Source: a virus (taxonomy: Duplodnaviria; Caudoviricetes). From it: a stretch of 62,168 bases of DNA. Each line of letters begins with the position of its first letter. Within the stretch, counting starts at the first letter, position 1. Of this stretch, positions 1 through 62,168 are shown piece by piece. The DNA lies in the IMG/VR virus record IMGVR_UViG_3300018432_000570, positions 1 to 62,168 of that record; one strand, 5' to 3'. The notes under the pieces are model-generated. The model searched no databases, was not told the DNA's origin, and worked only from the letters and a program-made list of their open reading frames with translations. Made by a program: the position numbers and the translations under genes.

Positions 1-3000
1 GCCGGCATGATCGTCGACCACGTCCTGCCCGTAGCCGCGGCCGAAGCGGTAGACGTCGCGCTGGCCGCCGCCGACCAGCAGATCGTTGCCGGCGCCGCCG
101 TCGAGAACGTCCTCGCCCTGGTTGCCGCGAAGCTCGTCGTTACCCGCGCCGCCCAGCAGGGTCCTGCCGTCATAATCGTCGTGCAGAACGTCGTCGCCGG
201 CGGTCGGGGCCAGCGCCCGGGCCATCAGGTCCGAGTGCAGCCACACCGTGCCGTCGGCGAAGCGAACCTCCTCGATCCGACGATCGCCGTTATTGACCGT
301 TTCGAACAGGCGCAGGCTGTCGTCGGTGCCGACGATGCGCAGCTCGAGATCGTTGGCGGAGGTCTGAACCACCTGGATGTCGGCGGCGGTGATCCCCGCG
401 CCGAGCTGAACGCGGTCGTAATCGCCGGTATTCCACCAGGCGCCGCCATGATCGTCGACCGTGTCGCGGCCGGAGCCCCGGCCGAAAAGGTAGACGTCGC
501 CCTGGCCCCCGCCGATCAGGGTATCGTTGCCGGGCCCGCCGTCGAGCACGTCGGCGCCCTGGTTGCCGCGGACCACGTCGTCGCCCCAGCCGCCGGTCAG
601 CGTGTTCGCGCCTCCGTCGCCCTCGATTTCGGCATCGGCGGCGCTTGCGAACGGCGCGCCGTTGAAATTGCCGGCGGTCAGGCTGCCCGCGGCGACTCCG
701 GCGAGGCGAAGCAGGAGGCGGGCATCGTCGAGGCTCGCGAGACCCGGCGGCGCGAAATAGACGTAGGTGTCGGCCCCTACCTGCCGGGTGACGACGGTGC
801 CGGCGAGGCCGACGGCGATCCGGATGTCGAGGATGTCGCCCGAATCCCCGATCTGGAAGTCGGTAATCGTGACGACCGCGTCGTCGTCGGCCGCGAGCGG
901 CACGAACAGGCGATAGGTGTCGCGCCCGGCAGTGCCGGTCAGCGTGCGCGGCCCGCCGGCGCTGCCGACCCCTTCCTCGTCCCCGCCGGTGGCGCCGCCG
1001 CCGCCGCTGCCGCCGCCGGGGGCTCCGGCGAACGGCGCCGCTGCGAACGGATCCACGCCGGCGACGGACGGATTGAGCCGGCGCTCGGCCGCCTCGGCGG
1101 TGACGGCCTGAGCGATCAGGTCCGCCGCGCTCCACTGGGCGCCGTTGGCGAAGGTCACACGGTCGATCGGCGGCGGCGAGGCCGTGGCCTGGCCCTCGAT
1201 CCTGATCCGGTCCTGGCTGCCGACGATGCGCAGGACGAGATCGTCGCCTTCGCGCACCACCACCACCTCGGCGGGCGCGATTCCGGCTCCGAGCTGGAGG
1301 GTGTCGTCGGACCACCACCAGTTGTTGCCCTCACGGATCGTGTCGCGGCCGTCGCCGCGCCGGAAGACGTAGTGGTTGTCGCCATGGCCCCCGGCGAGCA
1401 AATCGTCGCCGGTGCCGCCGTCGAGCGTCAGCGCAAGATCGAGGGAGGTCCCGAGGTCGATGACGTCGTCGCCGCCCGTGCCGAGCGACAGCCGAGCGTA
1501 GATGTCGTTCAGCGACCAGGTCACGCCATTGGCGAAGACGAACTCCTCGACGCCATGGTCGGTCGGCGCATTGGAATCGACGAGCATGTTGCGGAGGGTC
1601 AGCCGGTCGCCGGTGCCGGCGATTCCGATCACCAGGTCGGCCGGACCGACGGCGAGGATTCGGATGTCCTCCGGCGCGATGCCGGGCCCGAAACGGATCC
1701 GGTCGAGCTTCGAGCGGTCGTCTTCCTCGAAGTCGACGATGACGTCCTGGCCGTCGCCGCGCTCGAAATAATAGGTGTCGGCGCCGCTCTTCCCTTCGAG
1801 CAGGTCGTCACCCTTGCCGCCGGCCATTATGTCGGCGCCCCGTCCGCCCTCGAGCCGGTCGTTGCCTAGGCCGCCGTCGACATTGCCGCCCGGCACCGCG
1901 CCGCCGTTGATCGAAGAGGCCGAGGCGACGATATGGTCGTCGCGATCGCTCGGCGGCACCGACAAGGCGAGCTGCGCATGGGTCAGCGAGCGACCGTCGG
2001 CGAACCGCACCTGGGCGATGACCGGATCGGAATCGCCGGCCGGGTCGACCAGGGTCAGGCGATCGTTCGTTCCGACGAGGACGAGCACGAGATTCCCGTC
2101 GGAATCGCGCTTGACGGCGATGTCTTCGAGCTCGATGCCGGCGCCGAATTCGACGAGACCGCGCCCGTCGGCCGAGCCGTTGCTTTCGATCCGGTCCTGA
2201 CCGTCGCCACGATTGAAGCGGTAGACGTCGCTGCCGCCGCCGCCGACGATGACGTCGTTGCCGGTGCCGCCGGAAAAGATTTCGTCCCCCGCGGTCCCGG
2301 TGAGGCGATCGTCCCGGGTACTGCCCTCGCCGTCGACCCGGTCGAACAGCTGGTCGCGGCTGATCTGGGTGCCGTCGCCGAACTCGACGATGTCCACGCC
2401 GGCGAGCGCGGCGCCGTAGCGAAGCACGACTTCGTCCGCGCCGTCGCCGAACGAGAGGATGAGCTCGTTGGCGCCCGGCGCGGTTCGGCCGACCCGCATC
2501 TCGTCGGGCCGGTAACCGCTGATCTTGAGGATGTCATGACCGGCGCCGTCCTCGACGACATCGCGCCCATCGCCGCGGGAATAATGATATTCGTCGTTCC
2601 CCCCGCCGCCGCTCACCTGGTCGTTGCCGCGGCCGCCGCTGAAAACGTCGTCGCGCGCACTGCCGAGGATGAAGTCGTCGCCCTCGCCCGACTGGTCTGC
2701 AATAGACCGCTGGATCAGAGCGGCGGCGTCCCAGATCTGGCCGTCCGCAAACTCGATGGTGGGGACGGCGCCGCCGCCGGCCGCGCCGACGAGAATCAGC
2801 TGGTCGCCGGTCGAGGGGAAGGCGATGATGAGGTCGCTGCTGTCCAGCGCGGCGAGCCGAACCACGGCCTCCCCCGAACCGTAGCCGGCGATCTCGACGA
2901 TTGCGTGGGTGACGCCGGACGGCATCTCGATCCGGTCGATGCCGTCGCCGGCGTTGAACACGATCCGGCCGTCGGTCGCCATGATGATTCGGTCGTGACC

Positions 3001-6000
3001 CGCGCCGGGCCCGACCGCCGCCGCGGCGCCGAGCTCGCGCAGGTCGAGCCGGTCCTGGCCGCCATTGGGGGCACCGGCCTGGATCAGAGCCCGGACGTCG
3101 GCGATCGCGAGGCTGGTGCCATCGGCGAAGCGGAACGTCTCCACGGGCTTCTGGGTGTAGCCGCCGAGGACGACGAGCTTCTCGCCGGAGACGAGGGTGA
3201 TCAGCAGGTCCCCGTCGACGTTGCGGAACGCGACCTGGTCCTGGGTGATGGCGGGGCCGAAGTCGATCCTGTCGACGCCGCCGGAATCGTCGACGCTGTC
3301 GCTGCCGTCGCCTAGTCCGAAGCGGTAGACGTCGTTGCCGAGGCCGCCCGCCATGGCGTCGGATCCCGCCGCTCCCGAAATCGTGTCGTTGCGATTGTCG
3401 AAGCCGATGAGCCGCTCGTCCGCGGCGGTTCCCGTCAGCAGTCGGTCGATGATCTGCTCCAGGGTCATGACCGACCCGTCGGCGAAGTGGAACTCCTCGA
3501 TCCTCGTATTGGCCAGGCCCCCGACGATCGTCACCACGTCGGTGCCGTTGCCGAGATCGATTACGAGGTCGTCGTCGTTGCGCGTGACGATCAGGGCGTT
3601 CTTGTCGACCGACGCGCCGAAGAAAATGCGGTCGATGGCGCCGGCCCGGTCCAACCTCTCTTCGATCCTGTCGAAGTCGTAATCGGAGGTGAAGGTGTAG
3701 GTATCGCCGGCATTGCCGCCCCTGAGGGTGTCGTCGCCCTGGCGCCCGTCGAGCGTCTGGGGATCGTTGATCGCCAGATCGGGGACCGTGATGATATTGT
3801 CGCCGAAATTGCCGGCCTCCTCGCCGGCTTCTTCGAGAATATCCTTTATGTTCAGAACCGTGCCGTCCTTGAACCTGAATATCTCGATAGCGTCTTCCAG
3901 CTCCCCGAACTGGTTCTTGATTCGGAGGGAATCGGCCGGCCGGTCGGTCAAGGTGATGAGGAGGTCGGATCCGGATGCGGTGAAGACGATGTTCCTGTTC
4001 ACCTTCCAGCGGATGTCGTCGCCGAATTCGATGACGTCGTCGACCGGAACCTGAACGCCGGCACGATCCTGCCAGGAGGCGCGGAGCCGCCGGTCCTCGA
4101 TGACGTCGTGGCCGTAGCCGGCGTCGAACTTGTAGGTATCGCCGCCGTCGCCCCCGATGAGCGTATCGGCGCCGGCGCGGCCGTCGATCAGCTCACCGAA
4201 ATCGGAGCCGTTGATCGTCTCGCCGGCGCTGGTTCCGATCAGATCGATGTCTTCCGCGTTGATCTCGGTGAAGACCACGGTGCGGTCTGAGAATTGGAAA
4301 TATTCGACGGCGGCATGCTGGACGCCGTCGCGGACATATTGGCGCTCGAGGATGATGCGCTCGCCGGAATTCCGGACGGTGATGATAAGGTCGAGGGCGG
4401 TGCGCGTGAAGTCGACGTCCGTGCTGGCGATGCCCGCCAAGACGACCCGGTCGCTGCCGCCGTCGTCGAAGATCGTGTCGGTGCCGTAGCCGCGGCCGAA
4501 CTGATAGACGTCGCTGCCGCTCATGCCGACGAGCCGGTCGTTCCCGGCGCCGCCGTCGATCGAGTCGCCGATCCCCTCGAACCCGTAGATGAGGTCGTCG
4601 CCGGTCGTCTTGGCGATGTTGACGTAATGCTGGAGGAGCTTGAGGTACGACCAGACCGTTCCGTCGCCGAACTCGATATCCTCGAGCACGTTGACATGGC
4701 CGATGAAGGGTATCTCTTCGAGGAAGTTGGTGAGGATGACCTCGTCGGCCGTGCCCCTGACCCGAAGCGTGAGGGTGTCGCCCGCGCCGTTGCCGTCGCG
4801 TTTGAACTCGAAGTCCGACCAGCGCAGGTCGTCGATGAACTTCAGCTTGTCGTGCTGGGGCCCGGAGAAGGCCTTGAAGCTGAGATCCCTGTCCTCGACG
4901 ATGTCGCGGCCATAGCCTCGGCCGAAGACGTAGGTGTCGTTGCCCTCGTATCCGGTCAGGAGATCGTCGCCCTTGCCGCCGTCGAGGGTATTGGCGTTGA
5001 GCAGCCCGTAGATGAAGTCGTCGCCGTCGGTCTTGGCGTTCTTCAGCACCTGTTCGACGATCTGGGTGAATTCGAGCGAAGTGCCGTCATCGAAGATGAA
5101 CCGCTCGATCAGAGTCGGCGACACGTAGTCGAGACCCTCACTGCCCCCCATCAACTCGCCGAACAGCCCGAGGTTCAGCGTAATCCCGCCAAGCTGCCCG
5201 ACGATCTCGATCGAATCGGTGGTCGGATTGCCGTTGGCGTCGAGCAGGATGATCTTGAGGTTGGCGCTCGCGCGGTCGCGAACCAGCTTGAGGTTGTCGG
5301 CGGTGATTCCGGGCCCGAAGCGAAGGAAGTCGATGCCGGCCTTGACCGGTCCGAACGAGAAGGCGCCGCGATCGTTGATCACGTCCTGGCCGTCGCCGCG
5401 CTCGAAGACATAGAAATCGCCGCCGGCGCCGCCGCTCATCGCGTCGTTGCCCTTGCCGCCCCAAAGCACGTCGCCGGATCCGGAGCCTACGAGGGAATCG
5501 TTGAAATTGCCGGCGGCGCGGGCGCGGTCGACGACCTCCATCGACATCCGGAACCGGTCCCAGATCACCCCGTCGGCGAAGACGATCGCGTTGACCCCGG
5601 TCTCGAACTTCTTGCCGCCCGTGGTGAGGTCGTTGAGCTCGCCGAGGAACTGATCGGTGAGGCGGATGACGTCGGGCCGCCCGGTGATTTCCAGGATGAG
5701 GTCCTGCCCTTCGCGGGTCGCCTTGACCTGGCTCGAGGCGACGTCGGTGAATCGAAGCTCGTCATTGTCGCCCAGATCCCGGTCGTAAATGACGTCGCTG
5801 CCCGAATTCTTGCCGACGAAATAATAATCGCTGCCGGCCCCGCCCCGGAAAGTCTGGTTGCCGGTCGACATGTAGAAGAAATCGGTCTTGGTGGTCCCGT
5901 CCACTTCGGTCGCGGCGGCGCTGTGGGTAACGATCCTCGTCTCGTCCACCGAGAGCGCATGGGCGACCCCGCGAATGTCGAGGTCGATGCCCTTCTCGAA

Positions 6001-9000
6001 CGCCGGCAGCAGCATCTGGAAGATGAAGGCCTGGTCGATCTGGACGGTCGAGCCCATCAGATTGCCCGAGCCCTTCAGCGCATAATCCGGATAGACCTGC
6101 CAGAGGATCTCGTTCCAGTCGGTCAGGTAATCGAGGACCGCGTCGTTGGCGTTGCTCGCCGGCGCCTTCTCGAAGATCGCCTCGAACATCGGGGCGAGCT
6201 CGCGACCGGTGGTCGGGCGATATTTGTCCGTCGCGACGTCGTAGGTCAGGCCGCGGGCGAAATCCTTCATGCCGCCCTGCAGCGCCATCCGAACCGCGAA
6301 ACGCCGGCTCGCGATCACATATTGGTCCATGACGACGCCGAGCATTCCGATCATCGGCTTGATCGCGGATTCGTAATGGTCGGTCGCGAGGCTGGCCCGG
6401 CCGCTGTCGTTGACCGAATAGGAGATATGGCCGGTCGCGGCGTCGATCGAAGCCGACAGCATTCCCGGATGGAAATCGAGGCCGCCCAGCGAAGTGGCGA
6501 AATGGAATTGGGCCGGAGTGAGCAGCTCGACGCGATAGGTGCTGTCGTCGGTCGAGCCGACCTCGTCGAGATGGTCGAAATCGACTTCGTAATTGCGCAG
6601 GTTGAAGTCGCGCGCATCGCCGGTCTTCGCTTCGAGCTCCAGCGCCCGGTCGAGATTGCGCGCCCAGACGTAGAATTTGCCGTCGCGGTCGGTGACCTGG
6701 ACCGTATAGTCGACCACGCGGTTGTCGGTGAATCGCACTCCGATCGCGCCGACGGTGATCGCGGCATGGGGATTGAAGCCGATTTCCTCGGTGCGCCATT
6801 CCTGCCCGGCCGGATGCGCCATCGCCAAGATGTCGGCCCGGGTCGGAGCGGCGATCGGCTGGCCGCCGGAGCCGAGAACCGCCGTCCCGCTCGCCAGCCG
6901 CCAGCTGCCGTCGGCCTTCTCGATGCCATAGTCGAGGATCACCGCCCGGCCGTCGACGACCTTCATCAGATACGGCGCTTCGTCGCGGAAATGCGTCTCC
7001 GTCGCCCGAGAGGAGGGCGACCAGGCCTGTTCGAGCCGCCAGCCCGTCCCTTGGGCGAGCACCTGCTCCATCGTCGGTCGGGCGATCGCCACGCCCCCGG
7101 AATCGCGCACCTGCGCTCCGGACGCGAGGGTCCAATAGCCGCCGGTCGAATCCTCGACATAGATGGCGCGGTCGAGAAGCACGGTCTTGCCGCCGGCGTC
7201 GGTTCCGAGCAGCACCGGGGTCAGCTCGCGGGTCAGCTCGAGAGTCGCGCCCCATTTGCCGAGCACCGCCCCCGCCTGCTCGCGAAGCGTCTTCAGCTTG
7301 GGCGTCGTCATCGCCGCCGCCGTCGCGGCCGCAAGCGTGCCGAGCTCGACGTCGTTGGCCATCGCCACCGACAGGTTGGTGATCGTTCCGAAGCCCTTGG
7401 CGCCCAGCGTAAGCCCCTGCTGCCAGGGCGCCGCGCCGCTTTCGCCGGTGTAGCGCGTGTCGACGTTGTCGGATTCGAACACCGCGTCGAACAGGCCGCC
7501 GACCCGGCCGGTGTCGAAGGTGAAGGTGCCGCCCGCCAGCAATCGGGTCCCCTGCGGCGTCACGGTATCGAGCGCGGTTCGGGAGAGGTTGATCGAGACG
7601 ATGCCGATGTCGGCGAGCGACCTGAGCTCGGCGGATTGGGTCCGGCCGTCGCCGTTGCGATCCTGCCAGACCTTGAGCTCGGACCAGATCAGGTCGGCGA
7701 CGCTGATCTTGCCGTCGACGTTGGTGTCGTAGCCGGCCAGCTCGGCGAAGCCCGACGCGCCCGGGCCGCCGAACATCTCCGAAATGTCGTCGATCAGCCC
7801 GTTGCGGTTGGCGTCGACGACGAGGAAGCCGTCGTCGCCCTTCAGCCAGCCGGTGCGCTCGGCGAACATGTCGTTGTCGATGTCGAAATAGGTACGGGCG
7901 CCGTCGACGGCGATGGTCTCGATGCCGTCGCCGTCGAGGTCGAGGACCAGCGGATCGACGCCCTTCTGCCAGCCGACGCCCTTGGCGAAGCGGTCGGCGG
8001 CCGCGGCGAGCGTCATGGCCATGTCGACGAGCGGGCCGGCCCCGCTCATCGCGAAGGTGATCAGGGTCTGCGGCAGCCGGGCGAGGATGTCGAAGATCGG
8101 ATTGACCTGCTTGAACACCATGTTCAGCGATCCCGCGGCGGTGCCGCCGGACGCCCCGGCGCCGAGGCCGAACTGGGTGAAGCCGGACCAGCTGCCCACG
8201 AAATGGAAATTCTCGACCCGCATGAAGCCGGTCAAATTCTTCGTCTCGTCCTCCCAGGTGGTCGGATCGTCCTCGGCGTGGGTGCCGCTGAACATGCCGG
8301 CCGCGCTGTCCCCCATCAGCACCTTCAGCAGCCCGTCGAAGACGTTGCCGACGTAGAGGTCGCCGTCCCGGTAGATGTAGGTGATGAACGGAAGGAAGTG
8401 GTCGAAGAACAGGCCCCGGGTCGGATCGGCCTTGCCGGTGGCGATGTCGATCATGTTGGCAAAGGCGCCGAGACCCCCGTCGCCGCCGGTGAGGGCTCCG
8501 GCCATCCCGGTGAACAAGGCGGTGATCGCGGTGTTGCCCCCGGTCAGCGGGAGCCCGTAGAACTTCAGGACGTCATGGTGCTGGGCGTCCATGATGGTGA
8601 CGTCCGGAGCGAACCAGAAATTGTCCGAATTGGCGGCATTGTCCTCGGCCCTTCGGCCCTGGGCGTCGACACCGGAGGCGTAATCGCCCCACAGCTCGCC
8701 GCCCTTGCTGGTGTTGAAGATCCAGTCGCGGCCGAGCCCGCCCGCGGTGACCGCTTTCTCGCCGCCGTTCGCGAAGATCCAGTCATTGCCTTTGCCGCCG
8801 TCGATCTCGAGGCGCAGGTTCTCAAGGGTCTTCGGCGAGTCGGGAAGCACCGGCAGGGGCGGCAGGCCGGCCAGCGCCCGAGCCGCGTTCTCGAGCTTGC
8901 GAATGTCGGCGGCGGCCTGCATGCCGGGGTTGAGCACGGTGCCCGCCTTGATGAATTTCGCGCCCTCGTAGAAGACGATGTCGTCGCCGTCGCCGGCCTT

Positions 9001-11256
9001 GATCTCGCCATATCCGGAGTGGACGGTGTAATCCCGGTTGGTGAACCCGAAACGGTCGCCGAGATCGGTCAGGACGACGTTCTCGAGGCCTTTGACGACC
9101 AGGGGGTCGTTTGGAATGACCAGATCCTCGGCCGCGAAGAGCGCCTTGAACGCCTTCGGGGTCAGCAGGCCCGCCAGGTTGCTCGCATCGTAGAGCTTTC
9201 GCAGGTCCGGAGACGCCGACTGCATCGCGCCGTTGTGCCAGAACACGCCGTTCTGGCCGTACAGAAGGCCTTCGCGGGCCGCAAAGCTGAGCGTGTCGTA
9301 ATCGCTCTTCCCTTGGTTGCCGTAGAGGGCGTTGCGCATGTCGACGGTCAGCGTATCCGCGAGCCAACCGAGGCCGTCTTTCGACACATGGAGGGTGTCG
9401 GCCGAGTCGGTGAGGTCGGACTTCTCGACGCCGACAAGGGTGTCGGACGTATATTTGCCGCCGATCGTCCCCGTGATCCTGGCCTGCGCCTTGACGTTCG
9501 TCAGCAGGCCCGCTCCGGACAGATTGGGTGCGATGACGAGCCCGAGATTGAGGCCGGGGCTGCCGGCGATGTTGTAATCGACCTTGTCCCCGCCGCCGGC
9601 GCCGCCGAGCAGGATGTTGCGCCCGCCGCCGCCCTTGATCGTGTCGTCGCCGCCGCCGCCGTCGATCAAATCGTCGCCGTCGCCGCTGTCGAGGCTGTCG
9701 GTGCCGCCTCCGCCCAGCAGGAGGTCGTTTCCGGAGGTACCGCGGACGGTGTCGGCGCCCTCGCCGCCGGCATAGACGTCGACATGGGCGCCGTTGCCGC
9801 GGGTCGGAGGCGCCGGATAGGGGCGCTCCGAAAGAGCGGTCGGGCCGGACCCGTCCTTCGTCCGGATGTGGAAGCGGTCGAAAATCTCCGCGGTGTCGGA
9901 ATCCCAGCCGAGCATCGCCAGCTCGTCGGGCGAGGCTATCCCGAGCAGGACCTTGATCGATTCGGCCCAGCCGGCGTCGGCCTGGGCGAAGAACGCCTCG
10001 CGGAACTCGGCGATGGCGATCGGGTCGAGCTTGACGCTCTGATTGAGCGCGTCCCTCCACATCTCTCGCGACGTATCGAAGGTGAGGATGTCCGGCTTGA
10101 GCGCCAATATGCCCTCGCGGACGTTGTAGCCCGCGGTGTTGCCCTGCTCGCGGTCGTAGAGCGCAAGCGCGGCGGCATATTGGACGAGGACGTCGGCAAG
10201 ATACTGCTTGACGTTCTTGTTCGTAACCCTGGCGCCGAAAAAGGACGCCTCGCTACCGTCGAGGACTTGGCCGAGATCCCCAGCATCATTGAACATCGAC
10301 CAGATGCCGGTATCGCCGAACGGCTTGGCGTCGTCCTCGTAGGAAGCATCGAGCGCGGAATATGCGATGGCGGACTGGAGGACTCCGCCGACACCCTTCA
10401 TGGGATCCTGCTCGGTCGCCTTGCCCGAACGGTTCTCGATTCCGTGCACGCCTTTGGCGACCGCCTCGTCGAAAAACGCATTCCACAGATATTCGCCGGC
10501 GTTGTGCCAAAGCGTGCCGCCGTGCACCTCGTTCCACCGAAGGGCGACGTGCAGCGCCTGAGAGTGCAAGGCCGACATGCCGAGCTTGCTCTTGCTGTCG
10601 AGATATTGCGTCTCCGGAATCTGGTCGAAACGCGATATGCTCAGCGCTTCTCCCTTCGTCCCGAGGGCGGTAATGCCGGCGACGTTGGGAGCAACGACCT
10701 CGTGATTTCCGTAGATGCTCTCTCGGAACCCCGGAGCCAGGCCAGACAGGGCCAGCAGCCACGCAGTTTGGCTCGACAGATTGAACGGCATGTTGTCGAA
10801 GACGACCGACGGACCTCCGTAGAGGGACGAAACATAGCCGGCCAGCCCGCCGCCCAAGGAGTGGCCGGTAGTGGTCACCCACGTGTTGAAGGGGTCGTTG
10901 CCTTGGTCGACCCCGACCACGGACTTGTAGAATGCGATCGCGCGCGAAGCTTGCGGACTGGTCGGCAGGCCCGCCCCGGTCAGGAAACCATTCAGGGGAT
11001 CTTTAAAAAAGCCCCATTGGTCGGTCCCGCGGTAGCTGACGACCTTTTCGCCATCCCAATCGTAAGCGATGGCGTAGAAGCTGGCTGCGACCGAGCCCTC
11101 CGGCAGCCCGATGTCCATGATCGTGGCAAGTCCGAGCTTGCGACCGGCCTCGTTCTGATCCGTCCGCGAATCACCGATGTTGAGAAGGACACCCTGCCCG
11201 TAACCGCGATTGTATGAATCCATCGCCAGGATGGACAGGAAAAGGTCACGGTCCAT
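1..11256 (-). CDS. Giant RTX / Ca-binding type I-secreted protein (>=3752 aa, 3' end outside window)
   Basis: ATG at 11256 (MDRDLFLSILAMDSYNRGY); same frame reaches position 1 (..DVVDDHAG). Many GGxGxD nonapeptides; TGHSLGG at ~10852-10870; DPLVLDLDGDGIET at ~7915-7956. Long + strand ORFs here are in-register antisense shadows. Absence of internal stops spot-checked, not verified codon by codon. Confidence 0.9.
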   Translation of the reverse strand, partial: MDRDLFLSILAMDSYNRGYGQGVLLNIGDSRTDQNEAGRKLGLATIMDIGLPEGSVAASFYAIAYDWDGEKVVSYRGTDQWGFFKDPLNGFLTGAGLPTSPQASRAIAFYKSVVGVDQGNDPFNTWVTTTGHSLGGGLAGYVSSLYGGPSVVFDNMPFNLSSQTAWLLALSGLAPGFRESIYGNHEVVAPNVAGITALGTKGEALSISRFDQIPETQYLDSKSKLGMSALHSQALHVALRWNEVHGGTLWHNAGEYLWNAFFDEAVAKGVHGIENRSGKATEQDPMKGVGGVLQSAIAYSALDASYEDDAKPFGDTGIWSMFNDAGDLGQVLDGSEASFFGARVTNKNVKQYLADVLVQYAAALALYDREQGNTAGYNVREGILALKPDILTFDTSREMWRDALNQSVKLDPIAIAEFREAFFAQADAGWAESIKVLLGIASPDELAMLGWDSDTAEIFDRFHIRTKDGSGPTALSERPYPAPPTRGNGAHVDVYAGGEGADTVRGTSGNDLLLGGGGTDSLDSGDGDDLIDGGGGDDTIKGGGGRNILLGGAGGGDKVDYNIAGSPGLNLGLVIAPNLSGAGLLTNVKAQARITGTIGGKYTSDTLVGVEKSDLTDSADTLHVSKDGLGWLADTLTVDMRNALYGNQGKSDYDTLSFAAREGLLYGQNGVFWHNGAMQSASPDLRKLYDASNLAGLLTPKAFKALFAAEDLVIPNDPLVVKGLENVVLTDLGDRFGFTNRDYTVHSGYGEIKAGDGDDIVFYEGAKFIKAGTVLNPGMQAAADIRKLENAARALAGLPPLPVLPDSPKTLENLRLEIDGGKGNDWIFANGGEKAVTAGGLGRDWIFNTSKGGELWGDYASGVDAQGRRAEDNAANSDNFWFAPDVTIMDAQHHDVLKFYGLPLTGGNTAITALFTGMAGALTGGDGGLGAFANMIDIATGKADPTRGLFFDHFLPFITYIYRDGDLYVGNVFDGLLKVLMGDSAAGMFSGTHAEDDPTTWEDETKNLTGFMRVENFHFVGSWSGFTQFGLGAGASGGTAAGSLNMVFKQVNPIFDILARLPQTLITFAMSGAGPLVDMAMTLAAAADRFAKGVGWQKGVDPLVLDLDGDGIETIAVDGARTYFDIDNDMFAERTGWLKGDDGFLVVDANRNGLIDDISEMFGGPGASGFAELAGYDTNVDGKISVADLIWSELKVWQDRNGDGRTQSAELRSLADIGIVSINLSRTALDTVTPQGTRLLAGGTFTFDTGRVGGLFDAVFESDNVDTRYTGESGAAPWQQGLTLGAKGFGTITNLSVAMANDVELGTLAAATAAAMTTPKLKTLREQAGAVLGKWGATLELTRELTPVLLGTDAGGKTVLLDRAIYVEDSTGGYWTLASGAQVRDSGGVAIARPTMEQVLAQGTGWRLEQAWSPSSRATETHFRDEAPYLMKVVDGRAVILDYGIEKADGSWRLASGTAVLGSGGQPIAAPTRADILAMAHPAGQEWRTEEIGFNPHAAITVGAIGVRFTDNRVVDYTVQVTDRDGKFYVWARNLDRALELEAKTGDARDFNLRNYEVDFDHLDEVGSTDDSTYRVELLTPAQFHFATSLGGLDFHPGMLSASIDAATGHISYSVNDSGRASLATDHYESAIKPMIGMLGVVMDQYVIASRRFAVRMALQGGMKDFARGLTYDVATDKYRPTTGRELAPMFEAIFEKAPASNANDAVLDYLTDWNEILWQVYPDYALKGSGNLMGSTVQIDQAFIFQMLLPAFEKGIDLDIRGVAHALSVDETRIVTHSAAATEVDGTTKTDFFYMSTGNQTFRGGAGSDYYFVGKNSGSDVIYDRDLGDNDELRFTDVASSQVKATREGQDLILEITGRPDVIRLTDQFLGELNDLTTGGKKFETGVNAIVFADGVIWDRFRMSMEVVDRARAAGNFNDSLVGSGSGDVLWGGKGNDAMSGGAGGDFYVFERGDGQDVINDRGAFSFGPVKAGIDFLRFGPGITADNLKLVRDRASANLKIILLDANGNPTTDSIEIVGQLGGITLNLGLFGELMGGSEGLDYVSPTLIERFIFDDGTSLEFTQIVEQVLKNAKTDGDDFIYGLLNANTLDGGKGDDLLTGYEGNDTYVFGRGYGRDIVEDRDLSFKAFSGPQHDKLKFIDDLRWSDFEFKRDGNGAGDTLTLRVRGTADEVILTNFLEEIPFIGHVNVLEDIEFGDGTVWSYLKLLQHYVNIAKTTGDDLIYGFEGIGDSIDGGAGNDRLVGMSGSDVYQFGRGYGTDTIFDDGGSDRVVLAGIASTDVDFTRTALDLIITVRNSGERIILERQYVRDGVQHAAVEYFQFSDRTVVFTEINAEDIDLIGTSAGETINGSDFGELIDGRAGADTLIGGDGGDTYKFDAGYGHDVIEDRRLRASWQDRAGVQVPVDDVIEFGDDIRWKVNRNIVFTASGSDLLITLTDRPADSLRIKNQFGELEDAIEIFRFKDGTVLNIKDILEEAGEEAGNFGDNIITVPDLAINDPQTLDGRQGDDTLRGGNAGDTYTFTSDYDFDRIEERLDRAGAIDRIFFGASVDKNALIVTRNDDDLVIDLGNGTDVVTIVGGLANTRIEEFHFADGSVMTLEQIIDRLLTGTAADERLIGFDNRNDTISGAAGSDAMAGGLGNDVYRFGLGDGSDSVDDSGGVDRIDFGPAITQDQVAFRNVDGDLLITLVSGEKLVVLGGYTQKPVETFRFADGTSLAIADVRALIQAGAPNGGQDRLDLRELGAAAAVGPGAGHDRIIMATDGRIVFNAGDGIDRIEMPSGVTHAIVEIAGYGSGEAVVRLAALDSSDLIIAFPSTGDQLILVGAAGGGAVPTIEFADGQIWDAAALIQRSIADQSGEGDDFILGSARDDVFSGGRGNDQVSGGGGNDEYHYSRGDGRDVVEDGAGHDILKISGYRPDEMRVGRTAPGANELILSFGDGADEVVLRYGAALAGVDIVEFGDGTQISRDQLFDRVDGEGSTRDDRLTGTAGDEIFSGGTGNDVIVGGGGSDVYRFNRGDGQDRIESNGSADGRGLVEFGAGIELEDIAVKRDSDGNLVLVLVGTNDRLTLVDPAGDSDPVIAQVRFADGRSLTHAQLALSVPPSDRDDHIVASASSINGGAVPGGNVDGGLGNDRLEGGRGADIMAGGKGDDLLEGKSGADTYYFERGDGQDVIVDFEEDDRSKLDRIRFGPGIAPEDIRILAVGPADLVIGIAGTGDRLTLRNMLVDSNAPTDHGVEEFVFANGVTWSLNDIYARLSLGTGGDDVIDLGTSLDLALTLDGGTGDDLLAGGHGDNHYVFRRGDGRDTIREGNNWWWSDDTLQLGAGIAPAEVVVVREGDDLVLRIVGSQDRIRIEGQATASPPPIDRVTFANGAQWSAADLIAQAVTAEAAERRLNPSVAGVDPFAAAPFAGAPGGGSGGGGATGGDEEGVGSAGGPRTLTGTAGRDTYRLFVPLAADDDAVVTITDFQIGDSGDILDIRIAVGLAGTVVTRQVGADTYVYFAPPGLASLDDARLLLRLAGVAAGSLTAGNFNGAPFASAADAEIEGDGGANTLTGGWGDDVVRGNQGADVLDGGPGNDTLIGGGQGDVYLFGRGSGRDTVDDHGGAWWNTGDYDRVQLGAGITAADIQVVQTSANDLELRIVGTDDSLRLFETVNNGDRRIEEVRFADGTVWLHSDLMARALAPTAGDDVLHDDYDGRTLLGGAGNDELRGNQGEDVLDGGAGNDLLVGGGQRDVYRFGRGYGQDVVDDHAG

Positions 11257-11936
11257 TATATAGTCCCCTGATGGAAGTCGCCGTGCCAAAGTGAATGCGC
11301 GAAAGTAGAATTGATCGACCAGCGGTTGTCCGGATCAAGCCGAGGTTCCGGATGGAAGCCGAGCCAAGGCAGCCTCTTGCGGATCGTCATCGTGACCGGC
11401 TCGTCGGTGATCTGGACCGTAATGCGCTCGAGCGAGTAGCCGGGGCCGAAGACCGCCGCCAAATCGGCGGGCTCGACCGGCTCCACCGTCATGGGGTCCG
11501 CCGGATCCTCGAAGGTCACCAACGCAGGATAGGGCAGGTAGCTCGAACGCAAGACCTGAGGAGAGGGCATCTCGTAGACGCTGCGAGTGCTGTCCGCCTC
11601 GCTCAACAGGGCGCCCATCGCACCCTTGCGCCCGGCGATCGCGTAAAATCCCGACAAGATGGTCTCGTGGGGATTCCGGTTGAGAAGCGCGAACAAGGTC
11701 CTGCCCGACGGCAGATCCACCATCACCGCCTGGCCCCGCTGCCTGACGTCCAACGCATGCGCCTCGGGGGTGAGTGCCGGTTGCCCCTTCCAACGGATCT
11801 CGCGCACCGCGAAGCCAGTGCGCGGGCCATCCGGCGTGGAGACCTCGACGGTCATTCGATAGCGATAGATGCGCCAGGGCGAGTAAAACAGGCTGGCCCC
11901 TGCGAGCAGCGCGATCAGACCAAGGATCCAGCTCAT
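11256..11936 (-). CDS. Membrane-anchored/exported hypothetical protein coupled to the RTX gene
   Basis: Likely start MSWILGLIALLAGASL (hydrophobic N-terminus); stop TAA overlaps the RTX ATG (TAATG). Confidence 0.75.
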   Translation of the reverse strand: MSWILGLIALLAGASLFYSPWRIYRYRMTVEVSTPDGPRTGFAVREIRWKGQPALTPEAHALDVRQRGQAVMVDLPSGRTLFALLNRNPHETILSGFYAIAGRKGAMGALLSEADSTRSVYEMPSPQVLRSSYLPYPALVTFEDPADPMTVEPVEPADLAAVFGPGYSLERITVQITDEPVTMTIRKRLPWLGFHPEPRLDPDNRWSINSTFAHSLWHGDFHQGTI

Positions 11937-12414
11937 CTGTCCGCCCCACCTCACGCCGACCTCGCCACCGGCGAAGCGCCCGCGGCCCTCGCCCTGCCGG
12001 CATGGCGGTGAAGCCGGCCGGCCATGGGGTGCGGCAAAGGCAGGTCGGCGGGGGCAAGGAGGCGCATCGGCAACAGCGCGGCGGCGCCCGCCACACCCCT
12101 CGACCGTCTTGGCCTGTCCCCCGACATGCGCTTCCCCCACGACTGCAAGACGCACCTCATCGCCGCCGGAAACGCAACCCACGCGCTTCGAACGCACCTT
12201 CCGGCGAGGCCGGACGGCCAGACTCGGGAATCCCCCCTTTAGAGTCCCCAGTCTTCTACAAAACGTCTTTGCCGTCAATTGCTTGAAAGCAGTGAATCGC
12301 TCCAATTCGGCGGAAAAAAAGATGTGCGCGGCGATCGTTTCTCTCGCAGCGGCGCAATTGCTTTGGGTCGAGGCGCGTTGACAGGGCATCCGCGGCCACT
12401 AAGCTTGGGCCGTC

Positions 12415-13056
12415 GTGGAACAGGGAGTTGATCGGGTGGCGAAGACAGTAAAAGAGGCGGCGGCGAAAAATGATGACGGCGCCGGCGGATCGAACGGGGG
12501 CGGTGGCGCCGACGTTCCGGCGGGCGCCGAGGCGCCGGCCACGCCTCAGCTCGATCCCGAGCTTGCCGCCAAGATCGCCGCCGTCCGCTCCCATGTCCGC
12601 GAGAGCTTCGGCAAGGTGGTGATGGCGCTGATGATGCTTCCGCGCTACCGCCGCCAGACGCTCGGCGATCTCCAGCACCTCGTCCTCGAGCCGCTGATCC
12701 GCGACCGGATCGCCATCGCCTATCCGGGCAAGGATTCGGGCGGGCTCGCCGACATCACCGGCTTCGCGATCTGGGCGAGCGTCTCGGAAGAGGTCGACGC
12801 TTCGATCCGCGAGCAGATCAAGGCGGGCGCCTTCCCGCTCCGGCTCAAGCCCGACGACTGGAATTCGGGATCGATCAACTGGCTGATCGACGTGATCGCT
12901 CCCGATCAGAAGACCACCGCCCGAGTGATCGGCAATTTCAACCAGGTGGTGAAGGAGGGCTCGCTTCGCCTCCATCCGTTGATCACCCGGCTGGTCGACG
13001 AGGAGACTCTGAAGAAGATGGGCGCCGAGAAGATCGGAGCGCCCGCGGCCGCCTGA
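12415..13056 (+). CDS. Toxin-activating lysine acyltransferase-like protein (HlyC/RtxC family)
   Basis: FGKVVMALM..PRYR, FAIWASVSEE, RLKPDDWNSGSINWLIDVIAP motifs; next to an RTX gene. Start may be GTG 12436. Confidence 0.8.
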   Translation: MEQGVDRVAKTVKEAAAKNDDGAGGSNGGGGADVPAGAEAPATPQLDPELAAKIAAVRSHVRESFGKVVMALMMLPRYRRQTLGDLQHLVLEPLIRDRIAIAYPGKDSGGLADITGFAIWASVSEEVDASIREQIKAGAFPLRLKPDDWNSGSINWLIDVIAPDQKTTARVIGNFNQVVKEGSLRLHPLITRLVDEETLKKMGAEKIGAPAAA

Positions 13057-13137
13057 GGCCGTGCCGCCCCATCGCCGCCGCGATAAGGGGTATGGTATCC
13101 GGTCGTTCAGCCGCCCGAGACCGGGCAGGCCAGACGC

Positions 13138-13173
13138 TAAAAAGCCCCGGAAATCCGCAGATTTCCGGGGCTT
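13138..13173 (-). terminator. Rho-independent terminator (original host tRNA terminator)
   Basis: AAGCCCCGGAAATC-cgca-GATTTCCGGGGCTT hairpin followed by a T-run on the minus strand, just past the displaced tRNA 3' end. Confidence 0.8.
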
Positions 13174-13177
13174 GTCT

Positions 13178-13231
13178 ATGGTGGGCGTAGCAAGGATTGA
13201 ACTTGCGACCCCTGCGATGTCAACACAGTGC
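13178..13231 (-). repeat. Left att site: duplicated 3' part of tRNA-Val(GAC)
   Basis: 54-bp direct repeat of 58887-58940, single mismatch (13189 A vs 58898 G). Confidence 0.97.
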
Positions 13232-13281
13232 CTACGGCCATAAACCGCAGAAAACCGCCATTTTCTCCGAACTAGAAGCGC

Positions 13282-13296
13282 GAACGAGCGTGGAAC
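13282..13296. promoter_or_regulatory. Alphaproteobacterial LexA box
   Basis: GAAC-gagcgtg-GAAC (GAAC-N7-GAAC), non-coding, 50 bp inside the left att. Confidence 0.55.
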
Positions 13297-13317
13297 ATCG
13301 CCCAATTTGCGCACGGG

Positions 13318-13338
13318 TTTACCGCGCTTTTACCGCGC
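13318..13338 (+). repeat. Putative integrase arm-type sites (left)
   Basis: Tandem TTTACCGCGC x2; matching pair at 58807-58827. Confidence 0.65.
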
Positions 13339-13360
13339 CGCTTTTCAGAGGGAGGTTCGC

Positions 13361-13573
13361 ATGACACGAGAAGTATGCTCGACAACCCCGCCGGCCGAGG
13401 ACGAGCAGGTGTGGTACCGCGAGGACCTGATCCTTTCCGCGCTCCAGCAGGCTTTGGACGCAGCGGTCCGCGCCGGAGGTCAGCCGGCAAAGGCTATCGC
13501 CTGGGACATCAATTACAATTTCAAGCGCACGCTGAAGACCGGCGAGCCGCTAGCGTCCGAGGCAGCAGCATGA
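13361..13573 (+). CDS. Phage hypothetical protein
   Basis: GGGAGG RBS before ATG 13361. Confidence 0.55.
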   Translation: MTREVCSTTPPAEDEQVWYREDLILSALQQALDAAVRAGGQPAKAIAWDINYNFKRTLKTGEPLASEAAA

Positions 13574-13601
13574 CCGCACATTCTGTTCTTGGGAGGTTCG
13601 C

Positions 13602-13979
13602 ATGACGGCCAAGGTGTGGCTGCTTTGGGCTAGCCAAGGCGATTATAGCGACCGGAACGAATGGCCGGTCCATGCCTACGAGGATCGGGAGTCGGCTGAA
13701 TATGCCGTAGTCCGGCTCGAGGCGCTCTATCGCGAACTGAAGCGGCGGCGCGACGAGTGGGACGAGAATGAGCCTGACGATGCCTGTCAGGCCGAAGGCT
13801 ACGATTGGGATTGGGCGTCCAAGAAGGCCTTCCGCACCAAGGAGGGCCGCGAATTCAAGGCGCTCTATGGCGGCACCTGCGACCTCAATTCCTATTCCGA
13901 ACTCACCCTTACCTGCGCCGAGATCGAAGTGTGGCCCCCGAACCTGCGCGGCGTGATCGAAAAGGCCGTTCCAGCATGA
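13602..13979 (+). CDS. Phage hypothetical protein
   Basis: Strong RBS, protein-like acidic/aromatic composition. Confidence 0.7.
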   Translation: MTAKVWLLWASQGDYSDRNEWPVHAYEDRESAEYAVVRLEALYRELKRRRDEWDENEPDDACQAEGYDWDWASKKAFRTKEGREFKALYGGTCDLNSYSELTLTCAEIEVWPPNLRGVIEKAVPA

Positions 13980-14200
13980 CTCCTTCCTCTGCCTTCGGAG
14001 GGGAGGTCCGCGAGCGCATTGAGCGGGAGGTTCGGGATAATCGGGCCGCGAGGCTCAGGGCCGTCGCCACACTTGATTGCCCGACATGCGGAGCGGCGCC
14101 GGGTGAGCCCTGTCGCGCCAGTTCGCCTCGGACCAAGTATTATCCGCATAAGCAGGTCCACGTTGCGCGCTGGAGGCATCTTTTGCCGGCTCAACCCTAA
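13976..14200 (+). CDS. Small zinc-finger protein
   Basis: ATGA overlap; CPTCGAAPGEPCR...H..R motif. Confidence 0.6.
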   Translation: MTPSSAFGGEVRERIEREVRDNRAARLRAVATLDCPTCGAAPGEPCRASSPRTKYYPHKQVHVARWRHLLPAQP

Positions 14201-14318
14201 TACAGAGGAAAGAGATAATGGACGCTTGGGGGGTTGTGTGTATCGTTTTTGCCTGCTGGATCTTTGCCGCTGCTATCGTGGCCGCCGCCTTATATTCGGA
14301 CAGTCGGAGGGGCAGTAG

Positions 14319-14522
14319 ATGAAGACAATGAGAGAGGACGAGCCCTTCGCCGACTTCGAGATATGGCAGGACGGTCTGATGGTGGCCTGGGTATCCGGGC
14401 CGCGCTCGCGAGCTGAGGCGGACGCTGCCCACCACGCACTCGTTTACGGACAGGACGGCCCCGTAGATGTTCGCGACGTGACGGATGGTCACCCCGGCAC
14501 CTCCACCCCCAGCACGACATAG
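14319..14522 (+). CDS. Phage hypothetical protein
   Basis: GGAGGGG RBS; FEIWQDGLMVAWV. Confidence 0.55.
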   Translation: MKTMREDEPFADFEIWQDGLMVAWVSGPRSRAEADAAHHALVYGQDGPVDVRDVTDGHPGTSTPSTT

Positions 14523-14773
14523 ATTCTTCTATATGCGTTAGTAAGCGATTGCCGACGTCCGACCTGGTGGGCGTAGAGATCTGAGATTCCGATGTTCGTC
14601 GCCTCTTTCCAGAACTGGTCGAAGGGATCGCGATCGTCGGTGAAGTTGGCCAGCATGGCGAGGGTGAGCTTCAGAGCCGCGGATTTCGGGACCGGTCCCT
14701 TCATCGCCTCGGCATAGGCTTCGTCCAGTGCAAGGAGGGCTTTATCCCTTAGGTCGGTGGGGCTGAGTCGCAT
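14489..14773 (-). CDS. Small helical protein with LexA box at its start (candidate SOS-induced antirepressor)
   Basis: MRLSPTDLRDKALLALDEA...; lone minus-strand gene among + genes; LexA box 4 bp upstream. Alternative start 14782. Confidence 0.7.
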   Translation of the reverse strand: MRLSPTDLRDKALLALDEAYAEAMKGPVPKSAALKLTLAMLANFTDDRDPFDQFWKEATNIGISDLYAHQVGRRQSLTNAYRRIYVVLGVEVPG

Positions 14774-14776
14774 TTG

Positions 14777-14791
14777 GAACATGAATGGAAC
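14777..14791. promoter_or_regulatory. Alphaproteobacterial LexA box
   Basis: GAAC-atgaatg-GAAC, i.e. GTTC-cattcat-GTTC on the minus strand. Confidence 0.75.
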
Positions 14792-14796
14792 AGAAG

Positions 14797-15006
14797 ATGT
14801 CGATGCTCAAGCCGTGCCAGTGCGGGCGACAGCCCGAGCTAGTGGAGTTCGTCGGTTATGCGGGCTTTGCGGTGGAGTGCCCCGGCTGCGGCTGGAAGGG
14901 GCGGAAGTTCGGTGCGCACCTTATGCCTGAGGGTATTCCGAACCCGGACCTGTGGCGACAGGCGGCGGTCGACTCCTGGAATCGCGGGGAGGTCTGCGAG
15001 CCATGA
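14797..15006 (+). CDS. Lar-like (restriction alleviation) zinc-ribbon protein
   Basis: LKPCQCG...VECPGCG...AAVDSWNR pattern. Confidence 0.6.
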   Translation: MSMLKPCQCGRQPELVEFVGYAGFAVECPGCGWKGRKFGAHLMPEGIPNPDLWRQAAVDSWNRGEVCEP

Positions 15007-15168
15007 GAGGTGAGGCTGCGGCCGGCGCTCTGCTGCTACACGGGCGCGAATTTTGGGTTCGACCGTCTGGCGGCCTGGCGTCGGACCTGTACTGACCTGT
15101 GTCGACCTGTACCCCTGCCCCTCACAATCAGATAGTAACTGACCATATCGTGCGCGCCAACGAAATGG

Positions 15169-15414
15169 TCAGTCGAACCTCTCCGCCGTCCTCTCTGCCT
15201 TAGCCGACACGGCAGCCGCGAGCTCGGCCCGGGCATCTCGCATCTCATCCCGGGTGCGATCGTCCGGCGCCCGGCTGGTCAACTGGTCGATGATGCCCGT
15301 CAGACTGCTGGCGACCCCGAGGAGGGGCGATGCAGCGGAGGCGCCGGGGATCGCTGCCGACACTTGCTGAGCCGTCTTGAGGACGCCTTGGATGATCTGG
15401 AGATAGTCAGCCAT
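15169..15414 (-). CDS. Hypothetical lysis-region protein
   Basis: Last gene of the late operon, GGAG RBS, amphipathic. Confidence 0.7.
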   Translation of the reverse strand: MADYLQIIQGVLKTAQQVSAAIPGASAASPLLGVASSLTGIIDQLTSRAPDDRTRDEMRDARAELAAAVSAKAERTAERFD

Positions 15415-15416
15415 AG

Positions 15417-15782
15417 TCAGGCTCCCTTCAAAGCGTTGGAGATGTCCGCCATGCCTGCCACAGCTTCATCGAGGGCATTCGACATGTCGTTGGAAGAGCA
15501 GACGGCCGAGAAGCGCTCAGCACGTCCCAGGGCGGCGTTGACGGTGCGAATGCCGGCCGCGACAGCCTTGCCCCTCGCAGAGCCCGGCACAATGGCTCCA
15601 GCGTCCCCCAGCGCGTTGATCGCGTCAAGCGCCAAGTCGAACGCCTTCCACGCCGTCTCGAGCTTGTCGCCGGCGACACAGGCGGCTTGCTGGACCGGTT
15701 GGGACACAGTGCCGAGCTGGGGCAACCCCGGAACGGCGCACCCCGCGAGCAACAGGGGGACGAATAGCAGGACACGCTTCAT
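15417..15782 (-). CDS. Lipoprotein (possible spanin-like component)
   Basis: MKRVLLFVPLLLAGC lipobox, AAGGAG RBS. Confidence 0.75.
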   Translation of the reverse strand: MKRVLLFVPLLLAGCAVPGLPQLGTVSQPVQQAACVAGDKLETAWKAFDLALDAINALGDAGAIVPGSARGKAVAAGIRTVNAALGRAERFSAVCSSNDMSNALDEAVAGMADISNALKGA

Positions 15783-16000
15783 GATGGGTCTCCTTGGGTT
15801 GCAGCGTCGAGCTGGGCGAGAAATAGACGGGCCCGGGCTTCGTGTTTCTTCCACTGAGGTCCGCGCCGGCCGGGATCCACGCCTCCCCTGGCACGGCTGA
15901 GATTGTCGGATGCCGGCAGCGACGTGAGGATGATCGTCTCGTCCGGGTCCTGCCCTTCCTCGGTGCAGATGGCTCGGCAGACGCGCTCGAGGCGGCTCAT
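15779..16000 (-). CDS. Hypothetical protein
   Basis: ATGA overlaps on both sides (MSRLERVCRAIC). Confidence 0.6.
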   Translation of the reverse strand: MSRLERVCRAICTEEGQDPDETIILTSLPASDNLSRARGGVDPGRRGPQWKKHEARARLFLAQLDAATQGDPS

Positions 16001-16323
16001 GGCTTGGCCACGTTGACGGTGTCGGCTTCCACTTCCATAGTGCCGGTCTGCCCGGGGCCGGCAGGGGTGGAGCCCGCCAGTTGGTTGCCGAGCCGCTCGA
16101 CTTGGCGACCGGAAGCGAGGGCTACGAGGGTGGCGAGGCAATCGCCCAGCTTCAGTGCACAGGCGGTCGCGATCGACACCAAGACGTTCTCAGCCCAATT
16201 CGGAAGGGTCCGGGGGTTAAGGAACAAGCCCCAGACGATGCTCAGCAGGATGACGATCAACCCGACGGAGATGGAGGCTAGAACCCATCGATCGGCGTTG
16301 CGTTCGGCCATGGTGGCGCTCAC
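15997..16323 (-). CDS. Putative holin / membrane protein
   Basis: Two hydrophobic segments; directly after the endolysin. Confidence 0.6.
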   Translation of the reverse strand: MSATMAERNADRWVLASISVGLIVILLSIVWGLFLNPRTLPNWAENVLVSIATACALKLGDCLATLVALASGRQVERLGNQLAGSTPAGPGQTGTMEVEADTVNVAKP

Positions 16324-16907
16324 AGCAGCAGTCCCTTCGTTTTCACCAGCCGCGCTTTACGGTCGGCTAGGCCGTTCGTGCCGCCGTTGATGCGCCTCGT
16401 GATCGCGAGGATGTCATCCGCGTCTGCGAGCTCGTTCAGTCCATGGTCAGACCAGTAGAGGCAGGCGGTGAGCATCCCCACCGACGGGAGCGCGGCGATC
16501 TCCGGATGGCTCTCGAGGTCGATCCCGATCTTCTGACCGAAACGCCGATAGTTCGATCGGCCGGTAAGCTGTATCGGCCCCCTGCCCTTGTAACGTCTTC
16601 CATCGCCGACGATGACGTTGCCGAGGTCGTTGCGGCCTTCGTAAGCTGCGCCGCTCGCGATCTCCTCCATGTAGACGAACCCCATGCTTTCATGCGCGAG
16701 CTGGGCGAGGAAATGCGCCAAGCGGAGAGGTGTATGGGAAATCCCATAGACGTCGACGTGGACGGCAGCACCCAACGCAAGTTCGCGGGCGCGCTCTGAC
16801 CCAGCGCCCAGCGAGCGGAAGACAGCCGCCCAGGTTCCGCGGCCGAATACCCCATCCTCTGCCACGCCTACGCGCTTCTGGAGGAGCATGATGTCCGAGG
16901 GGTTCAT
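16320..16907 (-). CDS. Endolysin, glycoside hydrolase family 19
   Basis: HFLAQLAHES, GDGRRYKGRGPIQLTGRSNY, TRRINGGTNGLADR; N-terminal DGVFGRGT PG-binding-like segment. Confidence 0.92.
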   Translation of the reverse strand: MNPSDIMLLQKRVGVAEDGVFGRGTWAAVFRSLGAGSERARELALGAAVHVDVYGISHTPLRLAHFLAQLAHESMGFVYMEEIASGAAYEGRNDLGNVIVGDGRRYKGRGPIQLTGRSNYRRFGQKIGIDLESHPEIAALPSVGMLTACLYWSDHGLNELADADDILAITRRINGGTNGLADRKARLVKTKGLLL

Positions 16908-17302
16908 CCGCCCGCTCCTTGTATAACGAAGATGATGCCGTTTATGGCGGCGATGGCGGCGACGATGGCGCCGATGGTTTTCCAGTTGCCGGTCGATCCT
17001 GTGGTCTTGTTCTTCTCGGCCGCCACGTCTCGGCGCACCTCGTCCAGCGTCCTCTCGATCTGCTCAACTTGCTGAACGGTAGCTTTGCCTTTTGCCTGAT
17101 CCTCCAGAGCGCCGCGCCATTCGTTCGTCGTTTGCATCCGCTTCTCGAACGTCTCCGCAAGGACCCCGGTGGCCCTAAATATTCCGAAGATCATCGCCCC
17201 AAGAGTTCCGACGATAGCGACAGAGCGCATGTCCGCGGTGTGCCGGCGCTCGGCGTTGAGCGCGTCGAGATACTCTTTCATTGGAACGCCGGTTTCGGTC
17301 AT
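16904..17302 (-). CDS. Coiled-coil membrane protein (lysis region)
   Basis: Two hydrophobic stretches; ATGA-coupled. Confidence 0.65.
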   Translation of the reverse strand: MTETGVPMKEYLDALNAERRHTADMRSVAIVGTLGAMIFGIFRATGVLAETFEKRMQTTNEWRGALEDQAKGKATVQQVEQIERTLDEVRRDVAAEKNKTTGSTGNWKTIGAIVAAIAAINGIIFVIQGAGG

Positions 17303-17613
17303 GTGCCCATTCCGATCATTTTGGCGATGACCGCGAACGCGCCTCCGCCGACCAGCCAAGGCACAATCTTGACGATCCATTCGCCCAGGGAGATGGCGCC
17401 GTCGCGCCGGTTCTTCTCGTCTTTGAGCTCTTGCACCTCGCCCTTTAGCTTCTCGACATCGGCGGCAACGTGCCCCTGCGAGATGACGAGAGTGCCCAGC
17501 GCGTCCAGCTTGGCCGAGTTGTTCGCAGTGTCATGCTTCACCACGCGCAAGGTCGCGGCGATGTCTCCCATTTTTTCATACATGGAGAGGTAGTCCGGCG
17601 CGCCGTCGGGCAT
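17299..17613 (-). CDS. Coiled-coil protein with C-terminal TM (holin-associated type)
   Basis: Heptad region then WIVKIVPWLVGGGAFAVIA. Confidence 0.7.
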   Translation of the reverse strand: MPDGAPDYLSMYEKMGDIAATLRVVKHDTANNSAKLDALGTLVISQGHVAADVEKLKGEVQELKDEKNRRDGAISLGEWIVKIVPWLVGGGAFAVIAKMIGMGT

Positions 17614-17614
17614 G

Positions 17615-17857
17615 TTAACTAGCCCTTCCTGCTACAATCGCCGCAGCGCTGCCCTGAACAAGCTCTATGGCTCGTTCCATGTCGATCTTACGAGAGTACC
17701 CGCGAGTGTGGCCTTGGGCGACGATCTCGCCATTCACGACCGCCAGATGCCAAAAGTAGCGATGTCCGCGCAGGGTCAGGCGACGGGACCAGACGAACCG
17801 CATCGTCTGCCGGACGCCGGGCAACATGTAGAACGTAGACGGAAATGCAGGCGCCAT
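17615..17857 (-). CDS. YegP/DUF1508-like small protein
   Basis: YFWHLAVVNGEIVAQG..GYSRKIDMERAIELVQ; start uncertain (17857 or 17803). Confidence 0.65.
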   Translation of the reverse strand: MAPAFPSTFYMLPGVRQTMRFVWSRRLTLRGHRYFWHLAVVNGEIVAQGHTRGYSRKIDMERAIELVQGSAAAIVAGRAS

Positions 17858-17899
17858 AACCAGCTTTCGACTGGGGCACCTCGGGACGACCTGCTTATA

Positions 17900-18646
17900 T
17901 CAGGTCCATTCAGTCATTGAAAGAGCCCAGCGCGTTTGACTTGGATTCTGGCGTTCGAACGCTTCGAACTTTTCAAAGAGTCCGTAATGGATCCGAGCGC
18001 CCAAGTTGGCGGTGTCTGCCGGGTCCTCAACCACCAGCACTGGCGAGGTCTCGCCTCGGTCCTTCGCTACGGTCCACAGTGCCTCTACCTCGGCGTCCGT
18101 GAGATCGCCAAAGGTCCAGCGATAGGCTGCCTTACGCGCTCCCTGTCCAATGCCAAAACCACCACCGAGAAGGCTTTCTTTGGCTCCGGTGTCGATCAAC
18201 TGCCGACCGCCGCCCCACTCGCGGTTGTGCGTCGGCTGAAAGGACAGGCCGAACAGAACGACGCCCGCGGAGGGATGAGTGCTCAGATTGCTTATCGAGA
18301 TCTGGAAATAGCGCTTCACAGCCGAAGCGGCCAGGCGGCTGAAGCCGTAAGGTGCCGCATTTGTCGGGGCGCCAGGAGCATAGAGATCCACCATGCCCGT
18401 TCCCATCCCGGTACCGCCCCTGAACGCTGATAGGAAACTGCCATTCATTCCGCCGACGAATATGGTATCGACGGTGACCGTCGCCCCCATATCAATATTC
18501 AACTCGAGGGTTCCGCTGCCGACCGTCCCAGTCCAGATTTCCTTCGGGTCGGGAGTGAGCAGGTTGGAAACCCCGGTCGAGAATGCCGGGATGGCGGCGG
18601 CCACCGACGAAATCGGCAATGGCTGGCAGATTAGCATGTTACTCAT
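17900..18646 (-). CDS. Tail-associated hypothetical protein
   Basis: Coupled run downstream of tail tip gene; beta-rich. Confidence 0.7.
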   Translation of the reverse strand: MSNMLICQPLPISSVAAAIPAFSTGVSNLLTPDPKEIWTGTVGSGTLELNIDMGATVTVDTIFVGGMNGSFLSAFRGGTGMGTGMVDLYAPGAPTNAAPYGFSRLAASAVKRYFQISISNLSTHPSAGVVLFGLSFQPTHNREWGGGRQLIDTGAKESLLGGGFGIGQGARKAAYRWTFGDLTDAEVEALWTVAKDRGETSPVLVVEDPADTANLGARIHYGLFEKFEAFERQNPSQTRWALSMTEWT

Positions 18647-19002
18647 GTCAGCTTCCTCAGAACCGTCAGATAGGTTCTCTCGACGTCGGCCGCCTCTTCA
18701 GCCCCAATAACGAAAACGGTGAGACCAGCATCGTAGCCGAGCTGCGCCACCGTTATTGTCACGGGGCGCCCGATCAGGTCGGAGCGAAGGCCCTTTACAT
18801 TGTGACGTTCAACCGCGAGGGGCCCTTCTAGGAAGTCTTGCTGTCGGGCGGCTTCGGTGGCCGCAGCCGATGAAAGCGCGAGGCAGCTTACGATTTCCGT
18901 CTCTGAGGCATCGACGCCCCACGCCGTCGCGATGCCGGTGTCCGTCGAGCTCGCGAAAAGTACCCCGCCTTTCAACCATGCGACCGTTCCAGCATCAACC
19001 AT
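18643..19002 (-). CDS. Tail-associated hypothetical protein
   Basis: Overlapping stop/start with neighbours. Confidence 0.7.
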   Translation of the reverse strand: MVDAGTVAWLKGGVLFASSTDTGIATAWGVDASETEIVSCLALSSAAATEAARQQDFLEGPLAVERHNVKGLRSDLIGRPVTITVAQLGYDAGLTVFVIGAEEAADVERTYLTVLRKLT

Positions 19003-19591
19003 CCGCCGTCCCCTTCTCGACCGTGATCAGGCGGTCCCAATCCACGGCGGCGGCGGCTCGCTTCTCCTCTGCTGTCGTTGCCGCGGCGACGGCAGCCTTC
19101 GCGGACTCACGCCTGATCTCAACCGCAGAGCCTATGACGCGCCAGGCGTCAGCTCGAGCAACGACCATCCCCGCCATCTTTTCGACTTCAATACCGCGGG
19201 CCTTCGCGCCGCCGGTGATCATTGGGGCGTCGGCAGAATCGCCGCCGGCCAGGATAGCGCGCGCTTCCACCTCCTTGGCCATGTAGGTCATTTCCTGTCC
19301 GGGCTGGTCGGTGATGAAGCGGCAGCGGAACGCTCCGGCGGCCTCATCAATCGCCTTCAGAAGATCGGCTTCAAGGCGCACCAGGTCCGGTACGATCGCG
19401 CCATCCTCGAGTTGCTCGTACTCTTCCGGGTAACGGTCGAAATCCGCCGCGACCACAGCCCAATCCGGATAATTTTCCGGGTCGCGGACCATCTGCCGTT
19501 CGCCGCTCGCAGGCTCCTCGATGATGTGCCATGCATCCGGGTGCCTAGTCTCCGGATCCGGCGCTGGGGGCGGGTTCGCTTCATCGCTCAT
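18995..19591 (-). CDS. Putative tail fibre assembly/chaperone protein
   Basis: IDEAAG..R..FIT..PGQEMTY..KEVEARA motif typical of genes following fibres. Confidence 0.65.
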   Translation of the reverse strand: MSDEANPPPAPDPETRHPDAWHIIEEPASGERQMVRDPENYPDWAVVAADFDRYPEEYEQLEDGAIVPDLVRLEADLLKAIDEAAGAFRCRFITDQPGQEMTYMAKEVEARAILAGGDSADAPMITGGAKARGIEVEKMAGMVVARADAWRVIGSAVEIRRESAKAAVAAATTAEEKRAAAAVDWDRLITVEKGTADG

Positions 19592-22263
19592 GCCGTGATC
19601 ACCATGCTACCGGTTACAGTGTGATTGCGCGGGCCCGCCGTGATCCTGGCCATGACGCGATAGCTGTAGACCGAGCCAGCGGTCAGGCCCGTTTCTGCGA
19701 TCGCTCCGGCGAGGTTGCCATATTCGCCGCCGCCGTCGGCGCTGTTCCATGCCGAGGTCGCGCTGGCAGTGAGACTCGCCGGGCTTCCGACGTCGGTCCA
19801 GACGCTGGCGATGCTACGCTGAAGCTTGGCTTGCAGGGTCCAGCTACCATTGGCGCCGGAGTCCGGGAAATAGTCGGCGTTGATGCTAACGTTCACTGCT
19901 GTTTTTCCGGTCGGCATCGTGACGGCCAGCGCACCGGTGACGTCGACATAGGTGGTGCTGTTGACGTCGGTGAAGCCGCTGGTCTTCGAATTGAGGGTGC
20001 CCCCGCCCCCGCCCCCCACCGGGGCCGCCGCGATGTCCTTCTTGAACTTCATCGGCATCTGTGTCGGCACACCCTCGTGCACCGCGGTGAGCAGGAGTGT
20101 CGCCTCGTTGGTGCCGAGGCTGCTGGCGGTGAGCGTTCCTACGCCGGTCCCCGACATGGTCTTGCTGCCCGAGGCTGAGGTGAAGGTGTTGAAGGTGCCC
20201 TGGGTCACGGCATAGGTCCAGGTTACCCCTGCCGTGATCTCGACCCCCTGCTTGTAGAGCTTCCAACTGTAATCGCGCGGCAGGGTGTCAGTGGTGGTGC
20301 CCAGATAGTCGTAGGGAACGGCGATCTCCGGCGGCCCGAAGCCGATGAACCGGGGAGTGGTGGCGAAGGCCTCGGCATCCGTGAGGCGAATAGGAGGGCT
20401 CCACGTCCCGACCAGCGTCTCGTCAGCCTTTTGCTCCCCGTAGCTGACCCAGATCGGGTCCGTGCCGATGAGGACCGGGCTGGGGCCGAAGGCCACCGTG
20501 TTGACCGCGCTGTTGGCCTCGTTGAAACTGGAGTCCAGGTAGAGCGCCGTGGCGGCGGCTATGGTGGGTGTCGGCGCGCCGACCAGCGCCGTTCCGTTCT
20601 TGACGAGGGTCACGGTCGATCCGATTCGCTTCAGGCCGAGGGTGTCGCCGGTCGTATAGGTCCCGAACGGGCCGGTAAGGGTGCCGCTCAGGTTCGCGTG
20701 AAGAGTGCCGGACGAGGTTACCCACATCGCGACGTCGATGCCCGTGTAATTATTGTCCGTGGCAGGGTCGGTATTGAAGCCGATCATCAGGTTCGCGGTC
20801 GTCTGGCTCGCTTTGAACGACACCTCGATGTCGCCGGCATGCGACTCAAGGGACCTGAAGCTTTGATCCCATGAGCCGCCGGCTCCCGTTTTGGTAAAAG
20901 TGGTATTGTTCGCGGAGGCCGCCAAGCCGGATGAGCTCGCCGAAGTGAAGATCCCGCTTGGCTTCGGGCTCCAACTCGTCGGCGTGCCGTTGCCTGTTGG
21001 GGTGGCTGGCTGAGTGGCGGATCGCTTGTAGACCGGCGTCATGTTGCGGCCAGCACCGTCGGCTATGCCATCCAGCTTAGCCCCGGAAGCAGGGTCCATC
21101 TGAAGCAACGACGCCGCGATTTCACCATCGCCATGGAGGCGATAGGAGCGCTGAAAGCCCACTCGCCGCGTCTTGACGGGTGGGAAGGTGCGCTCGCGAT
21201 CGACGTGGTCGGAGGCGATGCTTTCGACAGGCGAAGAAAATGTGATCTCTCGCAGCGTGATCGTGCCTGCACCTGCGTTGAAGATCCAAAGCAGCGAGAC
21301 GCCCATAAGCAGCCGGTTCAGGACGGCATTAATGTTCTCGTCTTCATCGAGGTGGATTCCGGCTGCTCCGGACCGCCATGCGGCCGCAGTGGCCGTATTG
21401 GTGATCGCCGGGCCAGAAGCGGCGGCGAGAATGGCGGCGGCGATCTCTGGCGCCGTCTCGACATATCCGGCCCCTATCTCGCCCTTGACGTCCGCGGTCA
21501 GGGGGCCGGCCGGCTGCGTCCACCACTTCACGCAAGCGATCGATGGGGCGACGCACCCCGAACCCTGGACGGGCGTCGACGCAATGAGAGCGGTCAAGGT
21601 AGCGGCAACTGATCCGGCCCACGAGATGACGGTCGGCGCGGGACTGGCATCCCGGCCCATGTCCCGCACCACCTCGAAGGATTGCCATTTAAAGTTAGGA
21701 TCTCCGAACTCATAGATGTTGTTCGCCTTGTCGAGGATGTTTCCAGGGATATTAAAGACCCGGCCCCATGCGCGTCTCTTGGCACGGCCAGTTGCTTCGG
21801 ATCCGCCTTCTGCGGCGCCCGTCCCGGCAAAGCGCGCGGTAACGACGGGCCGGTCCAGTCCCACACTGAGGTCAGCAAGGGTGATCACGAGCTGATGACT
21901 CTTCGGAACGGCGTCTGCCACCCTGCCGGTCAGGCGAGTGGTGAAGACGGCGGTGTCTTCGTCTCCCTCTTCGGCGGTAATGGTGGCCCCAGGCCAGTAA
22001 TAGGCGGCGGCCGAAGCAAGGTCCGCTTTTGTCGACGGCGCCCATGAAAGCACGCCCGTGGCCGGCACGACCCCGCCGGTCCATCCGTTTTCATCCCATC
22101 CGATTGCCGCCGATAGCTTGAGAAGTTTCGTCAAGCCCGCACGAAAGTGGTTGCTCGAATAGTAATGGGGCTTCGAATGGCCTCCGCCGGCCATACGAAA
22201 TGCGGTCGCGACACCCGTGCCGGCAACTCGAGGTTGAGCAGTGAGGTGCAGGACCTTAGTCAA
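19588..22263 (-). CDS. Tail tip / receptor-binding protein
   Basis: ~890 aa after the TMP; G...KRRAWGRVFNI motif, T/S/G-rich beta C-terminus; TTG start overlapping TMP stop is my inference. Confidence 0.75.
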   Translation of the reverse strand: MTKVLHLTAQPRVAGTGVATAFRMAGGGHSKPHYYSSNHFRAGLTKLLKLSAAIGWDENGWTGGVVPATGVLSWAPSTKADLASAAAYYWPGATITAEEGDEDTAVFTTRLTGRVADAVPKSHQLVITLADLSVGLDRPVVTARFAGTGAAEGGSEATGRAKRRAWGRVFNIPGNILDKANNIYEFGDPNFKWQSFEVVRDMGRDASPAPTVISWAGSVAATLTALIASTPVQGSGCVAPSIACVKWWTQPAGPLTADVKGEIGAGYVETAPEIAAAILAAASGPAITNTATAAAWRSGAAGIHLDEDENINAVLNRLLMGVSLLWIFNAGAGTITLREITFSSPVESIASDHVDRERTFPPVKTRRVGFQRSYRLHGDGEIAASLLQMDPASGAKLDGIADGAGRNMTPVYKRSATQPATPTGNGTPTSWSPKPSGIFTSASSSGLAASANNTTFTKTGAGGSWDQSFRSLESHAGDIEVSFKASQTTANLMIGFNTDPATDNNYTGIDVAMWVTSSGTLHANLSGTLTGPFGTYTTGDTLGLKRIGSTVTLVKNGTALVGAPTPTIAAATALYLDSSFNEANSAVNTVAFGPSPVLIGTDPIWVSYGEQKADETLVGTWSPPIRLTDAEAFATTPRFIGFGPPEIAVPYDYLGTTTDTLPRDYSWKLYKQGVEITAGVTWTYAVTQGTFNTFTSASGSKTMSGTGVGTLTASSLGTNEATLLLTAVHEGVPTQMPMKFKKDIAAAPVGGGGGGTLNSKTSGFTDVNSTTYVDVTGALAVTMPTGKTAVNVSINADYFPDSGANGSWTLQAKLQRSIASVWTDVGSPASLTASATSAWNSADGGGEYGNLAGAIAETGLTAGSVYSYRVMARITAGPRNHTVTGSMVITA

Positions 22264-25200
22264 GGGCCAAGTTTGCTTCGTAATAGGTGCGCGCACCGGC
22301 AGCGCCCGCAGCCGAGCTCGCAGCGCCAATGAGCGCGGCAAGTTTTCCGTCCATCCCGCGCAAGACGGTAATCATCTCGGCATTCTGGTTGTTGTTCTCG
22401 TTTAGATGCTCATTGGTTTGTGCCTGCCCTTCCTGGGCTAGACGGACACGCTCGGACTCGAGCTGGATCACCCGCTCTGCGCCGGTGATCGCCGTCTGAC
22501 GATCCGATGCAAACTCCCCCCCGGCCGTGCCGAAGGCCGATCGCGATAGCTCGATCAAGCGCCGGCTGAGATCAGCCAGCTTGTCGGCGGCACCGTCGAC
22601 CCCTGCCTCTGCGTCAGCTCGAGCGGTGGATATCTCCCCAAGCAGCTTGGTCCGTTGGTCGGTCAGCGAGCCCTCGAACAGGTCGCCGAAGCTGATATCG
22701 CTGAGCAAGGCCTTGAGGCTGCCAACGCGGGCCCCTAAGACATCCTCGACCAGCTTCGCCCGATCTTCGGCTGTGCGCTTCTCCAGCGCTACGACGTCAA
22801 AGCCGTATTCCCGGGCAATGCGAAGCCGCTCTTGGGCCTGGCGCTCAAAGTCTTTGAACTGCCGACCCATGGTCCCACCTAGATCGCTGAGAAGATCTTC
22901 AACCTCCTGGACCTTCAGGGCTTCCCGAAGAGCTTTGTCGATATTCGGAGACGAGCCGATGGCTCGTTGTACCGCAGCCGACAGCCCGACGATCGCGCCA
23001 TCCTTGATCGCATCGCCCAGCGCCGCAGCATAAGCTGCGGCTTCGTCCTTGCCGAAGTCCAGGGCCCCCTTTTTGGTTTTGGTGATGCCCTTACCGCTCG
23101 GGTCAACGCGATACTTTCCATCTCGCATGCCCACGGAAACCGCAAAGCTCCCGAGCGAGCCGCCGAGCGCCTCAGATATCTGCAAGAGGCTAGCCTGGAC
23201 ACCCTGCGCTCCCCCTAGTGCCGCGTCCTTGTATTTTGAACTGTTGCCGCGAACGGAGGGGTCGTCGAATGCGTTTGTGATGGTGGCGCTGCCCCGCCTG
23301 GAAGGAATGGCCGCGTTGATCAGCAGGTTGCCGCCAATGCCGAACATCCCCCCTGCCCGATTCTTGATCCCCAAAGCGCTGCTGAGGGAGCTGGTGATCG
23401 CCATAGTCGCCGCGGCATAGGGCAGCGCCTGACTGATACCCTGGACCGACGTTCCAAGCTTCACGAGGCCCCTATTCATGACGTCCTTGAGATGATCGAT
23501 CGCCTTCCCGAAAGATTTCGCCATCGCCGAGTTCGGGTCTCCGCCGCCGCTCAGCATATCCAGCATGGCGCCGAACTTGCCGCCAACCCCGCCGAAGTTC
23601 CCGGACTGGAGACCAACCAAGGTCCCCATGATGTCGCCGAGGATGTTGCCGACTTTGCCGCCCAGCGCGGCCGATATAGCGCGAGCCGCTTCTATCCCCT
23701 CTCGCTCGAATTCCCTTGCGCCCCGGCGGCTCGCCTCCTCCAGCCTGTCGCCGGCATCGCGTCCCACCCGCTCTGCAGCTTCGGACATCGTGTCCTCGTA
23801 GGATTTGGCGAAGTCTCCGCCGGTCACGCGGTCGATCAGCGCGGCATCGGCCTTCTTTTGCGCCTCGATCTGCTGACGTGATGCCTCCAGGCCAAGGGAT
23901 ATGGCCTGGCCGTCGGACAGGAAGCCCTTGCGGTTCAGCTCCGCAATTCGGTCGAGCTGGTCGGCATATTTCTCCGCCGCCGCTCGGGCCGGATCAAAGG
24001 CGCCGACTACCAAACCCAGCGACCGCTCAAGCTCCTCGATCGCTCGCCGGGCTTCATCGGCCGCGCGCTTCGCTTCATCTGCAAGCCGCTTCGATTCGCG
24101 ATTGACGTCGCTCTCGGAGTCTAGCGCAGCATCGCCCGCGTTGACCTTGAAGCGCCCTTTTGCCGGGTCGACATATTTCCCGCCTGAGATGACGGAATAG
24201 TGAAGATGGGCGCCGGTGCTGTTGCCGGTATTGCCCGACCGCGCGAAGGCGTCCCCAGCGGCCAATTGCGTGCCAACCCTGACCGCGCTCGTATCGCTCA
24301 GGTGGCCGAACTTCGTTTTCGTGCCGGCGCCGTGGTCGATGACGACATACTTGCCGAGCTTAGCGTCAAAGCCGACCGCCTCGACCGTTCCGACCGCCGG
24401 TGCCCGGACGGATGTCCCAGAAGGAACGGCGAAGTCGAGGCCCCGGTGGAAGGTCGAAGCGCCGGCCTTCGGCGCGGCCCTGGCTCCAAAGCCCGAGCTG
24501 ATGCGCCCATCAACGGGGTTGAGGAACGTGGCCATCTCAGGGCCAACCTTAGACTTCCTTTTTGCCTGCTGTTCCTCCTTGCGGGCAACATCGAGAGCCG
24601 CGTCGCGGGCCTTGGTCGCTTTTTCGAGTTCCTTCCGATACGTGGCGGTGTTGATCGTGTGTACGGTGAGCTGCTCGTTTAGCCGGCCCAGCGTCCGTTC
24701 GTAATCACCCGTTATTTTTGCCGTTTTGCTTGTCGCCTCTGCAACCTCCCGCTGCAAAATTGGCAACGCGGAGCGCGCGTAGGCCTTTTCTGCGACCTTA
24801 GTTGCTTCACTAAGCTTAGTGATCTCAACTTCAATCCGTCGGATCTCTCCCATTTTCTGCGTCACGATCGATAGCCCGGCGTCGCCCCCACCGGCCATAG
24901 CCGCCGCCAACTCCAGGTCGGCTTTAGCCTGCTCAAGCGCAGATTTCGCGGCCTCCCGGCGTCGCCTAGCCTCAATTACAAACCCGGCGGCAGTCGCAAG
25001 TGCTTGCTCCTCCCCTTGCTGAGATGTTTGCGTCTGCCTCTTGGTTGCGGCGTCGAGATCGTCGATTGCCTTGGTGAGCTCCCGAGCCGATAGCTTTTGA
25101 ATATCGAAGGCCTTGCCTGCGTCTTCCGCTTCCTCGCCGCTTTCGAAAAGAGACGCGCCGAGCGAGACCAGGCCGGTGATCGCTCCAGATATCGCCAGCC

Positions 25201-25606
25201 CTAGGACTCCGCCCAAGGCCCCGGCCACCGGCCCCAATATTGCACCAAACTTCCCCGCACTCGCACCGACCTTCGACAGCTTGTCGCCTAGGTTGAGCGC
25301 CTCGACGCCCGAATCAGCTAGCCCGCTGGCCGTATCTTTCAGGGTGTCGCCAAGCGACGAGCTGGCGGTCTCCGCCTGCTGCTGCGCTCCTGCTGACTTG
25401 GCAAGCTCGGCACTCTGAGCGGCGGCGGCCGCCCGAACCTCGTGGAAAGCCTTCGCCAGCTTATCGACGGGGGCGGTAGACGCCTGCTGGCCGGCAGAGC
25501 CCGCAGCCTTATTGAGGTCGGTTATTGCCCCCTTTGCTTCACCGACAGCGGACTTAAGGCCACTTGCGTCGGCGACTAGCTTGGCACTGACAATGAACTC
25601 GGCCAC
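22256..25606 (-). CDS. Tape measure protein with internal M23 peptidase domain
   Basis: 1116 aa Ala/Gly-rich helical; HRGLDFAVPSGT and GNSTGAHLHY (HxxxD / HxH). Confidence 0.9.
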   Translation of the reverse strand: MAEFIVSAKLVADASGLKSAVGEAKGAITDLNKAAGSAGQQASTAPVDKLAKAFHEVRAAAAAQSAELAKSAGAQQQAETASSSLGDTLKDTASGLADSGVEALNLGDKLSKVGASAGKFGAILGPVAGALGGVLGLAISGAITGLVSLGASLFESGEEAEDAGKAFDIQKLSARELTKAIDDLDAATKRQTQTSQQGEEQALATAAGFVIEARRRREAAKSALEQAKADLELAAAMAGGGDAGLSIVTQKMGEIRRIEVEITKLSEATKVAEKAYARSALPILQREVAEATSKTAKITGDYERTLGRLNEQLTVHTINTATYRKELEKATKARDAALDVARKEEQQAKRKSKVGPEMATFLNPVDGRISSGFGARAAPKAGASTFHRGLDFAVPSGTSVRAPAVGTVEAVGFDAKLGKYVVIDHGAGTKTKFGHLSDTSAVRVGTQLAAGDAFARSGNTGNSTGAHLHYSVISGGKYVDPAKGRFKVNAGDAALDSESDVNRESKRLADEAKRAADEARRAIEELERSLGLVVGAFDPARAAAEKYADQLDRIAELNRKGFLSDGQAISLGLEASRQQIEAQKKADAALIDRVTGGDFAKSYEDTMSEAAERVGRDAGDRLEEASRRGAREFEREGIEAARAISAALGGKVGNILGDIMGTLVGLQSGNFGGVGGKFGAMLDMLSGGGDPNSAMAKSFGKAIDHLKDVMNRGLVKLGTSVQGISQALPYAAATMAITSSLSSALGIKNRAGGMFGIGGNLLINAAIPSRRGSATITNAFDDPSVRGNSSKYKDAALGGAQGVQASLLQISEALGGSLGSFAVSVGMRDGKYRVDPSGKGITKTKKGALDFGKDEAAAYAAALGDAIKDGAIVGLSAAVQRAIGSSPNIDKALREALKVQEVEDLLSDLGGTMGRQFKDFERQAQERLRIAREYGFDVVALEKRTAEDRAKLVEDVLGARVGSLKALLSDISFGDLFEGSLTDQRTKLLGEISTARADAEAGVDGAADKLADLSRRLIELSRSAFGTAGGEFASDRQTAITGAERVIQLESERVRLAQEGQAQTNEHLNENNNQNAEMITVLRGMDGKLAALIGAASSAAGAAGARTYYEANLALD

Positions 25607-25702
25607 GCGGAAAAGGCACCCTCGCTAAGCGGGGCACCTCGGGACTTGACACGGATGCCACAAACCAGCGTCTAAGACAACCCGCCATCCAGGGAGGCTG
25701 CA

Positions 25703-26041
25703 ATGCGCGTGCTGGGCATCTCGTTAATCGTCGTCGGTGCAATCTTGATGGGGGGCGGCTACCTTTATGATCCCTATGTCCGCTATGGTCGGGACGAGAT
25801 CCTATCGAAGCAAATAGAGGCAATGAACGAGGCGTCGATAAAGCGCAACATGGGCATACCGACCGCCCTGCCGGACGATTCCGACTTTCCACCCCAGGTG
25901 TACAACGCAGACCGTGCGCAAACTCGGCTCCTTATCTTTGGGGGAGGGGCGACATTGCTGATCGTCGGCTCCATATTCTTGGCCTCTGGGTCGCGAAGGC
26001 GGCGGGGCAACCCTCCACAGGACATCACGCCCCCACCTTGA
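25703..26041 (+). CDS. Two-TM membrane protein, antisense moron
   Basis: GGAGG RBS, TTGACA at 25646-25651, N- and C-terminal hydrophobic helices. Confidence 0.75.
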   Translation: MRVLGISLIVVGAILMGGGYLYDPYVRYGRDEILSKQIEAMNEASIKRNMGIPTALPDDSDFPPQVYNADRAQTRLLIFGGGATLLIVGSIFLASGSRRRRGNPPQDITPPP

Positions 26042-26118
26042 TCCGATTTTGCCGTGATCGGGACCCTCCTCGTTTGCTCAGGAGCAGTTTTGAAGGCGCT
26101 CAGCAGCCTGCGGCGGGA

Positions 26119-26436
26119 CTAGGTCTCTTCCTCGTCCTGCTCCTCCGGTGGATCAACAGCCTGCACAGCTAGGATTAAGACTTCATCTGCCGTGTAAGTG
26201 TAGGTTACCCACAGATCGGGAGTGCCCGCAAAAACATCCCCCGCGAGGACATACGCCCGGTACGGCCTCGCAGTCCCAACCTTGGTCACACTACCCTTTG
26301 GTTCTGGGTTACGGGCGAGCAGCCACTTCAAGGCGTTCCACGCCTCCTCGAAGCGAGGGTGCTTCTCCGTGTAAAGGTCGAGGTATTCGGATACGTCGAG
26401 CGCTTCCACGATTTCCCGTAGTGCTTGCCAGGCCAA
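26119..26436 (-). CDS. Putative toxin (RelE/ParE-like size and pattern)
   Basis: 105 aa, starts 1 bp after the Panacea gene; C-terminal beta pattern LWVTYTYTADEVLILAV. Confidence 0.6.
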   Translation of the reverse strand: MAWQALREIVEALDVSEYLDLYTEKHPRFEEAWNALKWLLARNPEPKGSVTKVGTARPYRAYVLAGDVFAGTPDLWVTYTYTADEVLILAVQAVDPPEEQDEEET

Positions 26437-26437
26437 G

Positions 26438-26971
26438 TTACGTCGCCTGCGCCTCGTAGCGCGAGATCGCAGTGTCGGCCCAATCGATCACGGTCGGGGT
26501 CATTCGCCCTGGTGACGAGGCCAAGGTAGCCCAGAGGGGAATCTCTTCCCCGATGTTCGCCGCTTCCCACACTTGATCGTGCGAGAGCTCACTAATCGAC
26601 TCAGCCGTGTGGCCGTAGCAGATCTCTGATCGGATCTCGTCCACGAGGGCGATCTCCTTCGCGGAGAGCGAGGAGATATCCGGCTCAGTCAGAGCCACAA
26701 AGTCCTTCATGGAATGACCGAAACGGTCACGATCGCGGATCACTATGGCATTCTCATGCTCCAGCTCACCGAGCATTGCCAGAATGTGCTTCGGAACCGG
26801 CCCATGTTGACGCTTCACGTAGGCCCCGCCCGTGACGGAGGCACCTTCGCCGCGATATGCAAACGTATCTACGTACCAAAGAATCTTATTGAGCCGGACG
26901 GCGCCTAGGCGCGACGAATCGCTTTTCGCGATCACGTAGTGCACCAGCGCTTTGAATTTCGAACGGTTCAT
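26438..26971 (-). CDS. Panacea (DUF4065/SocA-like) antitoxin
   Basis: RLNKILWYVD, GASVTGGAYVKRQHGPVP, ISELSH..VW motifs. Confidence 0.85.
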   Translation of the reverse strand: MNRSKFKALVHYVIAKSDSSRLGAVRLNKILWYVDTFAYRGEGASVTGGAYVKRQHGPVPKHILAMLGELEHENAIVIRDRDRFGHSMKDFVALTEPDISSLSAKEIALVDEIRSEICYGHTAESISELSHDQVWEAANIGEEIPLWATLASSPGRMTPTVIDWADTAISRYEAQAT

Positions 26972-27170
26972 TTTACACCTAACTAAGATTATATGCAAAG
27001 CTCTAATACCAGATTTGACTCCGGCTTTGAAACCGATTACGAGGCTCCCACGTCGCCGAGTAATCGGCAGCCTGTCCCCATCTCCGGTCAGACTAAGCGA
27101 CTCGGACGGGCCCTTGTAGCAGACACCGAATTAACGCTGTGAGACTCTAAGGGTATCGATGCCTCTGCCA

Positions 27171-27185
27171 GAACGTAGAGGGAAC
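27171..27185. promoter_or_regulatory. Alphaproteobacterial LexA box upstream of the TA operon
   Basis: GTTC-cctctac-GTTC on the minus strand, intergenic. Confidence 0.7.
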
Positions 27186-27227
27186 GTCTCCTACAGTTTT
27201 AGGGGCTTTCCGGGCGTACTGGGTCTG

Positions 27228-27588
27228 TCACCGCCTACCCCATTGCTCGACGGCGGCCCCCTCCAGTGTCCTGAGATCATGAAGAACGTCGGCCGTCACA
27301 TCAACGCCGATCGGCCCGGCAACGGTCGGCAGGGCCCCGTAGTCCAGCCCTGTGCGAAACATCCCCGCCATGCCGGCGCCTACCCACCGCCACTGCGTCT
27401 GCATCGCTATAAAAAGGCTCCAGGCTGGCACCATGTCAGGCCAGAGTTCGATCTCGGCGCGCTCAGGCTCAGCAGGCGCGACCGTTGCATTGAGCCCGAC
27501 CGCGGCTAGCTGTTGCTCAACGGAGGGGCAGTCTTCTCGGCTTCCTCGGCCGCCGGCCCATCGGCGAGCGGCGCGGGCGAGTTTTTTT
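27228..27588 (-). CDS. Tail assembly chaperone frameshift extension (gpT-like, DUF1799-like)
   Basis: LWPDMVPAWSLFIAMQTQWR...GLDYGAL...DLRTLE; reached by -1 slip at 27581-27591. Confidence 0.8.
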
Positions 27589-27925
27589 CCCGCACCTTCC
27601 CCTTGCCCTGCCAGGCCTCGCGGTAGCTGATCTGGAAGCCGAGAGCGAACCCGGGCACATTCTCCACGACCGCTTCCAAGTTCTCGGCTGTGAACGGGAA
27701 GGGCTTCTGGTCGGGCCCTCGAATTTGGCTCCAATCCCGGCCGACTCGCTTAGTGAAGTCGATCGTCCTTTCGTTGGACCTGCCTTCGACCATCTCTGTC
27801 ATCTCGGACAGCGGCAGAAACACCACCTTCATCCGGATTTCGTTCTTCTGCTCAAAGCCCTCTTCATCGAGGCCGTCCCAGGAAATGTCGATCCAGGCGG
27901 TCGGCTCTGCGGCGATAGTGAACAT
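27506..27925 (-). CDS. Tail assembly chaperone (gpG-like)
   Basis: MFTIAAEP start after tail tube gene; contains CGG GAA AAA AAC. Confidence 0.8.
   Translation of the reverse strand: MFTIAAEPTAWIDISWDGLDEEGFEQKNEIRMKVVFLPLSEMTEMVEGRSNERTIDFTKRVGRDWSQIRGPDQKPFPFTAENLEAVVENVPGFALGFQISYREAWQGKGKVREKNSPAPLADGPAAEEAEKTAPPLSNS
27581..27591 (-). other. Programmed -1 ribosomal frameshift site
   Basis: GGGAAAAAAAC containing A AAA AAC (X XXY YYZ) at the classic G/GT position. Confidence 0.8.
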
Positions 27926-27933
27926 AGAAGTCC

Positions 27934-28878
27934 CTATTTGGAAGTGACGGTGATCTCGTCGTTGCCAGTGGCCGTCGACGGGAGGAAGCGGAGCGGAATA
28001 CTCATCATGACGATGCCCTGCTCCTCCGGAAACGTGATCACGCCCGTCTCTGCTCGCGCGGCATCGATCTGGACGATGTTGCCGGCGGCAGTACCGTGGA
28101 TAATCTGCAAGGCGCCCGTCGCACGGGATTCGAACTTGGTGATCGGGTTCTTGGTCGCGACCGTGGGCATTTCGACCAGGAGCTCCGCCGTGACCTCGCG
28201 ATTGCGGAACATAGCCTTGTCGGTCGGGCCGACGAGCGACCGCGGTTCGATCTTGTTGCCCATGTTGATCGTTAGGCGCCGCAGTGCGAACGCATAGCCG
28301 TCGAAGGTGAAGGTCGTGTTCGAGGTTGAGCAGATGACGGGGGTAGCCTGTCCAGCGAAGGTCGGCGTACTTGGCGCAGAGTCGGCGAGGATCCCCGAAG
28401 GTGGAAAGCCCATATATTCGAGATTGAACATTGGGATTTCGTCGTCCTCGAAAGTCATCGTCAGATTGGCGCGAGAGCCCAGGGATGCCATCTTGAGGCT
28501 GTCGAGGTAGGGCCACAGCGTCATGGTCGGCACCGCGGCGCTAATAGGCGCCTGAACGACTGACGAGCCGCCGACAGTTCCAGCGTCGAAACCTGCAGGG
28601 CGAAGAAATGGCATCCATGCCGGAGGGGTGATCGCGCTCACGCCCGAGCCGGCGATCTCTACGCCGAAACGAACCGGTCGGCGCACCTGGGCGTTGATCG
28701 AGGGGCGAGCTCCGAAATACTGGCCATCGGTGTTGCGGACACGGGTGTCCGCTTCCAGGCCGGAAGTGTCGAGTCCCACCGTAATCAGCGCATTCGACCC
28801 GACCGTCGGCGTGGCATCCGTGCCCTCGACGGTCTCGATCTTCCCGATTAGAAGTCTCTTTTCGAAGCTGTACGGCAT
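27934..28878 (-). CDS. Major tail tube protein
   Basis: KIETVEGTDATP N-terminus, HGTAAGNIV; position before the chaperones; no sheath gene seen. Confidence 0.85.
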   Translation of the reverse strand: MPYSFEKRLLIGKIETVEGTDATPTVGSNALITVGLDTSGLEADTRVRNTDGQYFGARPSINAQVRRPVRFGVEIAGSGVSAITPPAWMPFLRPAGFDAGTVGGSSVVQAPISAAVPTMTLWPYLDSLKMASLGSRANLTMTFEDDEIPMFNLEYMGFPPSGILADSAPSTPTFAGQATPVICSTSNTTFTFDGYAFALRRLTINMGNKIEPRSLVGPTDKAMFRNREVTAELLVEMPTVATKNPITKFESRATGALQIIHGTAAGNIVQIDAARAETGVITFPEEQGIVMMSIPLRFLPSTATGNDEITVTSK

Positions 28879-29234
28879 TAAGAGGTGCTCCCCTCAGCGG
28901 CCGGCGCAGACGCCGTCTGCGCCGGCAAGGCTTCGCGCGCGGAGCGCTCCACCGTCTGCAGCTTGGCAGCCCGCGCCTTTCGCGATCCAACGAATGTCGC
29001 GGTGGCCTTTTTCCCGATCTTTGCGACGGACTGGCGCGCCGGGACCTCGGGAGGGCCTGCAAACGCTGCGATCTGGTCGGGTGCAAGGACGCCGTCCGGG
29101 TCCGTCTTCCTGCCTGCCTTGTGGATCGCCATGGCCCGCGCCGGGCCGGAAGCAGGAAAGTCTCCGATCAGCTCATGACCGTTCTCATCGATCCTTGCCG
29201 GCCCCCAGTCAGGGTTGTCGGATTTCGCGGCCAT
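28878..29234 (-). CDS. Hypothetical protein
   Basis: GAGGGG RBS; TAATG-coupled to tail tube gene. Confidence 0.6.
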   Translation of the reverse strand: MAAKSDNPDWGPARIDENGHELIGDFPASGPARAMAIHKAGRKTDPDGVLAPDQIAAFAGPPEVPARQSVAKIGKKATATFVGSRKARAAKLQTVERSAREALPAQTASAPAAEGSTS

Positions 29235-29292
29235 TCGGCACCCCTCAGGAAAAGACGTCCGAACGGTGCGTAATGTTAGCTGGTCGTGGAAG

Positions 29293-29308
29293 CCGGACGC
29301 GTGTCCGG
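29293..29308. promoter_or_regulatory. Putative late-activator site
   Basis: CCGGACGCGTGTCCGG; copies at 33615 and 38527. Confidence 0.7.
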
Positions 29309-29530
29309 TTAGTCGGAGGCGATCCCTAGAGCGTCCATGACCGCCAGCCCCTTCTCGTTGGGCCAATAGGCCCATACGTACTCATCTCCCAGTCCGGACT
29401 CGTCCGCTTCCAGAAGGTTCAACATCAGCAATTCAGTGGTTGCATCGTCGAGACGGTGAAAGTCGCCGTCCCTCAAACGGTCAATCAATCCTGGAGCGAG
29501 GGTGCGAGCGATGACGGCTGCGTCGAACAT
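29309..29530 (-). CDS. Small acidic protein with own promoter (moron)
   Basis: TTAACC-N17-TATGAT ends 5 nt before the ATG (leaderless). Confidence 0.55.
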   Translation of the reverse strand: MFDAAVIARTLAPGLIDRLRDGDFHRLDDATTELLMLNLLEADESGLGDEYVWAYWPNEKGLAVMDALGIASD

Positions 29531-29560
29531 GCTTCATCATACCACGTCCTGGCACTGCGG

Positions 29561-29995
29561 TTAAGTCACCGCTTCCTCGGTCTCGATGTATTTGCAGTCG
29601 AAGAAGAGGTTGACCCAGATGAAGCCAGGCACGGTCTGACTGATGTCGGAATAGGCGTAGTCCAGTGCGGTCTCCGCTCCTGTCGGTTGCCAGCCCATCA
29701 TGTGACGCTTGATCGTGGAGCGGAGAGCTTCGACCTCGTCCGATCGTTCGCCCGCGGCGCGCTGGGCGGCGAGGGTGAAAGCAACGCATATCCGAGTCGA
29801 GACTCGCTGCGTCTTGGGTCCGCCGTCGCGGCGGCCGGGCTCGGCCGTCTCTTTGGGCAGAACGACGAAGGCGGTTTTCAGGAAGGACCCAGGATTGCGC
29901 ATCGCATCGGCCAAGCTGAGGACATCCTGAACCTGCCCGAAGAGGCCGCTCGCCTTCACCCTCGCCTTGAGGCTCGCGACTTCAATTCCCACCAA
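29561..29995 (-). CDS. Tail terminator / Gp37-like protein
   Basis: Position after virion morphogenesis gene; AFVV...MGWQP motif. Confidence 0.7.
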   Translation of the reverse strand: MVGIEVASLKARVKASGLFGQVQDVLSLADAMRNPGSFLKTAFVVLPKETAEPGRRDGGPKTQRVSTRICVAFTLAAQRAAGERSDEVEALRSTIKRHMMGWQPTGAETALDYAYSDISQTVPGFIWVNLFFDCKYIETEEAVT

Positions 29996-30467
29996 AGGGC
30001 TCCTTCACCACGTCCGTCCAGAGATCCTCCAGGTCGGCCAAGTCCTGATCGTCAAAGCCGATGAAGGGGCGAGCTGGCAGATTGATGCCGGCGACGCCCC
30101 ATTGCAAGGCCGCAGCTTTCTGCTGGACGTCCCCCTGTGAATTTGCCCCGGTCCCAATCTCAACCTCGGTGTCTCGTGCTTCGTGGGAGATGCTCCCCCT
30201 CAGGGCGCCGCGGTCGGTCAAGGTCTTACCCGGCTGAACCTTGCCGCTGCTCGCGCGAGGCGCGAGCCCTAGAGCTGCTTTCGACGGAATCCAAGCGATG
30301 CCCCCCGGTCCGCGTTCAGTCTCGAACCGTTCAGCGATGCTGCCTTCGATGAGGATAGCCGAGGCCTCGAGTCCGGGTTTCAGGTCGTCGCCAAGGTCGA
30401 TCGCTCGCTGGAGTGCCCGGCCTAAGCCTCCGTCATCGACCGATACCTCCATCCGGATACCGCTCAT
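29982..30467 (-). CDS. Phage virion morphogenesis protein (Mu gpG-like)
   Basis: RFETERGPGGIAW, LTDRGALRGSI, LPARPFIG. Confidence 0.85.
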   Translation of the reverse strand: MSGIRMEVSVDDGGLGRALQRAIDLGDDLKPGLEASAILIEGSIAERFETERGPGGIAWIPSKAALGLAPRASSGKVQPGKTLTDRGALRGSISHEARDTEVEIGTGANSQGDVQQKAAALQWGVAGINLPARPFIGFDDQDLADLEDLWTDVVKEPFGGN

Positions 30468-30904
30468 TGCATCCGTCCGCGGTAAGAACCCAAGAGGCAA
30501 TCGGTGAAGATCTGCTCAGGCGCATAGACGATCGGTTCGTCCCCGGACGCCTCTTCGACGAGAACGCCCGCAAGCCCGACGAGCTCGACAATGCCCTTCG
30601 CTAGATCGCGCAGCCATGCCCTGGCCCGGTCTGCGCGAGCCGTGACCTCTTCGGTCGGCCGCATGGTGAATAGACGCTCCCGGGCCAGGTCGGCGACAAC
30701 GTCCTTGATTGCGGTCGGAACAGGAGCGAGCGGGAGGCTGCCAGCATAGCGCTTGGCCGCATAGGAGTCCGCCATATCGCTCGCAGCTTGGATCGCTGCA
30801 TCGAGTTTACTGTCGTCGATCGCCACCGCCTCAGGATCCGTGATCGAGATCGTCTCGGCTTCGTCGAAGCGGTCTAGATATTCGGCCTTGGTTAGATACG
30901 GCAT
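30464..30904 (-). CDS. Head-tail adaptor (Mu gp36 / DUF1320-like)
   Basis: MPYLT...RF, ADSY..KRY..PL..VP, A..WLRDLAKG. Confidence 0.85.
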   Translation of the reverse strand: MPYLTKAEYLDRFDEAETISITDPEAVAIDDSKLDAAIQAASDMADSYAAKRYAGSLPLAPVPTAIKDVVADLARERLFTMRPTEEVTARADRARAWLRDLAKGIVELVGLAGVLVEEASGDEPIVYAPEQIFTDCLLGSYRGRMQ

Positions 30905-30923
30905 CGGCTCACCTCAAACAGCA

Positions 30924-30959
30924 AAGGGCCGCCCGCGGCTTCCAAGCGGACGGCCCCTC
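30924..30959 (-). terminator. Intrinsic terminator after the capsid genes
   Basis: GGGCCGTCCGC..GCGGGCGGCCC hairpin followed by TTTGCTGTTT on the minus strand. Confidence 0.65.
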
Positions 30960-30978
30960 ACGCCCCAGCCTTGCTGGT

Positions 30979-31248
30979 TTACTTCTTGCGTGCGGTGGCC
31001 TTATCTCCGGCCTCCGAGCCGCCTTTGCGCCCATCGGCATCGTGATCGAGGGGGTCGGGCGCCTTGGCGCTGTCGCCATTGCTCGTCACCTTGGGATCGC
31101 CATCCTCGACCTTCGTCGAGTCGCCGCGATCCGCGAGGATATCGGCCGCCGCGCGGTTGTCGTCATTGACCTTCAGCTCATCGCCCTGGTCGTAGACCTT
31201 CCCGCCGAATTCCTGGCCGTTTAGATTGGAAAGATACTTCATCGCCAA
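30979..31248 (-). CDS. Small head-associated protein
   Basis: AAGGAGG RBS; follows major capsid gene; DPLDHDADGRKGGS. Confidence 0.7.
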   Translation of the reverse strand: MAMKYLSNLNGQEFGGKVYDQGDELKVNDDNRAAADILADRGDSTKVEDGDPKVTSNGDSAKAPDPLDHDADGRKGGSEAGDKATARKK

Positions 31249-31254
31249 GCCTCC

Positions 31255-32217
31255 TTAGCCGCTGACCGCGTTGGTGAGGAGATAGCCGGCATAGGGCGCG
31301 ACGGTTTTCTCGTCGAGCATCTCGCCGTATTTGACCCGGACGCCGCCCATCAGACCCATCTGCGGATCATTATATTCGCCCGCGACGACGTCGCCCCATT
31401 GGAAGGTGTAGCCGAAGCTCGGATCCTCGGGGTTGTCGACCGTGCCGGTGCCGTTTGTGGGCGCGATCCGCAGCAGGGCGAAATGGTCACCCCAGATGGG
31501 CGCCGTCGTCATCGCCTGACCCTTTTTCGAGGTCTGCTGGATAGTGTTGCCGATGATTAGACGCTCCAGGCCCAGAATGGCCGCGAGCTCCGTTTGCGTC
31601 ACCATGCGCCCGCTGTTGCCCGACCCGCCCAATCGCTGTGAGACGGATGCGTTCAACTGGAGGCGGCGGAAGACGCGCTCACCCATGACGCCGGTGTTCG
31701 GCGGGATAAGCATCGACGCTTTGGCATCGAGGATGAGGTCCACCGGCTTACTGTCGACATGACCAAACTGGTCCGAGCCGCTCAGAGTGGCCTTGTAGCC
31801 GTTCTGAAAGTTCGCCGCGCTGAAGACACGGGCGGCAACCCTTTTTTCTCGTCCGAGCTGAACCTTGTCGACCAGCGTGCGGGTGGCGCGCGCACGGAAC
31901 GAGAAGGGCATGTTGCCCGACCGCGCCGCCGCCTCGTCGCGAAACGGTATTGGTGCCTCGAGGCCGTAGTCGTCGACGCTACCCGTCTCTTCCGTGGCGG
32001 TGAGCAGGAATTCGTTCAGCTTGGATCGCCGACCCGCCTGCGTGTCCGGAGCGTCGAACGCTTCTTCAATGGGATAGGACGGGTATTTGAATTCCGGCGC
32101 GTCGACGCGAACCCGAGGCATGACCTCGTCGGCTATATAGCCCCGGCTGCCTCGGTTGACGTTGCCGTAATCCAGCGCGATGGCGACCAACGCGGGATTG
32201 ATCGTGAATGGTGCCAT
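31255..32217 (-). CDS. Major capsid protein
   Basis: 320 aa; YIADEVMPRV, REKRVA, AGYLLTNAV C-terminus; position. Confidence 0.85.
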   Translation of the reverse strand: MAPFTINPALVAIALDYGNVNRGSRGYIADEVMPRVRVDAPEFKYPSYPIEEAFDAPDTQAGRRSKLNEFLLTATEETGSVDDYGLEAPIPFRDEAAARSGNMPFSFRARATRTLVDKVQLGREKRVAARVFSAANFQNGYKATLSGSDQFGHVDSKPVDLILDAKASMLIPPNTGVMGERVFRRLQLNASVSQRLGGSGNSGRMVTQTELAAILGLERLIIGNTIQQTSKKGQAMTTAPIWGDHFALLRIAPTNGTGTVDNPEDPSFGYTFQWGDVVAGEYNDPQMGLMGGVRVKYGEMLDEKTVAPYAGYLLTNAVSG

Positions 32218-32231
32218 TAGAAGCTACCCCC

Positions 32232-32618
32232 TTAAGCGCCCTGGACAGCGCCAGGCTGGACGATGATCATGCCGACGTCTCCGCTGACACCCGATACTTC
32301 GGCCTGACCGCCGTAGCTGTTGTTGACGCCCGCGCCGGGAGCCGCTGCCACGGCCTTGCCGTTGGCGTCCGAGGTAACGAACCCACCCCGCGTGATTGTG
32401 CCGGCGAAGTCGACCTCGGCAATGTTGCCGACCATAAAGACGTCGACACGATCGCCGATGGCAACGTCGAGGTCGGCCGAGACGCCGATGATGCTGTCGG
32501 TCGCTGCGGTGGCCTGAATGACCACCCCGTCCGCCGCGCCGAACTTCAGAAAGCGTCGCTTGGAAATGGCTCCGCCCGCCGTGTAGGGCTTCGTCAGACC
32601 GCTCGTGCTGATTCCCAT
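32232..32618 (-). CDS. Capsid decoration/cement protein (DUF2190-like)
   Basis: Gly/Ala-rich 128 aa, VTSDANGKAV; precedes capsid gene. Confidence 0.75.
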   Translation of the reverse strand: MGISTSGLTKPYTAGGAISKRRFLKFGAADGVVIQATAATDSIIGVSADLDVAIGDRVDVFMVGNIAEVDFAGTITRGGFVTSDANGKAVAAAPGAGVNNSYGGQAEVSGVSGDVGMIIVQPGAVQGA

Positions 32619-32622
32619 GGCG

Positions 32623-33576
32623 CTATGCCCCCTGCTTGGATTCGATGGTCGCGACCGCAGCCTCGAAGCTCACGGCCTTGCCGTCCTCGACGAGCTTGCG
32701 AGCCTGGGCTGTGATCTGGTCGGCGCTGAGAGGCCCGCCGTTCTTCTCGCCGCTCGGCGAAAGCGCTTCGAAGATGATCTGCGGCTGAGCGGCCGAAAGC
32801 AGCCCCTTGAGCCAGTCGGCCGGAGCGCACTTGGTCTCCGCGTCGAACTGCACCTCGGCGGCCGGAAGGTTGTTGAGGATCTCGGCCCATCCGTGGCTGT
32901 GGCCCGGAAGGACGCGCCCCTCTTTGACGCGATCGGCGACGAACGCGACGTTGGCCGCCTTGCGGTCGGTCTCGGCCTTCGAGGCGGCCGCATCGAGCAG
33001 GCTCTGAAGCCGATCGCGCTCGGTCACGGCAGCGTCGAATTCCGTCTTGGGAACGGTGTCTTTGTCGGCCACGGTCGGCCCTCCCTCGATTATGGTGAGA
33101 AGTTCGGTGCCGGCAGCGAACTCAACGACGAGAGCGGCGGCCGGAGCCACTCCCTCGATCTCGGACTCGTCGGCGGAGAAGCTGAGACGGGCCATGTCGG
33201 GGATGCCAGGCGCCGAGGCCCCCAGAAGACCAAGGTGACGGATATCCCACTTGCCGGGGGTTGGGTTCGCGGGGTCGGTGGGATGCCAGAACTTAATCGA
33301 TCGGTTGATGTATTTGCCGCCCCTGACCGCCTCGACGACGTCGGCCGCGATGTTCTTGAGTCCGAGGTATAGCTTCGAGCCGTCACGGCGCGCCCTCGCG
33401 ATCAACCCCTTGGCCGGATCGTCGCTCTGAGGGTGGCCGAGCACGAGAGGGGCCGGGCCGGTTTCGGCGCGGGCATTGTAGCTCGTCACGGCCTCGTCGA
33501 CATCGCGCTCCGTGATCCCGCGCGACGCAGGACCAACCCGGAATGCCTCGATCTCAGTGACCCGCTCTTCGCTCAT
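32623..33576 (-). CDS. Prohead protease/scaffold (Mu gpI-like)
   Basis: APLVLGHP, Y..RSI.F, HLGLLGA.AP; helical C-terminal scaffold. Confidence 0.8.
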   Translation of the reverse strand: MSEERVTEIEAFRVGPASRGITERDVDEAVTSYNARAETGPAPLVLGHPQSDDPAKGLIARARRDGSKLYLGLKNIAADVVEAVRGGKYINRSIKFWHPTDPANPTPGKWDIRHLGLLGASAPGIPDMARLSFSADESEIEGVAPAAALVVEFAAGTELLTIIEGGPTVADKDTVPKTEFDAAVTERDRLQSLLDAAASKAETDRKAANVAFVADRVKEGRVLPGHSHGWAEILNNLPAAEVQFDAETKCAPADWLKGLLSAAQPQIIFEALSPSGEKNGGPLSADQITAQARKLVEDGKAVSFEAAVATIESKQGA

Positions 33577-33614
33577 GAGCGAGACGGTTGCGTTCTATGG
33601 CAATGGCTTAAAAC

Positions 33615-33630
33615 CCGGACGCGCGTCCGG
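33615..33630. promoter_or_regulatory. Putative late-activator site
   Basis: Perfect palindrome CCGGACGCGCGTCCGG upstream of the protease gene. Confidence 0.75.
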
Positions 33631-34476
33631 TCAGTCCGTCATTAGGCGCTCCAGCAACGGGCCGATAAGGTTGGTGAATAACGTCCCCCAGATCGTAGCT
33701 CCCTGGGTAGACGTTCCCGAAATTAGCGGAGACCCCGCCAAACGTCGGTCATTCGCCCGCTGAACCTGCGCTACAGCCGCTTTTTCGGCCAACGCGCCGA
33801 CATTGTATGCCCAGAACTCACCTTCGCCGCTCGACAGGTCTCGTGCCTGCCGCAAGGCCTCGGTCGCCGCCGCTTCGTCGCTCACGCCCCCGTATCGGGC
33901 CGCCTGAGATCGGCTGAGCTGCGAGGCGATGCACCGACACTGGAACCCGCATGGTGGGTAAGCCTGAGCCCAAAAGGGATCATCGACTGGCCGAATGATG
34001 CCGTGCAGCGCAGCATGGGCCGGCCTAGTGCGGCTATCCATGACGGCCGAATAGCGGATATAGGGGAGGAACTGCTTGGTCCGCTGGGCGGCTCGCCATT
34101 TACCGACAGCCTGGGAAGTGCGGATATTCGTGTCATAGATCAATCGTACCCGGCGCCCGAGCGCCTTGTCGTCGAGCTGGGGCAGCCATCCTTTGTCCCG
34201 AAGGACGGGCATCATTCGATCAGCGAAGTCGGACTCCCCTCCCCCCTCGCGCATGGTACCGAGCAACCCTTCGTAGAGATCGGCGACGATATCCGATTCA
34301 GCCGTAGCCGCAGCGGTGAAGGCGCGGGCATATTCCTCGGCGCCGAGTTCCCGCCAACTTCGGATGGCCCGGGGGCGTTTGCGCTCGATTATGCGGATGA
34401 GTTCGGCCGTGTCGACCGCCAACGGATTGATGCGTGGGGGCGATGGGCTCTGCGGCTCGGCTCGAAAGGCGGTCAC
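33631..34476 (-). CDS. Minor head protein (Mu gpF-like)
   Basis: RLIYDTN, YSAVMDSRTRPAH..LHG..RPVDDPFW...YPPCGFQCRC; GTG start overlaps upstream stop. Confidence 0.9.
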   Translation of the reverse strand: MTAFRAEPQSPSPPRINPLAVDTAELIRIIERKRPRAIRSWRELGAEEYARAFTAAATAESDIVADLYEGLLGTMREGGGESDFADRMMPVLRDKGWLPQLDDKALGRRVRLIYDTNIRTSQAVGKWRAAQRTKQFLPYIRYSAVMDSRTRPAHAALHGIIRPVDDPFWAQAYPPCGFQCRCIASQLSRSQAARYGGVSDEAAATEALRQARDLSSGEGEFWAYNVGALAEKAAVAQVQRANDRRLAGSPLISGTSTQGATIWGTLFTNLIGPLLERLMTD

Positions 34477-34895
34477 GTGGTTAGCGTCAAGACGGTGACC
34501 TTGCCCCCCGTCTTCGTGCATCGGCCAGCGGCGATGCGAACCGCCTCCTCGGGAGATTTACCGCAATCCATGGCCGCAAATGCAAATCTTGCCCCAGACC
34601 CGATAGCATAGGGTGGGTCGATTTCATCGAAGGTGCAATCGTAGAAGTACGTCCGAGGGCGCCGTCCTTGGGTTAGAACTAGGGCGGAAAACCCGCTAGA
34701 CAGCTTCGGCTTCTTGCCTCCCCGCTCCAGCCATTCTTCGAAGACGATGTCGTCCCCGGAGTCTCCGCAGAAGCCAATCAAGCTCCCTGAGGGAAGGCGT
34801 CTCACCTTCACGCTCGTCTCGTTAACGATGTAATCGTGGAACGTGATGCGCCCGTCCCCTGCCATGCTTTGGCCATCGGTGGCGATTGTTGTCAC
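34473..34895 (-). CDS. HslV/proteasome-beta-like Ntn hydrolase
   Basis: M-TTIA N-terminus, AGDGR, K~29, LIGFCG, YAIGSGARFA, TGG. Confidence 0.8.
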   Translation of the reverse strand: MTTIATDGQSMAGDGRITFHDYIVNETSVKVRRLPSGSLIGFCGDSGDDIVFEEWLERGGKKPKLSSGFSALVLTQGRRPRTYFYDCTFDEIDPPYAIGSGARFAFAAMDCGKSPEEAVRIAAGRCTKTGGKVTVLTLTT

Positions 34896-36436
34896 CTCAG
34901 CCTCTCCACTTCGATCCCTGCCTCGCCGGCCGCCCTCGCCGCCAGCATTGGATCCGCCAAGGCCAAAGCGAACTCATCCGCCGGCATTTGCTCCAGGTGG
35001 TCGAGCAGAGCGATCCGGAGAAATTCCGGGTTAGTAACGCCCTTCAGCTTGTCCTCTAACGGCGCGATGAACGCGGCTACAGCCTCATTGCCCCGCTCAG
35101 ACAAGGCCGAAACTAGGCGGTCGATTGCGTCGACGTCGCGAGCGGAGAACTCGGGCGGATCATCTGGCGGCATATCGTCCGGACTGCCCAAGTTCAGTGT
35201 CTCAGGCTTCCTGAACTCATAGCCCTTCCCGTACCGGTCCGCGAAGGCGTCCGGGGTCAGGTGCCAGCCTAGCCCCTTAAGGGTCGTGTCGCGATCGGCC
35301 AACTCACCGAGATCCTCCGGCTCATCCATGACCCGGAAGACCTGCGGCGGTTTTGCCCCGGGGAAATTCCATTCGGTCAGCCAGCGCCCCGGGCCGCGGT
35401 TGTAGCTGGCGCACAGCTTGTCGGCGTCAGATTTGGTGATTTCCTTCCGGACGTCCATGTGAACTTCGGCCTGGGACCGGCTGGAGCCGTCCTCGGTCGT
35501 CATCGTCTGGCTGAGAATGATCCGGGTGATTGCCGCATCGCACCGGTCGATCAGCAGCTCATAGCCTCCCGGGCCCGACCTGGCCGCGTCCAGTAGATCG
35601 AGCTGAAGCCAATCCGGAACTGCGATGGCACCATCCGAAGCGACCGATCGCAGCGCGTCCAATGCCTTTTGGCGGCCCTCGAGGCTGTCGAGCTGGCCGG
35701 CCGAGACCTTGCCCACGACTGTCGGCGATCCAAACCGCTCGAGGTACCTCAGCCAGAACGGGAATCCCTGGCGCTTGAAGAAGACGGGCCAGAAGAGCCA
35801 GTGAGCGAGGCCCACCCCGTAGTGCTGGAAGCTGTGATCGTTGCCGTGTCGGAAGACCCAGAACTTGCGCTCGGGGACGGGCTCATCCCTCACACCCATC
35901 GCGTCGATGATGCGAAGCTCGCCGTCGGCACCGAAGCCGAACCATGCGCGGTCGGGCACGTCAATGCGGTCCAGTCCGACCATCCCGGCCCATTCCTCCC
36001 CTTGGGGAATGATGCGATAGACCGGCTCGCCGACGGCAAAGCCGAACCAGATGCCGTACATCATCAACTCCGTCGTCTCGTCAAATTCGATCGACTTGAG
36101 CTGATACCGCTGGAACTCGGCGGCCTTCTTCGACTTGCGATCGTCGCCCCCGCCCTCGACCGTCCAATCGTGCGACTTGACTGCCTCGATCCTCTGCTGG
36201 AAGCAGGATTTGCAGCGGTCGTCGTCGAGAATGTCCCGCCATAGCGCCAGGTCATTCCCGCCGTGAGCGGTGAGGATTGCGTCGTCATTCGCCACCCGCT
36301 TGCCCAGAAGGCCGGAGTAGCGCCAAGCGTGGCGATCCATGGCCCGCTGCGCTGACAGCGAGCGCTCCACTCTCTCCGCCCTCGGCGCTGCGAGGAAGGA
36401 GGTCGCCGCGGCCCGGATGCGGTCAATTACGGTCAT
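34892..36436 (-). CDS. Portal protein (Mu gp29 / DUF935-like)
   Basis: YGVGL...LFWPVFFK, YLERFGSP, ILSQTMTT..GSSRSQAEVH. Confidence 0.9.
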   Translation of the reverse strand: MTVIDRIRAAATSFLAAPRAERVERSLSAQRAMDRHAWRYSGLLGKRVANDDAILTAHGGNDLALWRDILDDDRCKSCFQQRIEAVKSHDWTVEGGGDDRKSKKAAEFQRYQLKSIEFDETTELMMYGIWFGFAVGEPVYRIIPQGEEWAGMVGLDRIDVPDRAWFGFGADGELRIIDAMGVRDEPVPERKFWVFRHGNDHSFQHYGVGLAHWLFWPVFFKRQGFPFWLRYLERFGSPTVVGKVSAGQLDSLEGRQKALDALRSVASDGAIAVPDWLQLDLLDAARSGPGGYELLIDRCDAAITRIILSQTMTTEDGSSRSQAEVHMDVRKEITKSDADKLCASYNRGPGRWLTEWNFPGAKPPQVFRVMDEPEDLGELADRDTTLKGLGWHLTPDAFADRYGKGYEFRKPETLNLGSPDDMPPDDPPEFSARDVDAIDRLVSALSERGNEAVAAFIAPLEDKLKGVTNPEFLRIALLDHLEQMPADEFALALADPMLAARAAGEAGIEVERLR

Positions 36437-37779
36437 CTGGTCATTCCCCCTACTGCGCGGCCGGCGCCCCACATGCTGAGTGTCCGCGACGATCCCGATC
36501 TCGGCAGCGAAACATGATCCATGGAGCCTCCGGCTCGACGCACAGCTTCCAAGGCATATCGAAGCGCATCAATCGTGTGGTTCTTCTTGTCGGCCAGGAC
36601 CGGCAGGACCAACCCCGTCCGAGGATCAACCTTCCAGCTGTAGAAGGTGAGCTCGTCGATAACGTGCTGGCATCGCGGATGGACGGCGATGTCGACGCTC
36701 TTCAGGAACTCGACGCCGTCCTCGACCGATCCTGCCCCTTTGATCGCGGGCTGGATGTCGAAGCCGCGGCTCTTCATGTAATCAATCGTCTCCGGCCGGG
36801 CGGAGTCGGCGATGATGGGCCATTTATGGGCTCCCGGAACACCCGGATAAGCGCTTGGGTTTTCCCACCTTGCGGGGTCCCGGTAGTCGCTGCCGGCGAA
36901 TAGAGCAGGCGTACTGTCTATCGGACAGCCGACCGCGTATGCCTCCTGGTCGACATAGAGCGTCCTACCTTCCAACCAACACCGAATAAGGACGGTCGGA
37001 TCGATGCTGAAGCCCCAGTCGGCGCCAAAGCGATAAACGCCGTCCTCAGGTCCATGGTCGAACTCTTCAACGCGCCAGTTGTGAAAGACACGCGCCTCGC
37101 TGTTGCGCTTATACTGGCCGAGCCAGATATGCTGGTACTTCTCCGGGTCCCGGCGCCGGTCCCACTCCATCTCGCTCTTCAGAGGATCACCGAACCAAGG
37201 ATTCTGGGGGTAGTTGACCTCTCGCACGATAGAACCGGGCGGGGGCTGACCACCGCGAAACATGACATCCACCGGATCGTTAGGCTGGTCCGGATTCCAG
37301 TCCCACCAGATCTCGGATCCGGGTAGGCGGACTGTGGGGGTGAGGGTGGTGATGCTATCTTGGCTCACCGCACTGGCCTCGGTCACGTAGGCGATGGAAA
37401 TGCCTTCGGAGGACTTGATGCTGGCGACGTTCGTCCTGAGGCCGGCGAACGATACCAAAGTGCCGTTCCGTCCCCTGATCTCGCTTTGCAAGCTGTGGTA
37501 GAAGCCGTCTCCGTTCGTCGGGCCCAATCCCATTTGGGGGATAAGATCGTCCAGCAGCTTTTTGATCGATCCCTCGATCGAGCGTTGAATCTCACGCGCG
37601 CACAGGATGCGTTCCGGCTTGACCGATCCGCGAAAGAGCAGGCCCCGGGCAAAGGAATGAGACTTCGTGCTGCCGCGGCCGCCGTGGAGAGCCCTGTGAC
37701 GCACAGGGAGGCCGTCATCGGCGGTCATGGCGAATAGCGGCTCTTCCATGCACTCAGGGAGTTGAAGGTCAACCTGCAT
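36433..37779 (-). CDS. terL: Terminase large subunit (PBSX type)
   Basis: GGRGSTKS Walker A, CAREIQRSI, GADWGFSIDP, NHTIDALRYA. Confidence 0.95.
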   Translation of the reverse strand: MQVDLQLPECMEEPLFAMTADDGLPVRHRALHGGRGSTKSHSFARGLLFRGSVKPERILCAREIQRSIEGSIKKLLDDLIPQMGLGPTNGDGFYHSLQSEIRGRNGTLVSFAGLRTNVASIKSSEGISIAYVTEASAVSQDSITTLTPTVRLPGSEIWWDWNPDQPNDPVDVMFRGGQPPPGSIVREVNYPQNPWFGDPLKSEMEWDRRRDPEKYQHIWLGQYKRNSEARVFHNWRVEEFDHGPEDGVYRFGADWGFSIDPTVLIRCWLEGRTLYVDQEAYAVGCPIDSTPALFAGSDYRDPARWENPSAYPGVPGAHKWPIIADSARPETIDYMKSRGFDIQPAIKGAGSVEDGVEFLKSVDIAVHPRCQHVIDELTFYSWKVDPRTGLVLPVLADKKNHTIDALRYALEAVRRAGGSMDHVSLPRSGSSRTLSMWGAGRAVGGMTR

Positions 37780-38182
37780 CGGCCACCTCTCCCGGGCGCA
37801 CGAAGCGGACCGTCGCGTCGATCTTCATGTCGAACGGCGCGTCGGGATCGCCGGCAAGAGTCGTGCGGTCTCCGTAGCGTTTCGGAGCGAGTTTCGAAGC
37901 CATCCATTGAAGCCCGGCCAGCTTGACCCGAGCAGACTTAGCGGTGCCCTCAGCCACGTCGTCGACCACCTGGAGAACGCGGTCGAAATATTCGTCAGCC
38001 TGGATGTCACGCGCGCGGGCGCACTTGGCCGCGAAATCCTCATTCTCCATTTGCCACCGACGAACCGTTTCCCGGTCGGGCATTCCGTCTTCGTCACAAA
38101 TCTTGCGCAGGGACATCCCGCTAGCCAGCTTTGCGCATATATCATCGGCGAGCGCGGTGTCGTAGGAGGATGGGCGGCCCAT
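37769..38182 (-). CDS. terS: Terminase small subunit
   Basis: MGRPSSY..ICAKLASGMSLRKIC, WMASKLAPKRYGD. Confidence 0.9.
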   Translation of the reverse strand: MGRPSSYDTALADDICAKLASGMSLRKICDEDGMPDRETVRRWQMENEDFAAKCARARDIQADEYFDRVLQVVDDVAEGTAKSARVKLAGLQWMASKLAPKRYGDRTTLAGDPDAPFDMKIDATVRFVRPGEVADAG

Positions 38183-38186
38183 CTCT

Positions 38187-38411
38187 TTACTTCCGCCGCT
38201 TCGGCAGGACCGTTACAACCCTGCACCCATCCTGGATGATAAGCCTCACCCCGTGGCAAATCACGACCGGGGCGCCAAAGTCGACGGCTGGGCGAGCGGC
38301 GGATACCATCTCGTCCCTCACCGCTTCAACGTCGAGGCCGTAGCCGCGCTCGAGGTAACGCAGGATCGCATGGTCCGTGATGTAGACGGCACTGGCCTTG
38401 CCTCGGGTCAT
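38187..38411 (-). CDS. Small hypothetical protein
   Basis: ITDHAILRYLER...VVTVL; start uncertain, buried in predicted RNA structure. Confidence 0.6.
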   Translation of the reverse strand: MTRGKASAVYITDHAILRYLERGYGLDVEAVRDEMVSAARPAVDFGAPVVICHGVRLIIQDGCRVVTVLPKRRK

Positions 38412-38500
38412 GGCACCGGGAGCCAGATGACCCGCCGGTGCCACTTTATCCCGATCGGCCTCTGTCCCGAGGTGCCCGTTGAATGGGACGCTCGGACGGT
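38404..38500 (-). ncRNA. Putative structured late-leader RNA
   Basis: Stems GGCACCGG/CCGGUGCC and CGGGUCAU/AUGACCCG plus a hairpin holding GGGCACCUCGGGAC; lies just downstream of the late-promoter motif. Confidence 0.45.
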
Positions 38501-38878
38501 TCACGTTTGCGGCTTTGGTTTGGAAGCCGGACGCGTGTCCCGCCTTTCGGATCGATACCGACGGACGGACCTTTCGGTGCACTGGACCAACTCGACTATC
38601 TCGTCGTCAGTCTTGCCCGCATCTATGAAGGCGACGATTATGGAACGGCGAGATGGTGGAGTGGTGGGCCGCCGGTTGGGGATGTCAACGTGGAACCCGC
38701 CGAAGCTCTCGACCAGACTGGCGGCCTTGTCCTCGCCTAGCCACTGGATAATCTGCTGCGCCCCGGCAACGTGGGTCGGCACGTAGAGCCGGCGTCCGCC
38801 GCGGACGCTGACGAGCGCCTCGAAGCCGGTGAAGCCGATTGTCTCCACGATCTCGTCAATATTGCCTATTGCGGGCAT
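38501..38878 (-). CDS. Mor/C-like late transcription activator
   Basis: IG..GFEALVSVRGGRRLYVP, FGGFHVDIP, C-terminal HTH (EIVELVQCTERSVRRY). Confidence 0.7.
   Translation of the reverse strand: MPAIGNIDEIVETIGFTGFEALVSVRGGRRLYVPTHVAGAQQIIQWLGEDKAASLVESFGGFHVDIPNRRPTTPPSRRSIIVAFIDAGKTDDEIVELVQCTERSVRRYRSERRDTRPASKPKPQT
38527..38542. promoter_or_regulatory. Putative late-activator site
   Basis: CCGGACGCGTGTCCCG in the 3' end of the activator gene, upstream of terS. Confidence 0.65.
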
Positions 38879-38906
38879 AGCCCTCTCCCGCTCTGTGTAG
38901 ATGTGG

Positions 38907-39674
38907 TCATGCTGTTGCCTGTCGCTGGATTCGTTGGGTTAGATCGCCGATGCCGGCCGGTTTGAAGGTCCGCCGGTCCTCAGAACGAGACTTTCCCGGC
39001 GGCGGCCAGCGTCGGTAGTGGGCGTCCCGGAGCTTGCACCATTCGTCGAAGGGGAGCTGGTCTTTCGCCTTGGTCAGCGCGGCGAGGGCGCTAGTCTCGG
39101 CTGGATCCATCTCGCGCTTGGCGAACTTCGTCTCAGGTTCGGCAAACTTGGCCTGGCGCATGACCTGGCCGCTCACAGCGACGATCCGGTTTGCCCAAGC
39201 CCGGTCCCAGTTCGATTTGCGGGCTCGAGCCCCGCTTTCGGCGAGCCAGAAGTTCCGGAATGCCTCGGCTTCGGCGCGGTAGGACGCCGCCGGCCACTTT
39301 TCGGCGAGGCTTCGGGCTTCCGGGGTCAGCTCGGCGATGGAGGGTGGGTTCCAATCCTCAGGGATTTTCGATCCGCGGTCACGGCCCTTGGGGGCTGTTG
39401 AGGCGCTAGCCTCAACTGGGGGAACCGGGGGGTTAGATATATACTCATTGGGGGGGCAGGAAACGGACGCGTCGTCCAAATCTGCCGAGTCTGCCGATTT
39501 CTGCCGACGACGCTCGGCTTGGTAAAGACGATCACGTTCACGGCGGCGCTCTGCGGCTTCGTCCACCGACGTGGGAATTGCTGCCTCTATGTCCTCCACG
39601 GCACGCAGCAAAGCTTCGCCGGTGACTCCGGCAGCCATGAGATGGCGCAAGGCGGTGGAGATGACGCCGCTCAT
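38907..39674 (-). CDS. Putative replication initiator
   Basis: RRRERDR..Q, RGSKIPEDWNP, FRNFW....ARKSNW..AW.N; internal TCTGCCGA x3. Confidence 0.7.
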   Translation of the reverse strand: MSGVISTALRHLMAAGVTGEALLRAVEDIEAAIPTSVDEAAERRRERDRLYQAERRRQKSADSADLDDASVSCPPNEYISNPPVPPVEASASTAPKGRDRGSKIPEDWNPPSIAELTPEARSLAEKWPAASYRAEAEAFRNFWLAESGARARKSNWDRAWANRIVAVSGQVMRQAKFAEPETKFAKREMDPAETSALAALTKAKDQLPFDEWCKLRDAHYRRWPPPGKSRSEDRRTFKPAGIGDLTQRIQRQATA

Positions 39675-40063
39675 CCGTCACCAACGCAAAAGTTTTCGGG
39701 ATCGTTCGAGGCTAGCCCGTGATCGATGATGTGCTGCTCGATGATAGAGAATAGATCCGAAGGCGCCCGAAACCACTCTCCGCTGGCGCGATGCGGCGCT
39801 AGCTGGACGTGCAGCGCGGCTTCCATGCGACGGCAGCCGGGTAAGAAGCCCAGAATGCGAAGGTGCTTGTGATTGCCCGTTTGCAGAGCAGCCATCCGCC
39901 TCCTTGGGTCTGATTTGCTGAACCCTATCTTCACATGCTTGTCTTGGCTTCCGGCCGTAACAACGAAGTAGACATAGCCCTCGCACGGGCCAAAGGCCGT
40001 CGACCGGCCCTCCCACCCCAGGTCCAGAACCTCTTTTATGAGCCGGTCCATTTCTGCGCTCAT
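39671..40063 (-). CDS. GIY-YIG (T5orf172-like) nuclease domain protein
   Basis: GYVYFV..VKIGFS..P..RM..LQTGN...E..LH.....R..GEWF. Confidence 0.85.
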   Translation of the reverse strand: MSAEMDRLIKEVLDLGWEGRSTAFGPCEGYVYFVVTAGSQDKHVKIGFSKSDPRRRMAALQTGNHKHLRILGFLPGCRRMEAALHVQLAPHRASGEWFRAPSDLFSIIEQHIIDHGLASNDPENFCVGDG

Positions 40064-40245
40064 GCAGCTTCTCCGACGAACATGCTGAGCTGACGCTGGC
40101 CCTGTATGAAAAGCTGCATGGCCTCGATCGCCGCCGTGGCGAGCTCGTCGCACCTCTCCTCCCAGGTCATGTCTGGGGACTGGCAAAGGTAGCGCTCAGC
40201 GATCCCGACAGAGACGGCGCTATGGGCCTCGTCAAAATCGCTCAT
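40060..40245 (-). CDS. Hypothetical protein
   Basis: GGAGGG RBS, ATGA-coupled. Confidence 0.6.
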   Translation of the reverse strand: MSDFDEAHSAVSVGIAERYLCQSPDMTWEERCDELATAAIEAMQLFIQGQRQLSMFVGEAA

Positions 40246-40634
40246 TTCCCCTCCTTCAGCATAGAGGGTGACGGTGCCGACAATGATTTATCCGCCTCGT
40301 TGCGTAGGAAACGCGCTAGGGTAGCAAAGTCAGGATCCTCTCGTTCGAGGCGCTTCGCTTGAGCCAGGCCATGGATGACGGTAGTGTGATCGCTCCTGCC
40401 CAGCTCATGAGCAATCTGTGGCAAGGACTTTTGGCATTCCCGCGCTACCGCCATTATTGCGAAGCGAACGTAGGCCACCCTTCTTGTCCTCTGAGGCCCG
40501 ATGATGGTGGCGGGATGGATCTCAGTTACAAGGGAGGCCGCCTCGATTAGATGCCGTATCAGGGCGACCCCGAATCGGAATCTCAACCTATAAGGAAGCA
40601 CCTCGGCGACCGCGGGAGCAGACGATAGGATCAC
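40242..40634 (-). CDS. DnaA C-terminal HTH domain protein
   Basis: SLPQIAHELGRSDHTTVIHG signature. Confidence 0.85.
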   Translation of the reverse strand: MILSSAPAVAEVLPYRLRFRFGVALIRHLIEAASLVTEIHPATIIGPQRTRRVAYVRFAIMAVARECQKSLPQIAHELGRSDHTTVIHGLAQAKRLEREDPDFATLARFLRNEADKSLSAPSPSMLKEGK

Positions 40635-40978
40635 GACGGCACCTCGATCCCGATGACGACTTTGCCCCGCCCTTTGATCGGCTCGCAGAAGTGGTAGGAC
40701 GGCAGGAAGCGGCTGTCGTTGACGCCCAGGGCTTCGGCGATTCCGTCGAAGTAGGGCTTCAGCCGATTGGGAAAGTTCACCCGATCGCCGCGGCGGTCAG
40801 GCGGATAGAAGCCGACGATAACCCGGATGTCACCCCGAGCCGGAGCGCGTACCTTGGCCGCTAGGGTGGCATTGCGCGCCCACAGGCGATGCTGGGCGAC
40901 GATGGCCGCCTTTCCCCTCCAATGGCCCTTGTTGTGGCCTGAGAGGCTGGCAGGGGGCCAGGGCAGCTCGATCGTCAC
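40631..40978 (-). CDS. RusA-like Holliday junction resolvase
   Basis: IELPWPP, FYPPDRRGDRVN...K...DGIAEALGVNDSRF. Confidence 0.8.
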   Translation of the reverse strand: MTIELPWPPASLSGHNKGHWRGKAAIVAQHRLWARNATLAAKVRAPARGDIRVIVGFYPPDRRGDRVNFPNRLKPYFDGIAEALGVNDSRFLPSYHFCEPIKGRGKVVIGIEVPS

Positions 40979-41805
40979 GCCCGCCGATCCCGTAGCCGGT
41001 CTTTCGCAATCTCGGCGAGGGTGGGTTTGGCGATGAGCCTGAGGCGGCCTTGTCCGCGCTTTTGCGCCACGAAATGGTCTATTTCAGTTTTACCGCCGCT
41101 AGATAGCCATTCTCGGCTAGTCATTTCATCAAATAGATGGACTACGCTCCCTCCCACTGAGGGAAAACGGACCTGAGAGCTGCGCAAAACGTGATAGCGT
41201 ACCAGTCTTCGTGTGACGAACTGTGAAGAGCCCTTGGGTCTTTGACCTTTGCCATATCCGCATAGCTCTAACACTCCGAGCGAGCTGATCCCCTCTACGA
41301 CCGCGTATCGCCCGGAGAGAATAGTTTCGTTTACAGCAACGGGAAGAAGTGATTCTCTAAACTCACGCATTTCCTTGCGGATAATTGCCTGGACCACTCC
41401 ACCCATCACTTTGAGAGCTTCCTCGGCGAACTGGGTCACTCTTACGTCTTCGGTGGCATGACCGCGACGAAACGCCGGAAGCACAACGCCCGTCACCCAC
41501 TTCCGCAATTTGTAGGGGGCCGTACCGGGCTTCATGGCATCCCGACACCGGAGAGCAAGGGTGAACACGCCAGCTTCACTGAGAACGGTTCGGCGACGAA
41601 CTTGGCTGACCCCATTTGAGCTGGGGTATCTTAAAGGTACCTCAGCCCTTTCGTCCCTATCGAGCTGCCTTACCGCTTTCCGGGAATTCTTGATGTTCAG
41701 AGCCTTGCATACGTCAACGGCCAAAAAACACGGGTAACCGTCGTTATCGGCTATCAGAATGGTTTGGTCCTCGAACGCGAAAGGTATCGTCGTAAGATCG
41801 TTCAT
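40975..41805 (-). CDS. BRO-N domain protein (antirepressor-like)
   Basis: FLAVDVCKALNIKNSR.AV..LD.DE, LSEAGVFTL, RKWVT..VLP. Confidence 0.85.
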   Translation of the reverse strand: MNDLTTIPFAFEDQTILIADNDGYPCFLAVDVCKALNIKNSRKAVRQLDRDERAEVPLRYPSSNGVSQVRRRTVLSEAGVFTLALRCRDAMKPGTAPYKLRKWVTGVVLPAFRRGHATEDVRVTQFAEEALKVMGGVVQAIIRKEMREFRESLLPVAVNETILSGRYAVVEGISSLGVLELCGYGKGQRPKGSSQFVTRRLVRYHVLRSSQVRFPSVGGSVVHLFDEMTSREWLSSGGKTEIDHFVAQKRGQGRLRLIAKPTLAEIAKDRLRDRRA

Positions 41806-42281
41806 GCCGCCACGCTCCCAACCGCGCGAAGCTGGGCGCCCCGGGCCATCATCCGAGTGCCGACAGCACGAAGGACCGGACGCTCGTCGCGATCGAACCG
41901 ACCATCAGCGGCTGCTCGAGCTACGGCGGCGCAATCTTCCGCGCTGTCGGCGGCGATCTCACCGGCAGGAAGGTCCTCGGGGTTCGGTATCCAGAAGGCC
42001 CCTTGCTGTGCTAGGGACAGCCATTCGCAAGTGAAATCGGGACCAAGAAACGAAGAGAGCGAAAGCAGGGCGTCAAGGCTCAAGTCGCGCCAGTCCGTAG
42101 AGCCGGGATCGCACATCGCGCATTCGATGAGGCGATCCGGAACGCCCGATCCATTGGACGCCTGCTTCACCGAATAGCGCTTGCCGCGCCCGACGAACAT
42201 GCGAATAGCGTTGCGGATCTTGTCCCGAGCCTCGCTGCGGGAAATGAGGGGCGATTTATCCGCTGAACCGTTCGAACTCAT
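41802..42281 (-). CDS. Putative CII-like regulator
   Basis: HTH-like N-terminal half, AAADGRFDRDE motif, position in the early lytic operon. Confidence 0.55.
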   Translation of the reverse strand: MSSNGSADKSPLISRSEARDKIRNAIRMFVGRGKRYSVKQASNGSGVPDRLIECAMCDPGSTDWRDLSLDALLSLSSFLGPDFTCEWLSLAQQGAFWIPNPEDLPAGEIAADSAEDCAAVARAAADGRFDRDERPVLRAVGTRMMARGAQLRAVGSVAA

Positions 42282-42556
42282 ATCCTATTTCCGCTTTCAT
42301 GGACACGTGGAAGGTCAGGGGGCGTGGGGACGCTCCGGGAGAGATATTGCTCGAGGGAGGCCGCGAGATCGTCGAGCCGGGACCGGATGATTCCGCGAAG
42401 ATCCTGAGCATCGGCGAGCTCGTCGCGGTCATCCTGTCCCGCTTTCAGAACCTCGATGACCTCAGCGACGAACCGGCGGGCGATCCAGATCACGACGATG
42501 CCAGGAAGGATTATGAGAGCGCCGATGGCGATGGCGAGATAAGCGGAGGGGGGCAT
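42278..42556 (-). CDS. Small membrane protein
   Basis: N-terminal TM helix; coupled to neighbours. Confidence 0.55.
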   Translation of the reverse strand: MPPSAYLAIAIGALIILPGIVVIWIARRFVAEVIEVLKAGQDDRDELADAQDLRGIIRSRLDDLAASLEQYLSRSVPTPPDLPRVHESGNRI

Positions 42557-42559
42557 GGC

Positions 42560-43537
42560 TTAGGCAGCCCCCATCGCTTCGAGGATGGCGCGGCCGATCA
42601 GCTCCGGGATTTGCGGGACGACGGCGTTTCCGTAGGCGCGAAGCTGGCCCACTCGATGGGGAATCCCATGAGCCACGCGACCCACAGCGGGTTCAACCGA
42701 CCAGTCGTGATGTTCCCCTGCTCCACCGCACAGTCGAGCCTGTCGTTCAATCTGCTCTTTCCGGACAATCGGACCATCGCGCCGGCCGACGAGCCATTGT
42801 GCATCGCTACGGTAGGCGTGGGCCACCGGCGCACCGCGCCCACCAGCCCATTGCGCTTGTTCATGGGATCCACATTGCCCCCCTTCTCGGAATCGTTCGC
42901 CCGCGGAGTAGGCCAAATCTCTCGAGCCACTTGGATTGCAAAGCGCTCCAGGCAAACTGTCTGCTTCCGCCCGTCCGGTGTCATGCCTGTCGGCGTAGTT
43001 CCTTCCGGCAACGTCTGCCCCCCGCCCCCGACCGTTGGGGTGGGCCACAATCCAGAGCCGGTCGCGTCGGTGAGGCGCACCAACGGCGGAAGCGGGTATG
43101 CAATGCCACTCCGCATCGTACCCGAGCGCGGCCAGGGTCCCGAGAACGACGTCCAGCCCTCTAGCAAGCAGCGCTGCGACGTTCTCCACGAGGACGTAGC
43201 TGGGTCGAAGTTCGCCAATGAGGCGGGCATATTCGAACCAAAGTCCCGACCGCTCGCCAGCGAGGCCGGCGCCGGTTCCGGCGAAACTGATATCCTGGCA
43301 GGGAAACCCCCCACAGATGACGTCGACGGCGATCCCATCTGCGGCGAGGCAATCGGCGGTGAGAGTGCGAACGTCATCGTAACAGGGGACCTCCGGCCAA
43401 TGCTTGGCCAGCACGCGCCGGCAGAATGGATCGATCTCGCAGAATGCGACGGTCTTGAATCCGCCCGCACGCTCCAGACCGAGGTCGAAGCCGCCGATGC
43501 CAGCAAAGAGCGAAAGGACGCGAAGGGGCTCAGCCAT
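42560..43537 (-). CDS. DNA cytosine-C5 methyltransferase, large subunit (motifs I-VIII and X)
   Basis: LFAGIGG, GGFPCQ, ENV, GAPHRRDR, LRAYGNAVVP; no motif IX in this frame. Confidence 0.92.
   Translation of the reverse strand: MAEPLRVLSLFAGIGGFDLGLERAGGFKTVAFCEIDPFCRRVLAKHWPEVPCYDDVRTLTADCLAADGIAVDVICGGFPCQDISFAGTGAGLAGERSGLWFEYARLIGELRPSYVLVENVAALLARGLDVVLGTLAALGYDAEWHCIPASAVGAPHRRDRLWIVAHPNGRGRGADVAGRNYADRHDTGRAEADSLPGALCNPSGSRDLAYSAGERFREGGQCGSHEQAQWAGGRGAPVAHAYRSDAQWLVGRRDGPIVRKEQIERQARLCGGAGEHHDWSVEPAVGRVAHGIPHRVGQLRAYGNAVVPQIPELIGRAILEAMGAA
42598..43230 (-). CDS. Nested alternative-frame MTase small subunit (TRD-like repeats + motif IX)
   Basis: Three WPTP repeats and RLNPLWVAWLMGFPIEW; start uncertain (43230 or 43116). 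Confidence 0.75.
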   Translation of the reverse strand: MPASLANFDPATSSWRTSQRCLLEGWTSFSGPWPRSGTMRSGIAYPLPPLVRLTDATGSGLWPTPTVGGGGQTLPEGTTPTGMTPDGRKQTVCLERFAIQVAREIWPTPRANDSEKGGNVDPMNKRNGLVGAVRRWPTPTVAMHNGSSAGAMVRLSGKSRLNDRLDCAVEQGNITTGRLNPLWVAWLMGFPIEWASFAPTETPSSRKSRS

Positions 43538-44029
43538 CTACGCCTCCCTCGGCTCAAGAATGAAGCAGGCGATATGCCGCCCGGTGCCCTTGCCCTCGGA
43601 TCCGTCCTCAGTGGCGAGCCACTTGACGTCGCCGAGGTTCTCGACCTTGGCGCCGGCGGCGAGCAGCATCAGGAGCCACTTGTCGACCGGGTAGACGAGT
43701 ACGGTTCGGTTGCCTTTCGCCTGCTCCTCAATCGCCTTACGGGCCCATGCGGTCGGCCCTTTCTTCCGCGGCTTCTTGTCGCCCGGGCCTTGATGCAGGA
43801 TCGATCCGAAAGGCGGGTTGACGTAGTTCGACTTGCCCCACGGGGCCGTGAGGCCGTCGAAACCCTCTGGTTTCGGGAAGGGGCAAGGGTCGAAATCGAA
43901 GCTGAAGCGCGCGTCCAGCGGACCGTAAACGTCTGGCGGGGTCAGCCAATAGTGCTTCCCGTCATCGCCGTTGCCGACGTGGAACTTGTTCGCCGCGGGC
44001 GCGAGCTGCGACTGATGAACGGTTGCCAT
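43538..44029 (-). CDS. Phage Dam-like N6-adenine methyltransferase
   Basis: WLTPP, FDFDPC, YVNPPF. Confidence 0.8.
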   Translation of the reverse strand: MATVHQSQLAPAANKFHVGNGDDGKHYWLTPPDVYGPLDARFSFDFDPCPFPKPEGFDGLTAPWGKSNYVNPPFGSILHQGPGDKKPRKKGPTAWARKAIEEQAKGNRTVLVYPVDKWLLMLLAAGAKVENLGDVKWLATEDGSEGKGTGRHIACFILEPREA

Positions 44030-44188
44030 CTACACATCCCTCCGCTCAGCTTGGCGGGCGGGTGCGAGGAAGTGCCGGGTCTCTTCTGGGATGAAGAGGC
44101 GAATATCTCCCGAAGCGCAGATGACGAGTTGCGGTGCGTCGATCGGCACAAAGCGCAGCCCACCAATCCGGCGCCGGGGATCGGTCAT
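44030..44188 (-). CDS. Small hypothetical protein
   Basis: GGAGGAGG RBS before ATG 44188. Confidence 0.45.
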   Translation of the reverse strand: MTDPRRRIGGLRFVPIDAPQLVICASGDIRLFIPEETRHFLAPARQAERRDV

Positions 44189-44251
44189 CGACCTCCTCCC
44201 GGCGCCGGTGCTATCGTGCAGGTGGTTTGACGTGCACGAGAGGGAGATTCC

Positions 44252-44557
44252 GTGGACAAAACGGAGACGGAGGCGCTTGTCGAGCGCTTCAAAAAGGAGG
44301 CCGCTGAAAAGGCAGCAGAGCACACCGATGACGGCTTCCAACTTGCGCGAGCCCTGCTCCACGTCATGGGCAAGCGCTTCGGAGTTGCCTTTGTCTTGGA
44401 GGTGCAGCGCGAAGTGCTGGCACACGCCGACAACGTGGCAACTTGGGATGAGCCCTTCTGCCGCGAGGCGGCGGACATCCGAGAGGTCGCCAATGCGGGA
44501 TATTTTACAGATCTCATCGACGCGCTCTCAGTTGACGAGCCCGCTGGACGAGCCTGA
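44252..44557 (+). CDS. Hypothetical protein antisense to the early lytic operon
   Basis: GAGGGAG RBS; helical acidic protein. Confidence 0.6.
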   Translation: MDKTETEALVERFKKEAAEKAAEHTDDGFQLARALLHVMGKRFGVAFVLEVQREVLAHADNVATWDEPFCREAADIREVANAGYFTDLIDALSVDEPAGRA

Positions 44558-44803
44558 GCTGCTCGAACTCCTCCCGCGCTATCCGGCGAATGCGGTCGTT
44601 CAGGTTCTCGAAGGTGGGTTCGCGGGTCATGCGGCCGCTCCCGATGCAGGCCGTATCCGAAATCCTTCAATCTTCGGGGGATTGATCGAGGTTGGTTGCA
44701 AAGGGGACAGATCAGGTACATCAACGCGATGGGTCCGAAACGGTTGTTTCGAGTCCCGGCGGCATGGAGGTGCCGTCGTCGCACTTGGGCGGAGCGTTTT
44801 GTT

Positions 44804-45037
44804 ATGCCGCGTAAGAATGAGCTGGTGGCCTTCGTCGATACCAAACCGGACTTCCGGGAGATTGGCGGCCGAGTGTTCTACTCGCCCGTCGGAGGGGGCG
44901 AGGAGGACCTTCGCTGCATGCCGATCGCTATCTTTCGGCAGTGGATCGAAGCGGGGCAAAAACTGTTGGACGACTGGGATGCCAGGGCCGCGGCCGGCCC
45001 CATCCCCATCAAGGAGGCCGTTAAGCGAAAGAGGTGA
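44804..45037 (+). CDS. Hypothetical protein (antisense)
   Basis: GGAG RBS; MPRKNELVAFVD. Confidence 0.6.
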   Translation: MPRKNELVAFVDTKPDFREIGGRVFYSPVGGGEEDLRCMPIAIFRQWIEAGQKLLDDWDARAAAGPIPIKEAVKRKR

Positions 45038-45040
45038 TCT

Positions 45041-45247
45041 ATGCGATCCAAGCTCACCGTGCTGCTCAGTGAGGCTCCCACCGTCGAGATCGACGAAAAC
45101 GACGACGTCCACATCCGAGACGAAGGAACCGACGCTTCGGTGGATCGGGTTATGTCGATCCACAGCCTCATGGTTTATGTCCGCCGAGGCGATAAAGCTT
45201 TGGTCGACTGGCAGGTCAAAAACGGCCCGCTGCCTGCGATGGAGTAG
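45041..45247 (+). CDS. Hypothetical protein (antisense)
   Basis: GAGGTG RBS; ends 5 bp before the cro stop. Confidence 0.65.
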   Translation: MRSKLTVLLSEAPTVEIDENDDVHIRDEGTDASVDRVMSIHSLMVYVRRGDKALVDWQVKNGPLPAME

Positions 45248-45252
45248 CGCCG

Positions 45253-45468
45253 TCACGCGGCCTTTGCCTCTGCCCAGAGGCTCATCGGAACGGCGCCGCT
45301 CGTTTCCCGCTCAATGCGTAGGGCCAACTCAAGAGAAGGCCAGAAGGCGTCCTCAGCGTGGAGAAGCCGGTGAAAATTGCCCTTGTCGTAGCTGATGGCG
45401 CGCGCGAACGCGGCCGGGCGAATATCGTGGTTGTCCAGATACGAGCGGAGCGCGACTTTCGGGTTCAT
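45253..45468 (-). CDS. cro: Cro-like repressor
   Basis: 71 aa HTH, PSLELALRIERETSGAV; TTGACG-N17-TACAAC promoter just upstream. Confidence 0.85.
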   Translation of the reverse strand: MNPKVALRSYLDNHDIRPAAFARAISYDKGNFHRLLHAEDAFWPSLELALRIERETSGAVPMSLWAEAKAA

Positions 45469-45475
45469 GCTCAGA

Positions 45476-45492
45476 GTTGTATGTGATACAAC
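45476..45492. promoter_or_regulatory. Operator (OR-like)
   Basis: GTTGTATGTGATACAAC palindrome; half-site GTTGTATG at 45511. Confidence 0.8.
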
Positions 45493-45560
45493 AACTATCG
45501 TCAAGCGCTCGTTGTATGGCTACCGCTCGTCGGGGCCGTAGTTTCCGACGACAAAGCGGG

Positions 45561-45881
45561 ATGGCGCAAGCACCGCGATTCAGGCCGAATTTCATTCGCG
45601 CGTGGCGACAGTCCCGCAACATGTCTCTCGAGCAGCTGGCCGAGAAGGTGAAAATGGATAAGGGTAATCTGAGCAAGGTCGAGCGTAGCTTATTGCCCTA
45701 CAATCAGGAAATGCTCGAGCGGTTGGCCGATGCCCTAGGAACCGAGCCTGCAAACCTTTTGACCAGATCCCCTGGAGATCCAGAGGGAATTTGGTCAATC
45801 CTAGATCAAGCAAAACCTGGCGTGCGCCGCCAGATCGCCGAGGTTGCGGCTGCTCTCGTCCGCGCAGAAGCTAGTGAGTGA
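45561..45881 (+). CDS. CI-like XRE repressor without S24 peptidase domain
   Basis: 106 aa HTH divergent from cro; helix DKGNLSKVE. Confidence 0.85.
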   Translation: MAQAPRFRPNFIRAWRQSRNMSLEQLAEKVKMDKGNLSKVERSLLPYNQEMLERLADALGTEPANLLTRSPGDPEGIWSILDQAKPGVRRQIAEVAAALVRAEASE

Positions 45882-45903
45882 GGTCAGGTAAAGGGGCGCT
45901 GCC

Positions 45904-47520
45904 GTGAACAGGCTTATGTACGGCGACTGCCTCTCAATAATGCAGGACATGCCGCTCGGCAGCGTTGATCTCATTTATCTTGATCCACCGTTCAACTCGA
46001 ATCGCGACTATAATGCCATCTACAAGGACGAAACTGGGCGTCCTCTGCCGGACCAGATTGAGGCGTTCAATGATCTCTGGGAACTTTCCGAGGAGCGCCA
46101 ACGCGCAATTCGAATAATGCCGGTGTTGATGCGCGGCGCTGGCATTGACGACGAAATCGTAGAGTTCTGGAAGATCTGGATGAACGCGTTGCGGAACACG
46201 CAGCCGCGGCTCCTTGCGTACCTGTCCTATATGACCGAGCGCCTTTTGCCGCTCCGGGGCGTCCTGAAACCGACGGGCTCGATTTTCCTCCACTGTGACC
46301 CGACCGCCGCCCATTATATCAAAGTCATGATGGATAGCATTTTCGGGCATTCCAGCTTCGTCAACGAGATCATCTGGAAGCGCTACGGAGCTCACAACGA
46401 CGTGGGGCAGGGATCCAAGCATTTCGGTCGCGTTCACGACACAATCCTTTTTTATTCACGATCAGATAAGCGGACGTGGAACCAGCTCTATATGCCGCTG
46501 GACCCCGCCTATATTGAAACGACCTATAGGAATGTCGACAATAAGGGACGTCGCTTCACGACCACTCCGCTAACTGGCCCCGGCGGCGCGGCGAAGGGCA
46601 ACCCGGTATTCGAGTGGAACGGTCACACTCGCGCATGGCGATACAGCAGGGACACCATCCAGCGCCTGCATGACGAAGGGAAGCTGCACTACTCTCGCAC
46701 CGGCTATGCCCGCCAGAAACTGTTCCTAGAGGATTCTAAGGGCGTGCCGGTCCAATCCGTATGGAACGACATACCATCGCTGGTCGGCTCTAACAAAGAG
46801 CGCATGGGCTATCCCACTCAGAAGCCGTTGGCGCTGATGAAGCGGATTATAGAAGCCTCGACAAATCCGGGCGATGTTGTGTTTGACCCCTTTTGCGGCT
46901 GCGCGACAACCATCGAAGCGGCGCACACGCTGGGCCGCCGTTGGATCGGAATCGACATCGCAATTCACGCCATAAAGCGCGTGGCTAAGGTTAGATTGGA
47001 GGATCGGCTTGGGCTTCGGGAGGGCGTCGACTTTGTCATTGAAGGCGTTCCGCACACACTAGAGGGCGCCCAAGACCTCTGGGAGCGCGACAAGCACCAG
47101 TTCCAGAAGTGGGCGATCGAGCAAATCGACGGGTTTGTGACTTCCCGCAAAACTGCGGACGGCGGCATCGATGGCAGGCTCTATTTCTCCATTCCTGGGG
47201 AGCGTCATCTGCAAAGCATGGTCATTGAGGTGAAGGGGGGAAGAAACGTCAACGTGGACGTGATCCGCAGCCTTCGTGGGGTTCTAGAGCGCGATCAAGC
47301 CTTGATGGCCGGCCTTATCGTTATGGATACGCTAGGCCCGCGCAAGACAGCAAATTTCCGCCGAGAGATGGGGGAGGCTGGCGATCTAGATGTGAACGGA
47401 GTTCTCTACCCCAGGATGCAAATGCTCACGGTGTCGGACATTGTGTTTGGTAGGCGATTCCTGACGCCTACCGTGGCCAAGGGCAGGACAGTGTCCCAGC
47501 CCTTTCTTCCTATGGGCTAG
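45904..47520 (+). CDS. N6/N4 DNA methyltransferase with C-terminal Mrr-like endonuclease domain
   Basis: YLDPPF, YPTQKP, DPFCGCATT; ADGGIDG...IEVKG. Confidence 0.88.
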   Translation: MNRLMYGDCLSIMQDMPLGSVDLIYLDPPFNSNRDYNAIYKDETGRPLPDQIEAFNDLWELSEERQRAIRIMPVLMRGAGIDDEIVEFWKIWMNALRNTQPRLLAYLSYMTERLLPLRGVLKPTGSIFLHCDPTAAHYIKVMMDSIFGHSSFVNEIIWKRYGAHNDVGQGSKHFGRVHDTILFYSRSDKRTWNQLYMPLDPAYIETTYRNVDNKGRRFTTTPLTGPGGAAKGNPVFEWNGHTRAWRYSRDTIQRLHDEGKLHYSRTGYARQKLFLEDSKGVPVQSVWNDIPSLVGSNKERMGYPTQKPLALMKRIIEASTNPGDVVFDPFCGCATTIEAAHTLGRRWIGIDIAIHAIKRVAKVRLEDRLGLREGVDFVIEGVPHTLEGAQDLWERDKHQFQKWAIEQIDGFVTSRKTADGGIDGRLYFSIPGERHLQSMVIEVKGGRNVNVDVIRSLRGVLERDQALMAGLIVMDTLGPRKTANFRREMGEAGDLDVNGVLYPRMQMLTVSDIVFGRRFLTPTVAKGRTVSQPFLPMG

Positions 47521-47536
47521 CCTAAACACGACAAAA

Positions 47537-47588
47537 GTTGTCTCCCTTACAACTTTGCAGTTGACCGCCTCGTTGTAAGATGTACAAC
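47537..47588. promoter_or_regulatory. Two operators (OL-like) flanking a TTGACC -35
   Basis: GTTGT-N7-ACAAC at 47537-47553 and 47572-47588. Confidence 0.8.
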
Positions 47589-47616
47589 GCCTCCATCGAA
47601 ACAGATGGAGCAGACG

Positions 47617-47820
47617 ATGCAGACCCCTTCCCCCCTGGCCGACGGACAGCAGGTCCGGGTTACGTCGCCAGCCTATGGCGGGGCCGTCGCTACCGTTCGC
47701 CCCCGCACCGACTTCATTCCTGGCTTCCCCGGATTTGTCGGCGTGATCGTCGACGGAGAGCAGCAGAGAAACGTCCGTCTCAATCCCAATGGCTACGGCT
47801 GGGAACATCTCCCCGCCTGA
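47617..47820 (+). CDS. Hypothetical protein, first gene of the early + operon
   Basis: GGAG RBS directly after the operators. Confidence 0.6.
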   Translation: MQTPSPLADGQQVRVTSPAYGGAVATVRPRTDFIPGFPGFVGVIVDGEQQRNVRLNPNGYGWEHLPA

Positions 47821-47874
47821 CCTCCCCGGACGGCTCGGCACACGCCGGGCCGCGAGAACCCACAAGGATCGAAC

Positions 47875-48354
47875 ATGGCTCTTCCCGCAGCCCTCCAGAT
47901 GACTCTCTCCGGACGCGATCTTGTTCGCTTCTGGCTAAAGACCGACCAGAGCGGCGCATGCTGGATCTGGACAGCATCGCGTAATGCATCGGGCTACGGC
48001 ACATTCGCCATGGGCCGCACTAACCTGCGAGCGCATCGGGTGAGCTTTGCTCATCATCATGGTCCGATCCCAGCCGGCCTCGTGGTTTGCCACCGCTGCG
48101 ATAACCGGGCGTGCGTCAATCCTGACCATCTTTTCCTCGGGACCTACCGGGACAACACTCAAGACGCGATCGCGAAGGGGCGGTTCGTCAAGGTCAAGCC
48201 GGCGGCGTGCAAAGCCATCTGCAAGCGCGGGCACCTTATCGAAGGTGAAAACCGGCGGATGACAGTTCGCGGAGAGTCCAAGGGCTGTCGAGCCTGTCAC
48301 AGCCAGACAAACCGCGCACGTCGCGCCGCCGCGAGCTCGCAGGTGTCGCTGTGA
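47875..48354 (+). CDS. HNH endonuclease
   Basis: [33 protein letters not shown]. Confidence 0.9.
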
Positions 48355-50243
48355 GCGCGCCCGTGAGCCCGACCGTGGCAACTGCCGAAACCCCCGAAAA
48401 CGACGACGACGTGGACTTCCTCGTTACCGTGGCGCTCGAAGTTGCTGGCGGATGCGACAGCTTTGCCAAGCGGCTCCGTGATTACGGCTTTCCGGGCGGC
48501 GCAGCCGGGCACGATCTTATGGCCCGCAAGCTTCGCGAAGCTGCTTCGAAAGTCGCTCGGTCATGAGCGCGGCCCCTACCTCACCTGTCGTAGATGGCTG
48601 GAACCCCCGGCCTGATCCGAACGGCACGAAGTTCAACGATGCCGCCTATCTCTGCGGCTACACCGATGGCTTCTATGGCGAGCCGTTCGGATCGCATGAC
48701 GACGGAAAATACGGTGCCTTTTCTGACTACCGCCCAGGGTTCTCCGACGGTCGTGCAGACGCAAAGAACGCTGAGGTATCTGCCCCCTCACCTGTCGTAG
48801 ATAAGTGGAGGCCGATTGATACGGCTCGCCCCGGCGCGAAAGTCGAAGGGTTGGCCGGCGCAGGCAAAATCATCAAAGGCCGGATCCCGCCGGCTACCAC
48901 GCGGGGCCAGCGCGGCTGGAACACTGTCATCGACAGTGACGGCATGCGGCACGTCTGCACGCATTGGCGCCCGCTCCCCAAGCCTCCGGTGAAATCATGA
49001 GGGGCTCCGACCTAAAGCCGGGCCAGCGGATCATCGTCTCCCGAGATGACGGAAGCGAGTTCGCCGCGAGGTTCACCAGCGCTGACAAGGTGGGCGGCCA
49101 GCCCGTCATTTACGCTACCTACGGTTGGCCATTGGTGCGGACCGTTGTCGCGGGCGAAGATCGCGTTCGCCTGCCCGAGGTGCAATCATGACCGCCCCCG
49201 GTGAGTGGATCGATTGGGCTGGAGGGGGGTGTCCGGTCGCGGCGACAGCGCAAGTCAAGACCATGCTTCGGTGTGAGCGCGAGGACCCCTCCAGTTACGT
49301 CGACGCGGTCCTCCCGGCCTCAGATTGCGAATGGCGTCACAACAAGCATGATCCGAAGCTCGACCTCGTTGCCTATCGGATCGTGTCGTGACCGCCCCCC
49401 GTCTGGAAGAGGGTTCCGATAAGGGGCTGTCGGTCGCCGATGTGCTGAACGGACTGACGAAGGCGCAGAGGCGATGCATCGTGAATGCTTCGATCGGCTA
49501 CAACGATGATGCCACCCTAGATCCGTCCGGTCGCCGGATGTTCTACCGCCTTATCGACAAGGGCCTCTTGGAGCACGTCTCGGGGATGGAACCTCCGGAC
49601 ATCGGCTTGACTCCCTTGGGCAAGGAAGTTCGCGCCGCTCTCCTTCGTGAAGCCTCCTCCAAAGCCCGTGAAGGGGAAGGGAGATGAGCGGCTGGACCAC
49701 GGGACCGTGGCAGGTTTCGGGCGTTCGCCTCAGCTATGCTCCGCGCATCGGCGTAGATACCCGCTTGTTGCAGGTTGGACCTGATGACGACATTCTGGCG
49801 CTAGTCTTTTTCGACATGCGGACGGCGCGAGGTCAATCTGACGCCCACCTTATCGCCGCCGCTCCTGATCTCGCCGAGGCGCTGGAAATAGTCCTCGAAA
49901 CTCCGGGATTTGTCAGAGGTCGAGATAAAGCGCTCGCCGCTCTGCTCAAAGCGAAAGGCGGGCAGTCATGACCCCCTCCCCCACCATGCTTAGGGAATTG
50001 GCTCGTAAGCTGTGGGCGCGTGCCTTCGGCACCGGGCTCTCGTCTTCGACCGAGCCTGCTTCGCGTCTCGGCCCTACGGACTTCGATCCCTCGCGCATTG
50101 CAGAGATTCACGCGAACGAAGAGATAATCCTGGCGGCACTTACCCAGGCCTACGATCTCAATCGCCTCGATTACATGCACTTCTCCGCCGCGTGGGACGT
50201 AACGATTGCGCGCCTAGGGGCTCTGAGCTGGCACCTCCCCAGC

Positions 50244-50327
50244 GATAGCGATCAAAGCGGCGAAGCCGGACAGACTGCGGAGCAGGCTGGGCCCGTAGGG
50301 CGCGAGCGCGGGCCGAAGGCATCGCCC
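50244..50327 (+). repeat. Multi-hairpin element, copy 1
   Basis: GATAGC...four short hairpins...ATCGCCC. Confidence 0.7.
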
Positions 50328-52277
50328 ACCCCCAGTATGGCTGAGATGGATAACGGATGGAGGCCAATCTCCGAGGCACCGAAGGATCGCGAGATCCTGG
50401 TGACGGGACACGACTGGGGCCGCGGACCTCGCCGCCACTACAACTTCGCCGTTTGGGACCATGACCAAAGCGAATGGCGCGCAGCCGGCGATCCCGATCA
50501 ATCCCTCGCGTACCTGACGCACTGGTATGACCTCCCCCTAGTTCCCCAGCCTCCCGAGGCACAGCCATGAACGCGAGGGAGATCGCAGCGAGCCTCACGA
50601 AGGGCAGCAGGCGGGCCTTGCCGCATCTGGGCGAGGATTGGCGCTTCGTAGGCCGCCCACGCTGGCTTCATGATGGCGTTTATTCCCTCGGTTGGGCGAC
50701 CGACGCTTGCCACCGCCTTATCGAGGTCCGGTGGGACGAGCGAGGCAGCTTGGAAGCTCGTCTTCGCGCTCTCGGCCTCGAAGTTCGGACCATCCTTCAG
50801 GAGCAAAAACCATGAGCTGGACAAGCAACGGTAAAGCCGTGGCATCGAGGGGTCCGTCCCCGCTGATCCTGGTCGACCGGACGTGCGATCCGCAGCTTGC
50901 GCTAGTCGACGCGACAATCTCGGCGCTGCAGGCGTCCCGGCTGGACGCGTCTCGTGGCAATTTCAGGGTCAGTCGATCAGGCCAGGCTGCCATCAACGCG
51001 ATGTACGATCTCACCGAAGTTGACGAGCTCTACGAAGTCGCCCGGGGAATATCCTTTGAGATTGGGGAGGTGGAATCGCTATGATCTCCCTCGCCAAGAG
51101 ATTGTCGCGGTACGTCGTTCGAGAGGACGATGGCACGATCAGCCTGACGGGGAGGCGGGCGCGGCAATTCCTCCCCAACTCCTCAAGGTTAGGCGATTGC
51201 CTTCGGCACCGTTCGGGCGTCCCTTCGGGACTGAGCCGCTTCGCGTCTCAGGCAAAGCCGCTCCTCACTATCGCGGGCGAACTCGCCTTCATCTCAGCCG
51301 TCGTGCTGGGGGCGGTGCTGATATGAGTTGGTGCGCTGTTTGTGGCGGCGGCCCCGAGCGGGCCCAAGCTGATACTTTGGACGGTGACCTGCCTCGGTGC
51401 GGCGTCTGCCAAGGCGAAAATCGCGGCTTGCTAGACTGGAACCCTCGCACCCGGACGCGCCGCTTCGTGCGCCCCGACGGCAACGCGACGAACGCTCAGC
51501 GCGATCCCGAAGCTTGGACCGAGTGGGTCCGCATTTCAGAATCGTGGGGGCATCCATGACCGCGCACACAAAGACTGTCGGCATAACCTGCCACGACTGT
51601 GGGCGGTTCGTGTCCTCCAGCTTTCTCGACCTCGCCACGCGCCAGCAACGCTGCTGGACCTGCCACCTGCAAGGAGTCTCCAAATGACCGTTCGCGAGCG
51701 CCTCGCCCGCTGGCTGGCACCCAACATCGCTCAGGACGCTGACGCCTACGGGTTTCTCCGCAATCAGCTTTCGGATGCCCAGCGCTGGCTGAGCGGGGAT
51801 TTTCCTGTCGTGGACGCCGTAATCCATTGGGCCGGGGTCCGAACCCGCAATCACTTTCGCGGCCTGTCCGATCAAGCATTCGCGCCGGTTCCTGGCATGC
51901 CGTGGATTAACGACATGCACGAATTTCGAACACACCTGCGCACCTTCCACGGCGCATTCTGGACGTGCAAGGCTCGCCTCCAGCCCAATGGACCCGACGA
52001 CCCGGCCGACTGCGATTGGCCCATCTGCGGCTGCGATCCGCACGCAGCGAAGGTTGTTGAGGCTCTGGAAGAGTCGGGCGCGCTTGGCGGGGACCGACAG
52101 GCTTCTGATCCCTCGCACATTCTCGACTATGAGCCGCATCTAGCCGAAGACCCATTCGGACCCGAGCGCTCCATTCGTTGGCTGGTTTACAACTATTACG
52201 GCGAGCATCTGCCGAGCGACGACAAGGCGCGTGCGGCTGCTGACCGATACGTAGCTGCGATTACCGCGCTGATCCGC

Positions 52278-52359
52278 GATAGCGGCAGGCTCCCGAAGGG
52301 CGAAGACCCGTCAGGGGCTGAGTGCGAAGCAAGCCAGAGCGGCCCGAAGGGCATCGCCC
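52278..52359 (+). repeat. Multi-hairpin element, copy 2
   Basis: Same architecture with compensatory stem changes. Confidence 0.75.
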
Positions 52360-53069
52360 ACCCTCCCCATCCTCAATCCCAGGACAAACCCAATGCCCTC
52401 TAGTGACCGGGTGTTCATGCCGTTCCTCGAGGCTGTCGATCAGCAGCAGGCGGCGCAGGATAGGCTGACTAGCTACTTCTCGGATGAAGCGGAAGCGGCT
52501 CGTCGTCAGCGCTTCGACGACCAGATGGCCGAGCTCAAGTGCATCCGCGAGGAGCTGGGCGTAATCCTCGGCGTGGCGGCAAAAGAATGACCCAGGATCT
52601 CGGCAATCCTCCCGAGCTGCGGCGGCCGATGATGGTCCAGTCGTCTCACCAGACTGCACTGGAAGCCAGCATGATCGAGCAGCTTACTGACGACGTTACG
52701 CACATCGTCCAACGGGTTCCCTTTGTGGAATGCGCGCCGGCCAGGCTCTGGTCGATCGGACTTCTCTCCGAGCTGGAGGACGCCTCGGCCAAGCTCGCCG
52801 CGAAGGTCGCCAAGCTCAAAGAGGCGCAAGGTGCGGATCGATGAGCCAGCAGAGGGATATTTCCAGATGCGGCTTCGGGCGAAAGGCCCGTGGATCCCGG
52901 TTCGCGTCTGGCTCGAGGACGGCGAGCGCGACCCGGAAACTTGGGAATTGCTCTCTGACCAGCGCTGGAAAGGGGAATGGGCGCCGCGAACGGACTCACC
53001 TCGCTTCTTTTCACTGGACCCCATGCGCTTCCTCAATCGGCTTCACCCCATCTCAAAGGACGATTTCCG

Positions 53070-53741
53070 ATGGCTGCTGATACTCAGGACTATGCGTTCC
53101 CACCCAAGATAGCGGGCGCCGTCGTCAAGGTAATGGCTGAGCTTCGCACACTTGCGAAGGACCATACCCGCAACGACTCTGGAGCGCGATACGACTTCGC
53201 CTCCATTGACGACTTTTTGAAGCATGTTCGCGGGCCAATGGCCGACGCCGGACTCTTCATCATCCCTGGCGAAGCGCGTGATGCCGAGACACAGGAGGTT
53301 ACCAAAAAAGATGGCAAGTCCACGGTCATGTGGAACGCGCGCTTCGCTTTCACTCTTGTCCATGCGGACGGCGAATCCTACGGGCCGATTTACAAGGGCG
53401 TCAGCGTCCTAGCAACCGGCGCACAGTCGGCCGGGTCGGCGCAGTCCTATGCGCTCAAACAGTTCCTTCGCGGGCTGTTTCTGATCCCGACCGGCGACGA
53501 CGACGACCCAGACAAGGCAGGGGTCGAGATCGCCAGCAAGGGCGAACATCAGACCGACCTCCAGAAGCTGGCCGGCGCGATCCGCAAGCGCATACGCGAT
53601 GCTAGCGACCTCGCCGAATTGGGCCTGCGCTGGAGCGACAGCGAACTCGACCTGGAGCTGATCAAGGGCGCGTCGGAAACCGCCTTCGAGTTCCTTCGGA
53701 AGGAATACGACAATCGCAAACGCGAATTGGAGGACGCATAA
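53070..53741 (+). CDS. ERF family ssDNA-annealing protein
   Basis: YDFASIDD, AGSAQSYALK..L..LF.IPTGDDDDPD. Confidence 0.85.
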   Translation: MAADTQDYAFPPKIAGAVVKVMAELRTLAKDHTRNDSGARYDFASIDDFLKHVRGPMADAGLFIIPGEARDAETQEVTKKDGKSTVMWNARFAFTLVHADGESYGPIYKGVSVLATGAQSAGSAQSYALKQFLRGLFLIPTGDDDDPDKAGVEIASKGEHQTDLQKLAGAIRKRIRDASDLAELGLRWSDSELDLELIKGASETAFEFLRKEYDNRKRELEDA

Positions 53742-54184
53742 TGTCGGGGCTTAATAAATGCTGCTTCATCGGCAACCTGGGCGATGACCCGGAAAGCCGA
53801 TCGCTGAACAACGGCGGCGAGGTCGTGAACCTTCGCCTGGCCGTTTCAGAATCGTGGAAAGACAAGGACGGCAATCGGCAAGAGCGCACGGAATGGGTCC
53901 GCGTCACGATTTTCAACGAAGGCCTTGGCAAGGTAGCCAAGAGCTACCTGCGCAAAGGCTCCAAGGTCTATTTGGAAGGGCAACTCCAAACCCGCAAATG
54001 GACCGACCAGTCCGGCGCCGACCGCTATTCGACCGAGGTTGTGCTTCAGCGCTTCCGCGGCGAGCTGGTGTTGCTGGATAGCGCTAAATCCGGCGGCGCC
54101 GAGAATCAATCCCACGAGCCCGGGAACGGCGGAAATCCGCACTTTTCGGGCGGCGCCGACCTCGATGACGACGTGTCGTTCTGA
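53741..54184 (+). CDS. ssb: Single-stranded DNA-binding protein
   Basis: NK...IGNLG.DPE, TEW, KGSKVYLEGQLQTRKW, acidic tail DDDVSF. Confidence 0.97.
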   Translation: MSGLNKCCFIGNLGDDPESRSLNNGGEVVNLRLAVSESWKDKDGNRQERTEWVRVTIFNEGLGKVAKSYLRKGSKVYLEGQLQTRKWTDQSGADRYSTEVVLQRFRGELVLLDSAKSGGAENQSHEPGNGGNPHFSGGADLDDDVSF

Positions 54185-54528
54185 TGCTCCCCCAGCGCCG
54201 CCATAAGAACAGCGAGAGGGTCCGCGAGACCCGCGAATGTCCGAGCCATCGCAAGTGGGTCAGGGGCTTTGCGTGCAGCATGTGTGGGCACGCCGGCACC
54301 GAGGCGAACCCGATCATCGCCGCGCATGTCCGGCTCGGTACGTTGGGCGGGGCCGGGCTGAAGCCGTCGGACCGCTGGGTCGTAAGCCTCTGCGACGAAT
54401 GCCACACGGCTCAGCACCGGATGGGCGAGAAAAGCTTCTGGCTCCTCAAGGGCATCAGTCCTCAGATCCTTGCCGAGGAGTTTGCCCGCAAGTCGCCCCA
54501 CTGGCCGAAGCTAAGGGCGATGTCGTAA
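54184..54528 (+). CDS. DUF968-like HNH nuclease
   Basis: H..WVR...C..CG...AAHVR...KPSDRW..SLC..CH..QH..GE. Confidence 0.75.
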   Translation: MLPQRRHKNSERVRETRECPSHRKWVRGFACSMCGHAGTEANPIIAAHVRLGTLGGAGLKPSDRWVVSLCDECHTAQHRMGEKSFWLLKGISPQILAEEFARKSPHWPKLRAMS

Positions 54529-54953
54529 TGGCTGACTCCCCGCCCCTCCTGTTCCAGAAGCGCCTTGGCGGCCTGTTCCCGGCGAACCCTGCGGCCGAGC
54601 AAGCCATGGCCGCGGTCGACGGACGGGTCCGCGTCGAGATCAAGTCGATGCGCGGCAATGCCAAGCGGAACGCGCTCTACTGGTCCTGCCTCTCGGTAGC
54701 CGTCCCCATGCTGGACGAGAAGGCCCCCGGGCTGACGGTGGATCTGCTCCACAAGGTTCTGAAGGACCGCGCCGGCCTGGTGCGCGTGATCGAACTGCCG
54801 AGCGGCGAGAAGGTCAAGGATTACGAGTCCATCAGCTTCGCCAAGATGACGGAGCCTGAGCGTGCGGGATTCATCGACTTCGGGTTGAAGACTGTCTCGT
54901 CGTGGCTGGGGGTTCCGGTGGAAGATTTGCTCAAGGAAGGTGACGCGGCATGA
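54528..54953 (+). CDS. NinB/DUF1367-like protein
   Basis: RN..YW, SISFAKMT..E; position after ssb. Confidence 0.65.
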   Translation: MADSPPLLFQKRLGGLFPANPAAEQAMAAVDGRVRVEIKSMRGNAKRNALYWSCLSVAVPMLDEKAPGLTVDLLHKVLKDRAGLVRVIELPSGEKVKDYESISFAKMTEPERAGFIDFGLKTVSSWLGVPVEDLLKEGDAA

Positions 54954-55237
54954 AGCTCGCATACGGCATTCCCTGTGCCTGGTGGAGTCCGAAAGGATTG
55001 GACGGCGATGTCGATGCATCCCTCAATCGCCCTGTATCTTCTTGGCCCCTATGTCGCGCCTGAGCCTCTGGGCGAGCCTTCCGAGTGTGTTGCTTGGTAC
55101 GACCGGTTCCGCCGTTGGCGCCTCATCCTCGCCCACTATCCCAACGGCCGCTCTGCCACGGTTCGCATCGACGCCAACAGGAATTGGAAAACCACCGTCG
55201 GGGATGTGACCGAACTTAAGAGGGAAGGACAAGATCA

Positions 55238-55555
55238 ATGAACGCCACGACGCATCAGGTCTGTGTCGCCAAGGGCTGCGGAAAGGGACTTGCAGTCGTC
55301 TATTCCGACGGCTGGGGACTGTGCCTTGACCACCTTAACCTCTTCCCGGAAGGCGCCAGCCTCACGTGGGAATCTTCGACGTCCGGGGGCCTAGCGGCCG
55401 GGACCTCCGTGTGGAACCGCAACGCGCTGGGAATTCGGACCACCCTGGTTGCTCACTTTGGCTTCGGCGAGGAGGCCAAGGCTCGAGCTTCACACCTCGT
55501 GTCCAACCACAATGAGATCATTCGGCGCCTCTTTGCGGAAGGCGATTTACAGTGA
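55238..55555 (+). CDS. Hypothetical protein
   Basis: ATGA-coupled, Cys-rich N-terminus. Confidence 0.5.
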   Translation: MNATTHQVCVAKGCGKGLAVVYSDGWGLCLDHLNLFPEGASLTWESSTSGGLAAGTSVWNRNALGIRTTLVAHFGFGEEAKARASHLVSNHNEIIRRLFAEGDLQ

Positions 55556-56295
55556 CCCGCGATAGCAACAGCGACCCGCAGGGCGAAGACCGGAACGGGC
55601 TGAGTGGCGAAGCCATCGCAGAGCGGCCTGCCGAAGAGCAGGCATCGCCCAACCCCGAGTCTATCCACCCTTCTACTAAAGGAGAGATAGAGCGGGTCGT
55701 GCGGATCATTCGTCGCGAGCTGGACGGCCCTGCGCTTCAGTCCTCAGCAATCCGCTCGGCTGCCGAAAAGATTGTTTCTGCCCTCCAGTCCCCACCCCCT
55801 ATCCAGGATGAGCGACTGGAACTGCGATTATTGATGTCCGAGCAATTCGGGGTCGCAGCTGAGGAAGAAATTGAGCGACTGAGGAAGGCGCTGGAGCAGC
55901 TTGTCGATTGTGAGCCGGAAGCCGAGCACGCAAGCGAGCCGCTGTCGCAAGCCGACCTTGCAGTGATCGATGCATACTCCGCCCTCTCCCCCACCCCTGT
56001 AGCTGCCCCCACTGATGGCAGCACTGATGGCACCTCTATAGCTGTATCCGATAAGCGGATCCCGTTGACGCCTGGTGGCATACCAGAGGGCGAGTTCGAG
56101 CGTCGGGCGGAAGTTCGAGCCGACGCCCGGGCTGCATCCGATAAGCCGGAAGGGGAAGCGCTGGGACGACGACTGACGTCCCATTACGAACATCTGCGAA
56201 CCTGGGCAATCCCGCTCCACATCCTTCGCGATATCGAGTCGGCAGGTAAGTTCCTCGCCTCTCTCCCCACCGATAAGACGGGAGGCGGGGAATGA
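55552..56295 (+). CDS. Mosaic hypothetical protein
   Basis: Coupled ORF; starts across hairpin element copy 3. Confidence 0.55.
   Translation: MTRDSNSDPQGEDRNGLSGEAIAERPAEEQASPNPESIHPSTKGEIERVVRIIRRELDGPALQSSAIRSAAEKIVSALQSPPPIQDERLELRLLMSEQFGVAAEEEIERLRKALEQLVDCEPEAEHASEPLSQADLAVIDAYSALSPTPVAAPTDGSTDGTSIAVSDKRIPLTPGGIPEGEFERRAEVRADARAASDKPEGEALGRRLTSHYEHLRTWAIPLHILRDIESAGKFLASLPTDKTGGGE
55561..55650 (+). repeat. Multi-hairpin element, copy 3
   Basis: Shares GATAGC, CGAAGA, GCTGAG, AGAGCG, ATCGCCC linkers with copy 2. Confidence 0.75.
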
Positions 56296-56421
56296 GCAAG
56301 CTCGACCCTTTGCGCGGTTATAAGGCCGCCCTCCCGCATCTACGCGCCGCCAGAGCAGCCTATCGCGCCGCCATGGGCCTCCCTCCTGAGCAGCCGCAGC
56401 CCTCCCGCGAGGATTCGTCCA

Positions 56422-57450
56422 ATGTCAGATGAGAACGAACTGCTGGCGTGTCCGATCTGCGGAAAGCAGCCCAACCTGACTGAGCGCGGTTCGGCGGGAT
56501 ATTCCTGTCACGGAGCCGAGCCGCCGCATCGGGTGTGGTCGTACGGCGCGACTGAACCCGAAGCTCGCGCTGCATGGAACACCCGCCCCACCCCGGCTCT
56601 ACCGGAGGAGCGGGAGAAGCTGGTCGAGAACCTTCGGAGCTTTGAAGCCGTCATCCGTTCCGAGGTGGCGCAGGATCGGGAGAACGGGTGGAATGCCTCG
56701 GCCGATATGCGCGAACGTCGAGCGGACGAACTGGCCGCGACAATCACCTACATCCAAATCGCTCCTGTCCCCATCGCTTCTCTACCGGACGAAGCGAGAC
56801 AGGCGTTGGGCTATTTCATGCGGGCCTATGAGGGGATCGCCGCCGACAGCTTCGATGGGATCGAGGAGCGCTATTCCCTGCTGTTGCAGGAAGGCTCGAA
56901 CCGAGCCCAACGTGTCCTGGGCGATGACGCGCCGCGCCTGTCTGACCCTCTACCGGACGAAGAGGCGGTAGAGCTTGTCCGGCGCAACATTGAGGCACTG
57001 CTGATCGCAAAGGCGGCGAGGCGGGATTCGCCTGATTACGAGGCCGACCTGCGACAGTGCGCCGAGCATGTCGTTCGCCTCGCCTCCATCCCCTCCACGG
57101 AAGGGCTGAGGGAAGCGCTGGAGAATTTGGTCGCAGCGGTCGAAAGCCGCGCCGGCTCAGGCTCACCAGACGAGCCGACCATGACCCAACGGCTGATTGA
57201 GGCAAAGGCCGCCCTCCGCGCTTCACCCAAGGGGATGACGGATCCAACTGTTACGGAAAATGTAAAGGTTGCCCCTGGCTATGTCGCCGTACCGATAGAG
57301 CCGAAGCCTGAAATGCTCGCGGCTTGGTATCGGCAGAAGAATACCGGATCGCAGGAGCCAGGTGTGTACGGGCCCGACTGCAGCGATGTCGATGCCTACC
57401 GCGCCATGCTCGCCGCCTCTCCTTATCCTTCTGGGGGGATAGACCGGTGA
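56422..57450 (+). CDS. Mosaic protein with Lar-like N-terminus
   Basis: ELLACPICG...ARAAWNTR; C-terminal VAVPIEP..EM...YRAMLAA module. Confidence 0.65.
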   Translation: MSDENELLACPICGKQPNLTERGSAGYSCHGAEPPHRVWSYGATEPEARAAWNTRPTPALPEEREKLVENLRSFEAVIRSEVAQDRENGWNASADMRERRADELAATITYIQIAPVPIASLPDEARQALGYFMRAYEGIAADSFDGIEERYSLLLQEGSNRAQRVLGDDAPRLSDPLPDEEAVELVRRNIEALLIAKAARRDSPDYEADLRQCAEHVVRLASIPSTEGLREALENLVAAVESRAGSGSPDEPTMTQRLIEAKAALRASPKGMTDPTVTENVKVAPGYVAVPIEPKPEMLAAWYRQKNTGSQEPGVYGPDCSDVDAYRAMLAASPYPSGGIDR

Positions 57451-57464
57451 GGTTTGACGCTTAT

Positions 57465-57521
57465 CGCGCTCTCGCCCTTCGGGCCGAGCCGCTGTGCGTC
57501 TCGTCGCTTCGCGCTTCGATC
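57465..57521 (-). repeat. Multi-hairpin element, copy 4 (inverted, partial)
   Basis: GATCGAAGC GCGAAGC GACGAGA CGCACAGCG GCTCG GCCCGAAGGGC GAGAGCGC aligns with copy 1. Confidence 0.65.
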
Positions 57522-57540
57522 ACGGCGAGGGGGGACTGAC

Positions 57541-57942
57541 ATGGGCGCCGAACTGCCCCTCACCGCCCGGCACTGGTTCAGGCAAAGCGAGCTTGGTAAG
57601 GGCATCCGTCTGGACGGCGACCAGCTCGACCTCCTCAATGCCATCGGCGTCGGGGAGATCATCGCCACGGCCCTCGCTCAACACCAGAGGAACCAATGCC
57701 AGCAACGCGCCGCCCGAAGCCGCTCTACCAGCGGGGAGAATTCCGGCTCTACAAAGGGCGTGGGGGCCTCGAAGTCGTCTGGTACGACCAGCGGCGAAAG
57801 CGGGAGCGAAGCAGCAGCGCGGGCACGTCGGACGAGAGGAAGGGGCGGATTGCGCTCGATAACCTCTACGTCGAAACTCACGGCGGCGTCCCGGTCTGTC
57901 CCGAGTGCGGACGGGCCCGAGACCAAAGCGGCGAACTCGTAA
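57541..57942 (+). CDS. Hypothetical protein overlapping the integrase (excisionase position)
   Basis: GAGGGGGGA RBS; first ~55 aa protein-like, remainder overlaps int. Confidence 0.5.
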   Translation: MGAELPLTARHWFRQSELGKGIRLDGDQLDLLNAIGVGEIIATALAQHQRNQCQQRAARSRSTSGENSGSTKGVGASKSSGTTSGESGSEAAARARRTRGRGGLRSITSTSKLTAASRSVPSADGPETKAANS

Positions 57943-58871
57943 CCGTGCTGGTCGCCAATTACCTCGAAACGAAGCCGGCCGGCGATGCGGTCCACCCTCG
58001 CCTGGCGCACATCCTGGACTTCCAGGAGGCGACCGGTCGGGTGGAAGATCGCTGCGATGTTGTCGATTCGAAGTGGGCGGGGGATTTTCGGGCATGGCTA
58101 GCGGGCAAAGGCGATCGGAGCCGGGCCCCAGGCACGATCGAGAATAGCCTGATCCAACTCGCCGCGGCCTTTCGTGCCGGCGGTGTCGCTCCCGCCTTCA
58201 CCACCATTCCAACCATCGAGTTGAACCGGACACCGCAGTACCGGGCCGATGTCCCGACGTTGGCGGCGATGTTCAAATATGCGCTCGAGCCCGACTTGAA
58301 GCGCGACAACCTGCTTCGGTTCCTTCGCGCCAGCGTGGCGACGTGGGGCCGGCCGGACGCCGTCTACGACATCAGCACGGAGCGCAAGCGGGCTCAGTGG
58401 CATCCCCGGGCAAGCGTCCTGTCCCTGAACCCGGCTGGGCGCCGCCAGACGCGCAAGCGCCGGGCAACAGTGCCGATCGCCAAGCAGTTCGCGCCGCACC
58501 TGAACGAGGTCTCAGGCTTCTACGTGCCGGTGTCGAGCGTGAAGCGCGCTTGGCAATCCATGGCGAAGGAGTTGAAGCTTCCGGATGAAGGCGAGGCCGG
58601 CACGAAGCTGGTCCGTCGATCGATGATGACGCTCGCTCGCAAGCGTTTGGGCGAAGAGCATTGGATCCAGGGTCGGATGATGGCGGGACACGTCCCGGTC
58701 AACGTGAGCGACCTCTACGCCTTGTTCGATCCGGCCAATCTCGGGCGCGCTTTGGCGGTCACGGAAGCAATAATTGAAGAGATCGAATCACTCGCGCCAG
58801 GAGCGTTTTACCGCGACTTTACCGCGCAGGGTGGTAATGTGTCCCCTATCGCGAGGGCAAAAAATGCATAG
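57696..58871 (+). CDS. int: Tyrosine integrase
   Basis: TWGRP (R), KLVRR, MAGH, DLY; ends 16 bp before the att core. Confidence 0.85.
   Translation: MPATRRPKPLYQRGEFRLYKGRGGLEVVWYDQRRKRERSSSAGTSDERKGRIALDNLYVETHGGVPVCPECGRARDQSGELVTVLVANYLETKPAGDAVHPRLAHILDFQEATGRVEDRCDVVDSKWAGDFRAWLAGKGDRSRAPGTIENSLIQLAAAFRAGGVAPAFTTIPTIELNRTPQYRADVPTLAAMFKYALEPDLKRDNLLRFLRASVATWGRPDAVYDISTERKRAQWHPRASVLSLNPAGRRQTRKRRATVPIAKQFAPHLNEVSGFYVPVSSVKRAWQSMAKELKLPDEGEAGTKLVRRSMMTLARKRLGEEHWIQGRMMAGHVPVNVSDLYALFDPANLGRALAVTEAIIEEIESLAPGAFYRDFTAQGGNVSPIARAKNA
58807..58827 (+). repeat. Putative integrase arm-type sites (right)
   Basis: TTTACCGCG-ac-TTTACCGCGC. Confidence 0.65.
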
Positions 58872-58886
58872 TTCTCAAGGAGAAAA

Positions 58887-58940
58887 ATGGTGGGCGTGGC
58901 AAGGATTGAACTTGCGACCCCTGCGATGTCAACACAGTGC
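58887..58940 (-). repeat. Right att site
   Basis: 54-bp repeat of 13178-13231. Confidence 0.97.
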
Positions 58941-58962
58941 TCTACCACTGAGCTACACGCCC
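58888..58962 (-). tRNA. tRNA-Val(GAC)
   Basis: GGGCGTGTAGCTCAGTGGTAGAGCACTGTGTTGACATCGCAGGGGTCGCAAGTTCAATCCTTGCCACGCCCACCA: full cloverleaf, encoded CCA. Confidence 0.97.
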
Positions 58963-59081
58963 ACTGGGGGGCTCTCTAGTCAACGCCCCGCCGGGGCGCA
59001 ACCCGCCTCGCCACCAAGGCGTCGAGAGCCCGGTCGCCCCCCTCCCCGCGGCATCTCGGCCGGGCCGTGGGCGATCGCCGG

Positions 59082-62000
59082 TCAGGCCGCCCGGGTGAGC
59101 TCTTGAGGGGGATCCCCTCCCGAATGCGCGGCGACGTCCCGGGCGATGTCCAAGAGCCGTTCCTCCCAGACGATTGACCCGAGGTCGCAGTAACGCAGGT
59201 CGTCCAGATCGAGATAGGCCAGGCCGGCGGCGCTCCTGGCCGCTTCCCAGCTCCGGACGACCGACCGGTAGGGCCGTTTCGTCGCGGGGTTCGGGACCAG
59301 CCAGGCGCATCCCGGCCAGCGGGGAAGCTCGGCGAGCAAGGTCAGGGCGGCGACCGTGAGGCGCAGCTCGCGTATCTTCTCGCCGCCCGGCATGTCGAGG
59401 CGCCACACGCCCACCGCCAGGTCGAGCTGGTCCCATCGGGCGTTGAGGATCTCGCCCGGACGCGCGCCCGTCAGCATCAGCAGCGAGAGGATGAAGCGCA
59501 GCTGCCGGTTATAGCCGTTGCGAGCGGCCTCGAGCAGCCTTTCCGCCTCGGCCGCGGTCAACAGGATATCGCCCTGGCCCCGCCGGTCGAACCGGAAGCT
59601 GCCCTCGAGAGGATTCGAATCCGCCCCGGGCAGCTTCAGCTCGACGGCCAGCGCCCACATCCGGCTGAGCAGGCTATGAAGCCGACTGTCGGTCCCGGGG
59701 GGCAGGCCTTCCGCCTCGCCCTTCGCCGCCAGCCAGGTGACGATATCCGTTTCGCTTACCTGATCGAGCCGAAGCTGGCCGAATCGGGGCAGGATATGGT
59801 TGCGCAGATCGCGCTTGGCGCCTTCGCGGCTTTGCTCGTCGCCGCGCACGCTTTCGAGATAGCGCTCCGAAACCTCCCGGAAGGTCGGAACGTCGGAGCC
59901 TGCAAGGCCTGCCGACAATTGCATGTGGATCGGTACGGCCGGCTCTCGCGATCGCGGCGCCAGGGTGAGGCCCAGCTTCGTGGCGAGCTCCTCGAGCGGC
60001 GCCGGATTCTCGCCGTCCCCGACATCCTTGTCCGGATCTCCGGGGTTCGGCAGGCCGAGCGTCCCGAGCACGTAAGGCGAGACCCGGTGGCTGGTGCACA
60101 ATCCCCCGTCCCCGTCGTCGACCAGCTCCTGCTCGAAGGCGATTCCGTGCTGCCGGCCCGCCGCCCGGCTGACCCGGGCGAAGGCGAGCTGGCCGTCGCC
60201 GAAGTCGACGACGATCAAGGTGCCGAGCGGCGCCTCCGAAGCCCCTTCGATCAGGGCTCCCGATTCCGACAGGTTGCGCATGATCGCCGTACGGTAGCGA
60301 TGGCCGTGGATGATCCCGACCTTGCGGTACATCGCCTGGCGGTTGCTTCTTTGCCTGGCCGGACCCGCCGGCTCGATGACCCAGTCTCCCGCGTCGAGCC
60401 GACGGCTCAGCTCGTCGCAGCTCAGCGCCTTGCTGTAGACCCAGCCCTGGATATGGCTGACCCGAAGGCTTCGGATCAGCTGGAGCTGATCCATATATTC
60501 GATACCCTCGGCCGTGGTCTCCATGCCGAGGGCTTCCGCCAGCGCGACGATGGCCGCGATGATGGCCCCGTTCCTCGATCCAGGCAAAGTCGCGGCGCGA
60601 ACGAAGGTCTGGTCGATCTTGATCTTGTCGAAGGGTGCCGTTCGCAAATAGCCGAGCGAGGAATAACCCGTCCCGAAATCGTCGAGGGCGAGGCGGACCC
60701 CGATCTCCTTCAGCGTCGTGAACATCGAATCCGTCGAAGGGGATTCGCCGACGAACACCCCCTCAGTGATCTCGAGCTCGAGCCGGTCCGGCGACAGGCC
60801 CGACGTATCGAGGGCCGACTGCACGATGAGGGGCAGCGACTCTTCCATGAACTGGATCGGCGAGACGTTCACCGCGACTCGAAGCTTCACGGGCCAGCCT
60901 GCCGCGTCCTCGCACGCCTTGCGGAGCGCCCATTCCCCCAGGGGGCCGATAAGGCCCGCTTCCTCGGCGATCGGGATGAACAAGGCCGGGGAGATCGGTC
61001 CGCGGCCCGGATGATCCCACCGCATGAGCGCCTCGACGCCGGTGATGCTGTTGTTGGCCGCACTGACGATGGGCTGGTACGCGAGGCTGATTTCTCCTCT
61101 CGAGAGAGCGTCGCGAAGGTCTTCCTCGAGCGCTCTTTTGTCTTCCGCGACCCGCAACAGATCACTCGAGAAGAACCTGAACCGGCCTCGCCCCCCCGAT
61201 TTGGAGGCATAGAGCGCGAGGTCGGCATTGCGGATCAGCTCGTCTCGCGAGGCTCCGTCCACCGGAGCGACGGCGACTCCGATCGACGCTCCGACGATGC
61301 ATCGGCTGCCCTCGACCCAATAAGGCTGCGAGAGAACGGCGATGATGTCCGCCGCCATGTCGCCGATGATCCCGCGGTCCTCGCAATTGGGAAGGATGAT
61401 CTGGAATTCGTCGCCACCCAAACGGAAAACCTTCTCGCGATCGCCGACGATCCGAGTCAGGCGCTCGGCGACCTGCTTGAGGAGGGCGTCCCCGGCGGGA
61501 TGGCCGAGCGTGTCGTTGACCTGCTTGAACCGGTCTAGGTCGATCAGCATGACCGCACACGGCTTGTCCCGATGCGCGGTCTCCAGCAGGCTGTTATCCA
61601 GGATCTCGGACATCCGGCGCCGGTTGGGCAGCCCGGTCAGCGAATCGTATTTGGCGAGCTGCGAGGCATGTTCGGACGACTTGCGCTGCTCGGTCACGTC
61701 GACGGCGCTGCCCCGATAGCCGGTGAACCGGCCCGTCTGGTCGAATTGCGGACATCCCGACACCGACCAGCAGCGGGGATCGCGGGCCTTCGCTGCACGG
61801 ACCGTGACCTTTTCGAAAGCCGATTGCCTGGCGAGAAGAAACGGAAGCGTCCGGCGGCCGGTCAAATCGTCGTCGGCCTGAGCGAAGACTTCTGCGAATC
61901 GCGTTCCCACCAGGGGGGTGTCGTCGTCGCTCAGCGCTTGGGCGATATTGTCGCTGATGTAGGTGAGCTGTCCGTCCGGGTCGATCGACCAGAACCAGCC

Positions 62001-62168
62001 GTGGCCGGATTCCTCGAAGCTCTTCATGAGCAGCAGCGCCTCGGTAGGGTCGGCGGAACGCGCGCCCGGGCCCGTCCGCTTGCTCGTGGGCGAATCGGTG
62101 CCCGCCCCGGGTCCGCCACGCGATGTCGGCGGCTTTTTGCCGAAACCCCAAATATAAGCTTGTGTCAT
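59082..62168 (-). CDS. PAS-GGDEF-EAL-PilZ protein with C-terminal degenerate tyrosine-recombinase domain
   Basis: RLGGDEF; EALMRW, ELEITE, DDFGTGYSS, EGIE; NLSESG; then PTFREV..YL, LRNHILPRFG, LTGARPGEIL..RW, DDLR. Confidence 0.9.
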   Translation of the reverse strand: MTQAYIWGFGKKPPTSRGGPGAGTDSPTSKRTGPGARSADPTEALLLMKSFEESGHGWFWSIDPDGQLTYISDNIAQALSDDDTPLVGTRFAEVFAQADDDLTGRRTLPFLLARQSAFEKVTVRAAKARDPRCWSVSGCPQFDQTGRFTGYRGSAVDVTEQRKSSEHASQLAKYDSLTGLPNRRRMSEILDNSLLETAHRDKPCAVMLIDLDRFKQVNDTLGHPAGDALLKQVAERLTRIVGDREKVFRLGGDEFQIILPNCEDRGIIGDMAADIIAVLSQPYWVEGSRCIVGASIGVAVAPVDGASRDELIRNADLALYASKSGGRGRFRFFSSDLLRVAEDKRALEEDLRDALSRGEISLAYQPIVSAANNSITGVEALMRWDHPGRGPISPALFIPIAEEAGLIGPLGEWALRKACEDAAGWPVKLRVAVNVSPIQFMEESLPLIVQSALDTSGLSPDRLELEITEGVFVGESPSTDSMFTTLKEIGVRLALDDFGTGYSSLGYLRTAPFDKIKIDQTFVRAATLPGSRNGAIIAAIVALAEALGMETTAEGIEYMDQLQLIRSLRVSHIQGWVYSKALSCDELSRRLDAGDWVIEPAGPARQRSNRQAMYRKVGIIHGHRYRTAIMRNLSESGALIEGASEAPLGTLIVVDFGDGQLAFARVSRAAGRQHGIAFEQELVDDGDGGLCTSHRVSPYVLGTLGLPNPGDPDKDVGDGENPAPLEELATKLGLTLAPRSREPAVPIHMQLSAGLAGSDVPTFREVSERYLESVRGDEQSREGAKRDLRNHILPRFGQLRLDQVSETDIVTWLAAKGEAEGLPPGTDSRLHSLLSRMWALAVELKLPGADSNPLEGSFRFDRRGQGDILLTAAEAERLLEAARNGYNRQLRFILSLLMLTGARPGEILNARWDQLDLAVGVWRLDMPGGEKIRELRLTVAALTLLAELPRWPGCAWLVPNPATKRPYRSVVRSWEAARSAAGLAYLDLDDLRYCDLGSIVWEERLLDIARDVAAHSGGDPPQELTRAA

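Follow-up and report, generated by a model that had tools for sequence, protein, structure and literature searches.

The gene at positions 59082 to 62168 of the window (the whole stretch of DNA analyzed, 62,168 nt) encodes a predicted c-di-GMP enzyme of a soil sphingomonad that carries a truncated tyrosine integrase at its C-terminal end. Among the explanations considered for this fusion, the one we prefer, with a probability of roughly 0.5, is that the integrase fragment has been exapted as a non-catalytic accessory domain of the enzyme. The protein belongs to an order-wide family with members in cultured Sphingomonas, Novosphingobium, Sphingomicrobium, and Allopontixanthobacter, in which the integrase of a mobile element was cut down, inactivated, and kept under selection within an enzyme.

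Domain architecture of the fusion protein

The earlier note, made from the DNA letters, had described one uninterrupted ORF of 1028 aa with PAS, GGDEF, and EAL domains, and both the ORF list and Pfam bore this out. The ORF is complete, because an in-frame stop codon, located in the contig beyond the window, precedes the ATG by 10 codons. The features of the gene are as follows.

59082..62168 (-), whole gene for a 1028-aa PAS-GGDEF-EAL-PilZ-like protein with a truncated integrase module; ATG start, stop codon at 59082-59084
61683..61988 (-), PAS sensor domain, aa 61-162 (Pfam PAS_4, E 2.9e-6)
61185..61655 (-), GGDEF diguanylate cyclase domain, aa 172-328 (Pfam, E 4.3e-44)
61404-61418 (-), GGDEF motif, aa 251-255 (motif location)
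60429..61124 (-), EAL phosphodiesterase domain, aa 349-580 (Pfam, E 1.2e-65; EALMR and DDFGTG intact)
60024..60356 (-), PilZ-like domain with conserved extension DGDGGLCTSHRVSPY, aa 605-715 (Pfam match below the cut-off, motif counts)
59895..60023 (-), poorly conserved linker, aa 716-758 (dN/dS 0.32-0.49, alignment)
59619..59894 (-), remnant of the integrase core-binding (CB, SAM-like) domain, aa 759-850 (Phage_int_SAM_3, E 3.4e-6; net charge -3)
59184..59618 (-), remnant of the integrase catalytic domain up to box II, aa 851-995 (Phage_integrase profile positions 3-82 of 172, residue tables)
59085..59183 (-), clade-specific C-terminal tail with the stretch WEERLLDIARDV, aa 996-1028 (weakly constrained)

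By domain match and motifs, the window protein is a member of both the GGDEF and the EAL family. EALMR is located at residue 379 and DDFGTG at residue 496; among 63 full-length members of the fused family, the GGDEF motif is intact in 61, EALMR is present in 62, and DDFGTG is present in all 63. The lack of an RxxD I-site, as stated earlier, was confirmed: with the spacing known from PleD, the I-site position reads GDRE, and the motif count found an I-site Arg in none of the 61 family members with a GGDEF motif.

The PilZ-like domain of the earlier note stands in part. The c-di-GMP-binding motifs of PilZ domains are RxxxR and (D/N)xSxxG. RNLSESG is found at residue 631 of the window protein, but RxxxR is missing, and the Pfam match (PF07238, aa 605-657; E 0.06) scores 14.1 bits against a cut-off of 22.5 bits; the PilZ matches of paralogues reach E 2e-7. 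Within the family, RN(L/V/I)SxxGA occurs in 60 of 63 members, approximately 10 of these 60 also featuring RxxxR. The extension of the DGDGGLCTSHRVSPY type is present in module-less sister proteins as well. Taken at face value, these domains suggest that the gene product is an enzyme of c-di-GMP turnover, located in the cytoplasm and controlled through PAS, whose GGDEF and EAL motifs are intact and which also has a PilZ-like domain.

Homology and catalytic residues of the integrase module

Phage_integrase (PF00589) matches residues 870 to 948 with 31.3 bits (cut-off 27.1), covering only profile positions 3-82 of 172, and Phage_int_SAM_3 (PF14659) matches residues 762 to 813 with 27.6 bits (cut-off 22.6). 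Profile matches of the module in the PDB are XerA, XerD, and lambda Int, with E values from 5e-8 to 1e-4, and an ESM Atlas search with the module returned generic integrase clusters only. Homology in the CB and catalytic parts extends to free Arm-type (P4-like) integrases of Sphingomonadales islands (L020, L022, L023), with 34-39% identity over approximately 235-260 residues and the common, fold-determining motifs NxQLK...LLLTGxR, W...W, PNPxTxKPY...SW..AR, and xDLR. Whereas these free integrases have Arm-DNA-bind_3 at their N-terminus and a full catalytic domain (profile positions 2-170 of 172) with LGH...RY(A/S)HL, the window protein has about 750 aa of c-di-GMP machinery in place of the arm domain; its final 50-60 residues are gone, as are the catalytic Lys and His and the positive charge.

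Specifically, the box I arginine, Arg 903, sits in TGARPGE (aa 900-906). The column of the β-hairpin catalytic Lys, which is K in 93 of 94 free integrases, holds Gly 928 in the window protein, and in LDDLRY (aa 988-993) Asp 989 replaces the box II His (His in 93 of 94 free integrases), with Arg 992 being kept. The protein ends 36 residues past Arg 992, with no GH...Y region. The earlier description of a retained catalytic Arg, a change from HxLR to DDLR, and an end before GH...Y was thus correct in all three points, and its designation of the module as recombination-dead is supported by the missing Tyr, the missing His/Trp III region, and the Lys-to-Gly and His-to-Asp replacements. Of 25 fused modules, 3 retain the catalytic Lys, 17 have Asp in place of the box II His, and 24 possess both active-site arginines (box I and box II). 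The module ends 4-55 residues beyond box II in every fused protein. A Tyr region was found in none of the 63 full-length fused proteins, save for one uninspected regex match (P0021), and in none of the 40 species ORFs with a module match; a search of the genome for a separate gene encoding the missing catalytic piece found none. Judged by its residues, the integrase fragment cannot recombine DNA.

Distribution and origin of the fusion

The fusion was found in 43 species-genome loci, all from Sphingomonadales and with cultured strains among them, in the genus sample (4 of 25 genomes), and in the family sample (9 of 401 genomes, representing 8 genera). EAL is found in each of the 50 matches to the C-terminal part, which are 565-1799 aa long, and PF00589 in 48. 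The fusion also occurs in more than 90 protein clusters, and the module is present in 91 of 104 proteins sharing the PilZ region. The check on breadth that had been proposed therefore shows that the fusion is not unique to this assembly. It is hardly conceivable that two genes were wrongly joined by an assembly or gene-calling artefact: the source is a metagenome-type assembly of 79 contigs, and tblastn indicated frame breaks in two related MAG loci, L059 and L081 (excluded, together with L071, from the counts based on 40 ORFs), but the uninterrupted architecture recurs in independent assemblies, including complete genomes and the cultured strains Sphingomonas sp. DBB INV C78, S. humi JCM 16603, and Novosphingobium lentum NBRC 107847. 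This reading was rejected, as the same fusion in genus, family, and species genomes refutes it. The literature search returned no paper on this fusion, and no RNA datasets containing the gene were listed, the sole full match being a soil-metagenome DNA run, from which the present DNA may itself derive.

In a tree of the module (124 rows), 17 fused proteins and 8 tail-less fragments lie beyond one branch (SH-aLRT 99). Fused forms make up one clade of 33 with a support of 100 in the tree of the enzyme part (51 rows); there, the basal grade consists of 11 module-less proteins, and one more lies inside the fused clade. The fusion arose once, in an ancestor within Sphingomonadales, and is an old event that preceded the spread across several families of the order. 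The source was an Arm-type island integrase, from which a fragment comprising CB and the catalytic domain up to box II was joined, at the arm/CB linker, to a PAS-GGDEF-EAL-PilZ protein of about 745 aa; with the cut just past box II, the module has since co-diverged with the enzyme. Of 40 species ORFs, 21 have no CB domain; well-supported branches force at least three independent losses, the enzyme tree four, and P0206 attests at least one loss of the entire module. Since about half of the species do without CB, the remnant of the catalytic domain is probably what forms the conserved core of the module. A clean natural series for studying the re-use of a recombinase fold is available in the pre-fusion protein, fusions with either a basic or an acidic module, CB-less forms, and the secondary loss of the module.

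The adjoining tRNA gene and prophage

Two features flank the prophage next to the gene.

58888..58962 (-), tRNA-Val(GAC), attL side of the prophage, outside the gene, 119 nt downstream of the gene's stop codon (repeat)
13178..13231 (.), distal direct repeat of the 3' part of tRNA-Val, attR side (repeat match; empty site in relatives)

A position of the gene about 120 bp from a phage attachment tRNA had been claimed, and the distance of 119 nt to a true att site agrees with this. The 45.7-kb prophage at tRNA-Val is a recent insertion, the site being empty in relatives. The accompanying idea, that the int gene of an old element was captured at this hotspot, found no support: the fusion is a single old one, a tRNA lies within 500 nt at only 5 of 47 fusion loci, which also makes the tRNA linkage proposed for checking a rare one, none was found at the 14 loci of the nearest free integrases (1.2-1.5 kb flanks), and the prophage's putative integrase is unrelated to the module (hhalign probability 0.5%). 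A deletion or inversion at an island linked to a tRNA was likewise rejected as the origin of the fusion, given the rare linkage and the lack of tRNAs flanking the nearest free integrases. The fusion has no relation to the adjoining tRNA-Val or prophage. The gene is also a warning to annotators: its Phage_integrase match lies beside a tRNA and a prophage, yet it encodes no integrase and is unrelated to that prophage.

No synteny of the flanks was found among the loci, and no ORF of at least 90 aa was common to at least three of 12 loci, with one exception, i.e., a 270-aa ORF on the opposite strand upstream of the G317 gene, which matches ORFs in the G015 and G331 loci. A scan of the spacer between gene and tRNA for promoters and terminators was empty.

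Selection and charge of the module

The dN/dS values were taken from the closer pairs, the first four species being near saturation, and NG86 estimates are quoted (YN00 gave no values for many segments). They amount to 0.14-0.23 for CB plus catalytic remnant and 0.15-0.23 for CB alone; the GGDEF+EAL part has 0.07-0.14, the linker 0.32-0.49, and the tail 0.39-1.0. All of these values are rough, because dS is 0.35-0.9 even in the closest pairs. Of 38 columns conserved to at least 80% in free integrases, 22 stay at that level in the fused modules. The dN/dS check called for by the earlier note thus yields an integrase part that is not neutral, and by this substitution pattern the module is kept by purifying selection.

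In the homologous region, the median net charge is +14 for 94 free integrases versus 0 for 17 fused proteins, and the window protein has 0 as well. CB carries +4 in free relatives, compared with -6 in the clade of the window protein and -3 in the window protein itself; the corresponding values of the catalytic remnant are +8 in free relatives and +2 in both the window's clade and the window. At columns that are basic in free integrases, a basic residue is kept in 87 of 199 cells (44%), while acidic residues are gained at 10 columns of the fused modules, and a conserved Arg has become Asp/Glu in the window's clade. From these sequence counts, we infer that both the recombinase active site and the DNA-contact surface were neutralized in this clade. 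The basal clade (G310, G317, G331, and relatives) has kept HDLRH and a basic module (CB +3, catalytic remnant +6); its sequences suggest that DNA binding may persist there, and it could persist in the window protein via a local patch. The DNA-binding role assigned to the module in the earlier note is nevertheless unsupported, given a net charge of 0 versus +14, a CB charge of -3, the 44% of basic cells, and at least three deletions of CB.

A unique conserved 16-nt box, TTTACGCTTCCGMAAT, is located upstream of the gene in 3-4 other genera, namely in G310, G317, and G198, and with 2 mismatches in G415. This box could be an operator; it resembles a -35/-10 promoter, is present before the CB-less gene G198, and is absent from the window's genus.

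Possible functions of the module

Multidomain GGDEF-EAL proteins are common, and targeting each of them to a specific output is a central problem of c-di-GMP signaling. Since active site and DNA-contact surface appear to be neutralized, the module is most likely a non-catalytic accessory domain, which would dock a partner or determine how the GGDEF/EAL enzyme oligomerizes or how active it is; integrase-style clamping of DNA would be unlikely.

It is improbable that the integrase part is a functionless relic, i.e., a passenger that has not yet decayed. Linker and tail do evolve almost freely, CB was lost repeatedly and the whole module at least once, and long open frames are easily kept at high G+C; against this stand the dN/dS of the module, its retention by 32 of 33 members of the fused clade over several families, its many invariant columns, and a C-terminal end point that is alike in all members. 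Even less credible is a regulator or guard of mobile-element recombination, in which the Tyr-less module would pair or compete with related island integrases at their att sites under the control of c-di-GMP; the earlier note had suggested a guard of att sites, but this genome has no close free integrase. Such a role would fit the derivation of the module from Arm-type island integrases common in the same family (34-39% identity) and the occupied phage att site adjoining the window gene, but each of the nine fusion genomes has only one match at E<=1e-10 among the candidates scored, and G000 has four PF00589 matches, of which one is the fusion, two are of approximately Xer size, and one contains an internal TGA. 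The unrelated putative integrase of the prophage and the rare tRNA linkage speak against it as well, and the C-terminal segment, which in recombinases mediates protomer contacts, is missing.

A tentative alternative is a DNA-tethered trigger enzyme whose dead module still recognizes DNA, either core-type sites or its own promoter, and which would act as a c-di-GMP-responsive regulator or as a chromosome-localized source or sink of c-di-GMP, like PdeL with its HTH. Retention of the box I and box II arginines by 24 of 25 modules fits the binding of a phosphate from DNA or a nucleotide, and in such a protein these two residues would hold it. Purifying selection on CB in the window's clade (dN/dS 0.15-0.23), the basic module of the basal clade, and the conserved upstream box point in the same direction, and TnsF (PMC10293859) and PdeL (PMC5052742) are precedents. 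Conversely, the window module has no net charge and an acidic CB, most basic residues of the free integrases are lost with acidic ones gained at 10 columns, and 21 of 40 species ORFs lack CB, the domain that recombinases mainly use for reading sequence; the box, for its part, is promoter-like, precedes a CB-less gene, and is not found in the window's genus. That the integrase-derived module still reads DNA, making the family chromosome-tethered, c-di-GMP-sensing trigger enzymes built on a recombinase fold, appears rather doubtful. If true, it would establish a direct link between second-messenger turnover and integrase-type DNA recognition, which is absent from the literature searched.

Comparison with known proteins

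One report describes TnsF of Tn6022-like Tn7 transposons as a zinc-finger-bearing, transposon-encoded DNA target selector with an inactivated tyrosine-recombinase domain (PMC10293859). Like TnsF as portrayed there, the window module derives from a tyrosine recombinase, has lost the catalytic Tyr site, and was probably co-opted for a role other than recombination. In contrast to that description, it is fused to a signaling enzyme, lacks conserved transposon or neighbor genes, and is doubtful in its DNA binding.

Trigger phosphodiesterases, as defined in a second source, are active EAL enzymes that bind a specific macromolecular target and control it by c-di-GMP; E. coli PdeL is an EAL enzyme that binds DNA via a LuxR-type HTH, and PdeR binds a transcription factor (PMC5052742). 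As may hold for the window protein, PdeL and PdeR are active EAL or GGDEF-EAL proteins that either contain a function for binding macromolecules or contact one, which makes the enzyme an effector as well. Unlike the window protein, they have no integrase-derived domain, and target binding by the window protein is a candidate function only.

The module-less sister proteins (PAS-GGDEF-EAL-PilZ, approximately 730-775 aa; P0235, P0251) share the enzyme core, the PilZ-like domain, and the DGxGGLCTSHRVSPY extension, but end 50-70 residues past this extension without an integrase part. Membrane-anchored paralogues of approximately 880-910 aa (e.g., G000 C65) possess the same core and PilZ-like domain together with an N-terminal membrane region that is missing in the fused proteins.

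Architecture of the fused protein

The gene under study, a single unbroken ORF of 1028 aa within the window, couples a c-di-GMP enzyme to an integrase-derived C-terminal part (the module), which consists of a SAM-like core-binding (CB) domain and a catalytic remnant reaching up to box II. In the contig beyond the window, a stop codon lies 10 codons 5' of the ATG. The features discussed here are as follows.

59082-62168, minus strand: fused gene
58888-58962, minus strand: tRNA-Val(GAC), 119 nt downstream of the fused gene
13178-58941: 45.7-kb prophage between direct repeats, integrated at tRNA-Val(GAC)
13178-13231: direct repeat of the tRNA-Val 3' part, 53 of 54 nt
57696-58871, plus strand: 391-aa ORF, at a distance of 17 nt from the 3' end of the tRNA

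Domains of the window protein (Pfam)
PAS_4: aa 61-162
GGDEF: aa 172-328 (E 4e-44)
EAL: aa 349-580 (E 1e-65)
PilZ-like: aa 605-657 (E 0.06, sub-threshold match)
Phage_int_SAM_3: aa 762-813 (above cut-off)
Phage_integrase: aa 870-948 (above cut-off; profile positions 3-82 of 172 only)

The Pfam search and the location of the motifs GGDEF, EALMR, DDFGTG, RNLSESG, TGARPGE (Arg 903), and LDDLRY (Asp 989, Arg 992) confirmed all coordinates and motif positions of the earlier note. That note had also described the lack of an RxxD I-site, a retained box I arginine, the change of HxLR to DDLR, and an end before any GH...Y; accordingly, the I-site position reads GDRE, and the protein stops 36 residues beyond Arg 992 with no His/Trp-Tyr region. 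The RxxxR motif of PilZ is absent from the window protein and present in about 10 of 60 family members. Directly after the PilZ-like domain, a near-invariant stretch, DGxGGLCTSHRVSPY (60072-60107, aa 688-699), is found which also occurs in module-less sister proteins, but not in membrane-anchored paralogues. The clade-specific tail contains a stretch, W-E-E-R-L-L-D-I-A-R-D-V (59133-59168, aa 1001-1012), that is kept in the closest species; this stretch looks amphipathic by eye and might substitute for the C-terminal helices that the integrase fold has lost.

Distribution of the fusion

The window's genome (3.6 Mb, 79 contigs) was placed in Allosphingosinicella, order Sphingomonadales, by its named relatives. 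The fusion occurs in 4 of 25 genomes sampled from this genus (the window's genome G000 plus G015, G020, and G021). In the family sample, 9 of 401 genomes, representing 8 genera, had matches to the C-terminal part in frames of 869-1126 aa, and all ORFs extracted contain GGDEF, EAL, and the integrase part. In a collection of 5.8 billion proteins, 50 matches of 565-1799 aa to the C-terminal part were obtained, all with EAL and 48 with PF00589, under no other database names than "EAL domain-containing protein" or "diguanylate cyclase". When each species was scanned through one genome, 43 loci emerged, Sphingomonadales without exception; the module profile matched 40 of the 43 ORFs, and two of the other three are loci with frame breaks. 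Carriers include Sphingomonas humi JCM 16603, Sphingomonas sp. DBB INV C78 (complete genome), Sphingomonas sp. LaA6.9, Allopontixanthobacter sediminis KCTC 42453, Sphingomicrobium astaxanthinifaciens JCM 18551, and Novosphingobium lentum NBRC 107847. The domain-architecture search thus shows that the fusion is not unique to this assembly; it is no artefact, an explanation whose probability we consider negligible. Within the gene, two related MAG loci carry frame changes, three in L059 and one in L081 between PilZ and the module, which are either sequencing errors or signs of decaying copies.

Full-text literature searches found no description of a GGDEF-EAL-integrase fusion. Since public databases already list the proteins together with precomputed matches to both Pfam domains, what is new is their recognition and evolutionary framing, not the sequences.

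Loss of the recombinase active site

All fused proteins end 4-55 residues past the box II arginine, many with ...HDLRHxxxxSW, whereas free integrases, i.e., Arm-type integrases not fused to c-di-GMP enzymes, continue for about 47-70 further residues. No tyrosine region was found in 63 of 63 full-length fused proteins (regular expression; one match, in P0021, uninspected) or in any of the 40 species ORFs. When the tyrosine-bearing piece of free relatives was searched against the window's genome, it matched only two other recombinase genes, so the module has no split partner there. Conservation of at least 80% among the 94 free integrases is reached by 38 columns; the 25 fused modules preserve 22 of these to the same degree and 12 in part, and have lost 4. 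Specifically, the losses comprise a CB-domain Asn, the catalytic Lys (K in 93/94 free, K/R in 3/25 fused; Gly 928 in the window protein), an Arg located two positions ahead of box II (R in 87/94 free, 0/25 fused; Asp 987), and the box II His (H in 93/94 free, Asp in 17/25 fused; Asp 989). Both active-site arginines are retained in 24 of 25 modules. These columns were matched to R-K-H-R-H/W-Y, which we take to be the catalytic set of the family. The missing tyrosine region and the replacements of Lys and His bear out the proposal that the module is recombination-dead.

Origin of the fusion and selection on the module

The closest sequence relatives of the module are Arm-type island integrases; the nearest, of about 390-430 aa and 34-39% identity, come from the same bacterial family. 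They possess Arm-DNA-bind_3 together with a SAM-like CB domain, and their catalytic domain is complete, with the ending ...HDLRH...LGH...RY(A/S)HL. The joint lies at the arm/CB linker, directly ahead of the (I/V)PTF...RYL helix, the c-di-GMP part taking the place of the arm domain. Trees were computed by quick or FastTree searches. In the module tree (124 module-region sequences, sampled with a profile built from fused members), a branch with SH-aLRT 99 separates the proteins proven to be fused (17 of 17), along with 8 tail-less fragments, from 94 free integrases and 5 others. The enzyme-part tree (51 rows, rooted on membrane-anchored paralogues) places every fused form (32), plus one module-less protein nested among them, in a clade of 33 with support 100, above a basal grade of 11 module-less proteins of about 730-775 aa. 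We conclude from these topologies that the module was fused only once, its partner being a cytoplasmic PAS-GGDEF-EAL-PilZ protein in which the DGxGGLCTSHRVSPY extension was present beforehand; module and enzyme have since co-diverged, with one secondary loss of the module (P0206). The CB domain is absent from 21 of 40 species ORFs, and well-supported branches force at least three CB losses in the module tree and four in the enzyme tree.

dN/dS (NG86) in the closest pairs (window, L045, and L046; module identity 77-82%)
CB + catalytic remnant: 0.14-0.23
GGDEF+EAL: 0.07-0.14
Linker: 0.32-0.49
Tail: 0.39-1.0

The module is therefore constrained and not neutral, while its flanking linker and tail are not constrained. 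In more distant pairs, where dS is saturated, the ratios were 0.25-0.6.

tRNA-Val and the prophage

The tRNA-Val, on the same strand as the fused gene, is a genuine attachment site, its 3' part being repeated at 13178-13231. Among the three closest species, the sequence after it runs straight into the homologue of window 13130-13177, i.e., the site is empty. The prophage codes for a portal protein (E 3e-97), large terminase (E 1e-47), tail/peptidase and lysis proteins, and a DNA methyltransferase. The 391-aa ORF, presumably the prophage integrase, had no Pfam, PHROG, or PDB match; its 512 relatives, mostly "hypothetical" with a few named integrase or containing PF13102, look like a divergent recombinase family missed by standard models. 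Compared with the fused module by hhalign, the ORF showed no relationship (probability 0.5%). Gene-tRNA-Val adjacency is restricted to the closest species, with distances of 64-65 nt in L045 and L046 and 2.3 kb in L059, and any tRNA within 500 nt downstream was found at 5 of 47 distinct fused loci, with none in the flanks of 14 free-relative loci. Owing to these low counts and the unrelated prophage ORF, the hotspot position does not explain the fusion, and the suggested capture of an old int there is not upheld. The single base differing between the window and the genome contig, 13189, falls inside the distal att repeat. In G020 (L003/L014), tRNA-Gly(CCC) lies 148 nt downstream of the fused gene on the opposite strand, and in three species (L007, L009, and L010) tRNA-Gly(CCC) comes after the membrane-anchored PAS-GGDEF-EAL-PilZ paralogue.

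DNA binding and possible role of the module

Over the homologous region, the net charge of free integrases has a median of +14 (range +2 to +22, n=94) versus 0 for fused modules (range -7 to +11, n=17) and 0 for the window protein.

Net charge by domain
Free integrases: CB +4, catalytic remnant +8
Basal fused clade (keeps HDLRH): CB +3, catalytic remnant +6
Window's clade (acidic modules): CB -6, catalytic remnant +2
Window protein: CB -3, catalytic remnant +2

At 20 columns where at least 60% of free integrases have a basic residue, the window's clade is still basic in 87 of 199 cells and has gained acidic residues at 10 columns. This charge loss, together with the repeated CB losses, speaks against a classical C-clamp on DNA in the window's clade and weakens the description of the module as DNA-binding. 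Some nucleic-acid or phosphate binding would still be possible, given that two arginines are retained, that the basal clade is basic, and that CB is under selection.

That the module is dead, of single old origin, constrained, and unrelated to tRNA and phage is, taken jointly, highly probable. As to its role, we favor, at a probability of about one half, an exapted, non-catalytic accessory domain of the PAS-controlled c-di-GMP enzyme, which would work through protein contacts or by setting the oligomeric or activity state of the enzyme. A DNA-tethered trigger enzyme is a less probable alternative: the arginines and the basic basal clade speak for it, the acidic CB domains of the window's clade against. 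For c-di-GMP enzymes with a macromolecule-binding part, the closest concept is the trigger phosphodiesterases PdeL and PdeR (PMC5052742). A relic is very improbable; the repeated shedding of the CB domain speaks for it, the constraint on the module in the closest pairs against. A modulator of mobile-element integrases is likewise very improbable; the descent of the module from an integrase speaks for it, the unrelated presumed integrase of the adjacent prophage against. For the module itself, the closest concept is TnsF, an inactivated, co-opted tyrosine-recombinase derivative that acts as Tn7 target selector (PMC10293859).

A 16-nt box, TTTACGCTTCCGMAAT, is located 32-116 nt 5' of the first ATG of the fused gene at L038 (G310), L039 (G317), L043 (G198), and L040 (G415, two mismatches). 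In three genomes, each from a different genus, the box is exact and occurs once; the window's genus lacks it. It reads like a promoter, with a putative -35 TTTACG, 18 nt, and -10 TTATTG and a conserved TTCCGAA spacer.
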